A stretch of 61,306 bases of DNA, counting the filler. It is 10 parts of 10 records of this genome, joined end to end, with 100 filler letters (N's around TTAATTAATTAA, not from the genome) between each part and the next. Parts side by side here need not be neighbours in the genome. Positions count along the whole stretch, not along the records: positions 44,905 to 52,283 come from SRR7504441_2263; 9 more parts are not named here. One strand, given 5' to 3'. The position numbers were made by a program, and so were the translations under genes. This document shows positions 1 through 61,306 of this stretch, in pieces (position 1 is the first letter of the stretch; each line of letters opens with the position of its first letter). The notes under the pieces are model-generated. The model saw only the letters and a list, made by a program, of their open reading frames with translations. It ran no database searches and was not told where the DNA came from.

Positions 1-97
1 AGTGCTTTTTTCTTCAGAATAGTAGCCTTGCTCCACAGTGACTGTTGCTCAGCTGGCGGTTGTGATCTCCGCTTGCCGTTGTCCACGGACTCCGACC

Positions 98-3000
98 ATG
101 TCCATGACGGCCTCCGGCGGACTGGACATGGTGGAAAGGGTGAGCAACCCGCTGAGCCTGCCGGCCAACACAGACGAGCCATTCCCGACGATGGGGAGCA
201 AGCCCGACCCCGTCGAGCCCGCGAGCCCGCGCCGGGGTGCGAAAATCGGGGTGGAGTCAGTCAGGCGTTGGTGCCCGGCGCGACCTCGCTGGTTGTCCCG
301 GTGAGCTCCGGCCCGGGCGCCGCTCAATCTCCGAGGGCAGGTGCTCGAAGAGCGAGTTTCACTGGGTGGTCCGGCTGACCCGGCTGATCAGCTACGGGCT
401 GTTTGTGCTGGCGGTGGTCTGTGTGTACTCCTTCCTGCCCAAGTACACCGCAGTCTCGAGCCAGAAATACTCCTATACGCCAGAAATAATCGAGCCAGGC
501 AGCTGCTACGGCGCAGTCTGCCCAGATCAGGCAGCCCAGCCCAGCGGGAGACGCTGAGCCGTGCACAGCATGAGGTAGTACTCGTGGGACAGACGTTGCT
601 TTTCGAGCACGTCGTCGACGCTCACTATTTCCCCAGGCTGTGCGCCGGCGGCGGCTGGGTCCATGCTGATCCGGGTGCGGCAGGACCGCGTGCACGGTAA
701 AGTGTGACGGGTGTGCTGAGGACACAGCCGCGAGATCTCGACACACGTCACTGCGGTCCGTGCTTAATTATAATAACCTGTGTTAAGCTCAAGCGATTTC
801 GTAGATAAGTGCGGCTGGTTGGCGGCTGACTCACCGGCCCTGCGTGCAGATCTGTCACCCTAGTAACCAGCCAGGATCGTGAGTTGCCCAGCTGGCCTGA
901 GCCCGCTGGCCCGGACTACTACCATGCGGTGATCTGCCAGGCCGATCTGTGCTGAGATGTGCGGTGCAGGATAGTCTGATGATGCTCTGGAAGGACACGG
1001 CCTCCTGGGCCGCCAACATCTCCTTCTGGGTAAAGTCTCTGCTCGGTCGCATTCACAGTGGTGCAGGACCCGTCAGAGTATGGCTCTCTGGACAGACTTT
1101 CAGTGGAGTGTGTGCACAATTCCGAGTGGCAGAACGTGATATTCATCTCAGCGTCACTCGTGTGTTTCGTGGCCACCAGCTTATCGCTACTCAGGATCGC
1201 TTTCGAGGCTGAGGCCAGCAAGGTGCTCGATCGGAAGTGGATCCGGCACAGCACGTGGCTGCTCGCTCTCACGATGATTGAAGTCGTATGCTCCACTTTG
1301 AGAAATTGGCACAAACACGAGCTCAACAACTTCAAAGTGTTGAGTGTCATTTACGTGATTCAGCAGGTCGCTTTTTCTTGGTTCATGCATATCATCTTCC
1401 GCTCCCCGCAGCTCGGCACAGAGAATGTTCACGAGCCCAATTATTTGATGAATTTCTTGGCTATGCTCAAGAGGAAACTGTGCACTCGGAAAGGCGAGTC
1501 GGTTGAGGAATTTCACCGAGCCAACGAACGTCTTCAGGCACTGCTGAAGTCGCCTACAGATACGGAATTGCTCAATCAAGTGCAGGAAGTAACAGAAGCG
1601 ATTGACAAGGCTATGAAATACCACCGCAAGGCCAAACGTTGCTGCGCTTCTGGCGTCAGCGAGGAAGCGGAAGATATACTTCACACTGAGCACGGTGAGC
1701 TGTGGCCCCGGTACTAACACAGCTGTGGCGTGTCAGGCAATACGAAATGGAGCAGGCTCAGCTCTTCTGAACAACAGAATTACCGGCATAGGCTGTTTTT
1801 AAATGCTGTTTCTCTATGGAAGAAAGCAGCCAAAGATCTGATTCGCAGGCCCAAGCTGATGCAAGAGACCAGAGCATACGAGGATGCGCTTAGGAGGGTG
1901 CTTGAAGATGTCAGGACTGTTGCTGCAATGATGACAGGCTCAGGCTCACAGCCTTTGAGTCAAGTGTTTGTTTCCAAAAGCTGGGACGAGACTCCTGGTA
2001 CGCTCGGGCTAACCTTGTTGCGTTGACGTGCTTGTTTCTGCAGTGGCACCTCGAGGCAAAATTATCCGCTTTGGTCGTGTGATAATACCTTTGCTAGTTC
2101 TATTCATTCGGCTGTATATCTGGTTCAAGTTCGCTCACGAGGTATGGCACGATCCCTTGAAACCAGCCAGTCCGATGCTGAATATGGCTGAAGCTCAAGA
2201 CTACAGAATCTTACAGGCTCTTGAAATCATGACGTTGGGAGCTCTGATCGTTATGAGTTTCCGATTCGCCTGGGGTGAGACCATGAAGTATGGAGGTGCC
2301 TCTTCTTGATTGCCGCTTTTCATGTTTCTGGGGCGCCCAGGAGACGCATACGTCGATTACACATATGTGCAAGAACGCATACTAGCGACCCAGTTTTACG
2401 CATGGCTGCAAAATATGCTCATTTGCTTAGCGTTTATGTTCCGTCTCACAATTGTAGGGCAGCTTGATCAGGCCCTGGGCGTCTGAGCTATGCAACAGGT
2501 GCTTTTTGGGCTGGGGGGTGACTCAGCTGGTGGAGACACCTTTTACTTGGTGTGCAATAGGAGCCTGCTGATTCTCAAGGTGGGGTTGTATCAGATTTTC
2601 ATATGGTTCCAACCCAAAAGCCCTGTCACACCGGCTTTCCAGAATATTATCATGACAATGTTTGCTGTGATTGTGTACCACGTGATTCACACCTCGGATC
2701 CCAAACTAAAGCTTGGTAGTTATGCTATTGGGCTTGCGTGAGCTGTGCAATAGGTGATGTGAGCTGGAGGTTACTCACCGATGCTGAGAAGGAAGAGAAG
2801 AGGCCGATGCTGGCTGCGCTGCTTCTTCGACGAGTCAAATTCAGTTCCTTTTCGCGGCTGGCTCCTCAAGATCAAGCCGAATGGCGCCTTCTTCATGAAG
2901 ACAAACACACATTATCGGCAGTCGAGCATGGCACGCGTTTGTCGTATAAATTACGGTCGTGCACAAGCGTAGAGGAGGAAGTGGAGAAGGCGAATGGTTA

Positions 3001-4978
3001 CTTCTCGTTTGAAACCAAACGCAAAAGAAAAAGTGCCGAAGAGACTAAGATGATAGAGATCGAAGAGATTGCCTTCTCACCTGAAATGCTTCGGCAAATG
3101 ACAAGGTCAGTAAGTGCATTGACATTAATACGCACTTGGTGATCCATCGTAACATGTGGAATTCAGGTTGTGCAAGGCAGCCTACACGCCAGAGCTGTAC
3201 AATGATGATGTCAATCACAATGGCCGTCACTGCTCTCCAACGCTGTGTCCAGACTTGCGTACCAGTCACTGCTTCACTGGACGTGATCACGTCAACCACC
3301 GTGGCTTGTTCAAGAGTAAAATCTCTTTGTTTGCTGCTCTCACCACAGATCAGCCGCTTGACGGTAATGCAGTTATCTTTGAAAACCCCGCCCATCAGTT
3401 GGTAGGCTCAAAGAACGCATCAGAGCAAAATTACACCAACCCCGCCAGCAGCCATCAATTTGTAGTTACTTTTAAAGGGACAAAATCGAGCGCGAACGTT
3501 GTAACAGACCTCAAGACGGCCCAATTTGAGTACCCGTTCATGGACTATAATCGTGGAAGATGCAAGCTCAAGCCGCGTCTGAACGGCTGTCCGATTGATG
3601 AACAGCCTGCGATGTACGTGCATAAGGGGTTCTACGAGTTGCTTCACTCGAATGCCTGGCGGCTTATGGGACAAAAACATAACGATCGAAAGTATGCGAC
3701 TTTCGGGTGCCCCAGTAGCGAAGAAATGCATTCTCCCACACACAACGATGATGAGGAGGATGGCTATTCTTATGCGTCTTATTTTAAGAGCAGGAAACCA
3801 GAGAGTGAAGCATTGCATCGCATCTTAGAGTCTAAGCTGTTCCCCAGGATCGCTGCAACGAAGATGGCAGACATGTGCAAAGACGACAGAGCCAGTGCCT
3901 TGGACAAGATGTCTGACATCGACAGAGTTCATGTACAAGAAGCGTTGGCAGAGATCGAGAATGAACCGACAATGAAAGAAGGGACCCGAAAGATCGAGTT
4001 AATTTTTGCAGGGCATTCGCTCGGCGGTGCGCTCGCTTTGTTGATGGCGTTCGAGGTGGGCAGAAATGAAACTAGTGCGCTTGAATGTTCTCTTTAGGTG
4101 AGTTGCTACCTCGGCCAAAGTCGAAGCGCTGTGATCAATGGCAAGCTGAGAGACAAGATGGAGAATATTCTCAGGCGAGTGAGCAGTGATGAAGTCGAAG
4201 ATCTTGTGGTTGCGCATTTGTGTAAGTGGAATGGGATCGAGTTTCACTTGCGATGCCTTACGGTCGGCCAGCCCAGGATTGGCTGTCGGGTCATGGCAGG
4301 CGAGCACAGCGCTTGCTTGCGTGACTCGAGTTGTGCTTTTGCAGACCAAATTGACAAACATCTGCGGGATTACTGGAGAATCACCAACGAAGGCGATCCT
4401 GTTCCTATGGTGAGGCTCTCATCTCTGGATTGATATGATTGTCGTCCATTGCGCAGATTCCCGGGAGATTTAACCTAACCCATCGCATACCACGGCTGTA
4501 CCTGGGCAACAGACGATACAGCCACGCTGGTCGCAATGCGCACCTCAAGTTTGGAGGCCAGGTGCTCCGATACCATAATGATATGACCAGTTCTGATGCT
4601 CTGCTAGGTGGTGTTTGACCCAAAACACTTTGAGAAGGGCATGTACGTAATGGATACGCATCATGGAATCACGTACGAGGAATTCACGGTCCGTTCGTTG
4701 GTCCCCAGGCAACCAGTGCTGATTGCCTGAAACAGGAGCAATATTTGAAACATCGGCGCAAGTGGCTGTGGTCCAAAGCGTTGCGGATTGTCCTCTTTGT
4801 TATACGGCTGAGGAAGGAAATGGCACAGAAGTACGGTCCAGCTGTTCAGGGCTCTGCAGCGGAAGAGCCTGTTGAAGCGCTATCCTATCAATACTCGAAC
4901 ACCGACTTTGACCGCTTGCAACAGACTCTGAAAACCTCTGCAGCACCTGAAAGTCTTGAAGTCGTCGTTGATCATTGA
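98..4978 (+). CDS. Multi-exon polytopic membrane protein with C-terminal class 3 (DAG-lipase-like) lipase domain
   Basis: Consecutive + strand ORF pieces joined by short introns. Several hydrophobic TM blocks between about 360 and 2720, followed by lipase-3 motifs: VVTFKGT, VHKGFY, nucleophile elbow GHSLGG (4011-4028), ITNEGDPVP, and a late His (THHG). Some 5' exon junctions are ambiguous and the start codon is uncertain. Confidence 0.7.
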
Positions 4979-5103
4979 AGTAATTAGTTTAAAATTGAAA
5001 TTTAGTATTGCTAACAGTATTTCTCATTTTTTACTCGGGATCTCCTTTATTCGAAGGTTGCTGCAATGGTATGAGTACTTATAGCCTTTAAATAGAGCAA
5101 CTC

Positions 5104-6156
5104 TCAGCTGCTTACAGCAATCGAGGCGATCGCTAATACATATGACAAAATCATGAGACCAAACAGAACTTTGGTCTTGCTACGCGCCCCGCTCAGCTCT
5201 TGCCAGCAAATCAGGCCCCACAAGGATGCAGCCAGTGGCGAGCACCGCGCAATCGACATCGAGACTGCCAAGCTAAGCGGCGATCCCGGGCCGCCCGCGA
5301 CGAGGCTTAAAAGCGACCCAGCGGACCACATGGCGCCTCCGAGCAGCCCAAGCCCGTGCTGCCACCTGTGCACCAGGCTAACCAGACAGTGCACAGTGCT
5401 GCCTGACCAGCAGAGTGAACAGTAGAGCCTCAACTTGACTGGAGATCCGGCCAGAGGGCAGCTGTACGCCAAGTCAGACCCGGCCCAATCCAGCCAGGCA
5501 CTGGGCGAACCAGGGCAGCAGCAGCAGGCTAGAAGCTAAAGTGCCAGCCGTAAACCATCCCCTGAGCCGGCTCGGCAAGCCCGGCCAGCCCGCACCAAAA
5601 CTCATATGTGCTTAGTGCCCGATCGGGAGGTCGCGCGCTCATCGCCCAGTGCCCCATGATCGGCCACACCGCAAAGAGCAGCCCGGCCGCCGCCGCAGTC
5701 AGGATCCCGCCCACCGCACCGGTGGCCTCGGGCGGGTCTTGCAGCGGGCTGTACTGCACCGTAGGCTCCGGCTGCGCCCAACTGGACTCGTGTGAGATTG
5801 GCTGCAGATTGGGCCGGCTACCCGGTCAGTTGAGTGAGAGAAGAGAAGCTCATCATCCGCCGCCCGATCTCAGGACCGTCAAGAGTAGAGAAAGTAAAGC
5901 TCCGTCGAGGAGGCCGCGACCCCACCAGCGCGCTGCCCGACCGTCACGCGGCCAATCCGGCCGAACCGGATGTCTGGCGCGGAGGATGAGCCCGGGAAGG
6001 CCGGGCGCTTGGGGATGGCCGGCTCAGGGGGCGGGGTGAGGTCTCTTGAGAGCTGACGGTGCACTAAGGAGTCTAAAGCAACGGACAGCAGCGCTAGGCC
6101 GACTCCTGTGAACAGCAGCGCCGGAGAGACCCCGTCACTCTTGGAGAGGAAGAACA
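5104..6156 (-). CDS. Ureide-permease-like / DMT-superfamily transporter, 5'-truncated at contig end
   Basis: Spliced translation includes ALLFTGVGLALLSVALDSLVH and C-terminal PLAASLWGLICWQELSGARSKTKVLFGLMILSYVLAIASIAVSS, resembling ureide permease/GRP-type DMT helices. Confidence 0.6.
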
Positions 6157-6256
6157 NNNNNNNNNNNNNNNNNNNNNNNNNNNNNNNNNNNNNNNNNNNN
6201 TTAATTAATTAANNNNNNNNNNNNNNNNNNNNNNNNNNNNNNNNNNNNNNNNNNNN
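6157..6256. other. Artificial contig spacer (N-run with TTAATTAATTAA). Identical spacers at 11167-11266, 18966-19065, 28443-28542, 35328-35427, 41671-41770, 44805-44904, 52284-52383, 57333-57432
   Basis: 100-nt block of Ns around a 12-mer that gives stops in all six frames, repeated nine times. Confidence 0.98.
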
Positions 6257-6293
6257 CCCAACGATTGGAACTATCCAGCAAGTACGCGCGCAG
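6257..6293. repeat. 37-bp repeat, left copy of an inverted pair bounding contig 6257-11166
   Basis: cccaacgattggaactatccagcaagtacgcgcgcag is the reverse complement of 11130-11166 with one mismatch. Confidence 0.9.
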
Positions 6294-6636
6294 GCACGCC
6301 GCTGAGCGGAATAAGTGGTGATGCAACAATAGGATCGATAAGGTTGAATTCTCGTGAATCGAGGCTTAGTAGAAATAGCTGGAAGAGCGGTTGGAATAAC
6401 GAACCAGGTATCGGACAAGAGACGCATTAGTAATGTATGTAGCCCTCCTAAAAGTCCTATTGTAGTCTTATACAATCATACTCACTACGTAGGTTATGAT
6501 TGTGGAGCTTAATCGGCACTCAATCGGATTGGGACAGGGGTGCTTGTGGCCCTTCGCCGCTCGCCCGCCGCCGCCTCTGCCATCGCTTTCATAATGCCGG
6601 TGAAAGACTACTCTATTACTAGTACTGTATATACCG

Positions 6637-7622
6637 CTACAATATATCGATCCGTGATTGGAGCCACGGCTGTTTGTGGAGCGCCTTGAGGGCAGTTTGG
6701 AGTAATAAAACCCCGGCTTGTGGGCCTTCCTCGGCCGCAGCAGCCACTTGCCCCGGAGTAATGTTTGTGGCTAGTGCGTTATTTATCCTCTCGAATACAG
6801 CGTCGCTCACACCGTCGTCCTCTATCCACGATTTAGCTAGTTGCCACTCCTCCACAAAGCTCTCCGTTTGAGCCTCTTGTGCGCAGACCGCGCAGAATGC
6901 CCACGGCCGTAAGGCCCCATAGTACCGATCCTTGCCCGTCGATTGCACATACATCAGCGAGCAGGGACCGCAGTAGTATTCCTCCGAGTCAACTGCGCCC
7001 GTCTCCTCTGGCAGCCGTCCTTGCTCGTTCTTCACTGGCAGCCCGTGGCCCTTTGGACAGCCGGCTGGGCCAACGGGTGGCTCCTCGGTGTCAAAGCAAC
7101 ACTGGCACTCCTTGCCCTGCCAGTCGCCTTGCCGGACCACTCTAAAGTCTTGGATCGACAGCCTCCTCTCCTCGGCCAGCCCTTGCTCGCGGGTTACGAT
7201 AGAATGCTCCCCGTTAGGCTGTACCAGCAAGAACCTGGTGCGATCGTACTGAAACCGCTCGCTGTGGAAGCAGTCAGAGCAGAGCGTCGGGCGGCCGTCG
7301 GCGAACCCCTCCCGGAGCACAGCGCACAGCTCCTCATAGTCAGTCAGGTCGGCCCCGAGCCAGGAAGCCTCCATGCACTCGAACCTCGGCTGGGGTGGGA
7401 CGGTCGTCAGCGTGGCGTAGCAGCTCCTGGCGGCGGGGCTCAGGGCGCAGCCGGAGGGGCGGCTCACCCGCACTTGATGGTGGCACAGTCCTCCGACAGG
7501 CAGCACAGGTGGTGGCAGGGCCTCTCGTAGGAGCCCATCCAGCGCATCATGTTCTCCGTGGGGGCGAAAGTGTGCGGGATCGTCTGGCGCCACCACGCTT
7601 CCACCGCAGAGTCATCAGCCAT
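6637..7622 (-). CDS. Cys-rich hypothetical protein with ZZ-like and RING-like zinc-binding motifs
   Basis: ATG 7622 (MADDSAVEAWW...), one GT-AG intron, then the 6637..7596 frame. Multiple CxxC pairs: CGSC, CSDC, CQCC, CPKGH, CGPC, CAVC. Confidence 0.55.
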
Positions 7623-7719
7623 CAGTGGCCACTGCAGCTACTGCAGTCCCGTGCCCCTTGCGTCGATGACTCTCTGATTCCAACGGACGGTTGCGCTCGG
7701 AACACCCCAACCGAGAGCC

Positions 7720-10020
7720 ATGGTCGTGCCACCACCAGAGGCCGCCGCGGCGGGCAGCCCCATCAGCAAGGTGGGCGGGCGCCGAATGCCGGGCGAGCGG
7801 AGGGGCAGGAGGAGACCCGGAACGCGATCGGGATTTTCTCGCAGCTGGCCGAGAGCAGCGACACAGAGACGCTCCGATCGGCCGCGGAGGGACTGGCCAA
7901 GATTGCGCACAAAGGTGCCCCTGCGCAAGCCGCCGGCTGGAATCCCGGGTCAGGCTGGCAGTCCGAGATCGATGCGCATCGCGGGGTGACCATTTGCCTC
8001 TCCTTGCTCAAGCAGCCCGAGCCGCGGGTCTACACAAAGGCGCTGGCACTGCTCCACCCGCTGGCCGCCAGCCCGCTCTGCCGGCCCGGGCTGATCGCCG
8101 GGGGCGCCGTCGAGGTGCGGTTCGGTCGGCCGGTGTTGAGCCGGGGCCAGTTCGCTTGGGCGTACGCGGCGGACAGTTCGGCCTCCAAGCGAGATTCGAC
8201 CAGCCGAGAGTGCTGGGAGCAGGCGCTGGCCGCCCTGTGCCACTTCGCGATCGGGGGCGAGCCCGAGTCGCGGGCGGCGGTGGTCAATTGCGGCGGGATC
8301 CCGGCGATGGCGGACAACCTTGGTTCCGGGCTGACTGAGCTGTGCCTCGGGCCTGGGCTGCTGCCGCTGACCGGCCGCAGGTGCTCGGCCGGGCTCGAGC
8401 GGCTCTCTAGGGAGCGCGAGTACCACCAGCTGATCCTGGGCACCGCCGCGCTGACCAAGATGGTCGGGCTGCTCCAGGGCGACAGCGTGGCCCACCCGAC
8501 CGCTCTGGGCACGCTTTGCTCAGTGGCCGCCTGCCTGGCTAACCTGGCAGAGAACGTCGAGTGCCACCCGCAGTTCGAGGCACCACCGGCCCTAGCCCGG
8601 CTCAACCGGCGGCAGATCTGCGCGGTGACCGAGGCGCTGCTGGCCGTGGTGACAGAGGAGCGGGCCCTGCTCCGGAGAGAGGTGGCGCGCGCGCTCGCCA
8701 ACTTGTGCCGGGTGCTCCAGCTCCAGCGCAACATCCTGATCCACAAATACCTCTGGAACACCTTCGCCGTGCTCGGGCTCTCGACCGACCCGGCCGACAA
8801 GCAGGTGGCAGTCAACTTTTACCTGTACGTCTCTGAGAACGGTCAACGGCTTGGCTGCGCGGGGCTCACTCGGGCGCAGAGTGCTTGAGCGAGATCGTGC
8901 AGCACGTGGCCATCCCAGTCACCGAGCACCTGGTCCAGCCGCTGGTGGCGCTCGGGTACGCTCCTGATCTCGCCGAGAGGGTGGCACTCGCGCTCGGGAA
9001 TCTGGCCCCTGCGATCCGTAAGCCGATGGCTGAGGAGGAGGCTTGCATCGAGCTGATGGTCAGCTGGCTCGAGCCGGGCACCCCCGCCGTCTGCACCAGG
9101 TCTGGCTCCGCCGGCCGGCCGTTGAGCCTGCGGGTTGCAGCGAGGCAGTCCGGGTGCTCACCAGCCTGTGCTACCAATCGGACCCTTGCTGCGCCTCTTG
9201 CCTCAACCTGGCGATCGCGGCCGGCGCGCTCCCGCTGCTCACAATGCTGGCGCTCCAGAACGGGAACGTGGTGCTCAAGTGCGAGGTGGCCAAGCTGCTC
9301 GCGCTCTGCTGCCGGCTGCACGAGTGCCACCCCGGAGCGATTGCGAGCGGGATCCTGCCGCACCTGCTGGAGCTGGCGTGCTCCGACGATTACGTGGTCA
9401 AGGCCGAGGCGGTCAACTCGCTCGGCGACCTGTACAACAACTGCCAGTCGCACCCGCAGCTGATAGCGGTGCGCGGGTTGTTTTGGGCGATCAACCTGGC
9501 CGAGTCGGACGAGGCTCTGCTCGCCAACCGCGGGGAGCAGATGCTCAGCAGCCTGCTCGGGTCGCACCCAGCGCACATCCCGCTCATCCAGTCCGGCTGC
9601 CTGCTGGTGCTCCAGCAACTTGCCGAGACGGCCGGGCCGGAGATCAAGGCCGTGATCGCTGAAGGGTTTGGCTCGATAGCAACTGACGAGTCGTGTTGCG
9701 AGGCAATGTGCGCCGACGAGCACGTCAAGGTGCTCGAGGGTCTCGCCAGCCAGCGCGAGCACATGCTCTCGAGCGCCGCGCTCAGGGTGCTCATCAGCAT
9801 GGCCGAGCGATTCCATGCTCAGGGCGTCTCGGGTGAGGCCACGGCGGCGCTCGCTCGGCTAGCTACCGACCCGTTATGTCGGGATGAAATGATCGAGAAC
9901 GACGGATACGCCAGGCTGGCCGGGCTGACCGGATGCCAAGACGAGAAGATCTGCCGAGAAGCTTCGCGGATACTGAGCCAGTTTATGGACCACGCAGCCC
10001 AGGTCCAGAGCCTTGATTGA
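7720..10020 (+). CDS. Armadillo-repeat protein (Vac8-like)
   Basis: Spliced ORFs 7395..8888 and 9043..10020 contain repeated ARM helices (AAEGLAKIA, ACLANLAEN, ARALANLC, ALALGNLA, ALARLATD). Confidence 0.75.
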
Positions 10021-10359
10021 GAAAGCTATTACTAGTGTAGATCACTGACTTCCATAATTCATTTGGCAGGTTGGGGTACCTTGAGATCTACTCTAATCAC
10101 TTGAGATCTGGACAACAAAAGGAAGAAACACCACAAGATGCCTACACGACTGCACCCGACAATTGATAGACTTGTAATTAGAACAAATACAAACGGAACA
10201 CGCATGATTCATAACATACTCGTATAAACATGAATCAAACCGGTTGATTGATTAGACTTTGTGTACTTTGAGTACGCTAGTACTAGTGTAGTACTAGTGT
10301 ACGCGACGCAGTCGTTACCTTGGAAAGGTCCACGGGCACAGTAGCGAGGCGTCGAGTCT

Positions 10360-11045
10360 CTAATCTCTCCAAACCTCGGTATAAAGGTCCTTGTACCGCT
10401 GGTCGGACGCGTTACTAGCTTTGGCCGGGTCGCGTGACCTGATCCTAGCTGGGCTCTGGTGCCGTTGGGCCGAGGCCGGACCATCCTCGAGATCAAGCCC
10501 TGCTGATGCCCTGCTGCTCGAGCCCCGGCCGCGAGGCGCAGGCCCAACCACCCACTCGCCCACAGCCGCTTCGTCCTCCACAGCTGGAGCAGGCGCTGGG
10601 GTCCTGGCTGGCCGGTTGGCTGGGGTCTTGGCAGGGCTGCAAGGGTTGGCGTAGAGCCGGTCAAACACTTGCTTGCCGCCCATGTCGAGCCGGGCAGACC
10701 GGCTGTTGATCTTTGGGCTGAACGTGGGCTCCGGCGGGTTCTCTAACGGCTTGGCCTTGCTCCGCGCTGTTGCACACTCAGCTTGGGCACCGGCCGCGGA
10801 GGCACCCGAGGCCCTGGCGGTGGACCGGCATCCGTCCTCTGTCGATCGGCTCATCCGGCGGACAATCTGCTCGGTCCTCTTGCTCAGCTTTGGCCGGAAA
10901 GGCGAGTTGGTGCTCTGCTGTTTGTCCAGCTGCTGCTTCTTGGCCTGCTTCCGCATCTGACCACCAGTCAGCTGACCACCTGTGGAGGGAGCAGCACCTC
11001 GCGCTCCTTCTGCCACTGCATCAGCGAATCGACAGAGCGGTCCAT
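10360..11045 (-). CDS. Hypothetical protein with PTFSPKIN..S / VFDRLY motifs
   Basis: MDRSVDSLMQWQKERE, a GT-AG intron, then MRKQAKK. PF.PKLS, PTFSPKIN and RLY motifs are typical of protist low-complexity cytoskeletal proteins. Confidence 0.5.
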
Positions 11046-11129
11046 CTGGTGCGACGCCTGCCCCAACCCTCAATCCCCGGCTCCAATCGGTCCAGCACCA
11101 TCGAAATCTCGGGCGCGAACGTGGCCTGG

Positions 11130-11166
11130 CTGCGCTCGTACTTGCTGGATAGTTCCAATCGTTGGG
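11130..11166. repeat. 37-bp repeat, right copy of the inverted pair
   Basis: ctgcgctcgtacttgctggatagttccaatcgttggg, running to the last base of the contig. Confidence 0.9.
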
Positions 11167-11733
11167 NNNNNNNNNNNNNNNNNNNNNNNNNNNNNNNNNN
11201 NNNNNNNNNNTTAATTAATTAANNNNNNNNNNNNNNNNNNNNNNNNNNNNNNNNNNNNNNNNNNNNATAAAGCTCCTCCATCGGCGTAAAAAAAAATAAA
11301 GCTGATTAGCGACCCGATTAGCACATCTGACATGATCTGAGTTCTACCTATAAATAAACTATAAATAAGCCAGATTCTTAACCAGATTCTACTCGTAGAT
11401 CTAGGTGGCGATACAGGGCACATCCTATAGGTAAACGCATCCCCGGCAATGAATCGAGTATATATGTGGTACTAAAATAACATGTCGAAAGTATTCTCTC
11501 GGACGAGAGATCTAATTCTTTAAAGTAGTTAAATGCGTCACGGCTGGTACATAACTAGTTAGTACAATCATCATACACTGATTGTACCCAAGTGCCAACA
11601 GATTACCAACAGATCAAAGCGAGTGAAGTTACGAGTGAAGTGTGACGAATCACAATTGTGTGATCAATGCACATACTGCAATGGCCAATGTACAATGTAG
11701 CCACATCTATGGAAATGCAGCTTCTCCTAGTAC

Positions 11734-13818
11734 TCACCTTAAACCGGCCTCGTATTGCATCTCTTCCACTTGCCGCTCTCGGGCCCTTAATTTTTCACGC
11801 AGCGAATTGACCTTCCGGGTTTGTTCATTTTTCGTCCTCTCAAGCACCCCGTTGCCCTTTTCAAGCTACCAATCCACAACACAGTCAGGAAGCCCATCCG
11901 CAAGTCAAAAGCAAACGCTCTACAGCCAGGACCACGAGGTGTCTACCTCGCGGAGTTCGTTGGTCAGGCGGTCAAGCACGTGCCTTGCGTCTGCTTTCTT
12001 CTTGGACGCACCTGCACCCAGCTGATCAAAGCCTGCCCTCGCCTTCTTCTCACCACTCTTCTCGACATCCATCCTCCTCGCATCTTCCCTCCAGCTGCCC
12101 CCAGCTCATAGAGCACCGCTCAAGCTAGCCACCGCTGCGCCTCAGCCTCGGCTTCGTCCAGCTGGCGCTGCTTGATCGCCAACTCAGACCTGCCAGCCCA
12201 GTCCCCCAGCCCGGCTGCAGGCCGGCACTGCATCTTGGCCAACTGTTCCCGGTCCCGCACGATCTGATTCCCTTGCGTGGCCTGCACCTGCACCTTGGCT
12301 CAGCCCCCTGGCCCACCCAGTCAGCTCACATCCCGATCCTTCTTCAAAATCTCGCGCTCTCCCGCCTCGTTCTGGCGCATCAGCATGTTCATCTGGTTCT
12401 TTTTGTGGTCCGCCTCGCTCTTCTTCTCCTTCTGTTAGCCCCACCAGATTCACCCCGGCCTTGCCAGTCGGCACCAGTTCCATCAAGATGCGCTCATGCT
12501 CCCTCGACATTTTCTCAAAATTCATTGTCTCCCCCGCAAGCGCCGCTTCCATCTCCCTCTTCTGGGCTGCGTAGCTGGCAGCCACCTGCGCTCCCAGCTC
12601 GTCCCACCTGGGGCCGGAGGCTGCTGCCTGCAAGTTAGTGGTGGCTGCCTCCAGCTTCCTGGTTGTGTCCTCGAGCTGCTGCCTCTGCTCACGCAACACT
12701 CGCTCGCTGTCCTGGGCACCCAGCCGTCCCACCGGCGCTCGCCCAGGGTAGCACCTCACGGGCCGCCTTCTGCCGTTCGAGTTCTGGCCGAAGGTCTTGG
12801 ATCCGCTGCTCTGAATCTTTCTTGGCCCTCTGCGCCGTGACCAGCTGCGTGTGGCTCAGGCTGTGTGGCCCACACCAGCGGTCACCTGCACCCGAAGGTC
12901 GTCCACTGCCGCCTGCACATCTGCCACCAGCCCCGTCTCAGCTACCACCAACCCAGCGAGCCCGCCCACCTGCAACTGACCCAAGCCTTCTCTCAGACTC
13001 CACGCGTGCACGCCTCTCCGAATCGAGTCGCTTGGCCAGCCCTGCAGCCCGTGGCTCGCTAGCTGCGGCGCCTGTGGGTACCTTGGATCCTGGCCCGCTC
13101 TGTCTGCGAGGCGTTGATCGTTAGCGAGCCCACAAACGATGACATTGCCGCTGGCTGTACAGCAAGCACTGCTGGCGACGGCTGCGGTGCAGCGGCGACG
13201 GGCCGAAGCAACTCCCGGATCTGGGGCACACGTGTCATGTGCATCGGGAGCTCGCCCTGGTCATTCTTCACACCCACCGCCGCACCTGGCCCGTGGCTCC
13301 GTCGCCAGGTATGGTCGCAGCGCTTACCGGCGTTGAGCAACAAACGGCAGAGCCGCTCGTTGTTGAAGTGTGCAGCCCAATGGATCGGCGTATCGCCATG
13401 GTGGTCCGCTGCCCCAATCTGAGCCCCGTGGCTCAGCAACAGCTGCGCCGCAGCCTCCTGCCGCCCGGGGCTGAGCGCCCCCTTGTCTGGGTACCCATAC
13501 CTGGCCCGCGGAGATGGCCCAGTGCAGCCCAGTCCACCCCGCGTAGTCTGTGGCGTCCGGTCGAGCCCCGCCGGCCAACGCCTGGCTCAGCCTGGCGGTG
13601 TCGCCCTGGCTTGCTGCGGTGAAGAGCACTTGGTTGGGGTCCTGTACTGTCGAGAGAGCCCGAGCGCGGTTCGGGTCGGCAGTCAGGTCCAAGGGGGCCC
13701 CGAGTGAGCCGCCCAGCGAGCCGCCCAGCGAGCCGCCCAGCGAAGAGGAGAGCGACGCACGCGTGTTTTGCCACGCGGGCGACGTGGTGGCCTGTGGCCG
13801 AAAACCCAGCCGCGTCAT
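11734..13818 (-). CDS. Ankyrin-repeat plus coiled-coil protein
   Basis: Ankyrin motifs GWTGLHWA, GDTPIHWAA and GELPMHM, then long E/Q/R-rich coiled-coil exons. An N-terminal (GGSL)x3 repeat is encoded by a 12-bp tandem near 13705-13742. Confidence 0.65.
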
Positions 13819-14076
13819 AGCAGCCCAGCCCTTGTGCCTACGCTGCGTATGAATTCGGAATAACGACGGACACTTCAGACTTGACACGGCAGGCCGGCAT
13901 GCATCACGACGCAAACAGTGTTGGACGTGGACGTCATCAATTAGTTTCAAGACTACATCGATCTAACCGTATTATTGCGTAGTATTCGCGTCCTATTTAT
14001 GGTTACTCCAAGACATCCAGTATGGGCTGGACGACGCTCACTAAGAGCCGTCGCGAGCTCTATTCACCTACAGTGC

Positions 14077-14875
14077 CTACCGATTCAGCTGCGCGACCAT
14101 CTTGGCGATCGAGTCCGGGTCGTTCGCATTCATCGTCTGTATCTTGGCGCCAAACCTGCCCCCCGTCAGCCGCAGCCCAGCCGAGCGCTGCCACTTAGAA
14201 GTGTCGATCTGTGGTTCTCCCTCGACCACACAGTTCCAGTGCGCCCGGCCCTCCGTCTCGTGCAGCTTTGGCAGCGCGTAGACCAGCCACTTCTGGCCGT
14301 CGTCATCGGTCTCTGCCACCCCCCCTGTCAGCACGCGCGTGCAGCAGCCCGGCCGGACCGAACGTCCACACCGCGTCCTCCACCAGAACCTTGGCGTACA
14401 GCGTGCCCTGTCGACAGCAGGGGCCCGTCAGCCGACACAGGCGGGCGCGGGTTCGATAGACACCTCGAGCAGCTTCTCGCCCCGTACGGCCAGTTTTATA
14501 AAGTTCGACCGAACCGCCCAGTCCACCTCCTTGGTCTTCACATCTGCCGGCAGCTCGCCCGGGCCGCCCGGCCGCCCGGGCCACCGGAGGCCACCGGGAA
14601 CCGAATCTCCAAGTCCCGGTTGGTCTGGCTCCACGTGTACTTGTCGGTGCTCCCGCCTGCCGCCCGGTGGGCTGCTGGGCCGGGCCGGGCGTGCCGTAAT
14701 AGTCGCACTCCTCTGCGGTGGGCGGAGTGGTCATGTTCTTGTAGGCGTCCATGTCCAGGCTGCTGTCATGTTTTTCTATGGCCGCCTGGGAGCCCAGCCA
14801 GCCGGACTGATACACCCAGAGCAGGGCTGCTGCCGCGATGCAGACCAGCGCCGTGACGATTGCGAAGTCGACCAT
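14077..14875 (-). CDS. NudC/CS (p23-like) domain protein with N-terminal TM anchor
   Basis: Spliced: YTWSQT...VKTKEVDWAVRSNFIKLAVRGEKLLE-GTLYAKVLVEDAVWTF...HWNCVVEGEPQIDTSK. N-terminus FAIVTALVCIAAAALLWVY is hydrophobic. Confidence 0.75.
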
Positions 14876-14967
14876 GATGTCCGTTACTCGCCCGAAGCTC
14901 GTTTCGGCAAAGGTGACACGCCGGGTGCTCGGGGTCGGCCTTGACAGTGCGACGGGGCAGCGACGAA

Positions 14968-15446
14968 ATGGAGGCGATTCCCGGCTACGCAACCACCAAG
15001 AGGATCATCAAGGCCGGCTCGGGCGACAAGACCGTCACCGCCGGTCTGGCGGCGCCCGGCTGAGGGCGAGCGTGCGGGGCAGGCTGCACGGCAACGGTGC
15101 ACGCCACCGGGATCGTGAAGGAGACGAACAAGAAGTTCTGGAGCACCAAGGACCCGGGGCAGCAACCGTTCACCTACCAGGCCGGCGTGGGCAAGGTCAT
15201 CACTGGCTGGGACCAGGGATGCCTCGGGATGCAGGCGCCACCCCTCCGACCGGACAGGCGGCGAATCCGACGGGGCCAGGTCGGCGAGGAGCGCGAGCTG
15301 ATCATCCCGGCGCACGAGGGCTATGGCGCCGGCGGCTTTCCAGCCTGGTGCGCTTGCCGGGCCGCCCAGGGCACTCACAGGGGGGCAGGGGTATCCCGCC
15401 CGGCGGCACCCTCAACTTCACCTTGGAGTGCCTGAGCATCGAGTAG
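14968..15446 (+). CDS. FKBP12: FKBP-type peptidyl-prolyl isomerase (FKBP12-like), 3 introns
   Basis: TVHATG...KFWSTKDPGQQPFTYQAGVGKVITGWDQGCLGMQ/VGEERELIIPAHEGYGAGGFPAW/GIPPGGTLNFTLECL. Intron 15235-15279 is GC-AG. Confidence 0.9.
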
Positions 15447-15868
15447 AGGCATCCGGACCAGCTAGCGCCACCGGGCTGACCGGACCGTGACCGCCCCTCC
15501 CGTGTGCAGCGAGTGAGGCCCACCGAGTGTTCGGTTCATGGGTCGGTTGTATTTAGTCGCGATGCCTACATTAAATTAAGGCCGACTCGTGATTTACAAG
15601 CAGGCGCCCGACGGCGACCACCGTGCTCATACGTATTGCTCGCCGGCCTCCTTTTGAGCATTCTGCACGTCGCTTAGAGGTGCTAGAGCTCTATCCAATC
15701 TTTTGTGTAATCTTGAGTGTGCGCATAAATTACTATAGAAGTAAATCTATCATGATCCGGAATACCTTGGGTGAAGCACTCGCGTTCAGTTACACAGCTG
15801 CGCGGACCTCGCCGTTAGTCTTCGTCCGGCCCCATGCGGCCGTTCGGGCCCGCAACGACTCTTGATGC

Positions 15869-16481
15869 CTAGTGGTCCTCCTCCTCACACAGCTTTTCAT
15901 AGCTCTCCTGGTCGAGCAGCCCTGCACGCCCCGGTCAGGCCGGCCCCCACCGAGCCGGCACCGTCCAGCTGCTCCGGTTCCGATGGCTTGATCTTCACCC
16001 ACCTGTTGCTCGCTCAGCCGCTGCAACCCAGTCCGATCGGCGCACCAGCCGTCGCCCTCGGGATCGCTATTGATCAGGGTGGGCTCGTCCGCCAGCGCCT
16101 CGTTGATCTGCCCGCCGGTGACCCCCCGCCCCGGCCTGGCCCACCTCGAGCACCTCGCCCGCGATCGGGGCGTACACGTCGCTGGCGGCCTTAACACTCT
16201 CCACAACCCCGAGCTGATCCTTCTGATCAAACCTGCCCGGAGTAACGGACGCCAGCCCCCCGGGCCCCGCACGTATCGCCCACTTCGGGCAGCTCGACAT
16301 ACACCACGTCGCCGAGCGCGGCCTGGGCGAAATCCGAGATGCCGATGGTGACCAGCCCGTCATCCGCCACCTTGCAATACTCGTGGTCCTTGGAGTACTT
16401 GGTGGCCAGCCCCCGAGCCCACGCCCCGGCCGGGCGGCAAGTCCGCGCCACGCTGGCAGCCCGAGTCACAACTCGTAGCAT
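15869..16481 (-). CDS. GCSH: Glycine cleavage system H protein (mitochondrial), 4 introns
   Basis: Presequence-like N-terminus; [27 protein letters not shown], lipoyl-Lys motif [13 protein letters not shown], and [10 protein letters not shown]. Confidence 0.95.
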
Positions 16482-16526
16482 CTCGCCGAGAAGTCGGAGA
16501 GGATTGGTGCGTCGATCCGTTACAGC

Positions 16527-18676
16527 ATGGCGGAGCAGCCAGGTGAGGCAGTGGAGGTGGCGCCCACACTGTGCGGGCCTACCAACCTGCGGCCGACGTG
16601 GGGCTGGTCCACCAGCCACGTGATCCCGCCACCCGCCGAGCTGGTGCCGGTCTCCCCCCAGCGATGGGCCGACGCGCACGACCGGCTGCTCTCCACCGCC
16701 CAGTCGTACGAATGCGGCGCAGTCCAGGTGCCTCGCCCTCCGGCCGCCCGAGACAGCCCGCAGGCGGTGGTGGACGCTGAGATCGCCCGGGACGATGGCG
16801 AGACCCTCCGCCGGCTGCAGGTGTGTGCTGGCGGGGCGGGGCGCTGAGCGGCGGTCCAGCTTAAGCTGTCGAATGACGAGCTCGGGAACCGGATCCAAGT
16901 GACCGAGGAGCTCAAGCAGGTGCCGGCCGAGCGAGGCCCGGCTGAGCGGGCGCAGCTGCTCGAGGCGGCGATCAGGCGGGTGCGGGCCGAGGCGGAGCGG
17001 GTGCTGGAGGAGCAGCGGGTGATGGAGGCTTGCGTGACTGATCACTCGGTGCCCGGGCCGTCGGCGGCCGGCCGAGCCAGGGGTGGCAGAGCAACTGGAC
17101 AGCGATCGGCCGGGTCCAGGAGCTGCGCAAGCAGCGGCCCAAGAGGGAGCGCGTGCATGACTCAATAGACCACCAGATCAAGGCAGCCGCCCCGGGCGGC
17201 CGGCGCGCGAGCGGGGGCGGCAGCTGTACATCCGGGACCTGGAGGCCACGCTCTACCCGACCAGGATTGCCAAGCTGAAGAGCAGCCACAAGCAGCTCAC
17301 AGCACTGCTCAGCCAGATGGATCAGGACGTGCGCTGGAAGGGCGCTGCAATCCAGGTCGACTCCACGGTACTCCAGTCGGCCCAGCCCAAGAAGGCGGTC
17401 GAGCGGCTGTCCAAGCCACGGTGCCCCGAGCCGGCTGCCCGGCTGAGCCCAGCTTGGCAGATCCGGCCCGTCTCGCGTGCCCAAAGGGACTTTCGACACA
17501 GTGCGGGTCGCTCCTACTAAGGTCCGGACCACAATCAAAACCCCGCAGGCCAATCTAGAGAATGCGATGAAGACGCTGCACAGCTGCCAGAAGGGCATCC
17601 AGGCCGCCACTCAGCTGCGCCAGAGCTGCTTGGAGTACCGGATGGCCAGGATCGATGTCGCAGCGCTGGGCAAGCAGCGGCTGATTGATGAGATAGCGGT
17701 GGTCAAAGATGCGCTGGCCAAGCGCGTGCAGGAGCTCGAGCTGCAGGAACTGGAGGTGCAAGCAGACCTGGAGGCCGACCAGGCCGAGATCGCAGAGCTG
17801 CAAGGCAGCATCCCGCAGCTGCTGGCGCCGCTCCAACTTGCTGAGACACGACTGACCAAGCGGGCGCAGAGGCCCGTGCCTGAACGGGTCAGAGACACAG
17901 CTGAGAAGGCGCTCGAGAATGAGGTGCAGGACCTTGGACTTTCGGTTGCCAAACTCAGGAACAGGAAGAAGAAGCTGGAAGCAAACTGCTTCAGGCTGCA
18001 AAGCCTCAAGAAGGAGATTCACCAGGATGCGGAGTTCAAGAGGCAACACATCCAAGTGCAAGAGCAGTGCTGGGACTTTCTCACCACCGTCCAGCAGGCA
18101 GCAGTGCTGCCTACGTCGGAGCAAGCCGTCGCAGACCTGCGGAGGCAGCTTAAGAATAAGTTCCGCACGCATGGCCAGCTGTTCTACGCCTCAGACCAGA
18201 ACCTGGATGGCAAGCTGACCGTGGACGAGTTCGGGAGAGGTGTGGCCATGCTCGGACTCAAGCTCACTGCGCATGAGATCCGCGTGCTGTTTGAGTCTTT
18301 CGACTACAACGGGGACGGCAATCTCCAGTATTCGGAGCTGCAGCAGATGCTCACCGGCACGCAAGACACGGTCGCCAAGCCGCGTAGGGTCCGGGAGGCA
18401 AGAAGGGCGACCCCGGATGAGGATCTCCCGACGGAGCGGACTGTTGCGGACTTGCAAAAGCAGCTTAAGGCCAAGTTCCGGACCCAGGGCACGCTGTTTT
18501 ACGCTGCAGACGCCAATCGGGACAACAAGCTGACCATAGAAGAATTCGGCCGAGGTGCGTTGATGATGGGAATCAGGCTTTCGACAGTCGAGTTGCGTGA
18601 ACTGTTCAACTCATTTGATGTCAACATGGACGGTTCGCTACAGTGGTCGGAGCTCAAGAAAATGCTATCATCTTGA
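16527..18676 (+). CDS. Tektin-like coiled-coil protein with four C-terminal EF-hands
   Basis: Two tektin-type motifs ([12 protein letters not shown] about 17125; [12 protein letters not shown] about 17861). EF loops [36 protein letters not shown] and [12 protein letters not shown]. Confidence 0.7.
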
Positions 18677-19387
18677 GGTGTCCATCTACTGATCATGAGG
18701 TACCACTCGGCCGAGTATCGGCCGAGTATGTAGTAGGATGGTAACTTTTTTCGCGTGCAACCTAGCGTGCACTAGCGTGCTACCTGTGTGAAACCCTCAG
18801 TACTCATATAAATTCTGATAAATTCTGACAAGTACGTACGCCGGAAGTTCGAACGAAATCCGTTCTACGGATCTGGAGCCTCCACCGGCGGGCTAGACCC
18901 GGGCCAGGCGCTGATCCAGCGGCATGCCGTCCATTGCCGCCACCCGGTGCTGCAGCCCAGAGAACNNNNNNNNNNNNNNNNNNNNNNNNNNNNNNNNNNN
19001 NNNNNNNNNTTAATTAATTAANNNNNNNNNNNNNNNNNNNNNNNNNNNNNNNNNNNNNNNNNNNNCCTAAGGCCGGCCAGGAATTCACCGCCACAAGATC
19101 TACACCATAAGAGGTGGCCAGCCTAACGCCTACGACGCCTACCGGTAGTGGACCGAAGACGCGAAGACAGCTGCCTGACTCTTGATTTTATCAGTCGAGT
19201 CGTCAGTCAAAAGCTCGTGAGTCTTCGGTTTTTGAGTGGGAGAGTCCCGCGCAACGACCCTGTTCAAATACCTCAGGCATGCCCAGCCCGAGCCCGTGGC
19301 CCGGCCTAGACCCGCCGCCAGCCGCTGTTGCCCGATCTTGCCCGGCCCGCGCGGCGTCCTGGTTTGCTGACCCTTTGGCCTTGCAGC

Positions 19388-21794
19388 ATGAACGTCCTCA
19401 AGCGCAACGGGGAGCGCGAGCCGGTCTCGTTCGACAAGATCACCCGCCGGATCACTCACCTGGCCCACAAGATCGAGCCGCCGCTCAACGAGCAGCACGT
19501 CGACCCGGTGATGATCTCCCAGAAGGTCCGTCCCCCCGCGTCCTCCGGGCGCTCCGGTCCTAGGCCCGAGCCGGTATGCGCAGGTGGTGCAAGGCGTGTA
19601 CGATGGAGTGACCACCGCCGAGCTGGACAACCTCGCGGCCGAGACCGCGGCGGCGCTCACCACCAAGCACCCGGACTACGGCTTCCTGGCGGCCCGGATT
19701 GCCATCTCCAACTTGCAAAAGGAGACTCCGGAGAGCTTTAGCGAGTGCATCGAGACCCTGTACACGTACATCGACGATCGGACCGGCCGGAAGGCCCCGC
19801 TGATCTCGGACGGTTTCTACCAAGTGGTGCAAGACAACAAGGAGCTCCTGGACGCGTCGATCGACGAGTCCAAGGACTTTAGCTACGACTACTTTGGGTT
19901 TAAGACGCTCGAGCGCTCCTACCTCCTCAAGGTGAATGGGAACATCGTCGAGCGGCCGCAGTACATGCTGATGCGCGTGGCGGTCGCGATCCACGCCAAC
20001 AACATCGAGCGGGCTGTGGCTACCTACAAGATGCTCTCCGAGGGCGTGTTCACTCATGCCACTCCAACCCTGTTCAATGCGGGAACGCCGCAGCAGCAGC
20101 TCTCTTCGTGCTTCCTGATCGCGATGAAAGACGACAGCATCGAGGGGATCTACGACACCCTGCGCACCTGCGCGCTCATCTCCAAGTGCGCCGGCGGGAT
20201 CGGGTTCCACTGCCACAACGTCCGGGCAAACGGGTCTTACATCCGTGGGACGAACGGCACCTCCAACGGGCTGGTCCCCATGCTGCGTGTGTTCAACAAC
20301 ACCGCGCGGTACGTCGACCAGGGCGGCGGCAAGCGGAAGGGCAGCTTTGCGTGCTACCTGGAGCCGTGGCATGCGGACATTTTTGATTGGCTCGATCTGA
20401 AGAAGAACCACGGCGCCGAGGAGATGCGCGCGCGCGACCTGTTCTACGCGCTCTGGATCCCAGACTTGTTCATGAAGCGAGTGGAGACCAACAGCCAGTG
20501 GACGCTCATGTGTCCGGCCGAGTGCCCCGGGCTGGCTGACTGCCACGGCGAAGAGTTTGAGGCGCTGTACACCAAGTACGAGGAGGCGGGCAAGGGCCGG
20601 AAATCGTTCCCGGCGCAGGAGCTGTGGTTCGCCATCCTGCAGGCGCAGATGGAGACCGGCACCCCGTACATGTTGTACAAGGACGCGATCAACAGCAAGT
20701 CCAACCAGAAGAACCTGGGCACAATCAAATCGTCCAACCTGTGCACGGAGATCATGGAGTACACGGACGAGAACGAGGTGGCCGTGTGCAACCTGGCCTC
20801 GATCGCGCTGCCCAAGTTCGTCACCGCTGACCGGCAGATCGACCACCAGTACCTGTTTGAGGTTTCGAAGGCAGTCACGCGCAACCTGAACAGGGTGATA
20901 GACATCAACTATTATCCAGTCGAAGAGGCTCGCCGGTCGAATATGCGGCACAGGCCGATCGGGATCGGCGTGCAGGGGCTGGCCGACGTGTTCATCAAGA
21001 TGGGTATCCCGTTCGAGTCGCAGGAGGCCCAGGTGGCCAACAGGGAGATCTTTGAGACAATCTACTTTGGCGCACTCACAATGTCTAACGAGATCGCCAA
21101 GGAGGACGGGCCGTACGAGAGCTTCAAAGGCTCCCCGGCCAGTGAGGGCATTCTGCAGTTCGACATGTGGAACGTGACCCCGACTGACAGATGGGACTGG
21201 GCTTCGCTCAAGGAGTCGGTCAAGGAGCACGGCACACGCAACTCCCTGCTGCTCGCGCCGATGCCGACTGCGTCCACTGCGCAGATCCTGGGCAACAACG
21301 AGTGCTTCGAGCCGTACACGTCCAACATCTTCACCCGGCGCGTGCTGAGCGGGGAGTTCCCCGTGGTGAATGGACACCTGCTGCGCGACCTGGTTGACAG
21401 GGGGATCTGGAACAACACTGTTAAGAACAAGATCATCCAGAACGGCGGGTCGGTCCAGGGAATTGACGAGATCCCGGCCGAGCTGCAGGCCATCTACAAG
21501 ACGGTCTGGGAGATCTCAATGAAGACGCTGATCAACATGGCAGCCGACCGTGGAGCGTTCATCGACCAGAGCCAGAGCTTCAACGTCTTCATGGGGCAAC
21601 CGAACGCGGCCAAGCTGACCTCGATGCACTTTTATGCCTGGAAGAAGGGACTAAAGACCGGGCAGTACTACCTGCGCGGCCGGGCTGCCGCGACCGCTGT
21701 CAAATTCACCGTGGATCCTGCCACCGCAGTCAAGGACAAGGCGGCTGCTCAGGTCCCTCCGGAGCCGGAAGAGTGCCTCAACTGTGGCTCATAG
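19388..21794 (+). CDS. RRM1: Ribonucleotide reductase large subunit (class Ia), one 5' intron
   Basis: ATP cone ([16 protein letters not shown]), [38 protein letters not shown] and C-terminal CLNCGS. Confidence 0.97.
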
Positions 21795-22046
21795 ACTCGC
21801 CGCCAAATAGCCCCACTAGCTTGAGAGAGGCGACTGAGCAGTGCTTAGTGCGAGATCGGTGGAGCACACGCGACTTGACATGGTTGCCTCAGCTTTTGCA
21901 CTTTATATGTATATTTAGATCCAAATGCTTTAGACTTACAATACACTTACAGTTTGCTATCATCCACCTCTTCTAGTCCTATATAAACATGCCACAAGAG
22001 CTCCACATGGCTTGCAAATGGAGCCTAGATGGAGCCCTCGTGAACG

Positions 22047-22778
22047 TCACGTTGCATAAGGCTTGCTCAAACTTTCGCACAACTCAGCGTACTCGTCGCC
22101 CATCAGACAGTTGACCATCTGCACATCTCGCCTCAACCGAGCCAGCTGGATCGCCGACATTCCGTGCTCGCCCACCCCGCCCGGCTCGGCACCAAACTCG
22201 ACCAACGTCTTGGCAGTCTCGTGGTGCCCGCCCTCGACTGCCCTGCATAGCGCCAACGGCCCCTCTTGATCTGCCCCTTGCTCCAATAGGACTCTAGCCG
22301 CAACCGCAAACCCACGCCGGCTGCACACATGCAATGCGCTCCGGCCCTCCGAATCCTGCGCATCTACATCCGCCTTGGCTGCCACCAGCAGGTGGACAGC
22401 CTCAGCGGGTTCGTCACCACGGAGGACAGCCAGTATGAGGGCGGTCTCCTGCTTAGCGTTGGCCGTATTCACGAGCGCTTTGGCGTCGAGCAAGCTGCGC
22501 ACCACTGCAGCGCTGCTCCCCTCAGCCGCCAGCATCAGCAAGCTCATGTGGCTGCTGTCCTCGAAGTCAGGCCAGCTGCCGCTTCCGTTTGGGTCGATGC
22601 AAGGTGAAACTTTGCGAAGTGGAGTGCGTTGCCACCACGGCGGGCGACGATTGCAAGAGTGCAACCACAGCACTTCAGAAGTTTTGGCACTGGGAGCAAC
22701 AAAACTTCCCGTATCCCGGCTATACTCAGACCGCTGTATGTGTCTCCGCAATGGAGACCCAGGATCCAGAAAACTCAT
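22047..22778 (-). CDS. Ankyrin-repeat protein (5' end unresolved)
   Basis: SLLMLAA, ETALILAV, GRSALHVC, ALCRAVEGGH and GMSAIQLA repeats. Confidence 0.75.
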   Translation of the reverse strand: MSFLDPGSPLRRHIQRSEYSRDTGSFVAPSAKTSEVLWLHSCNRRPPWWQRTPLRKVSPCIDPNGSGSWPDFEDSSHMSLLMLAAEGSSAAVVRSLLDAKALVNTANAKQETALILAVLRGDEPAEAVHLLVAAKADVDAQDSEGRSALHVCSRRGFAVAARVLLEQGADQEGPLALCRAVEGGHHETAKTLVEFGAEPGGVGEHGMSAIQLARLRRDVQMVNCLMGDEYAELCESLSKPYAT

Positions 22779-23302
22779 GGAAGTATTTTGTCTCTCACAT
22801 CGAGAGAATCATAACAGGCAATAAGTTTGCCGATCTGCCCTTCACGCTCAAGTGTGGCTCAAATCCAAAACCTCCGGCCCCCCTTCCGCACCGAGGCGTG
22901 CTCAGATGACTTTTAATACTCCGCCTTAGACCTCACCATGGCCAAGTTCACCAAGTGCTTCACAATCCCTCCGGCGAAGTCTAAGGTTTCTTCAAAATCT
23001 TGATGGATTTCAAGGGCATCTAGCACGTGGCCATGGCCGTGTTGCGACTGATTGTTAAAGTTTCAACATTCGGTTTTGGAATTATTACGAGTACTTGTAC
23101 GTACGTACGAGTACGAGTACGAGTACACCGACTTAAGTACGTACAGTACATGATTAGTACAATGTCATGATTGATTCATGATTATTATCCATGGATCGTA
23201 GACTCCTTTAGAACTTCTGTTAACTCTTTTCAATCACATTCGCTCAAGACATTTACTCGTAACTGTTTTAATTTCAAGCCATGCAAGCGCATCGGATTGC
23301 TA

Positions 23303-26300
23303 TCAGATTGCGTTCACCCACTTTTCGTAAAACTCGCGATACTCCTTGAACCCGACAATGTTGTCTTCCTGCCTCTGCAGCCGCTGCTGGCAGAAGTTTC
23401 GAATGTTTTCCCAGATATTTTTCTCGCGCTCGACTGCAGTCTTGCACACCTCAGCTTCAGCCTTGGCATCAGCACCACCGCCTGCAGATATCTTTGCAGC
23501 AGCAGCTTGCTCGGCGACCTTACACTCTCCAGCCATCTTGATGCTCAGCTTCTGCAAGCTCTGATACATCTTGCCCATCTGCTTCATATATATATTCTCC
23601 ATCGGCAGTGCCGCAGTCAGCATGAAGTGGTATAGCGCCTCAGCAGCCAGCGCTGAGTTGTCAATCTTGCCCGACGAGAGCATGTTAACCAGCTTGGCCA
23701 TCCAAGCCCAGCCATACCCATCAAGCCCCCCGCCCAACTGGCTAGATAGCGCCCTGGTCCCTGCTCCTACCGCTAGCACGCCAAAAAGGCACATCTGCCT
23801 CTTCGTGATCGTGTTGAGCTTGATAACGTTCGGAAGGCTCTCGCCAATCCACTGGAGCAGCTTAGGCTTTGTCTCACATCCGGCTGGCAGCTGGCTGCCG
23901 GCCCCGACTTCATCTAGCCAGCTCTTGATTGCAGGCGCGTCCATTTTGTGCAGGTCGCGGACCAGTTCGAGCCTGTGGAGCATCAGCAGCTCGCACTCCT
24001 GCATCAGCCAGCCCAGCCCCACCTGCCACATCTCAGTACGGGCACACTGACCACAGGCGGACCTCGCGTAGGCCCGGGCTCAGCGCGAGCAGCTGCAGCA
24101 GCACATACCCAAACACTAGGAACCTTTCACGGCACTGCTTGTCATCAAACTTTTCGATCTTCCTGCGCATAAGGTCCTGGAGCACCCAGCACAGAGCTGC
24201 CGCCTGAGAACCCTCGCCACTCGCAGGGCGCTCAAGAACTGTCGCTGCGAGCTTTGCAGCGACCGCCTGCGGGGAGCTGGGAACCGAAGCGTTAGCTGGA
24301 ATCCCAAACCCGAGCACCTGCGCTCGTGAGTCAGCCATGCCTGGGGGCAGTACTCGCACCATCATGGGTGGTCCAAAGCTCTTCTTGAGCTGGGCGAGGC
24401 TCTGTTTGGACATGCCGTCCAGGCTGCGCGAGTCGGGCTGGCTGATCCAGCTCCCGCAGCTTTCGAGGGCCTTGTCGCGCAGCCTCTCACAATACTGCTG
24501 TGCGTGCGGGATCGGCTCGGGCTGCACCAACCGATTAGACTCCACAGCCACCAAAGCTACCTGAGCGGCCGCCTCTCCACCAGCCCCCGACACCGGCTGC
24601 TTTGCCTTCGCCTCCTCCGCCTTCGCTTTCGCCTCTTCCGCTTTTTTGGCCTTCTCGGCAGCAGCCTTTGCGGCTGCAGCCTTCTCGGCAGCGGCTTTCT
24701 CGGCAGCTGCCTTGGCCGCCGCCGCCGCCGCCTCTTTCTCGCGCCGGTCGGCATCCACAAACTGCCCCGCGAGCTGGGCCGCTCGCTGCCTGGCCGCAGC
24801 CAGCATCTGTTCCATCTGCTTGAGCTCCTGTCGGCAGCTCAGCCCAGCCCGAGCTCGCGGATCCACCGGGCTTTCACTGTACTGCATGGCCGAGCTGTTA
24901 AGCTGCTCAATCTGCCGGTTGATTATCGAACCATCCGACCCGATGCTGGCCGGCTGCCCCCACCGATCAGCCGGGCCGAGCCGTGCCGGGCACCTGCTTG
25001 CTGCTGGCCAGCTCGTGTCGGATCCGATCGTGCTCGTTGTCGCACTCGCCGTACCCTCGCGCCAGCTCAGACTGCCGGTCCTGTTGCTGCTGCTCGAGCT
25101 GGTAGCTCTGTCGGACCGCGTCGAGCTCCTCGTCCCCGTACGGCGCTAGCTGGGGCGCCGGTTGCTGGATCGACCAATTTGACGCCGTCACAGACCAAGC
25201 TCCACACGCCTCGCTCGCTGACTCGGCAGTCGCCTCCCACCCGCCCTGCGCTCGCGGTGAGCCATCAGCAGGCCGGCCGCCCCACCGCCCGCTGCACCCT
25301 CGGCCCTGAGCTGTTGATCTCTGGCGGCACTTGCACTGCCGCTAGCTCATTCTCCAGCAGCCGCGCGCAGTCCCGCACCAGCTGCCCCCAGGCTCGCCCG
25401 CGCCCAGCCACCTCGCAGCACCGCCGGCGGATCGTTGCACATTCGCTCGCGATGCAGGGTCAGCGCGTTCCCGAGGGCATCCCGTGCCTCCCTCCAGAGC
25501 ACTGCCTGGACCAGCTGGCAGTAAGCACTAATCCAGCTCTGCTTTGTGAGCTGCGACGTCGCAAACTCGCCGAGCAGCACGTCACCGCTCGGCCAGCCCG
25601 GTCGGACCAGCTCCTGCCGTCGCTCAGCCCCAGTGCCCGGAGGGGCGCACCTCTAGGGCTTCCCTCAGTGCGCAGCTCGCCTGCCCAGGCTCCTGGCTGG
25701 CCACGTGCTCCCACAGCGCGCCGGCCTGGTCGTAAACGCTGCCCATTGGCCCACAGGAGCCCAGATCCTGCCCGGCCAGCTCCGGCCGCCGGCCCTTGGG
25801 GCCGACCGACCGCCTGCGCCATGAGCTTTTTGAATTTTGCTGTCGTAGACCAAGCAAGCAGCGAACGGTTGTCCAGCCGGCTGGCCTCCCCGGCGTCCTC
25901 CAGCGCCTCTGGGTAGCACCGCTGCCGCCGGGCTCGCCCCGGCCTGTCTGGGAGGGCCACCATCTCCCAGCGGACAATTGCCCGCCAGGTAAGGAGACTA
26001 GCCCAATTCCGATGGTCTGTCGAGAGCACCAGCGGCTCCTCGATCACCGCCCCGGCCGCCCGCAGCACCGACACTTGCTCCACCGTCTTACTCACCAACT
26101 GCCCCCGCTCCCGCCCGGACCCCGTGCCGGTGCCACCTCAATGCACCGCCCGAGCACCTCGACTGCCTCCTCCAGCCGCCCTCGAAGTGGTGACCCCGAA
26201 ATCCGGCCCAGCTGCGCGCTCCGGAGCAGCGCGAAGCCGAGCGCCCCCAGCACCGCCACCAGGTCTTCTCGCCCCGCCCCGAACCCGCGCGCCGCGTGAC

Positions 26301-26688
26301 GGAGCGCCTGCGTGTCAGCTCAGCCCCGCGGCCGGCCCGGCTGCTGCCTCGATCGCCCGCTCGGGGCTCGTTTCTGCCCGGGCGGTGTCCAAGATGGCGC
26401 GGACCCCCGGCTGCCCCCAGTCGGGCCGGCCCCGGGCGGGCGGCGCACCCGGAGAGAGAGCAGTCGGGTAGGGTCGGGCGGGGCTGGGCTCCCGTCGGCC
26501 GGCTGGCCGGCGGCGCGCGGACCGAGCAGCCCGGCCACTGGGTGTCCCCAGACTGGGCCAGGGCCGGGGCAGACCAGCTCGGCCAGCGTGGCCGGACCCA
26601 CCAGCTGGCTGCCCCAGCTGCCCGTGAGCAGCGAGTCGGGCATCTCGAGTCGAGTCGAGAGTCCGTTACTGCCCCGGGACATAGCCAT
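23303..26688 (-). CDS. GLE1: GLE1-like mRNA export factor / nucleoporin with long N-terminal region
   Basis: C-terminal GWAWMAKLVNML...EALYHFM...YMKQMGKM matches the Gle1 GWxWLAxxLN...FL...YxxQFxK signature, preceded by an A/E/K-rich coiled coil. Upstream exons are joined by about 40-nt introns; the extent of the 5' part is less certain. Confidence 0.6.
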
Positions 26689-26732
26689 AGCCGGGAGAAC
26701 CATCCCGCCTTGCTCGCGACCCAGCACCCCAA

Positions 26733-28146
26733 ATGCTCGCCCGGCCGAGCCTCGAGCAGCTGCTCGCCCCGGACCAGAAGCTCGCCGGCCAGGTGCTCCG
26801 GCCCGGCCCCCGCCGGCCGAGCCCGCCCAGCTCATTCCGCGGTTCGCGGCCAAGGTCGGCTGCGACCAGCCGGAGGTCCTTGCAGCCCTGGTGGCGGCCC
26901 CGGACCGGCGCGCCGCTCACTGGATCGGGCAGGTGGAGGACTGCGCTCAGATCGAGGACGTGGTGCCGCATAATCTGGACGGGCTCGGGCTGCTGATGGA
27001 CCGGGCGCTCGGAGAGCCGGAGCTTTACGCCGAGCTGGCCGCGCTCGAGGTGCCGGCGGGCCGGCCGGGGGGCACCGCGGGGGCAGATTGAGATGATGAA
27101 GGAGGTGATGCCGGCCCTGCCGGACAGGGCGGACGCGGACTTCTACTTGGTCTAGTGCAGGCCGGGGGCCGGGCGAGCCGAGGGCAGGGGCTCCAGTTCT
27201 ATTCGGACGGCGGGTGCGGTATGCCGGGGCATCAGCTGGACAACCTGATGGACTTGCTTGCGAGTGGCAGCGAGTCGGTGCGTTACCTGGCCGGCCCGGG
27301 CTCACTGGCTCGGAATACAGCCCGAGGAGGTGCAGCACACTAGGGCCAAGGGGTACGCCCAGCTGGGGCCGGCCGCGTTCCAGCGGCTGGCGGTCCGGCT
27401 GCGGTGCTACGCGATGCTTCAGACCGCGTCGGCGCTGGGCGACGACTCGTTCCCGCCGGAGCTCATGCGGTTCATAAGCCAACTGCTCCCTGGGGCAGGG
27501 GCGGGGTCGCTGCAAGACCTCGGGCTGGTGCTCCGGTCGGCCGACCAGTGAGCTCCCGGCGACGGGCGGGCTGAGCGGGCGGGCAGGGACGAGCTGGCCG
27601 GGCTGCTCACCCCCGGCCAGTTGGCACAGGCCCAGCCGATCATCGAGAAATTGGCCTGCCAGAGCGAGGAGGACGTCTCTGCGCTCGAGGAGCAATTCCG
27701 CTCGTTCGAGATGTCTCTAGACCCGGACCAGCGGGCCCAGCTCAGCGCGCGGGCGAGACAGATCGGAGCTCAGGAGCAGCAGGTGCCAGAGGAGATAGTG
27801 GAGCAGATGGCAATCGAGGCTCAGCGCGAACAGGCTCTAGTAGAGAGGAAGGTGCTAGAACAACTCCTGACCGAGCCGCAGCTGGAGGAGTACGACATCA
27901 TCCGCAAGTACCTGGCCGGGCTGGACCAGCTCGACGGCGGCGACATGGCACAGGCGAGGAGTAAGATTGTGATGGAACACCTCGCGAGTATTATGACCAC
28001 CGAGCAGGCCCAAAGGTGGCGCAGCCCGCGGGCTAGGCGAGCTTGGCTGCAGGCTATTCGCGACGCTCGACGCGGCTTCGACTGCAGGTAGGGATAAGGC
28101 GATCGCTGATTTTGTCAAGACTCGCTGCGTGAAAGCGCCTGAGTAG
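26733..28146 (+). CDS. Hypothetical helical protein, multi-exon
   Basis: MLARPSLEQLL... can be spliced through about 40-nt introns into ORF 27621..28091 and a last exon ending VKAPE-TAG. No family recognised. Confidence 0.5.
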
Positions 28147-28739
28147 TCGCATAGTCACCAGGCAACAACGTTTAATTCAGATCGTGCCCTTGATGAGTGG
28201 GGGGGCGCGGTCTATTTGTGTTTCCAGACCGATGGTGCCAACTGAACTTTGACCAGCGGGGAAGCCCCAGGATTCCAGAGATAGTCTCATAATATTTGAT
28301 AACAGAAAAAGACCACCAAGTCACGCATGGTGTGTGCAGAGTTGTAAATCGTTTTAATGATTAGTTACTCTACTAAACCGCTTACTGAAAAACTGCCCTA
28401 CAACCATTAGCTATCATCAAGGGGCGGGTGTGAGTACACCCANNNNNNNNNNNNNNNNNNNNNNNNNNNNNNNNNNNNNNNNNNNNTTAATTAATTAANN
28501 NNNNNNNNNNNNNNNNNNNNNNNNNNNNNNNNNNNNNNNNNNAGTGACACTTTGAGTCCCAAGCTACTGAATTGCATCGTGTGGAGTACTTACGAGTAAC
28601 ACACCGGTTTCCGTGTCGGGTCGACTAGGGGTCGACAGCCATTTGCCTAGTTGTGACGGTGTAACGGTGAGTGATTGGGTATGCTACATAAACTTATCCA
28701 TAATTAAAAGTTATATTTAGTCTATATTTAGTCAGCTTG

Positions 28740-29129
28740 CTATCGCTTCGCTAACCACTGCTTGAGTTCGATCGTGGACGGCACCCTGCGTGACCTCGGC
28801 TGCCAGCCTTGCCTCTCCCAGTGCGCCTGCACTTCGGCCTCCCCTGCCTTGGCGCGCGGCGCCCCACTCAGAGTCGCCGCACTGATCGGTTCGACTGGCG
28901 CGACCGCTGCCAGCTCCGGTTCGGCCTCCGACGCCTCGCCCGGCGAGTCGTAGCGGCTGAGCAGCGCGCTCACCCGGGATCGGGGCACCGGCGGCAGCTG
29001 CGAGAGCCGGGTGACTGGCCCGGGGGGCTGCTGCGGCGCAAGCAGGCGCTGGGCAGCCAGCTCGGCCCGGGCGGCGCTCTCGAGCGCCCGGTCCACCTCT
29101 GGAGGGTGGCGGCACTGCTGGCGCCGCAT
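28740..29129 (-). CDS. Small hypothetical low-complexity protein
   Basis: Open frame with coding-like composition ending just before an AT-rich intergenic tract. No motif recognised. Confidence 0.35.
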   Translation of the reverse strand: MRRQQCRHPPEVDRALESAARAELAAQRLLAPQQPPGPVTRLSQLPPVPRSRVSALLSRYDSPGEASEAEPELAAVAPVEPISAATLSGAPRAKAGEAEVQAHWERQGWQPRSRRVPSTIELKQWLAKR

Positions 29130-29256
29130 TTGGAGCTGAGTGATGACTCGTTGAGTGGCTGGTCGGTCCTTTGGTGGTCGTGACCGGCCCTTGCGGGGCT
29201 CCCTTGCTTTGCCAGAGGGCAGCAGCTGCCGGATCCGTTAACTCTCGGATCTCAGC

Positions 29257-29878
29257 ATGGTGACCAGAGTCGGTGAGGGAGTTGGCTGAGGGTGTGGCAG
29301 GGCGGGGCGTCATCTCAGGACATGTGGGTGGACCACATGCTCAAGATCGAGGACATTGACAGCGACAAGCTCTGGAAGGAGTACGACAAGGACGAGTCGG
29401 GGCATCTGTCCAAGGGGGAGGCCAAGCAGGTTGTTCTGGACATTGCCAATGCAGTGAGTGCCACTGGCTGCCCTGGTGCTGATCACGCAGCCGGTGGCAG
29501 ATGGTGGAGGCGTACGATAAGGGGGTGGACCAGGCCTGGGACAAGATGACCTCCGAGGAGAAGGCGATGATGGAGGCGCTCGGCGGGAAGAAAATGCTCG
29601 AGGCCATGAAGCCGGTGATCGAGGCGCTCAGCCAGCAGCTCAAGACACAGCAGCAGGCGCTGCCCGCTGCCGTCCGAGCCGGTGAGCCGGGTGCAGCTCG
29701 ACGTGATGTTCGCCGATATGGACGCCGACGGGAACGAAAAGGCCCGGGGCCGGTGCCTGCCGGCGGCTGAGCCGGGCGGCAGATCTCACGAGCCGAGTTC
29801 GACCAATTCCTGAAGGATGGCGCCGCCAAGTTCACCGAAGAGCTCGGCGGTGGACCGGAAGGGTGCGCGCAGCAGTGA
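29257..29878 (+). CDS. EF-hand protein with predicted N-myristoylation site and C-terminal CaaX box
   Basis: ATG-only first coding exon plus intron 29260-29300 gives MGGASS. EF loops DKDESGHLSKGE and DADGNEKISRAE, the latter restored by GC-AG intron 29742-29782. Ends CAQQ-stop. Confidence 0.75.
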
Positions 29879-30118
29879 GCGTGGCACCGCAGCGCCGTGT
29901 CCGTTGTGTCCATCTCCGCGCGTATTAGTTTTACGATAAATTTACGATACATGGTATTCGGGCCAATGCCACGTACGAGCAGACGTGCTGTACTACCAGA
30001 CATTTATTTGCTGAATAGACCTCGCTATGCTTGTTGCTCTCGACTCGCGTACGTCCTGGCGGGCTAGGACTCAAGTGCAATGTGCCTTGTACGCCTTTAG
30101 CAATGCCTGTGAAAGGCC

Positions 30119-31323
30119 TTAGAATGCACTGCGCAAGCAGCACGCGGACACCTTGTGCCACTTTTTCTGTGCCGACTTGGCCAGAAAGCTAACCACCGCC
30201 GGCGACACGGCGCCCTGCTCAGCCTGGGTCAGCCCAAACACGAGTATCAGGACTACCCCGGGATCAGACAGGATGCTGCAATAGCGCGCCGCGCCGTCAG
30301 GGTGCTCAAAGAACACGTCCACCTGGAACAAAGTCTCGGCTCGAATGTAGTTGCCCGTGGCCGGCTCGGCATCGTTTGCCGCGCCCGATATTGTCACAAA
30401 CAGATGGTTTCCCGGGTGCTTAAACGTGATCCTTCTATCTACAATCTCCCGGCCCTGCAGACAGCTGGCTCGGGGCCCGGAGGCGGGCTCGCCTTGGCCA
30501 TCATCACCCCAGCATACTGGAACCTGCAGATCTGATCCTGCCCCGGAGTGCTCGCCTTCTCCTCAAGCACCTTGCCACAGTGAGCCGGCTGGCTGCCGGG
30601 GGGCACCTTGGCCTTGATCGAGTTGGAGCCGTACTTCTTCTCCCAGCTCTGTCTCAGGCTAGTGTCGTTGTACAACCGAAACAGCTCCGAGACCTTCCCA
30701 TTGGGTACCACGTTCAGAATTTTCAGCATCGTAAACTTGGACGCCTCGTCGTCCTTTGAGGCTACCCGCAGCCCCTCGGCCTCCACTACGGAGCTGTACT
30801 CCCGCGACTTGGCTTCCTCCAGCCCGCGCCGCAGCTCTTCAGCCAGCGGCGAGAACAACTCCGGAGCGGCCGACTGCACTGCTTCCAGCGCTGCCGCCAC
30901 CCCGGCGGCGTGCACAAAGCCCGGTGCGTCCAGCCCCTCCTCCGCCGGCTCCCCGGAGCCGTGGCAAAACTCCAGCCCGGCCTCCTCCTCCGGCCCCTCG
31001 GCCGGGGCTGCGTCGGCGGGTCCGGAGCTCTCGCCCAGGTCCCGGATTACCCGGCGCAAGTCGCTGTTGACCCAGAGCGCCTCGGCCCCAGAGGCCGCGG
31101 CGCTGACTCCGTCGCCCAGCTCGTCCAGCTCGTCGCCGAGCCTCTCCACAGTGTTGCCCAGCTTGTCTTTGACTGCAGTGAGCTCGTAGTCGATCCGCTC
31201 CTCGATGTCGGCGCACTGGTCCTTCACCCACTGGAACCACTGCGGCGTGCTCACCAGCTGCTTTGCCTCCGGCGTGGCCTCGGGCGCCGCCCCCCTCGGT
31301 GAACCTTTCGGCGGGGTCTCCAT
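30119..31323 (-). CDS. START (lipid-binding) domain protein
   Basis: YNDTSLRQSWE, GREIVDRR, YIRAET, SDPG and VSPAVVSFLAK follow the START fold motif order. Confidence 0.75.
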
Positions 31324-31390
31324 CTGGCGCGCCCCAGCCACTAAGATTTCCGTTGGAGTTGGACGCCCGCCAGCCAACTGAGCAGTCACG

Positions 31391-32722
31391 ATGGGTGGCC
31401 TGGCTCAGCTTGTTGGGCTGGCTCTGCTGCTCTGCGGCTCAGCTTGTTCGGCTATCGAGGCTCCGCGGCTGTCCGATTGGATGGGGGACCTGCTGCCGCT
31501 GATAGCCAACCAGACACTCCTGGACATCAGCATGGTCCAAACTCACAACTCGCTGTCCAGCGAGCTCACCACCACCATCTCCGACAACTGCTTGGGCGCC
31601 ACCGCCGTCGAATCGGCCATCGCGCACGACGCTACAATCCTGCCCAAAGGCCTCAATCCTGAAGGCGTGTTTGCGCAGCGCTGGGCGCGCGTTCAGTCTA
31701 TGGATATCATACAGCAGCTGGACAGCGGAGTGCGCGTGATCGACTTCAGAATGATCTGGACGGCAGCGGCGGACAAGCTGTCTTCGTCCACGCATGACTG
31801 GTATGCAAACCACCGGGTGCAGTCCACGGAGACTGCATTGTCCTATCTGGGGAGGATACGGGACTGGGCGGTGGCCCACCCGAACGAGATTCTACAAATC
31901 GAGATTTCGAGGCACGCGGGAGATAGCTACCCATACACCCCTAGATCTGCGCTGACTAGTTTCTACACAGAGGTTGTGGATCTCTTTGGCACCCTGCTTC
32001 TCAACCACACAGCCCATCCTGTGGCTACGACAGCAATTGGACAGATGGTACGAGCAGGGCAGAGGGTGCTACTCGAGCTAGCTGACTACGCGAACATGAC
32101 CTCTGGTGGCAGTGATCTGGCGTCGGACAGGAGCCACCCCCCGACCCGCGAGTGTGCAAGTATACCTGATTTCAACGGGGTAAGTGCAAATATCGAGGGA
32201 GCGCTGCGCGCTTGTTGCACTGGTGACGGATCCAGGCAAGCAGGCTCGCTCACACAGCTTGCGATCGGGGTTGATCCCGACCCGGATGTCTACGAAGATT
32301 CTGCTGAGGTGTTCTTTTCGCCCATCAAGAGTGGACTGATCAAAAAGTGCGCCCAGGACATAGGTTTCTCCGCTCTATCCGGAAAGTGGTGCCCTGCTGG
32401 GATTCAAGATTACAACCACTTGCAGGGCTATTATGCCCAATTCTTTCTGGAAGCTGTGACCAATCAGTCGCTGAGCCTGCCCAACACAATCTTTGTCAAC
32501 GATTTTGGACCGAATGGGACGTTGATGATTGGCAATGGCAAGGGATACGCTCTCATGGATGTGGTGCTGCTTGCTAATGTTAGGACGGCATGTGATAAGC
32601 ATAGTGCCCCGAGTGGCATGTGTGATCAACTAGAGCAAGCGTTGTTGCGCCGCAAGGCGTCGAATCCACTGCAGCTGTGGGTCGATCCTGACCAAGGTCG
32701 GCAACCTACCCCGCCAAACTAG
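31391..32722 (+). CDS. Secreted PI-PLC X-domain-like phosphodiesterase, intronless
   Basis: Signal peptide; LSDWMG, THNS, QSMDIIQQLDSGVRVIDFR and HPNEIL. Confidence 0.8.
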   Translation: MGGLAQLVGLALLLCGSACSAIEAPRLSDWMGDLLPLIANQTLLDISMVQTHNSLSSELTTTISDNCLGATAVESAIAHDATILPKGLNPEGVFAQRWARVQSMDIIQQLDSGVRVIDFRMIWTAAADKLSSSTHDWYANHRVQSTETALSYLGRIRDWAVAHPNEILQIEISRHAGDSYPYTPRSALTSFYTEVVDLFGTLLLNHTAHPVATTAIGQMVRAGQRVLLELADYANMTSGGSDLASDRSHPPTRECASIPDFNGVSANIEGALRACCTGDGSRQAGSLTQLAIGVDPDPDVYEDSAEVFFSPIKSGLIKKCAQDIGFSALSGKWCPAGIQDYNHLQGYYAQFFLEAVTNQSLSLPNTIFVNDFGPNGTLMIGNGKGYALMDVVLLANVRTACDKHSAPSGMCDQLEQALLRRKASNPLQLWVDPDQGRQPTPPN

Positions 32723-33029
32723 AGTTCTCGCACGTGCCGGCACTGACAATTATAAAAACTGTAAAATGAGAGTCCTTAACATGATTCTCTGATGTAGCCT
32801 TTATTCTACTCAGCAACTCTTTCAAAGAACACTATTGTACAGTATGTATAACTTTGTCTTAATCGGCGCGATCTCCATCTTCTGCGATCTAAGTGTGGCC
32901 CAATATGACATTGTGCCTATTCTCAACTCGTACAACTTGTCAGACTACCTCTAGACTACCTCGCTCGCACAAAACAAGTTTTGATAAAACTTTGAGGCAG
33001 ACACACAAGGCCAATGGCACGGGTGGAGC

Positions 33030-34780
33030 TCAGTATAGTGATGCTGGCATTGGATCAAATTTGAATGCTGGCATCATCAGAAACTCCACATACTCCTTCA
33101 CAGTGTCAACCTTGTGCTTGTAGCCTTCCGGGCTGAGGAAGCTGTTGTGATCAAGCTCATTTGCATTCTGCCGGCAGGAAAACCCGGGTGTGTTGGTTGC
33201 TGGGTTGCTTTTGCACCCCTCAGGCGTCTGCATGTAAGCCACGATCTTGGCGCAATGTTGGTTGGGTCCGCACTTGGCTCCAAGCATGGTGCTAAGCGGC
33301 AGCAAATTGCGCTTGCCCAGCAATGTCTCCTGGTACGGAACCACTTTGCTTTCGTCATCTGGGCTCCAGTACCCCAGCGTAGTCGATTGATATGGCCCGA
33401 TTTCACCTGCACACGATCAGTCGCCGTTTGGACTGACGCTCGCTGTCGCTTTGACACAGTTGGGGCTCAGACTAGGGTTACCGTCGGTTTCGCTGCCAAG
33501 GAAAATAGCTGCTTCGAGTCTTCCGAAGTTATCATAGAACTGTTCGTTTTTGCCGAATCTGTCGTTTGGCACACACTTGGCTGCGCCTCCTGAATAGATA
33601 CAAACAACAGTTGATTAGCCAGGACAGCAGCTGAACACTTTTATGACAGGGGTGTGGTGCTAGAACCTTCACACTTTTTCAACCCGCACGCACTGCAATG
33701 CTTTCCGCATGTACCAAACCTCTTCAGTCTTGTCCAAAAGCCTTTTGGGCAGTCAGGATTCTCAGGGAATTCGTTGTTGATGAGTGAGAGGAATTTAGAC
33801 TGTATTTGGTACCGCGCATACCTCGACTTTTTCTGGGGCTTCCAATATCCAGGGAATGTGAGATACCTTTGAAACTGCTTTTGGAAAGCCGTGTACACAA
33901 TTGTAGATTCAGTCCCGCGACCCAGCATAGCCAGCAAGTTTCTGAGTAGTCTCCAGCCTTTTCCTTTGCGGCGAATGTAGTCTGCAGTTTTTATCATGTT
34001 GGCAATCTTGCGGTAATCTGAGATTCCCCTGCACCCACAGCGAGTGAGACGCACGTACCAACTGTTAAGGGGCTAGTAACAACAATATCAGTATCATCAT
34101 TAAAATGATTGCTTGCTCACTGTTGGGGGCCAGCAAGGGAGACCAGAGTCTTGATGTTGTGATTGTTCCAGATGGTTACTAAGCCCCTGCAGATGACAGC
34201 ACCTTGAGAGTGGCATACGAGATTGATCCCATCCTTGAAGTATGCTGGGTTTGCCTTTATCTTCTCCTCGATGAAATCTCGGACCTTTGTCACAATAGTA
34301 ATCAAGACCCGACAGTAACGATTACATGAGAAATCATGAGCGCGGCTTTGTACCTTATCTACGTGGGTCATCATCTGGCTGTCTTTGTGATAGTCTGTGC
34401 TGAAAAATGAGCCGGGACTGTCTTCGAGAATGTTAATTGGGATCCAATCTTTTGTTTTATCGAATCCTTGGTCTCGGTAGTTGGCTTCCAGGTAATCCCG
34501 GATCTCATCACCCGAATCTCCGCTGTTGCCGATCCTGTCCACCAATCGCATGCTTATATCTATCTGCCATTCTACCCATGCATGAAGAAAGTCGGCCGGA
34601 AACGTAATGAGTATCGCCCAGACTGGACCAGGCTGTCCGCGGCCCGGAGCGTCTCCTCAGCGCCTGGGCGCATCTCGGGAACCACCGCATCTGCGGGCCC
34701 TTGGGGTTCGGCGGAGCAAGACGCGATGAGGGAGATGGCGAAGAAGAGAGTGAAGGTCTTGCGAAGAAACTGCCCCGGGT
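33030..34780 (-). CDS. Palmitoyl-protein thioesterase (PPT) family hydrolase
   Basis: Signal-like N-terminus; spliced PTFFMHG/IGNS, nucleophile CHSQG, LVSLAGPQQG, YWKP...SKFLSLINNE and late DHNSF. Start codon unresolved. Confidence 0.8.
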
Positions 34781-35430
34781 CTGGTCAGCGCGCGTCCGGC
34801 CTACATCACCAGCCCGGGGGCAGGGGCGATCAGATGCGGGGGCGATCAGAACGAACAGACCAGTGCTCGGAGGTCAAGGTCAGCAAGCCAGGCAAGCCGG
34901 ACCGGACCCAAACTTGTGAGCTGACCAGACCGGACTGGACGGGCCTGTTGGACCGGATCGGGGGCTCAGGAATCGAGAGCCGGGGCAAGCCGATCCGCCC
35001 GGGAGCAAGACCCGTTGGCAGGGGGGGCGAGCCGATGGCCCACGGGAGCGCGTCCGAGACCGGATGACCAGAGACCAAGATTTGGGCCCGACCTGGTGAT
35101 CAGGACCCGAATGGAGGCCTAGACCGCCGCGGCTCCAGGCTCTCGCAAACGAGGCGCGGGCCGGCGCAGGGGCGAGCCGCGATGAGCAGGCCGGGGCCTC
35201 AGAAGCGCCGGCCGGGGTGGAACGCCACCCATAACAGCCGGCCAGACCGGGCGGGTGCGCACGGTTACCGGCATTTGTTGCGGGTTGTGGTGGACCAGGT
35301 GGCTCGGGTTGCAGAGCAGGCAAGCCCNNNNNNNNNNNNNNNNNNNNNNNNNNNNNNNNNNNNNNNNNNNNTTAATTAATTAANNNNNNNNNNNNNNNNN
35401 NNNNNNNNNNNNNNNNNNNNNNNNNNNGCC

Positions 35431-36291
35431 ATGCAGGGTTCGTCGGTCGATCCGTGGAGTGCTAACCCACCAGTCGCGCCGGACTACTCCAGCACCGGCG
35501 GCTTCGGCGGTTCGGCCGGCGGCCAGAGCGACTTTGGGTCGACTGGACAGTCCTCGTTCCCGACCGTGCACCAGCCATTCCCAGGCGAGAAGCCGCCCCC
35601 CGCGGCCCCCGTGCCGTCCGCCCCCAGGCCGGCGGCACACGCGGTGGAGAGCTCCGGGGAGCAGTACTGGCAGCGGCGCGGGCTGCTGGTCGGGCTGCCG
35701 GCGCTGGCCATGGTGGCCATCATGGTGGCAGACACGATGCTCCCCGAGAAACAGCAGCTCTACCACCTGTGCATCTACCCCCGGACGATCCACGGGCTGG
35801 TCGGGGTGCTGGTGGCCCCGTTCGTGCACTTCTCGTGGGCCCACCTGCTGGCCAATCTGGTGCCGTTCATCGTGCTCGGGCTGCTGGTGACCTTCCGGTC
35901 CGAGGCCGAGTACATCAAAGTGTCGGCAGCCGCGGTGCTGCTCGGCGGGCTGTGCCTCTGGGCGCTCGGCCGGCCGGATACAGTGTACGCGGGCGCCAGT
36001 GGGGTGATTTTCTCATACTGGGGGTTCATCCTGGCGATGCCCTTCTTTGAGCCTGAGTTCCAGTGGCTGAGTGTAGCGGTGGCTGTCGGAGTGGGTATTG
36101 CCTACAGCGGGCTTGTGTTTGGGTTCATCCCTCAGGCCAAGATGGGCGGGCAGACCGTTGCCTGGGAGGCGCATCTGGCCGGCTTCTTAGTCGGCATATT
36201 ATGGGCTTGGATTACAGCAAACTGGCTGAACTCGAGGCAAGAGTACGAGAAGATCAGCTCAAACGACAACGACAGCAGGGACATATTTTGA
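35431..36291 (+). CDS. Rhomboid-family intramembrane serine protease
   Basis: PFVHFSWAHLLAN, catalytic GASG and AHLAGF; about 6 TM segments. Confidence 0.9.
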   Translation: MQGSSVDPWSANPPVAPDYSSTGGFGGSAGGQSDFGSTGQSSFPTVHQPFPGEKPPPAAPVPSAPRPAAHAVESSGEQYWQRRGLLVGLPALAMVAIMVADTMLPEKQQLYHLCIYPRTIHGLVGVLVAPFVHFSWAHLLANLVPFIVLGLLVTFRSEAEYIKVSAAAVLLGGLCLWALGRPDTVYAGASGVIFSYWGFILAMPFFEPEFQWLSVAVAVGVGIAYSGLVFGFIPQAKMGGQTVAWEAHLAGFLVGILWAWITANWLNSRQEYEKISSNDNDSRDIF

Positions 36292-36440
36292 CGAGGACAC
36301 CGCGTGCTCAAGGAACTCGTGTACTCGAGCAGGCCTTCACCACAGGCTGCTATGTATAAGACTACTATATGATATTGAATGTTGTCAATTCATGATCGAT
36401 GTGAATATTTTAGTACATGTAAAAGTTGGTTCTGAAATGA

Positions 36441-37642
36441 GTGCTCAGCTGCTATGACTCGGAAATAATAGGCGAGCCATCGACCACTGGCTTGATGTCC
36501 GCCTCCAGCACGCCGCCAGACCTCCCGGCTACCGCCACCGTGATCATCTCCGGCTGCACCATAGTCACAGTCGCACACAACAGCCGCTCGGGACAGCTGA
36601 GCGATCCGACCAACGCTAAACTCAAGCTATCTGGACCGGCACTCGACTCCGGCAGCCGCCACAGCTTTAGCACCCCGCTCGCGCATACAGACAGTAGCAG
36701 ATCGCTGTGGCTGGAGACGCTTTCAATTGCTGCCCGGTGGCAGCACTCGCTGAGCAGCAGCCTGCCGTCCTCCATCGACCAGCCGTACACCGAGCTGCAG
36801 CCCGCCGATCAGCGGCCGGCCGGGCTGGGCGGCACCCGTCATCGCATCCAGCAAACATCACGTCCAGAGGCTCCGGGAGGACCACCATGCAGCTTGGCTC
36901 GACCTTGGCCGGTATTGCCGGCTGGACCGGTAGCACGTGCAGCTCATCCACCTCACCCAGCGAGAACCTGAGCACAGCGCTCGGGGCGCAGCAGCTGACC
37001 ACCCTCCCTCGCAGGTGTATGCACATGACCTCGCAACGGCCATAGTCGCTGCCCTCCACTCCGCCGCGCCCGGCTGGCAAGCTACCTCTCGTAAATAGCG
37101 TCGCATCGGCCCTTGGCCCCCCATAGCTTGATCCAGCCGTCCACCCCGCGGCTGAGCACTTGGCCCTCCGGCAGCCCACGCACCACGCTGACGGCCTGGC
37201 TGTGGGCCTGAATCGTCTTGACACACCGCTGGTCCTGCAGATCCCAGATCTGCAGCTCGCCCGACCCATACCCCGCCACCAACCAGGCGTCCAGCGCGCC
37301 CTCCTCTGACTGCGTGCCCCCGACCAACGCGTCTATCGCGGTAACCGGGTGCTGCACGTGCCGCAGTCGGAGCCGCTTGACCCTCGACCCGTGCCAGACC
37401 CGTATCGAGCCGCAGGCCTGGCCGGCGAACATGTACTGGTCAGAGGGGCTGGTCGCCAGGCACAGGCTCGGGCTGGCCGCGCTGGCGGGCATCCGGCGGA
37501 ACCGGGCGGCCTCCTTGTCGAAGACCAACGGCGGGTCGGTCTTGCCCGAGGTGGGCGACTCCTGGTTGTGGTTCAGGCATGAGAGCCGGGACGAGGTGCA
37601 GTCCCCGGCAATGAAGCGCTGGCCGCTCTGAGCCGTTCCCAT
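36441..37642 (-). CDS. WD40-repeat protein
   Basis: GSIRVWH, GELQIWD, AHSQAV...DGWIKLWG and SGVLKLWR across spliced ORFs. Confidence 0.8.
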
Positions 37643-37707
37643 AGAGCGCCACCGGAAGAAGTCCGTTGTCCGCGTCTGCAGCTGCCGAGTGCGACCTGTG
37701 TGCGAGC

Positions 37708-40119
37708 ATGGCGGGCCGGGGCCGGGGGCGTGGCGGCAAGGGCGGCAGGGGCGGCAGGGGCCAGGCCGCGCCGCTGCCGGTGGGCCCCGACGGGCGGCCG
37801 CTCTGCCCCGGGCACAGCGAGCCCTGCCTGAGCCTGTGCTCGCGCAAGGACAACAGCTTTGGCCGGCGGTTCTGGTGCTGCGCCCGGCCCAGGGACCAGC
37901 CGCTGCCGCAGGGCCAGTGCAAGTGCTTCCAGTGGGACGACGGCCCGCCGCCCACCCCGAGCAGCGGGCCGGCTCCGGCGCCTGCCCCGAGCTCTGTTCG
38001 GCTGGAGGTGGTGGGCAGCGGGGGCAAGCTGCGGCTGCGGCCCCGGCCGGAGCACCCGGCTCTGGCCTCTCTGGTGGACGACGACGGGGCGGTTGGGTTC
38101 GATGACCACGATCAGGCCAGGGATATGCTGGCTGCGGCGGGCGTGTGCGTCAAGGTGGTGCCACAGCTGATCAGGGAATGCTTCAGCGCGGGCAATCACG
38201 GGGAGGAGCCGAGCTGGGACGCGCTCGACCCACCGCTGTGGCGACGGCTGTTCAAGTATCAGCAGCACGGGGTGGACTGGGCCCTGTCCAAGAACTGCAG
38301 GGGGCTGATTGGCGACGAGATGGGGCTGGGCAAGACTGTGCAGGCGCTGGCTGTGGCGGCAGCCTTCCGGTCACGCTGGCCTTGTCTGGTGGTGTGCCCT
38401 GCCACGCTCCGGCAGAGCTGGGCGAATGAAGCCTCGGAGTGGTTAGGTCTGGGGCCTCTCAGCTGCCGGATTGTAAAGAAGTCATCAGACCGGTTGGATG
38501 GCCAGGCGCTCGACATTGTCAGCTACGACATGGTTGCTACGATGAACCAGGATCTGAGCGCCAGACAGTACCCACTGATCATCTGCGATGAATCTCACTC
38601 GCTCAAAAACTTAGACACTCAGCGGACTCAGGCAGTGCTCCCTCTGCTGTATGCTGCGCCTCACGTGCTGCTGCTGTCGGGCACTCCAGCGCTCTCCCGA
38701 CCCAAGGAACTCTGGCCACAGCTGATGGCTATCCGGCCAGATCTACTAGCGGATACTGAGGACAACTACCGAACCTTCAGCGAAAGGTACTGCGGCGGGT
38801 TTGAGGACAGCTCCGGGCACTGGGAGGACTCGGGCAGCTCGAACCTAGTCGAGTTGTCGCTGCTACTCGAATGGAGGTTCATGATCCGAAGGATGAAGAA
38901 GGACCAGCTGGCCGACATGCCGAGCAAGCAGCGTGAGACTAGTTGGGTGGACGGAGACCCTGCCGAGCAGCCCAGGCTGGACAAGTTGCTCGAGCAGATT
39001 GAGGAATGCCAGGAGGAGGCCAAGCAGGCGCTCACGCAGGAGGACAAGCAATCGTGGGGCACAAAGCGCAAGGCTCTGGACAGCCGAGCGTATGAAGCCA
39101 CGGGCAGGGCCAAGCTAAAGCCGTGCTCTGCCGAGCTGGAGCGGCTGGTCCGTTCTGGGGTTAAGCTGCTGTGTTTCGCGCACCATGTCAACGTACTGGA
39201 CGGGCTGGGCAGCCACCTTCAGGCGCACAGCCCACCAGTCAAGTTCATCCGCATCGATGGGCATACCAACCCGGCCGCTAGGCAGAACCTGTGCGATCGG
39301 TTCCAGTCAGAGCCAGACTGCCAAGTGGCGCTGCTCAGCCTAAAGTGTGGCGGCACCGGACTCACTTTTACCAAGGCGTCTGTAGTGCTGTTTGCTGAGA
39401 TCGATTGGGTGCCAGGTACTCTAAACCAATGTGAGGATCGGGCCCACAGGGTAGGGCAGCAGTCGGCCGTAACCGTCAAGTACATCTTGTGTAATAACAG
39501 CCTGGACAACCGCATGTGGCAGGCGGTCAGACGGAAGCTGCAGGTTGTGAATCAGACTCTGGACCATCAGGCAAAGCCAACCGGTCCGGCTGCATCTTCC
39601 AGCAGCCAAAAGCCAACCAGCCAAAAGCCGCCTGCTGCGCCTCCGATTACGACTTTTTTTCAGCCGGTACCGCAGCCGAATCAGACAACTTCCAGCCCTA
39701 GTGCGCCTGCAGCTTCAGCTGCGCAACAGTCTCCCCAGCCCTCTGGTGGTGCCCAATCAAGACCGGTACAGCAATCGCCACTCACACCCGAGCAGCGAGC
39801 GAGAATCGACCGGAACAGAGAGGCTGCACTGCAGAGGCGGCAGCGTGCTGCACCGCAGAATAATCAACCTGCCGATATTGCAGCTGCCCAAGCGGCTCCA
39901 AATGCGACTTTAAGTGAGGTTGTTGATCTCTGTAGTTCTGATGAGCCTGAGAATGATCTCCAAAAGTTGAATGTCAAGCCATGTGCTCAACGCTCAGAGG
40001 AAAAGTCGGCATCGAGTACGGAGCCCTTGTACTCAGAATCTAGCGACGACGATGTCACCTTGGAGCAACATATAAATAGGGCGAAACGAGTCAAAGTGGA
40101 TAACCAACATGCAACTTGA
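37708..40119 (+). CDS. SMARCAL1/ZRANB3-like SNF2 annealing helicase with N-terminal GRF zinc finger
   Basis: GDEMGLGKT, DESH, LSGTPALSRP, RIDG and QCEDRAHRVGQ. zf-GRF CPGH...GRRFWCC...CKCFQWDD (about 37801-37940). Confidence 0.88.
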   Translation: MAGRGRGRGGKGGRGGRGQAAPLPVGPDGRPLCPGHSEPCLSLCSRKDNSFGRRFWCCARPRDQPLPQGQCKCFQWDDGPPPTPSSGPAPAPAPSSVRLEVVGSGGKLRLRPRPEHPALASLVDDDGAVGFDDHDQARDMLAAAGVCVKVVPQLIRECFSAGNHGEEPSWDALDPPLWRRLFKYQQHGVDWALSKNCRGLIGDEMGLGKTVQALAVAAAFRSRWPCLVVCPATLRQSWANEASEWLGLGPLSCRIVKKSSDRLDGQALDIVSYDMVATMNQDLSARQYPLIICDESHSLKNLDTQRTQAVLPLLYAAPHVLLLSGTPALSRPKELWPQLMAIRPDLLADTEDNYRTFSERYCGGFEDSSGHWEDSGSSNLVELSLLLEWRFMIRRMKKDQLADMPSKQRETSWVDGDPAEQPRLDKLLEQIEECQEEAKQALTQEDKQSWGTKRKALDSRAYEATGRAKLKPCSAELERLVRSGVKLLCFAHHVNVLDGLGSHLQAHSPPVKFIRIDGHTNPAARQNLCDRFQSEPDCQVALLSLKCGGTGLTFTKASVVLFAEIDWVPGTLNQCEDRAHRVGQQSAVTVKYILCNNSLDNRMWQAVRRKLQVVNQTLDHQAKPTGPAASSSSQKPTSQKPPAAPPITTFFQPVPQPNQTTSSPSAPAASAAQQSPQPSGGAQSRPVQQSPLTPEQRARIDRNREAALQRRQRAAPQNNQPADIAAAQAAPNATLSEVVDLCSSDEPENDLQKLNVKPCAQRSEEKSASSTEPLYSESSDDDVTLEQHINRAKRVKVDNQHAT

Positions 40120-40343
40120 AGTCTAGATTATTCTACTTGCTAAACCTTAGTTCTATCCAATTTACCGATTGCATACAGTATTCAAGTACTAAAAAGCTCG
40201 TGAGTCGCGAACTCGTATCATGATTCGTGTAATAGGTACCAAGTCCATTCATTTACATGACATTGTAGTTAAGTTGGAATTTTAAATATAATAAGCACTC
40301 GTCGACGAGAATCTATAATACCAAGACTTGGCCTTAGTGGCCT

Positions 40344-41669
40344 TTACATTGGAACTTCAACGTGTACTTCAACAGCCGGCGTCTCTGATTCGTGCGGGTG
40401 GCTGACTTCCACTTCCACTTGCGCGACAAACTCACCCTCTTCCTCTTCAACAGGATTGTCTCGTGCTTCCACTGCCTTTTGCACGGCATTTGAGAATTCA
40501 GCAGTACCAGAAGCGAATTCTTCATTGGAACAGTCTCCAAACATCAGAACAACCCACATGAAGAATTGATCGTACATCAATCCATACGGATGGTTGCCAC
40601 TTTCAATGAATGACTCAACCGCTTCAAACGTGTCTTCAATGCCATCAATGGGCACACGCTCGTCATACATAAGGCAAGCGTCAATCAACTCATCTTTTGA
40701 AACATAGCCATTCTGGTCTGAATCAACCAAGGAGAACAGCCTTGTGGCAACTTTTTCAATCAGCTTGTACTCTGGCAGATCCTCAGGCTCTAATCCTGAG
40801 ACCTCAGCCGCCAGTCTCATACGTTTCGCCTCTGTAGCTGCTTCATCGAGAACAGGTGAAAGGTGACGAGCCTCTAGCTCTGACTGCAAGGCGGCCTCCT
40901 TTTGGAATTCACTTCGGTCTGCCTGCGGACTATCAACAGCAATCTCAGCATCCAGTGCTGGTTGAGACAAGTCAACCTGTCGCCGAAGCACATGGGCTGC
41001 TGTATCACTCATGTGTGCTTGAAGATCCGACGGCAGGATAGTAATCAAGGGTGGAAAGCAGAGAAGCTCCACAAATTGACCAAACGAAATGGTCCGCGCA
41101 TCGTCTCGACCTACTCTCACAAGGCATGCTTGAACGAGCGCAGTGATCCAGTGTTCACTGAATTCACGCTCGCTTGTGTTTAACTTATCCCATTGATCCG
41201 AGAATAGAGATGCAAGGCCGAATTCATTAGCATCGCCGCCCACATGCATTGTTGCTTCCTCAAACAGTTTGTTCAGGACAACTAGCGTCTTCTGGACCTC
41301 TTCAGGCACGCGTTTGGGCCTCTTAGGAGATTGAACCTTCACACCAAGCTTCCGTGGTGGCTCCTGGGGCTCTTCTGGAGCCTTCACCTCCACCTCGACG
41401 TCTACACATGGAGCCTTCACCTCAACCTCGCAGTCCGGTGCCTTAGGCGCCTTTGGTGCCTTAACCTCTACCTCCACTTCCACCTCGCAGTCCGGTGCTT
41501 TAGGTGCCTTTGGTGCCTTCACCTCTACCTCAACATCTACAGAAGCTTTGACCGAAGGGATGGGGTCAACACTGACGGTTGGTACTTCCACCTCTGCCTC
41601 CACCTGCGCATCTAACGACGGCACGCTTGGGGCTTGGGGCGCCTTCACCTCAACCTCCACGCTAGGCAC
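40344..41669 (-). CDS. EF-hand protein with VEVEVKAP repeats, 5'-truncated
   Basis: EF loop DSDQNGYVSKDE; repeated (KAP)n-DCEVEVEV units; ORF open to contig edge. Confidence 0.65.
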   Translation of the reverse strand: MPSVEVEVKAPQAPSVPSLDAQVEAEVEVPTVSVDPIPSVKASVDVEVEVKAPKAPKAPDCEVEVEVEVKAPKAPKAPDCEVEVKAPCVDVEVEVKAPEEPQEPPRKLGVKVQSPKRPKRVPEEVQKTLVVLNKLFEEATMHVGGDANEFGLASLFSDQWDKLNTSEREFSEHWITALVQACLVRVGRDDARTISFGQFVELLCFPPLITILPSDLQAHMSDTAAHVLRRQVDLSQPALDAEIAVDSPQADRSEFQKEAALQSELEARHLSPVLDEAATEAKRMRLAAEVSGLEPEDLPEYKLIEKVATRLFSLVDSDQNGYVSKDELIDACLMYDERVPIDGIEDTFEAVESFIESGNHPYGLMYDQFFMWVVLMFGDCSNEEFASGTAEFSNAVQKAVEARDNPVEEEEGEFVAQVEVEVSHPHESETPAVEVHVEVPM

Positions 41670-41770
41670 CNNNNNNNNNNNNNNNNNNNNNNNNNNNNNN
41701 NNNNNNNNNNNNNNTTAATTAATTAANNNNNNNNNNNNNNNNNNNNNNNNNNNNNNNNNNNNNNNNNNNN

Positions 41771-44700
41771 ACCCGTGTGGTGGGCGACCTCTCTGAGCCC
41801 GACAGGGAGACACTTGCCGGTGGGTCGGCTGTCGTGGTGGTTGACCCCATCGCCCTCCCCGACCTCGCGATGATCGTCTTGAGCTCCGGGAAATGGGTGA
41901 TGGTGGACCTCGAAATGCTGGAATTTGCGGGGAGCAAGTCCGACGAGGATCCCTTTGCGCTGCAGACCGAGTTCGTAGGGGACCCGTTGGCAGCTTGGGT
42001 GGTACCGTTGCCTCATGGCGACGCCGCCCTCGTGGTGGTGCACCGGGACAAGGCTGCTGATTGCGCAGCCGGGTGGTGCATCGCACGAACCGTCCGCCGC
42101 CGCGGGGAGGCACAAATCACTTCCAGCCTGACGTTGGACATGGCGTACGTGGACAGCGACTTGGCCCTTGTGGCCGATAGCGTCGTCATCTGTAGCCCCG
42201 CGGGACAGGTCACCGTGTGGCGAGGAGTGCTGGACACCGACGCAACTGTGGTCGAGGTGGTTCCCGCGCACCGCCTCCCAGGGGTGCCCGGCGGGGGGTT
42301 CCGCATGGTCTCCACCCACGGACGCTTTGCCATCCTGTTGGATCTGATCGGCGAGTCGGGAGAGCTGCACCACGCCGCGGCGCTGGATGTGACCCAGCCT
42401 GCGGTCTTGGCGACAGTTACAGATCTCAAGCCTACGGGGTGGAGCCAGGAGTCGAGGGACAACCTCGATTGGTGGTCCAGGGAGAGGGCGTCACTCGAGC
42501 GTCATTTCGGGACTCTCGTCCTCAGCCAGCTGTACAAGGTGTCGGAGGCGTGGTCCGCCACGGCGCGAAGGGCACCATCCGACATTGTGCGCGTCCCGAC
42601 GTGGGTCGGCTGGTGGGCCAACGACGGTGTGCCGGTCGGGCCGCTCCTCCCCGGCGGCCAGTTGTATGCCTCCGCACCCAGGGCGCATGGAGACGGGGTC
42701 AGCCTGTCCTACATTCGGCGCACCGACGACAGCGTGGGCAAGGACCGGCTGTACCTGAAGGTCGACCTTACAAGCGACGAGCTGCCAGCTGGCGCGAACT
42801 TGCGCGTGCGAGCTGACAGCGCTCACCCCGAACCCGACGTGACCCGCGTTGCACTCGGATCTGGAATGCACGAATGGCCGCCGACCCTGCTGATCCCCCT
42901 GCGGGGTGAGTTCGAAACTGTCTACATGGTCAGATCCGATGGGGGAGGGTGGTCCGGTGTGGTGCGCACCTGGATCAGGCTCGAGTGGCACTGGAAGCAG
43001 TCCGTCGTGCTGTCAGCTGTGCTGTCGATCGGTTCGGCATCGGCAGTATCCACAGACTCCATGCAGCGCAGGGCGATGTCACACGCCACGAACGCGAATT
43101 CAGGAGGCGGGACGGTGGTGTTCGCCCCCTCTGAGCTAAATCTGCCCGGGATGGTTGCCAATGGTGGGGAACCAGACGGAGAAGATGAATTATTGCCGGA
43201 TGGTTCCGACCCCAATGTCGACAACCAGATCGACGATACAGACGACAACGAAGCAATTTCAACCGTATGTGAGCCAGGCGACGGCGAAAGTACCCCCGTG
43301 TATTTTCGCGAACCGAGTTGCGACAACCTACCGGACCCCACCTATCCAGCGGCAACGGAATGGATTGAACAGCGGAAGATTCCAACTGGGCTCGGGATGT
43401 GTGCAGGAAGGTTCTGCATGTCGTTCGGCTCGTTGTACGAACTTTTGGAGGATCCATACAACTCTATTGGCGACGCACTGCTGTACGATGAGAGACTCCC
43501 TTACGCCCCAAACCCTGTGTATAGGATTTACCGCGAGTCCACGCCCCCGTTCTTTCACCTAGACGATCTCCGCCAATGGCACCGCACGGACCGCGACAAC
43601 CAACCGTTCAACTACGAAGGCACGAGCCCGACAGGCGAGATGTGCGCTCTCCAGTACAACGATACCGACCCTCCCCCCTGCCACACAGGAGATTCGGGAC
43701 ATTCGGATGCTTGTAGCCACTGGTGCAACCCCCGTACCCTGACCTCTTTCGGATCGGGGGATAACCGCGGCGTGTGTGTCTACGAACAAACCGAATGCAG
43801 CGAACCCAGTTATCAATATGGGCAGGCGTATTACGACGTACACGTTAGTTTAAATGCCCGTGAGTGGGCAAAGGTTCGGTACGCAAATGGTGTCCTGCTG
43901 AAGTCTGTCATCTCAGCCGAACACCTGTCAAATGGTTACGCGGATGATTATTCTGAGTACCTGGGGGCGTATGGTAAAGCATCTAGGATCGAAATCCCCG
44001 GAATCGAGGTGAAGTGGGAGTTGGACAATGGTCCGTTCCACGTCGCTCAAGTAGCACTGTCGATAATATGGAAACCTGCCCCCAGCGAGACTAGATGCAC
44101 TAATTGGTTTGCCAGAGCTGGGGAGACCCACAAGTTTCACATCAAAGGGAACACTCCCATCACAGAATACACGGTGCGGACACCAGAGGGGACAATCAAG
44201 ACATTCTATACACACGAGAGCGGGAGCTTTCATCGACAGGTGACCTGCAACAAACATGAAGACGGGTTCCACTGCAAACTTCCAATAGGCCACAAGGCAC
44301 CTGTAAAATTGACATATACGAAGATGGAGGGCGGTAATGTGGTCACGCATGTGGACAAGGTTGAAGGTGTCGGTCGAAACATGTTCAAGACTCTTACAGG
44401 CTACTGGTGGCCACTAGAGGCACCCACGAAGGAATCGTCCTTCAATGCACATTACTGGAATCGATGGGGATTTAAGGCAAATCATGGCACAAGTCTTAGT
44501 CGTCTAAAATCGGTGCTCCTGTCGACTAGTCAGTCCTTGCTCATAACAGACGTTGCCCCAGTAACTCGGTATCGGTGGCCTTTCAACACGTTACGCATTT
44601 TCCGCCGCTGCCCCCGAATAGCCGCGGTCGGGCCCGTGAATCTACCAGGTAAGCTGGACGTATGCCGGACGGTGTACGAAGACCCCCCATACCCCGACCC

Positions 44701-44804
44701 AACGACATCGCCTATAAACTCCCCATACTCCTCCCCCGTCCCCGAACCCCGGCTGTCGGAAGAAACCTCCTTTATGATACGCCTCAGATCGGAGGCAGAT
44801 GAAA
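41771..44804 (+). CDS. Large intronless orphan ORF spanning the entire contig (both ends open)
   Basis: More than 1000 codons without a stop; acidic linker and Cys-rich middle. No family recognised. Confidence 0.6.
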
Positions 44805-45036
44805 NNNNNNNNNNNNNNNNNNNNNNNNNNNNNNNNNNNNNNNNNNNNTTAATTAATTAANNNNNNNNNNNNNNNNNNNNNNNNNNNNNNNNNNNNNNNN
44901 NNNNCGACCGGTGGCCCGATCACAACGGCCGCGAGGCTCCGGATTGACAGTTGGGCAGTTGAACACATCTCCAGCCGGTCGGGACACGCTGGGGCTCCGG
45001 TGGGGATCACGTTGGGTGCCCTCGCCCGCCAAAGGA

Positions 45037-48000
45037 ATGGCTCGTGCTCGCCCGTTTTCGGAGGGCCAGCTGCTCGGATGGCGGCTCGGGATCACGTTGG
45101 CCTTCGGGCTCATGGCGCACTACGGACTGATGCGATGCGAGAGCGGGCGGGATGTGGTGTGGAATCTGAGCAACGGTGTGTTGTGACTGATCCCCGGGCT
45201 GACCGGCCGGCCCAGCGATCCGGTCCTACCTGGTGCAAGACCCGCTCGAGTCTCGCGGGGTGCTCTGGCAGGTCGGTGACATGGTGGACGCCCTGGGTCT
45301 GCAAGGCCCGCTTCTGATCCTCGGATACAAGTGGGACCGGCGGGCCTATTTCGAAGGGATGCGCCAACGGACCGGCAAAGTATCACCGTTCGTGAGCGGC
45401 GTGGCGCTGCACGACTACGCCGAGGTGGCCCAGCTGCTCGAGAGCCCCACCCAGCGGCGAGGGCCCTTCTACGGCGGCCGCACCCCTTCAAGCTCTTGCA
45501 TGGTGTGGCTGCGGGCCGTATAGGCTCACGGCTTGCAGGCCCATTCCAACTTGATGTTCGCGAGCACCGGCCCCGAGAGTCGAGCCGTCCGCCAGTTCCT
45601 CGTGGATGCTGTTCACGGGCTCCATCAAGGCCACGCGGGCTTCTCGGAAGACCTGCTCCCCGAGCCCCCGGTGAACCGCCCCCGCTGCCGGTCAGTCTCC
45701 TCACTCGGATGCAGTGCACCACCCTGCAGTGCGGCAGCCAGACGGACCAGATGGCCCGGTGCGGGCGTGGGGCGGGCTGGCGGGATTGGCGGGCCAGTGA
45801 GCTCCTTCGTAATTTATGGTTCCGGTTGCTGGGGCAAGTGCCTGGGCTCGGAGTTATGGACGATCTGATGCTCTACAGAAAGGAAGGGATCAAATGTCTT
45901 TTGCTCTCATCAGTTTCACACGGGCTAGTCTCAGCCGCAAGGCATCGGCCGGGCCCGAGACCCTGCCTGATCCGCGTGGCAGCACTCTGCAGATCCGGAG
46001 CATCGCTCTCGAAGCAGCCAAGCACACGCCGGTGGGGCGCAAGCTGTTTGAGCGGGCCATGGGAGAGCTTGGCAAGTCAACAGACGAGGCGAACGATCTG
46101 GTCATGCAGCTGGTGATGCTCGGTGCTCCGGGAGCTCAGGCAGGGCAGGTCGACGCGATCCTCAAGTATGGAGCTATCGACAGCAGCAACTGGGCCGAGC
46201 AGACCATCACCCGGATCAGGAGCGACCCAGCGCTGTATGTGCCCATGTGGGAGCGAGACTCTAAAAGCTTCCTCCTGGAGAGTCCGCCGCCTCCGATCTG
46301 GGTAGTGTGCTGAGCGACAGGCCAGGCGCACGGCTGCAGCCTCCCGTGACCAGCGTGACAACCCTCCTGGAGGCGCCGCGGCGGTTTGACGTCGGCTCTG
46401 GGTTCCGGGGCACCGGCTTTGCCTCTGTCGAGCTTGCTGCCAACACGACGGTGAGTCGAGAGCTCGGGCAGTGGCTGAGCCTGGATCAGGTGACGCTTGT
46501 GCTTCAGACAGCCAACCAAGACCCGAAGGTGTTTGGCGGGACCGCAAGGTCGCTGGCCCAAGCCAGAATGTTCAACCCGTCTAGAGGCCAAGACGAGTTG
46601 AACCAGATCTTAACTTTCAACGGGGTGTACAGCAGAGTGGAGAAGGCTGAGTCGCTACGAGGCTGCATCGCGACTAAACTCTCAATGGACCTTGTCAAGA
46701 AGCTGGTCGACAGGCACTTGCCCTCCAAGAATGCGCAGCCGATCGGTCTTTCGTCCGAGTCTGACTGGCTGCCATCAGAGAGCCGACTCTCGGATACGAT
46801 TTATTCACTGCAGGATTCTATGCTCAATAATGAGATCCCTTTTGGACTGCTGATGGGCATGTGCTTGTTTGCGATCTTGTTCGTCAAATTTGCGCTCCAG
46901 TACGGCCATGCGACTGGTCGTTACTGCAGCTACCTGCTGGCCATGGTCGCGTACTGTATTGGCAAGCTGCTCCGGCGAGACATTATCTGCCACCATGCAG
47001 TGCCCTTCATGGCCAGCGCTCAGGCCGAGATCCTCTACATTGTGATGGCGCACGTACGAGACCCGCGCTCGCTCAAGAAGCTGGACATAGGTCCCCGACT
47101 TGTCCAGCCCGTGCCAGGCATGCCGTTCCGGATTGCCTACGTGCTCTACTTCCACATTGTGCTGTTGGGCCTCGAGACAATGACCGATGACTTTCCATTC
47201 TACAACAACCTCTCGGAAATTCTCATGTGGCCGGCAGGATTTGGTCTCATCTTTGCGTTTGGTCTTCTGGCTTCGCGGGAATCACACAGTGGCAATGCTG
47301 TGAGTCTCAAGCTTGGCATGGCTGCAGTGGTGATCCAGTTTCTCAACAGCATCTGGCCGCTCTATGTGCAAGACGGCCTGTATTACCAGCTTTACTCGTG
47401 CCTGGCCGACATGGTAGTAATGCCAATTGTTATCAATGCGTGCAAGGCTGCTGATGATCGTGTGTCCGGATGGGGTGCTATGTATGTCGATACTGAGGAG
47501 CTCGCAGACCCCCGGCAGAAGAAATTCTTCAGGAACGACAAGCTGCTCAAGTTTGCTGCCGACGTGGCGGAGAAGCACAGACAGGAGCTGGACGAGGCAT
47601 TCGACCAGCCGGATGACGCGAGCAGGAACAAGAAGATGCTTCAGATCATGAATCGTCTATTGTTTGACCAGTTTGATGTCAACAAGGACGGCTACATCGA
47701 CCAGCGTGAGCTCTACAGTGTGCTCGACTCGATGGGCTTTGACCAAGGAGACGAGCATGTACAAGAGCTGATAGCTGAAGCTCTCGAGAGACAAAAGCTC
47801 TCGAGGACCTCCACTCGGGACTCTTTGGTTGCGCACTTGTCTGGTGAGAGCCCTGGTGGAAAGACAGGCCAGAGAATCGACTACGACTCATTCTGTCGCA
47901 GCACCTTGGTGACAGACTTCCTGCAGAAATTCAGCACGGCAGCCGCAATTACGAAGCAAGTGGCCAACACCCGGGCTGTCAAGCTGTGGTGGTTCATTAC

Positions 48001-50058
48001 TGGTGCCGCCGTGTTTCTGCTTGTGGCGATGGCGGCACCTGTCTTTCACCAGGCGGTTGCAGGCGGCACACTGTGCTTCTTTGAGTGCGATCTGGTCAAA
48101 TACCCTCAGGCTTGTTCAGCTGGTGCCACAAATCTGGATACAATCGATACGCACACGCGCAGTCTCTACCGAGTTCTGAAGGTTCTTGCGAGCCCGAGAA
48201 ATGAAAGCGGCGGGATTGACTTTACAGACCCGGCAGTGCTTGGTACCGCGGCGACTGTTCCCACCTACAAGATGACCCTGCCAAAGAAGAATCTCGTCTA
48301 TTGCCCCAAAAGCTACGGGGTCCGCGTTCCGGACAGCTGCACAATTCCGACCAAAGGGGACAACACTGAAGGAATCGCTACCCAGTTCTCCACAGTGTTG
48401 TTTGAGGCGCTCCGGAACAACATATTCTATCCGCTCAGCGACATTTCGACCATGTGGCCGGAGCCTGAAAAGGCGCCTGCTATTCTTGAAGCAGGGAGCA
48501 GAGCGGAGCTCAAGATGCTTGAGCTCTACCCCTGGACAGAACTTCAATCGGATGAGGCACTCTCAAGGTTTGCATTCGCTGGAATCGCAGCTCATCGGAT
48601 GGAGCGAGTGGAAGGCGATGGCGAGATCAAATTCAGGAACGAATGGGCTTGGATGAGTCAGTTTCAGACTCGCCCAGGCTTTGAGCGTTATGGGGCAAAT
48701 GCATACTTTGATGCGAATGGCACTCTGGTCAAGATGTTCTGGTCGGAGATAGGTCGCAACATCACGAAAGGCGATCCGAATTGGGAGCATGTCAAGTGGG
48801 CCTTCAAGTAAGCTTTCAACTATGCAGTGACGAAAACTCATACATGTATTGGCGCAGGTGCACAGTCCTATCGGGAGCGACTGTTAAGGATCATTTGGTT
48901 GGGGTGCATTTTATGGCTTCAAACTTCATGACGACTTCCTCAGTCGAGAATTTGAGTCCTGACCATCCCATCCGGCGGCTTCTCCGACCACACACGTGCG
49001 CATTTTAGCTCTTATGTGCCTGTCGACAGTTGTCGTAGCTGTGTGCGTTGTGACTGTGTCGTAGCTGTGTCGTAGCTGTGTCGACAGAGATTTATGTGTC
49101 GACAACCCACTGACGAGGGCTAAATCTGAGGTTCCATGCATAGGTTCGGTGCGATTGAGATCAACCTCGGAGCTGTGAAGACTCTTGCTGTCGAGGGTGG
49201 CACCGCACACAGGTGCCCTGGCTTGCTCACAGCAGTTGAGCATCGTCTATGTGCCAGGGCGAGCTCTCTCACTTGGAAGGGGCTTCAAGATGCCCTAGCT
49301 GCAAGCTATAAGCTGAACAGATTCGTCAACATTCGTGCCATCATGAAGATGACCAAGATGGATAGAGTAATTGCAGACGATGAGACCCGATCGCTGGACC
49401 AGGAACTCTACCCATACGGCCGAGATCACGAAGAATTTGTGGGTGTCGTTCACAAGCTGGTTAGCTCCTACGTCGATGTGTATTATGCTACAGACGCTGA
49501 TGTGACCAGCGATCACGAACTCGCCCAATTTTGGGACGGTAGCGCCCTGATCTGCTCTCCACCTGTGACTTCCTTGCTGGCAGGGCTTCATGTGCAAGAA
49601 CCGTACTCCCTATTCCCACGTTTGACTGACAAGGGGATCTTGAATGATATCTTGACAACCTACATCACTCTTGTCACTGGCATACACAACCAGGTGGGCC
49701 AAACCCCGGCTGCTCTTATTGCTGGGGTTTGTAGGTTGGCAACGTTGCTGATTATCTCGTCGATCCGACCTTTGCGGCAGCTAAGATTCGACCTGGCGCG
49801 ACTTCCTCCGACATACAAGCGACATTCCAGGGTCTCAATATTGGCCTCATGACTTCTCAGCTCACTCCTCGGCTGCTGAATGATTGGAAGCATCTGCTCC
49901 TCGAGGATGAGCATCTCGGCAAGACTCGACAGATCTTTGACGAGTTCCAGAGCGATCTCAGGCAACTTAGCGATGAAATCGATGAACGGAACGAGAAGCG
50001 GCGGTTCCCGTGCAACGCGTTCAATCCCAAGACCATGGTGGCCGCGGTTAGCATTTGA
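45037..50058 (+). CDS. Fusion protein: CYP74-clan-like cytochrome P450 - ~7TM - EF-hand - TM - lipoxygenase (about 1457 aa)
   Basis: 13 predicted introns (45176-45215, 45503-45538, 45671-45714, 45759-45797, 45942-45982, 46113-46148, 46282-46325, 46451-46489, 48808-48857, 48996-49143, 49213-49257, 49539-49583, 49694-49734) leave 4374 nt of continuous frame. P450: ESARLQPPV, ANQDPKVF..FNPSR, TFNG...RGCIA. LOX: DHLVGVH, HPIRRLLRPH, HNQVGN and C-terminal AVSI. Confidence 0.85.
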
Positions 50059-50288
50059 GCTCACTTACTGCAGCTCAGAATTATCACATGCAACCTAGTT
50101 GCATTTTTACTTGCAATGGCAAGCCGATTTTACAGTACGTTTAGGCAAATATAGTACATGACAATCATGCATAATAATTGTATTCAAATGCACATGTTTG
50201 TATCTGAGGATAGCGCCGTCTTTATTTTGAATCTATGAGCGCACTCATGATGGGCCCCAATGTAGACCCCGTGCATGAATTTAAAAAT

Positions 50289-52283
50289 CTATGAGTTGCG
50301 TCGAATCACCTCGTCACTGAGCGCCTTGGCTTCAGCAGCATAGTTGCGGTCTTGGCGCTCAGCAGGCCGCATCATTGGCTGCCCCTGCGCACCAAGCTGG
50401 GCAGGATGATAGGTAATATGAATGGGAAGAGCTTCGCGCGCCCAAGCTGGTGGCGCTACCAAATCGTGCCCTGTCCCCACTGATCAGCAGACCATTTCCA
50501 AGCAGCTAGGCGAGCTCACCTCGATACTCACGTGGTGGCGCGCGGCCTGAATGTGGCCGTTGCTCCCCCAGAGAGTGGAGCGTCCTATCTACCCTGCTGT
50601 GCAGCTCTCCGATTGTCATCTTAGGAACTGGCTTCATCACCGGATGGACAGTGCGGTAAACAGGCTGAGGAATAGCCTCGGGTTCAACAGGTGCCCTGGC
50701 TGGCATGTCCAGAACCGTACCCATGGGCTTGACAGGAATGTCCCTATACGTGGTGGCCATCCCAAAGTGCCATGGCCTCTCATTGATAGGCAGGTGGTGG
50801 CTGCGAATGCTCCCGTGCTGCTCGACAGATTTCTTGAAGGCTGGAGCGGTCACCGGGTCCTTCTCCTCGAAATGCGGATCATCCACCACATAGTCCTTAG
50901 CAACCGGTTTGGGCGACAGCGAACGCGATTGGCTGCACACACCCATCAGGCTCCTGCATGCACTTACTGCGGCACCTGCTTTTGCCCTTCCGGCCCTTCC
51001 TCGTCTGCTTCGTGCTACTCAGTACCTCCTTGAATTGAAGCTTGGACTGCGAGATCAGATCACTCTGCGACAACCCGCTGCCCTTGCCAAACAGCTCTGC
51101 CGCCACTGCGGGGTCCTGGGTCCAGTCTGAACGCGGCAGCTCGCCATCCTCGAGGTCGATGTCACGCTCCTCGTACGCAGCAACATCAATCGCCTGCTCT
51201 GGTCGTTCAATGGCCTGACTCATCTCCTCTGATGTTAGTCCGAGTAGGTTGCTCAGAATAGCCACCCCATCATGCCCCACAGCCCGAAGGCTGCTCGACA
51301 TGGCAAGCAGCAGGCAGCTCTTGGCACACGCCGTAAACTGCTTCATGTCGAGCCCACCGCTCCGTCCGGCTCCGGCCCCGCCAGCGCTAAAGTACTCCAG
51401 GCGCACTTGCTGCACACCTACGAGCCCCGGGGAGATACCAAACTCGGAGAGGAAGTGCATCATCTCTGTCAGGTTGATTCTCTTGCCCTGCTCCGCGATA
51501 TCGTCAAAGGTGGCCCGCCTGTCGGCACCAGAGTCAGCCTCGCTGTTGCTGGCGGCATTCACTTGGAAGCTGTCGAGCGTGCGTGGCGCAGGAAGATCCG
51601 ACGCAGCACGAGATTGCGACTCATCCCGCCCGGGTGTACTGCTTCATGTGGGGCAGGCACACGCTCACGGCGGCGCGTTGCACGGCTGCTGCGGTCCTGC
51701 CACCGAACCTTGGATGAGGCTGGCACTACGGTTTCATCCACACAGCCGCTCTGCAGGGCGTTCAAAGCCACCTGGAGCCCAAACAGGTCAGGAGCTACCA
51801 CATGATAAGCGCACCTCGCATAATTTGGCCTCTGCGTGTTGTACAGTGTACACATCGCTCATCAGGTAAAGTGCATGCCTGAACTGCGCTGCCACGCGCC
51901 GATATTGTGCATCATGCGACGAGATTGCTTGTACGAGAGCAGGCTTGCCAGGAGCCTGGAAGGACCACTGGACTATTTTCTTGTGGAAGTGACGAGGCAC
52001 TTGAGGTATCAGCTTGGCCGCCATTGCCTCCAAGTCTTGCACCAGCCTCGACTGCGGATTTGCGAGTGGCGGAGGTTGCGGGTCCGTCGGAGACGGCTTG
52101 AATTCCTCGGGGTCTGCAAGCGGGACTCCGATCTCTGGTACAGGGCTCGAGGGGCTCGGGGCAGAGGTGCCGCTCCACACAGGCTCCACGGAGGCATGTC
52201 CCTTGTGAGCAGGCACTTCAACTTTGGGCTGCTTTTCCTTTTTGGCCCGGTATGCCAGTCCTCGCCTGTACTGCTCGATGCTG
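50289..52283 (-). CDS. Hypothetical multi-exon protein with degenerate EF-hand-like helices, 5'-truncated
   Basis: Chain of - strand ORFs (51788..52216, 50897..51562, 50506..50946, 50289..50480) separated by intron-sized gaps; RINLTEMMHFL and LDMKQF segments. Confidence 0.45.
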
Positions 52284-52525
52284 NNNNNNNNNNNNNNNNN
52301 NNNNNNNNNNNNNNNNNNNNNNNNNNNTTAATTAATTAANNNNNNNNNNNNNNNNNNNNNNNNNNNNNNNNNNNNNNNNNNNNGAACTCCTCTAAAATAG
52401 GGATAAACTATTAAATTGCGTAACATTACATGTAAGCTTAAAATCATGTACGGTACGATAGTACCAATCATGACGAGTATTGAAGTTCTTGGCCGTTGCC
52501 TCATCATTGCTCGATTACACACCGA

Positions 52526-53750
52526 TCAATGTGAGAATTGGAAGATGGCTCGCGAGCCGTAATCATTGTACAATGCACGCGTGACCCACTGTGACTGAAA
52601 ATGTGGCATCGATGATATTATCGATCCGCCAATCCAGGGGTTCTTGTCGCGATCCGGTCCGGCCACCACATTGACCTCATGCGGATGGTAATTTGCCTTC
52701 AGATCAGCTGCCAGCCTCTCCGGCACTGCACCCTCCAGTCAGACCAAGCTCATCAAAACTACATCAGCTGTCAGACTCACAGTTTGGAAACATCGAGCCG
52801 CCACCACACACCACAATATTTTCGCGCAATAACGTCTGGATCTCGACGTCGCAACGGCCCACGCAATGGTACACCTCATCCACGATCGTCGAATCAACCC
52901 AAAAATCATTATCAGCGGGGTGGCCGCCTGAGAAGAGCAGCTCTGGACAGCGTATCAACTGGTTTTGCACCGTGAGCTCGGTCAAATCTGGTAGCTCGTA
53001 CACCTTCTCCTTGCCACCAAAATTGCCCAGATCGGTGCCAAAGTCCATAGAGAGGTAGCACAGCTTCTCCTTGACCTGGCGAGCGTCTTCAAAAGTCACT
53101 CCTGGCTGCTGGAGCTCTGCCCCGAGCATCTTGCGCATGTAACCGTCCAGCGTATTGCCACCCAGTTCCAGCTTCCTGAACGCATGCGGCAGCGAGAACC
53201 CCTCGTACGAAGGCTGGACCGTGGTGCAATCGAAGCCAAAGTCCACAACCAGCGCGGTAGAGCGACCAGCAGCATACATGGCCAGCGTGCTCTGGTTCTG
53301 GAGAGAGAACCTGCTGGCCCCAAACTGTTCGAACATGACTTGGCACGGCATCTCGTCGTTTGCCGCGCATCCCGGGGTCTTGTAGGTCAGCATCACTGCC
53401 TCGTCCGACAGCTCCGATCCAGCCTCGGTGTGGCCAAGCCCAGCGAGAGCGTGCCGGTAGACCGCCTGAGCCCCGTCCCAGCAATGGACCACCCCGCCCT
53501 GTATCGGCCGTTCCAGATTGCAGATCCCACGCCGCGCCATGGCGGCCTCGCCCACCGGGTGCACATCTTCCGCAGGAATCATCGCGCCGATCGCCGGCTT
53601 GCACGCCGCCTTGAGGTGGCCTACCACCGTCGGAAAGCAGAGCATTGGCTCGTCGCTGCCGGAGGGCCCGGCCTTGGTGAAACCCGAGCCCGCGTCGATC
53701 ACGATGGCTGTGCATTCGTCTTCGTCTCCCCACTCGTCCTCGCTGGACAT
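52526..53750 (-). CDS. Divergent actin-related protein
   Basis: IVIDAGSGFTKAG, FPTVVG, AMYAAGRSTALVVDFG, VKEKLCY, YELPD, NIVVCGGGSMFP and WIGGSIISS. One intron near the 3' end. Confidence 0.9.
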
Positions 53751-53832
53751 TTGTGTCGGTGTGCAGCCACCCGGCGGTGTGGCAGCCACTCCAACGGCAA
53801 TTTTCGGCCTTACCGGACATTCACCGTGCAGC

Positions 53833-55089
53833 ATGCGGGCATTGATCAGCTGGCTGCTGGCGCCCGTGGTACTCGCACTGGACGGGCAGATGCGCGATCT
53901 GCACCAGTTCTGGAGCGGCTTCCGGGACCCAGCCAACGGGCTTTGGTGCGACCATCTGCCCTTCACCGACGGCGTGTGCGGCGACCCAGGGATGCGCCGG
54001 TACTCGAGCGCCGGGGTGGGGATGGGCCTAGTCTCGGACGCGGTCTTCGCTGAGCTCGGCCTGCACAATCGGACCGCCGGTGCTGCGCGAGCCCTGCAGA
54101 CGATCAACTCGCTGCTCGACCGCTGGCCCAAGGAGCCCCGTTACGGGTTCTACGCCCACTGGGTCTCAGCTCCAGACTTCAGCCCACCGGCGTCCACCTC
54201 CACTGTGGATACCGCCGAGATGGCGCTTGGGGCGCTCCTGGCGGGCAACTATTATGGCGGTCCGGTGGCGCAGGCTGCCAAGCGGCTGACGGACAACATC
54301 TCCTGGGCGGCCGCGGTCACGAACGACAGTGTGGTGGGCTCCTTTAGCTTCGAGGGAGGCATTGCCAGCGGCGGATTCCGACCGTTCAACGAGTATTATA
54401 CTGTGGCCTACTTGGCAGACCTATACAGCAGCCGATCGTCGGCCGCTGCAACATACTTTGAATCATACTGGGGCAGGGAGGGCAAGCCAACCAACACACG
54501 AGGCTGCCCCGAGTTCGCGACCTACCGCGGCCTCGAGCTCATTACTGGCGGCTGCACGGCCGCCGCGCCTGTAGGTAAGTCGTCACATTTTGTGTCCAGC
54601 TTTGCGCTGCTGTTTAACAATTATTTAACAAGAGGTTTCCGGACCAACCGTTATTATGCGGAGACGCTGATGCCCAACTGGCGGCTGGCGGACATGGGCT
54701 ATTGGGACTCGATTCTGAACCAGTCCAGTCTGATGTGGGGCCATCCAGCGAAGGGCAAGCTATGGGGCTGTGGGGCAGGGCCATCTCCATCAGGGTACGG
54801 GGTCGACAGCATCGGTAACGCAGTGGTGGCTTCGCCGCACATTATGGCTGGTTTCTTGGACCGGGCCAACGCTACACTCGCTGCCACCATCCGTGGACAG
54901 CTTGCCTGGATGCGCCGGACCGGCGTTTGCATGTACCAAAAGGCAACGGTGCGGGTGCCGTGGCGTTGCTCGCTGGAGGAGCCGCAGTGGCGTGCCCCGA
55001 GTGCCGACGTGATAGACTTCTCAACGATGGTTCTGGGCTATGCCACCATATTCCTCACCGATGATTTTTTCGGACGGTTTGCACCTTGA
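53833..55089 (+). CDS. Secreted glycoamylase-like / beta-1,2-glucanase-clan (GH144/GH162-like) hydrolase, intronless
   Basis: Signal peptide; SSAGVGMGL, GFYAHW, STVDTAEMALGALLAGNYY and FNEY resemble the (alpha/alpha)6 SGL-clan motifs. Confidence 0.6.
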   Translation: MRALISWLLAPVVLALDGQMRDLHQFWSGFRDPANGLWCDHLPFTDGVCGDPGMRRYSSAGVGMGLVSDAVFAELGLHNRTAGAARALQTINSLLDRWPKEPRYGFYAHWVSAPDFSPPASTSTVDTAEMALGALLAGNYYGGPVAQAAKRLTDNISWAAAVTNDSVVGSFSFEGGIASGGFRPFNEYYTVAYLADLYSSRSSAAATYFESYWGREGKPTNTRGCPEFATYRGLELITGGCTAAAPVGKSSHFVSSFALLFNNYLTRGFRTNRYYAETLMPNWRLADMGYWDSILNQSSLMWGHPAKGKLWGCGAGPSPSGYGVDSIGNAVVASPHIMAGFLDRANATLAATIRGQLAWMRRTGVCMYQKATVRVPWRCSLEEPQWRAPSADVIDFSTMVLGYATIFLTDDFFGRFAP

Positions 55090-55312
55090 GGGACACGTGA
55101 GGGAGGAGATCATTGACGACGATTAGACGACGATGGGATTGAGAACCAGCCAACCTTACATATACAAGTTCCACTGCCCTTGCACTAACGCTGTACACGG
55201 CCTGGAAGGCTCTCGGCCGGTAGCACTCCGAAATGTTACCAATGTAAATATTAATACAGTAAATAAAATGCATTAAAATGTTAACGGCATTTCACAGCGG
55301 GTCTCGCCAGCA

Positions 55313-56599
55313 ATGCTGGTTTGGCTCCCGCTTCTGCTTTCGCTGGCCACCACGGCTGCCAGTGACTGGCTGCACGGCTGGGACACGACCGCCGCCATGA
55401 CCTTTGCCGACTTCAACTCGGATGTGCTGCTGACCGACGCGCAGCTGAGCTTCGTGAGCTCTAAGTATCGAGTGGTCAGCCTCGAAAAGTGCACTGGGGT
55501 CCGGTCAAACCTGACCACAGAGACCGCCATCTACGCCACCGCACGGCGGCTGAAGCAGCGGGATCCGACCACCAAGGTGTTCTTCTACCTGGCGACGGAT
55601 CAGCAGGGTATCCAGTGCTACGCGGCAGACAAAGAGTTCCAGGCTCACCCGGACTGGTGGCTGAAGGACGACACAGGGGCGGTGGTCGACGGAGGTGGCC
55701 ACCCGGTGATGGACTGCACCAATCCGGCCGCCCGGGCCTGGTGGCGTGGTATTCCGCTGCGAGGGGAGGGCGATGGCAGGTTTGAGGGGGCCATGGTGGC
55801 GGGGCTGATCGACGGGGTGCTGGCTGACGGAAGCTCGTTCGCCGCGTACCCAAACATCAGCGCAGCAAGGGCCGAGCGGCTGCAAGACGCAAAGTTCCAG
55901 ATGCTGAAGGAGCTGCAGCAAGAGCTCACCGTGGCCAACGACGGGATCGTGATGGCAAACGGGATAGATATGTACCCCCTGCCGCATGCGGATCCGAGAG
56001 ACCCGGACAACCACAATTTGGCGGTGCTCTCATTCGCCAACGGGATTATGAATGAGCACACTGCTGTGTTCGAGTCGGTGAATCCGCACAATGCCTCGTT
56101 CAATATGGAAACGGTAAGCCAGAACCTCGACGCGATTGAGGCCGCAGCCCATATGGCCAACGGGTCGAAGTTGGTGTTCGTCCAGACCTGGCCCGGGCTC
56201 TATGCATCGACCGACTTCTATCCGACGCAGAAGGGACCCGCAAGGGTTTACCCACCGAGTGGAGAGCCGACGCCCCAGACCACCAGCCAGTGGCGGGACG
56301 CGCTCAGATCGCATTTTGCATTTGCTCACGCGATCTTTCTCTCTGTGGCCGAGCAGAATACTTACTGGTTCTACGGTGGCGTGTGGTACCCAAGTACATC
56401 CGGCATCATTGGATGCCCGGACGGGAGCTGCCCGGCGCCGCCAGAGTGGTATCCCGACCTAAAACGACCTCTGGGCAGACCATTAGGTCCGAGGGTCAAT
56501 GTTGGGCCTTACCGATGGCGGCGGCACTTCCAACACTGCACAGTCTTTCTCGACCTGTTTCACCCCAACGCGTCCGGCGTGCAGTTTCACACGCATTAA
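55313..56599 (+). CDS. Secreted putative glycoside hydrolase (GHL15-like TIM barrel), intronless
   Basis: Signal peptide; HPDWWLKD, D.TNPAARAWW, DGVLAD and C-terminal PLGRPLG...WRRHF. Confidence 0.6.
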   Translation: MLVWLPLLLSLATTAASDWLHGWDTTAAMTFADFNSDVLLTDAQLSFVSSKYRVVSLEKCTGVRSNLTTETAIYATARRLKQRDPTTKVFFYLATDQQGIQCYAADKEFQAHPDWWLKDDTGAVVDGGGHPVMDCTNPAARAWWRGIPLRGEGDGRFEGAMVAGLIDGVLADGSSFAAYPNISAARAERLQDAKFQMLKELQQELTVANDGIVMANGIDMYPLPHADPRDPDNHNLAVLSFANGIMNEHTAVFESVNPHNASFNMETVSQNLDAIEAAAHMANGSKLVFVQTWPGLYASTDFYPTQKGPARVYPPSGEPTPQTTSQWRDALRSHFAFAHAIFLSVAEQNTYWFYGGVWYPSTSGIIGCPDGSCPAPPEWYPDLKRPLGRPLGPRVNVGPYRWRRHFQHCTVFLDLFHPNASGVQFHTH

Positions 56600-57432
56600 C
56601 GTTAGTGCATGGTTGTCTCAGTTGACGTCGACTAAGCTTAGACTTCAATGTTTGAGGAGGAACAACGCCTGAGCGGGAGCAAGTAGATTCGTTTTATTTC
56701 TGTTCGGAGCTGATGAACCGGGAAGAGAGGCTTCTAGCGAGGGCTTTATAATCATGTACTATAGCGATGGTGCTAGACCCTTGACTAGTACCATCGTTTA
56801 CTTTGTTTCTAGTTTGTAACAATCATTACAACAAGGAGCAGCCGGTAATGAACAAGTCTACATTCAGTCATTGAAGGGCTACTGGTAGAAAGCTAGGGGC
56901 TAGCCTCCACGTGTCCAATGATGTGCTCAGGCTACAATTCCAGGAATCACCCCGTCGCGCGCTGCACGCTTTATGCGCAACTTTCCCTTGTCTTCATTCG
57001 CCGTACGCACCAGTTGCTCTCTTTGCATTCACATCTGCTGTCTGCCACATTCTGAACATCCACGAAATTAAATTCCTCGTTGACTGGCCCGGTCATGCCA
57101 GATTCCCTCGGTGATCGAGCTTACACCTGCGGTCGGTGAGATCGGCCAGCACTGCCGCGTCTAGATCGAACGCCCACATGTACAGGTGGCGTTGACCCAT
57201 GTCCAACCGAGCGAGTGGTGCAAGTCTTGGCGTTGGGGTCAACCTAACTCTAACGTCCTGATCAGCTGACGGTTGGGGGCCAGTGAGTGTGTAGCTCACC
57301 AGGGCAGGCTTGACTCGGGCATGTGTGACGAGNNNNNNNNNNNNNNNNNNNNNNNNNNNNNNNNNNNNNNNNNNNNTTAATTAATTAANNNNNNNNNNNN
57401 NNNNNNNNNNNNNNNNNNNNNNNNNNNNNNNN

Positions 57433-60400
57433 ACCGCTTAACCCCCCCCGCCCCCGCGCGTCCCTCCACTCGCTGTATATTCAAATGCCCTGAGCGTAGT
57501 CGGAGCACAGCCTCGGCTACTGGTCCTATTCGACCCCTCCCACGGCAGCTCTGCGAGCCCCTCACGCGGCGGGCAGGCGCAGTGTCGCAGACTAAGATCA
57601 CCTCGGACGGCCTCAGCGCCTCGTCCGCTCCCAAGCTGGACGAGTCCAGTCTTCGAAACCCATCGGAGAAAGAGTCTTCAGCGCTGCATAACACGGTGTA
57701 CCAGAATCAACCCGGGTGACCACCCCCGATTCCCTGTCCAGACCTGTCCCGACCTCGCCCCTGCCGTGACTGCGGCTGACCTCGTCGCAGGACTTTGCCG
57801 CACGTGTCGATGACGCCCCCGTTCTTAGAGTTCCAGAAGAGACCGATCTGCATCCCAGTGGTCGAGAACATTGAGGTGAGGCCTTTGCCCACCCCTCCCG
57901 CTGGCTGAGTCGACTGTTGTGGCCGCGCAACCTGGCGTGAACCGCACTCACTCACACTGCGCAGGTGATCAACACCTCAGAGGACGACGAGCTGACCCTG
58001 TTCTCGATCATCACCGACTCGCCGCACTTCCACCCGCCTATATTCAAACAGACGGTGGCTGCCACTGCTGTGCCTCTGAACCAGCCGCTGCCTGGCCAGG
58101 TGCTGGCTCCCCTTGGCAAGACGACTATCTCGGTGATATTCGTGCCGCGGAGCAAGGGCGTACTCGATGGGACACTGGTGATCCAGACCAGTTTAGGCGG
58201 CTTCCTGTATCAGGTGCGCACTAGCAGGCTGTGCCGGCTGACTGACAGCGTTAACACAGGCACACGGGGAGGGCACAGATAACCCGTATAAAGTGTCCCC
58301 ACTGCTAGGGGCGAAGGTGCCCGTCGGGGTGCCCTACTCGCCGCCGATGCTGCTCTATAACCCGTTTGACTCGCCACTGCACGTGAAGGAAGTGTACACT
58401 AGCGAAGGGTTCCTACATCTGAACCTGCCAAAGGTGAGCGCAGCCCTGGGGTGAGTTTACCCGGGGTGCAGGCGCCGAACAAGGAGGTATCGAGTACCAG
58501 CACAGCTGGGCTTTGGGAGCTGATGCCGCACCAAGCGAAGACTGTGATCAACTTGTCATTCAAATCACAGTCTCCGGGCAAGTACCAGGGGTTTGTGCAT
58601 ATGAAGACAGACAGAGACAACTTGGTGATACCTGTAGAGATCCTCGCCATCAAAGGCGGCGTCCATCGCACGCCTGAAGAGCTCGACTTTGAGACGCTCA
58701 CCTCTCCAGTAGAACGCAAGAGTCTCCCTTTGTCACTTCTCAACTCAGGCAGCACTCCGCTGGTGGTTACAGACATCAAAATGCTATCGCCAGATTCGCA
58801 CCTCTCTGTGGACTACAAGAAGCACACGCTACTCGTTCCTGGCGAGGAAACTGTGATAGCGTCAGTCACTTACAGAGGTAGAACAGAAGGCCAGTTCAGT
58901 GGCAAGCTATTGGTGCGGCTCAACAACACAAACCTTGCCAACTCTCGGATGGAGGTGCCGTACAAGGCACGGGTACTGCACGGATCACTAGGTTACTCGC
59001 ACGACAATACTACGTTTGCTGTTGGGCGGATGCCGTTTGAGCCTGTGGTGAAGGACCTGGTGATCACAAACAAGTTCCCTCTTGCCCTGGTGATCCAAGA
59101 CGCAACTGTAGCAGACACCAACTTTACGTTGCTTGGATTCGAGCGGGGGCTAGTGATAAGACCAGGGCACGAGAAAAAGATACTGTCTATCCAGTTCCTG
59201 GCCAGCTCTCCAGAGATGCTTTACCTTGCAGAGCTGAGCCTGACAACGAATGCTTCTGTGCTTAGAATACCGCTTCACTGCTACCACGGCCGACTAGTCT
59301 TCTCTGTGCCGATGAACCAGCGGCTAGCAAGCAGCCAAACAGCCGACAAGGAGGGCCAGCTGGCAAAGGCAAAGCGCAACAACTCGCTCAACCTGATAGA
59401 CTTTGGTGTGCTGGGCGTGAATGAGGTTCGGGCGAGGTCGTTTAATCTGACCAACCTTAATCCAATGCAGATAGTAGTGCACTATCAACCTGGCCTGGCA
59501 ACAGATAGTGAGATTGAGCTCGAGCTTGATGGTGTGTGGGATAGAGAGGGTGTGCTTACGACGAGCCATCACGGCAGCACGAAATGGTCTGATGCTGACG
59601 AACCGGTAGTGGAGCTAGCCCCCGGCAACTCTGCACTCTTCACTGTTAAGGTCACCAGCACCAAGGAGGAGTCACGCCAAGCAAAAATATTCTTCTCAAC
59701 TCAGCATGAGAACATCACAGTGGATATTGCGTATCAGTCTGTTCATGGGTCCCTACAGTTTTCGCCACAGCCGATTCGTTTTGAGCATTCATTTCCTGGA
59801 GCCAAACTCACCAAGCCACTGATGGCCAAGAGTACCTGCAAGCGCCCACTCACCATAACATCCATCACCTCTTCTGACCCTCGGATAATCCCGGTACTTA
59901 CCAAGCAAGTGCTTACACCCAACAAGCAGATGCAAGTAGGCCATCTGGTTTTCAATCCGTCCAAGGCCCCTCCGGAGCGCAACTATATGGCACTCGCGAG
60001 GCCCGACCAGATGAGTTTGAACGGTGAGCCGCTGAGCAAGAAAGACCTGCAGACGTACAGCCGGCGAAACGAGCTGTGGAATGAGATCAGGTCAATCGGT
60101 TCTCAAGCGATCCATGCCTCAATTGTTGTCGACACTGATGTTGTGATGGGCGGGACTGTGAGTGTGCATGGCGGGTTGTTCAAGCCTTCAGTTGTGGCTG
60201 CGGAAGATGCACGTGTCAACTTTGGGCTGGCTCAGGTTGGATCAGTGGTTGAAAACTATGTGAAGGTACACAATCCATCAGACTCATCAGTCTATATGCA
60301 GCTGATCCAGGTCCCAACCAATGCATCGTTGAGCAGCCTGATCCGCAGTGTGACACACAAAGTTCTGCGCTCATCTGACTTTGAGCTTTCGCCAGAGGCA

Positions 60401-61306
60401 ATCAAAGGCACGGTTGTCCCAGCGCACTCCAAAGCCAAGATTGGGCCAATCTTCTTCAAGCCTTCCGACCGGCATACTGTGAACGCTACTTTCCTAGTGA
60501 AGAACAACCTAACGCTGCTCGACCCAATTGTAGCACACGGAGAGGGCGGCTCTGGTTACTTTCACTTCCAGGCTGGGCTTGCGCTGCGGGACTCGCTTCG
60601 TTTTGATCTGAACAAGTCTGACTTTGATGTCCACCTGACCCAGGCTGAGTCAGGAGGGAGACGAGAGCCGATTACGTTCCAGAGAGTGTTCCAGGCCACC
60701 AACAAGGGAAACTTGCCAATCCACATCCACTCGATTGAGGTGAATGGTCATGGATGCTCAGCGTATGGTTTTGAAATCCACAATTGCTCGAGTTTTATGC
60801 TGGAGCCAGACCAGACGACAGACATTCTGATCTCATTCCATCCAGACTTCTCTGCATCGGTGATCAATAGAGAGCTGTTTGTCACGACCTCCCTTGGAAT
60901 TCAGCGAATCCCAGTGATCGCTACCCTGCCGCACCACATGCTACCGCAGCTCGTAGAAGTTGTGGCACCTAGTGCGACCTTTGTTGGCATGCGTCAGCTT
61001 TTCCTGGTATTGGCAGCGGTGGTACTTGTGCTGATAGGGCACGTGTGCTCTGTGGACCTGGCGATGTCGATTTTCAAGACCGATTCACAAAAGAAAGTAG
61101 TCTCTGCACACCGTAAGGCGGGCACTGGTCACTTGAACAGCAAGATGCAGGACGTCTCAGGGGTGAAAGGCGCAGCTGTTGGGGTGAAAGCCAATGGGAA
61201 GAAGGAGGAGAAGGAGGTCAAGAAGGGTACGCTGGTCGACGACCTGCCTAACACAAGCAGCAATGGTGAAACGGCAAAGGCACCCAAGGAAAAGAAGAAC
61301 GAGAAG
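57433..61306 (+). CDS. TMEM131: TMEM131-like protein (partial; long exon from about 58472 runs off the window and is absent from the ORF track)
   Basis: VIFVPRSKG...LVIQTSLGGFLYQ, NPYKVSPLLGAKVP, LYNPFDSPLHVKEVYTS, LVKNNLT, TNKGNLPI...CSAYGF...C and FHPDFS. TM helix at about 60990-61050, then a Lys-rich tail. Confidence 0.85.

Follow-up and report, generated by a model that had tools for sequence, protein, structure and literature searches.

A marine protist gene that joins a P450, a membrane region bearing an EF-hand, and a lipoxygenase (LOX) raises the question of what this membrane region is, and on which face of the membrane the two enzymes and the calcium sensor would lie. The gene occupies 45,037-50,058 of the window, the whole 61,306-nucleotide stretch of DNA analyzed here, and all features described are on the plus strand. 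We consider it fairly probable that 46,830-48,060 encodes the membrane core of one multi-exon fusion, comprising a signal anchor, P450, seven-helix membrane (7TM) bundle, cytosolic EF-hand pair, eighth helix (TM8), stalk, and LOX lacking a PLAT domain. The original prediction, which described a receptor-like linker with both enzymes on one face and a Ca2+ sensor on the other, is partly supported: its topology is favored by computation, while the weight it gave to glycosylation sequons and a receptor sense beyond shape are not, and the EF-hand is not family-wide.

Gene Structure and Relatives

The gene was delimited by tblastn with the closest relative, P0047, and by splice-site enumeration scored against a family HMM. 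The final spliced model is stop-free, encodes a fusion protein of 1473 aa, and scores 1406 bits with the family HMM; its parts run in the order N-anchor, P450 fold, 7TM bundle, EF-hand loop, TM8, stalk, and lipoxygenase ending ...AAVSI*. The gene is interrupted by 11 or more GT-AG introns, each 36-148 nt long, two of which, near 45,671-45,750 and 45,928-45,959, have boundaries left ambiguous by splice-site enumeration. The reading frame is open as far as the contig start at 44,905, so an additional upstream exon is possible. A long open reading frame previously treated as one exon was found to contain an in-frame, stop-free 39-nt intron (GTGAGT...CAG) in the P450 part at 46,451-46,489, removal of which gained 18.2 bits with the family HMM; two RNA-confirmed in-frame introns used as positive controls gained about 20 bits each. 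This intron is an HMM call, as RNA contig coverage starts only at 48,049. From 46,490 to 48,807, a single uninterrupted frame encodes the P450 end, 7TM bundle, EF-hand, TM8, stalk, and LOX start, and no hidden intron was found by the family HMM within the TM/EF part, where the best removal gain was below 5 bits versus about 20 for real introns. Spliced metatranscriptome contigs span 48,049 to the 3′ end, and none were found over 45,000-48,048.

The plan of N-anchor, P450 fold, 7TM bundle, TM8, two invariant Cys, and PLAT-less lipoxygenase is common to at least 20 related sequences, of which one comes from the dinoflagellate Gymnodinium smaydae. Searching 1.84 billion proteins with phmmer yielded 42 matches, 10 of which were retrieved and bear TM8, stalk, LOX, or TM-block parts; eight more relatives are full-length (1252-1458 aa), and one further relative of 1632 aa is encoded on an intronless 12-kb contig. 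Contigs of 3.9-12 kb from relatives encode the whole architecture in single open reading frames. Conservation is poor in the TM and linker part, where only one column is kept by 10 or more of 11 relatives. No fusion relative was found in prokaryotes when one genome each of 185,579 species was searched with two peptide patterns, and no description of such a lipoxygenase family was found in the literature searched.

Enzyme Domains, Anchor, and Stalk

The proposed N-terminal hydrophobic anchor, TM0 (WRLGITLAFGLMAHYGLM, 45,079-45,132), aligns with a strong TM0 in relatives (family-mean hydropathy peak 2.15; median 0.5 on a crude dG insertion scale), though it is weaker in the window itself (crude dG 5.5), with two Lys+Arg in each flank. 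Relatives have an N-terminal extension of 39-104 aa ahead of TM0, with Arg adjoining the helix. The intron-interrupted P450-fold domain follows at 45,133-46,747, with its ExxR motif, ESAR, split by the intron at 46,282-46,325 and its Cys pocket, SLRGC, at 46,652-46,666. The Pfam p450 score of 10.7 bits is below the cut-off of 22.8, and the domain retains 46 of 54 family-conserved columns. A domain profile searched against the PDB returned 27 matches, 24 named P450 (best E 0.0014), and an AlphaFold2 model of the domain from relative P0046 (pLDDT 85.8) gave at least 500 Foldseek matches at E≤0.001, with P450s in every row listed. On this modeled structure (Foldseek E 2.8e-8), the N-domain has a genuine P450 fold. 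Its two closest relatives, P0047 and P0003, lack the Cys ligand, and the APRGC of the family is replaced by SLRGC in the window, so the P450 domain of this clade may be losing catalysis.

At the other end, the lipoxygenase catalytic domain (48,548-50,055) contains HxxxxH within DHLVGVH, HNQVGN, and a C-terminal Ile, and retains 92 of 96 conserved columns. One of its exons matches Pfam PF00305 (E 4.1e-7), and the family LOX profile matches PDB lipoxygenases with a best E of 4.3e-21. Its five introns (48,808-48,857, 48,996-49,143, 49,213-49,257, 49,539-49,583, and 49,694-49,734) are all present as GT..AG joints in RNA contigs X1 and X8, from two metatranscriptome runs. Between TM8 and the lipoxygenase core lies the stalk (48,047-48,547), delineated by Cys alignment, Pfam search, and RNA contigs. 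Its description as Cys-rich is borne out by five Cys beyond TM8 (590, 594, 603, 666, and 678 in P0001 numbering), including a family-invariant pair at 48,074-48,076 and 48,113-48,115 (14 of 14 aligned sequences) and a clade-specific pair at 48,302-48,304 and 48,338-48,340; a disulfide between stalk Cys is probable. Neither PLAT, whose apparent absence had been noted, nor any other Pfam family was found in a search of 47,990-48,420.

The Membrane Bundle and TM8

All the elements first read between the two enzymes, namely seven helices, an EF-hand, a degenerate loop, TM8, and a Cys-bearing stalk, are encoded in 46,835-48,046. Kyte-Doolittle hydropathy has seven peaks and then one more, and an AlphaFold2 model of the membrane block, built from a 25-row alignment, likewise contains seven helices of 21-34 residues each, in agreement with the roughly seven hydrophobic segments reported after the P450. 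The bundle covers 46,835-47,485, with TM1 at 46,835-46,897 (model residues 82-103), TM2 at 46,907-46,969 (107-127), TM3 at 46,979-47,059 (131-157), TM4 at 47,120-47,182 (178-198), TM5 at 47,201-47,278 (205-230), TM6 at 47,288-47,362 (234-258), and TM7 at 47,384-47,452 (266-299), the last helix running on to 47,485. Block-mean pLDDT is 82-97 for the helices and 55-60 for the TM3-TM4 loop, which has about 20 residues; the other inter-helix loops have 3-7. From the helix lengths, short loops, and 7TM structural matches, we infer an up-down arrangement for the modeled bundle. TM3 and TM7 are only marginally hydrophobic, no more so than the top 1% of soluble-domain windows (crude dG medians 7.9 and 6.9, respectively, against 7.3), and the TM3 family-mean hydropathy peak is only about 1.2 across three columns. 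The single further helix claimed after the EF-hand was located as TM8 (LWWFITGAAVFLLVAMAAPVF, 47,984-48,046; Kyte-Doolittle 2.13), which is contained in a long AlphaFold2 helix (432-491) and is strong in the family (mean hydropathy peak 2.38; median crude dG 0.9).

In structural comparison, the top VIA-align match was ACER3 (Z 12.6, rmsd 3.5 Å, 202 residues, model range 63-296), and all 50 rows were 7TM folds, the others being 47 GPCRs (Z 10.8-12.1) and two designed GPCR-like folds; by the tool's own caution, Z below about 13 is common among helical bundles and within the chance range. The structure search of the TM block that had been proposed was run with Foldseek, in which GPCRs predominated and ACER3 came second, with one non-7TM flippase among the 48 rows listed and a best E of only 3.5e-3. 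Pfam gave no 7TM family at E≤10, and the family alignment of the bundle showed no polar motif, whether metal-binding or GPCR-type, to be conserved. As modeled, the bundle resembles known 7TM proteins in shape; because ACER3 and GPCRs are tied at Z 11-12.6, this points to a common shape, not kinship, and the term "receptor-like" holds for shape and nothing beyond it.

The EF-Hand Pair

The canonical EF loop was placed exactly by the original prediction. EF-hand 1, a helix-loop-helix at 47,615-47,737 identified by Pfam, phmmer against the PDB, and AlphaFold2, contains the Ca2+ loop DVNKDGYIDQRE at 47,675-47,710, flanked by AlphaFold2 helices 343-360 and 372-381. EF-hand_6 exceeds its cut-off of 25 both with the whole exon (26.1 bits) and with a 173-aa piece (27.4 bits). 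The shorter query also passes for EF-hand_5 (27.3 bits against 25.9) but not for EF-hand_7 (27.7 bits against 30). A phmmer search of the EF region against the PDB matched 333 distinct sequences at E≤1 (best 3.4e-7), and the 60 matches listed are of calmodulin, centrin, troponin C, and myosin light-chain types or fusions bearing them. The degenerate partner had been recognized from RIDYDSF (47,873-47,893), and column-for-column alignment with the loops of P0047 and P0006 places the second loop, GGKTGQRIDYDS, at 47,855-47,890. Its counterpart in P0047, whose EF pair lies at residues 786-842, is the canonical loop DKDKNGTIEFSE, and the P0006 loop aligns likewise; here, the loop has G, K, G, and S at positions 1, 3, 5, and 12, leaving no Ca2+ ligand set.

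The EF-hand is not a general feature of the architecture, being present in only 3 of 20 related sequences. Judged from sequence comparison, it is a derived insertion, and with 17 of the 20 relatives lacking it, Ca2+ control cannot be the core function of the family.

Topology and Alternative Explanations

With seven plus one helices, P450 and LOX would share a face of the membrane opposite to that of the EF-hand. This helix count, which gives an even total between P450 and LOX, was upheld by hydropathy, AlphaFold2, and VIA-align. The side is suggested by charge. The EF side has a Lys+Arg density of 0.148 and the enzyme side 0.073, a bias that goes the same way in each of the 12 sequences compared; summed by loop, Lys+Arg number 46 for TM3-TM4, 7 for TM4-TM5, 34 for TM5-TM6, and 3 for TM6-TM7. 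The flank preceding TM1 is acidic, that following TM8 has 12 Lys+Arg versus 34 Asp+Glu, and the TM7-TM8 loop of EF-less relatives, only 15-49 aa long, has 3-9 Lys+Arg. The three short loops around TM1-TM3 carry few charges, so parity there is not fixed by charge. The sequons pointed out earlier (NES, NGT, NIT, and NLS) are present but carry no weight for side, as their density across 12 sequences is 0.0036 predicted inside versus 0.0037 outside. Given the Lys+Arg bias, the basic N-flank, and the invariant Cys pair on the LOX side, both enzymes probably face the lumen or the cell exterior and the calcium sensor the cytosol, as originally proposed.

A mirror topology would keep the helix count but insert the N-anchor N-out, leaving P450 and LOX cytosolic and making the EF-hand a luminal sensor of store Ca2+ like STIM or P4H-TM. 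Microsomal P450s have an N-anchor inserted N-out, and eukaryotic LOX and P450 are usually cytosolic. The weak TM0 of the window, with its evenly charged flanks, would allow such an insertion, the sequons cast no vote for exoplasmic enzymes, and luminal EF-hands exist, as described for the membrane-anchored dioxygenase P4H-TM (PMC7948501), which counts against assuming a cytosolic EF-hand. This topology is nevertheless unlikely in view of the doubled Lys+Arg density on the EF side, the short basic TM7-TM8 loop of EF-less relatives, the acidic flanks ahead of TM1 and past TM8, the LOX-side Cys pair, and the Arg-flanked extensions before TM0 in relatives. Parity itself could be broken if exactly one of TM3 and TM7 failed to span, being re-entrant or interfacial, which would put the enzymes on opposite faces and make the fusion one for anchoring, not channeling. 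Insertion energies at the edge of the soluble-domain background and the low, narrow TM3 hydropathy peak favor this reading, but it is quite unlikely, since the 27-residue TM3 and 34-residue TM7 are modeled as helices within the bundle (block-mean pLDDT ~87-96), the entire block can be superposed on solved 7TM structures across ~200 residues, and the TM6-TM7 hairpin, with a turn of only five residues, is flanked by two basic loops.

It is improbable that the bundle is a true receptor, a GPCR-like 7TM that senses a ligand (oxylipin, or prey or grazer cue) and regulates the enzymes fused to it or relays a signal to the cytosol. GPCRs fill 47 of the 50 VIA rows, the N-out/C-in bundle with a large outside domain before TM1 resembles adhesion and class C GPCRs, and oomycetes have GPCRs fused to catalytic domains (PMC6033456). 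Against this, the top scorer, ACER3, is a non-receptor, the Z scores fall in the range of the tool's warning, Pfam 7TM families are unmatched, and the single conserved TM/linker column comes with no conserved polar motif; the oomycete bigrams, moreover, have cytosolic C-terminal enzymes, and neither lipoxygenase nor P450 is mentioned in that source (PMC6033456). An assembly chimera or a gene model wrongly fusing neighboring genes could be suspected in a window of 10 short contigs chained by spacers, with RNA contigs lacking over 45,000-48,048 and two ambiguous introns, but is very improbable given the uninterrupted frame from P450 end to LOX start, the single-frame relatives, and the family-HMM score of the spliced model.

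Proposed Mechanism and Comparison with Known Systems

In the favored fusion, the N-terminus would be inside and the P450 outside, followed by seven crossings, the EF loop inside, TM8, and the LOX outside, so that the two catalytic domains adjoin each other on the luminal or extracellular side of the membrane. The LOX would form a fatty-acid hydroperoxide that the P450-fold domain would then rearrange; CYP74-like chemistry without reductase or NADPH would make an exoplasmic P450 workable. The poorly conserved bundle may be mainly a scaffold, perhaps with a lipid-access site, rather than an enzyme. Only in the sub-clade with the EF-hand, inserted between TM7 and TM8, might cytosolic Ca2+ shift these two helices and thereby alter where the outside enzymes sit or how active they are, an inside-out control comparable to that of DUOX. 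Ca2+-triggered release and a role in wound or grazing defense are speculation.

The AOS-LOX of the coral Plexaura homomalla likewise combines an N-terminal hydroperoxide-converting haem enzyme and a C-terminal lipoxygenase, two consecutive oxylipin steps on one chain, and its structures 3dy5 and 3fg1 are among the family-profile PDB matches (LOX part E about 1e-15). The coral protein is soluble, with a catalase-related haem domain and a Ca2+-binding PLAT domain, whereas the fusion here has a P450-fold haem domain, no PLAT domain found, and nine predicted TM helices and an EF-hand between and before the domains. Among solved structures, the family LOX is matched best (E 4.3e-21) by the Pseudomonas aeruginosa-type LOX (4g32, 4rpe), which is also PLAT-less; it is secreted to the periplasm and works outside the cytoplasm, but is a soluble single-domain enzyme, unlike the fusion.

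CYP74-clan enzymes need no O2, NADPH, or reductase, and independence of this type would let the P450 operate outside the cytosol. Members of this clan (allene oxide synthase, hydroperoxide lyase, and epoxyalcohol synthase) act on LOX products (PMC8124189, PMC6627107). Among the Foldseek rows listed, the top query-normalized TM-score (0.56) belongs to the guayule AOS structure 3dan, while the PDB profile search at E≤10 matched bacterial-type P450s and no CYP74. The P450 fold is shared, a specific sequence link was not found, and catalysis here is only predicted.

DUOX1/2 have a haem-enzyme-like domain outside the cell, a TM helix, EF-hands in the cytosol, and a membrane core of several helices, with intracellular Ca2+ governing chemistry delivered outside (PMC7794343). 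No homology was found, and the likeness is one of mode of working, not descent. The DUOX membrane core holds haems and relays electrons from a cytosolic NADPH domain, unlike the bundle here, which lacks conserved His pairs and has both catalytic domains predicted outside. ACER3 (6yxh, 6g7o) and GPCRs resemble the bundle in helix number, connectivity, and packing, but sequence identity is 5-12%, Pfam is negative, and Z lies within the range of unrelated helical bundles; the N-out/C-in orientation of GPCRs agrees with that predicted for the bundle.

Gene model and in-frame introns

A single plus-strand gene, running from an ATG at 45037 to a stop codon at 50056-50058 and ending ...AAVSI*, encodes a membrane protein in which a P450-fold domain and a lipoxygenase (LOX) flank a seven-helix block, an EF-hand, and a further transmembrane segment (TM8). 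The gene sits on a 7379-bp contig (44905-52283), and its final spliced model comprises 1473 aa. Its introns are very small, with GT-AG boundaries and lengths of 36-148 nt. Five of them (48808-48857, 48996-49143, 49213-49257, 49539-49583, and 49694-49734) are supported by GT..AG joints in contigs from two metatranscriptome runs, including a 1223-nt RNA-library contig that starts at 48049, just past TM8, and crosses three of the five. RNA evidence covers 48049 onward, with no RNA-library contig over 45000-48048, which holds the P450, TM, and EF-hand parts.

Two of the RNA-confirmed introns, 49213-49257 and 49539-49583, are 45 nt each, in frame, and free of stop codons, and for that reason an ORF list cannot show them. 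They served as positive controls, at about +20 bits each against the family HMM, in a screen for hidden introns among 228 in-frame GT..AG candidates within 46331-48049. Only one of the 228 was intron-like: removal of 46451-46489 (39 nt, in the P450 part) gained 18.2 bits, and this HMM gain of about 18 bits suggests another in-frame, stop-free intron. In the same screen, no candidate in the TM and EF-hand parts gained more than 4.9 bits, and removal of those at 47462-47580, where the TM7-TM8 loop begins, gained 2-5 bits. On the strength of this screen, the P450 end, all eight helices, the EF-hand, the stalk, and the start of the LOX domain were assigned to one exon, 46490-48807. The boundaries of two upstream introns are ambiguous, near 45671-45750 and 45928-45959, and an additional exon may lie 5′ of the gene model. 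When read through, in-frame stop-free introns of 39-45 nt appear as 13-15 added residues within long ORFs, and further long ORFs of the same organism may hide them; the fusion gene illustrates how such introns escape notice in genomes of this kind.

Lipoxygenase and P450-fold domains

The C-terminal domain is clearly assigned as a lipoxygenase from its sequence. One exon of the window matched PF00305 at 29.3 bits (cut-off 23.6), the relatives scored 30-63 bits, and a family profile of the domain matched PDB lipoxygenases at E 4.3e-21, the best being a Pseudomonas enzyme that has no PLAT domain. In lipoxygenases the iron is held by an HxxxxH motif, by a further His downstream that has Asn or His close to it, and by the C-terminal Ile. 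The window has DHLVGVH for the first, GIHNQVGN around the later His, and the ending ...AAVSI*, all in columns that are invariant in the family; they form a predicted ligand set. Across the whole domain, 92 of 96 family-conserved columns are retained.

PLAT, an N-terminal beta-barrel, is typical of animal and plant lipoxygenases and is not needed in bacterial-type enzymes. Its absence, noted in the original prediction, was borne out by a Pfam scan from TM8 to the LOX core, which found no family, PLAT included. Directly after TM8, two Cys residues are kept without change in all 14 aligned sequences, and a PDB sequence search with the stalk gave chance-level matches only.

The N-terminal domain is, at the sequence level, too divergent for the Pfam p450 model. 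The best PF00067 score was 10.7 bits (E 0.22, cut-off 22.8), in one of four N-domains scanned; the window's exon pieces gave no PF00067 match at E<=1, and a PDB sequence search with the C-terminal piece of the P450 part gave chance-level matches only. A profile built from four N-domains matched 27 PDB chains at E<=10, of which 24 are named P450 or P450-like and the remaining three are BcmD, PtmB, and an EryCII-type 'isomerase'; these alignments cross the ExxR motif, the strand region with NRD..vFG, and the PRxC pocket. For the relative P0046, and not for the window, AlphaFold2 modelled the N-domain with a pLDDT of 85.8 and a pTM of 0.83, and Foldseek returned at least 500 matches to this model at E<=0.001 (best 2.8e-8), with P450s throughout the matches listed. 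As modelled on P0046, the N-domain is a predicted P450 fold. Allene oxide synthase 3dan had the highest TMq among the matches listed, 0.56, with an unremarkable E-value, and no CYP74 enzyme was among the 27 PDB profile chains.

The window retains 46 of 54 conserved columns of this domain. Its ESAR and SLRGC align with ESAR and APRGC of the family and with PRKC of the P450 BcmD, so that the ExxR motif and the Cys haem ligand appear to be kept at a putative haem site. At the column of 46652-46666, the Cys ligand present in the window is gone in its two closest relatives, P0047 and P0003, which have PRAAFG and AASAQFG in place of APRGC; the P450-fold domain of the EF-hand clade may be turning non-haem or non-catalytic.

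Relatives and distribution

A full HMMER search of 1.84 billion representative sequences, with only the linker (46830-48060) as query, gave 42 matches at E<=0.001. The ten that were fetched (P0002-P0006, P0009, P0016, P0018, P0022, and P0025) align either with the TM block or with the TM8-stalk segment. Nearly all of the other 32 have their best stretch over the EF-hand part of the query, and one of two scanned was a multi-EF-hand protein. A search with P0004 added P0044-P0050, of 1252-1458 aa, and a metagenome scan added nine more loci, including an intronless ORF of 1632 aa, P0051 (L007:4824-9719). Full-length members share a common order of N-terminal hydrophobic helix, domain of about 450 aa, TM block, TM8, stalk, and lipoxygenase, with a stalk that begins xLCFx...C and a lipoxygenase that ends in Ile.

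The dinoflagellate Gymnodinium smaydae supplies one member, a transcript recorded in EukProt; the remaining members bear no source name other than 'hypothetical protein', 'Lipoxygenase', or 'Ca2+-binding EF-hand superfamily protein'. In prokaryote genomes, 41 matches to two peptide patterns included no relative, with a sensitivity bounded by those patterns. A word-indexed search returned nothing at E<=0.001 with the linker and only three proteins with P0047.

Seven-helix bundle

The original prediction of about seven TM segments, an EF-hand, and one more TM segment agrees with both hydropathy, which gives seven peaks plus one, and structure modelling. AlphaFold2 run on the linker with a 25-row alignment (mean pLDDT 70.9) gave seven helices of 21-34 residues joined by connections of 3-7 residues, save for a TM3-TM4 loop of about 20 residues; block-mean pLDDT was 82-97 on the helices and 55-60 in that loop. 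The bundle is followed in the model by the helix-loop-helix of the EF-hand and then by a 60-residue helix containing TM8 (47984-48046). The alignment used for folding, to which fragments had been added, had lost the invariant columns of another family alignment and was acceptable over the TM block on inspection.

The block is without sequence relatives beyond the fusion family in the searches made here. Pfam at E<=10 gave noise only (Gly_transporter 0.15, DUF6404 0.18), and ESM Atlas gave at most 0.75 for the window's TM block and no usable match for residues 520-800 of P0004. Conservation within the TM and linker part is low, with a single column kept in at least 10 of 11 relatives; recurring features are a WP on TM6, prolines on both TM5 and TM7, and an Asp that follows TM7.

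'Receptor-like', the original term for the linker, held as a description of shape and not as a statement of kinship. When the linker model was compared with the PDB by Foldseek, no match reached E<=0.001; the matches listed were mostly GPCRs, with the alkaline ceramidase ACER3 second and one flippase that is not a 7TM protein. An exhaustive VIA-align comparison with 48,161 chains placed ACER3 at the top (Z 12.6, rmsd 3.5 A, 202 residues, model range 63-296), above 47 GPCR entries (Z 10.8-12.1) and two designed GPCR-like folds (Z up to 12.4), where Z below about 13 is common between unrelated helical bundles. Because these values fall in that range, the model is read for shape and not for membership: a predicted compact, up-down seven-helix bundle of GPCR/ACER3 shape, N-out and C-in. 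With GPCRs it shares seven predicted helices and an N-out/C-in orientation, the latter taken from charge bias. Hydrolases of the CREST group carry metal-binding His, Asp, and Ser in their TM helices. No His, Asp, or Ser column within the helices is conserved across the fusion family, and membership in the ACER3/CREST group was rejected on this absence despite the top Z of 12.6.

EF-hand

The EF-hand loop DVNKDGYIDQRE lies exactly at 47675-47710, as originally located, and the region scored above curated cut-offs for EF-hand_6 (27.4 bits, cut-off 25) and EF-hand_5 (27.3 bits, cut-off 25.9) on a 173-aa piece; EF-hand_6 gave 26.1 bits on the entire exon. The Pfam entries considered were PF13405, PF13202, and PF13499. 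The canonical EF-hand loop has 12 residues, with oxygen ligands at positions 1, 3, 5, 9, and 12 and Gly at 6. With D1, N3, D5, G6, I8, D9, and E12, DVNKDGYIDQRE matches this rule and is a canonical, putative Ca2+-binding loop. A phmmer search of the PDB found 333 distinct sequences at E<=1 (best 3.4e-7), with an alignment spanning the loop and the exiting helix; the best 60 of the 333 were calmodulin, centrin, troponin C, or myosin light-chain types, or fusions with them.

The partner loop, GGKTGQRIDYDS, had been called degenerate, and this was upheld: it aligns column for column with the canonical loop DKDKNGTIEFSE of P0047 and its positions 1, 3, 5, and 12 are occupied by G, K, G, and S, so that the ligand residues are lost. 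The pair therefore has one working loop at most and offers no second functional EF-hand, and the pair model EF-hand_7 scored 27.7 bits, under its cut-off of 30. The order is swapped between the two proteins: the window carries its canonical loop in the first EF-hand, P0047 in the second.

Among the 20 family sequences whose coverage includes the TM7-TM8 loop, 3 have an EF-hand (L004 judged from the alignment alone). These are the window, P0047 (EF-hand_7 30.1 bits, EF-hand_8 30.3 bits), and the fragment P0006, which has the loop DKNKDGKIVFSE and scored under the cut-off (E 0.0034). The other 17 are without an EF-hand and have short TM7-TM8 loops, with the exception of P0003, whose loop is long. 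A tree built from 14 sequences over their C-terminal 640 residues pairs the window with P0047 (support 99/97), and P0003 joins this pair next (100/100). The EF-hand is evidently a late and clade-specific addition.

Membrane topology

Seven predicted crossings and a return through TM8 place the P450-fold and LOX domains on one face of the membrane and the TM7-TM8 loop on the opposite face. Which face is which was approached through charge in 12 sequences, with long loops trimmed to 15-residue flanks. Lys+Arg density was 0.148 on the EF-hand side (157/1060 residues) vs 0.073 on the enzyme side (61/835), and the EF-hand side was the richer in 12 of 12 sequences, with a Fisher p of 3e-7 that overstates independence because the sequences are related. 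Summed over the 12 sequences, Lys+Arg numbered 8 before TM1, 6 in TM1-2, 8 in TM2-3, 46 in TM3-4, 7 in TM4-5, 34 in TM5-6, 3 in TM6-7, and 12 after TM8 (vs 34 Asp+Glu). The three short loops around TM1-TM3 are almost uncharged. On a crude insertion-energy scale, TM3 and TM7 have medians of 7.9 and 6.9, at about the first percentile of soluble-domain windows (7.3).

This charge bias, together with the TM7-TM8 loop (15-49 residues with 3-9 Lys+Arg in relatives without an EF-hand), the N-terminal extension of several relatives (39-104 residues before the first helix, with Arg adjoining it), and the invariant Cys pair, favours the order N-terminus in, P450 out, EF-hand loop in, and LOX out. The original prediction of enzymes outside and a cytosolic EF-hand is probable on the charge bias and the Cys pair, while the N-glycosylation sequons it had cited carry no sidedness signal (densities of 0.0036 vs 0.0037 on the two predicted sides), and Cys density likewise gave none. 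The mirror arrangement, with P450 and LOX cytosolic and the EF-hand luminal, runs against the Lys+Arg bias and is quite improbable; it is kept alive because EF-hands can be luminal, for which PMC7948501 provides a precedent in P4H-TM.

In the intronless relative P0051 (L007:4824-9719), insertions lengthen the TM3-TM4 loop by about 140 residues, rich in Ser, Arg, and Ala, and the TM5-TM6 loop by 56 residues. With the enzymes placed outside, both fall in loops predicted to be cytosolic.

Proposed function and comparison with known systems

The functional proposal starts from what was observed of architecture, folds, splicing of the 3′ half, and conservation, and confidence in the architecture is high. 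In this proposal, a nine-helix anchor would hold two consecutive oxylipin-forming enzymes on the exoplasmic face, where the P450-fold domain would act on the LOX hydroperoxide with no reductase needed. The 7TM bundle would serve as a scaffold or lipid-access site. In the window's sub-clade, Ca2+ bound by the cytosolic loop that joins TM7 to TM8 would modulate the outside enzymes; such gating is a tentative idea. The complete 'inside-out' lipid-mediator machine, combining a 7TM core, an exoplasmic LOX followed by a P450-fold converter, and a cytosolic Ca2+ switch through the EF-hand, is rather unlikely to hold as a whole. If true, a Ca2+ spike caused, for example, by mechanical damage, prey contact, or grazing would be turned directly into oxylipin formation, whether on the cell's surface or within a secretory compartment, and the fusion protein would be a lipid counterpart of DUOX. 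In this reading the bundle may also pass acyl chains from the membrane to the LOX domain, since ACER3, its nearest structural match, binds a lipid chain within its own bundle.

Wound- and grazing-related oxylipin synthesis in marine protists, dinoflagellates included, is poorly tied to genes. The fusion family offers a concrete gene, with its transcript present in marine RNA libraries, and a Ca2+ switch hypothesis. The lipoxygenases known to date are soluble or at most peripherally membrane-bound. The fusion family would be an integral-membrane lipoxygenase, with a P450 fold predicted to work on the exoplasmic face, beyond the reach of any reductase. Natural fusions of LOX with a hydroperoxide-converting haem enzyme are known in corals and cyanobacteria and are soluble. 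Coral AOS-LOX, the closest functional precedent for the P450-LOX fusion, is soluble, its haem domain is of the catalase type, and it carries a PLAT domain. A LOX-haem-enzyme fusion is already known; what sets the family apart is the joining of LOX and a haem-enzyme partner to a membrane-integral, receptor-shaped core with a clade-specific EF-hand.

For control logic, the closest match is DUOX (PMC7794343). Oomycete 'GPCR-bigrams' join 7TM domains to cytosolic enzymes, and PMC6033456, which describes them, mentions neither LOX nor P450. No description of a P450-TM-lipoxygenase protein was found by full-text literature searches, portions of PMC12586643 and PMC13440314 included; subscription journals and Table S7 of PMC13440314 (dinoflagellate LOX) lie outside this scope and could list one.

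Other contigs of the window

The contigs are separated by spacers of the form N44-TTAATTAATTAA-N44, a six-frame stop linker, at 6157-6256, 11167-11266, 18966-19065, 28443-28542, 35328-35427, 41671-41770, 44805-44904, 52284-52383, and 57333-57432. Because the window consists of ten separate contigs, adjacency from contig to contig is uninformative. The remaining contigs carry ordinary eukaryotic genes, including those for tektin with EF-hands, ribonucleotide reductase, an SNF2 helicase, actin, and a TMEM131L-like protein, and an Rfam search of the window found no RNA family.

Free fatty acids for lipoxygenases are usually supplied by a lipase. A class 3 lipase exon at 3153-4094 (+; Lipase_3 E 2e-11) belongs to the same bin and to a separate contig from the fusion gene, and no linkage between the two is claimable. 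A 1008-aa open frame, rich in Cys, Trp, and Tyr, spans an entire 3-kb contig at 41777-44800 (+), with no Pfam match at E<=1e-4. On the fusion gene's own contig, two minus-strand ORFs lie 3′ of the gene, at 50897-51643 (-; 248 aa, no match in a Pfam scan) and 51788-52283 (-).

In the ORF at 17447-18673 (+), a tektin segment (E 4.8e-21) occurs alongside several strong EF-hands (EF-hand_5 E 2.7e-21); the product may be a Ca2+-binding flagellar protein, and the organism is therefore taken to be flagellated. One DNA run (X2) has contigs matching pieces of the fusion gene over 45000-49016; identity is 95-99% for five of the six, and the listed substitutions number 22. This suggests a closely related strain or species from another aquatic sample.
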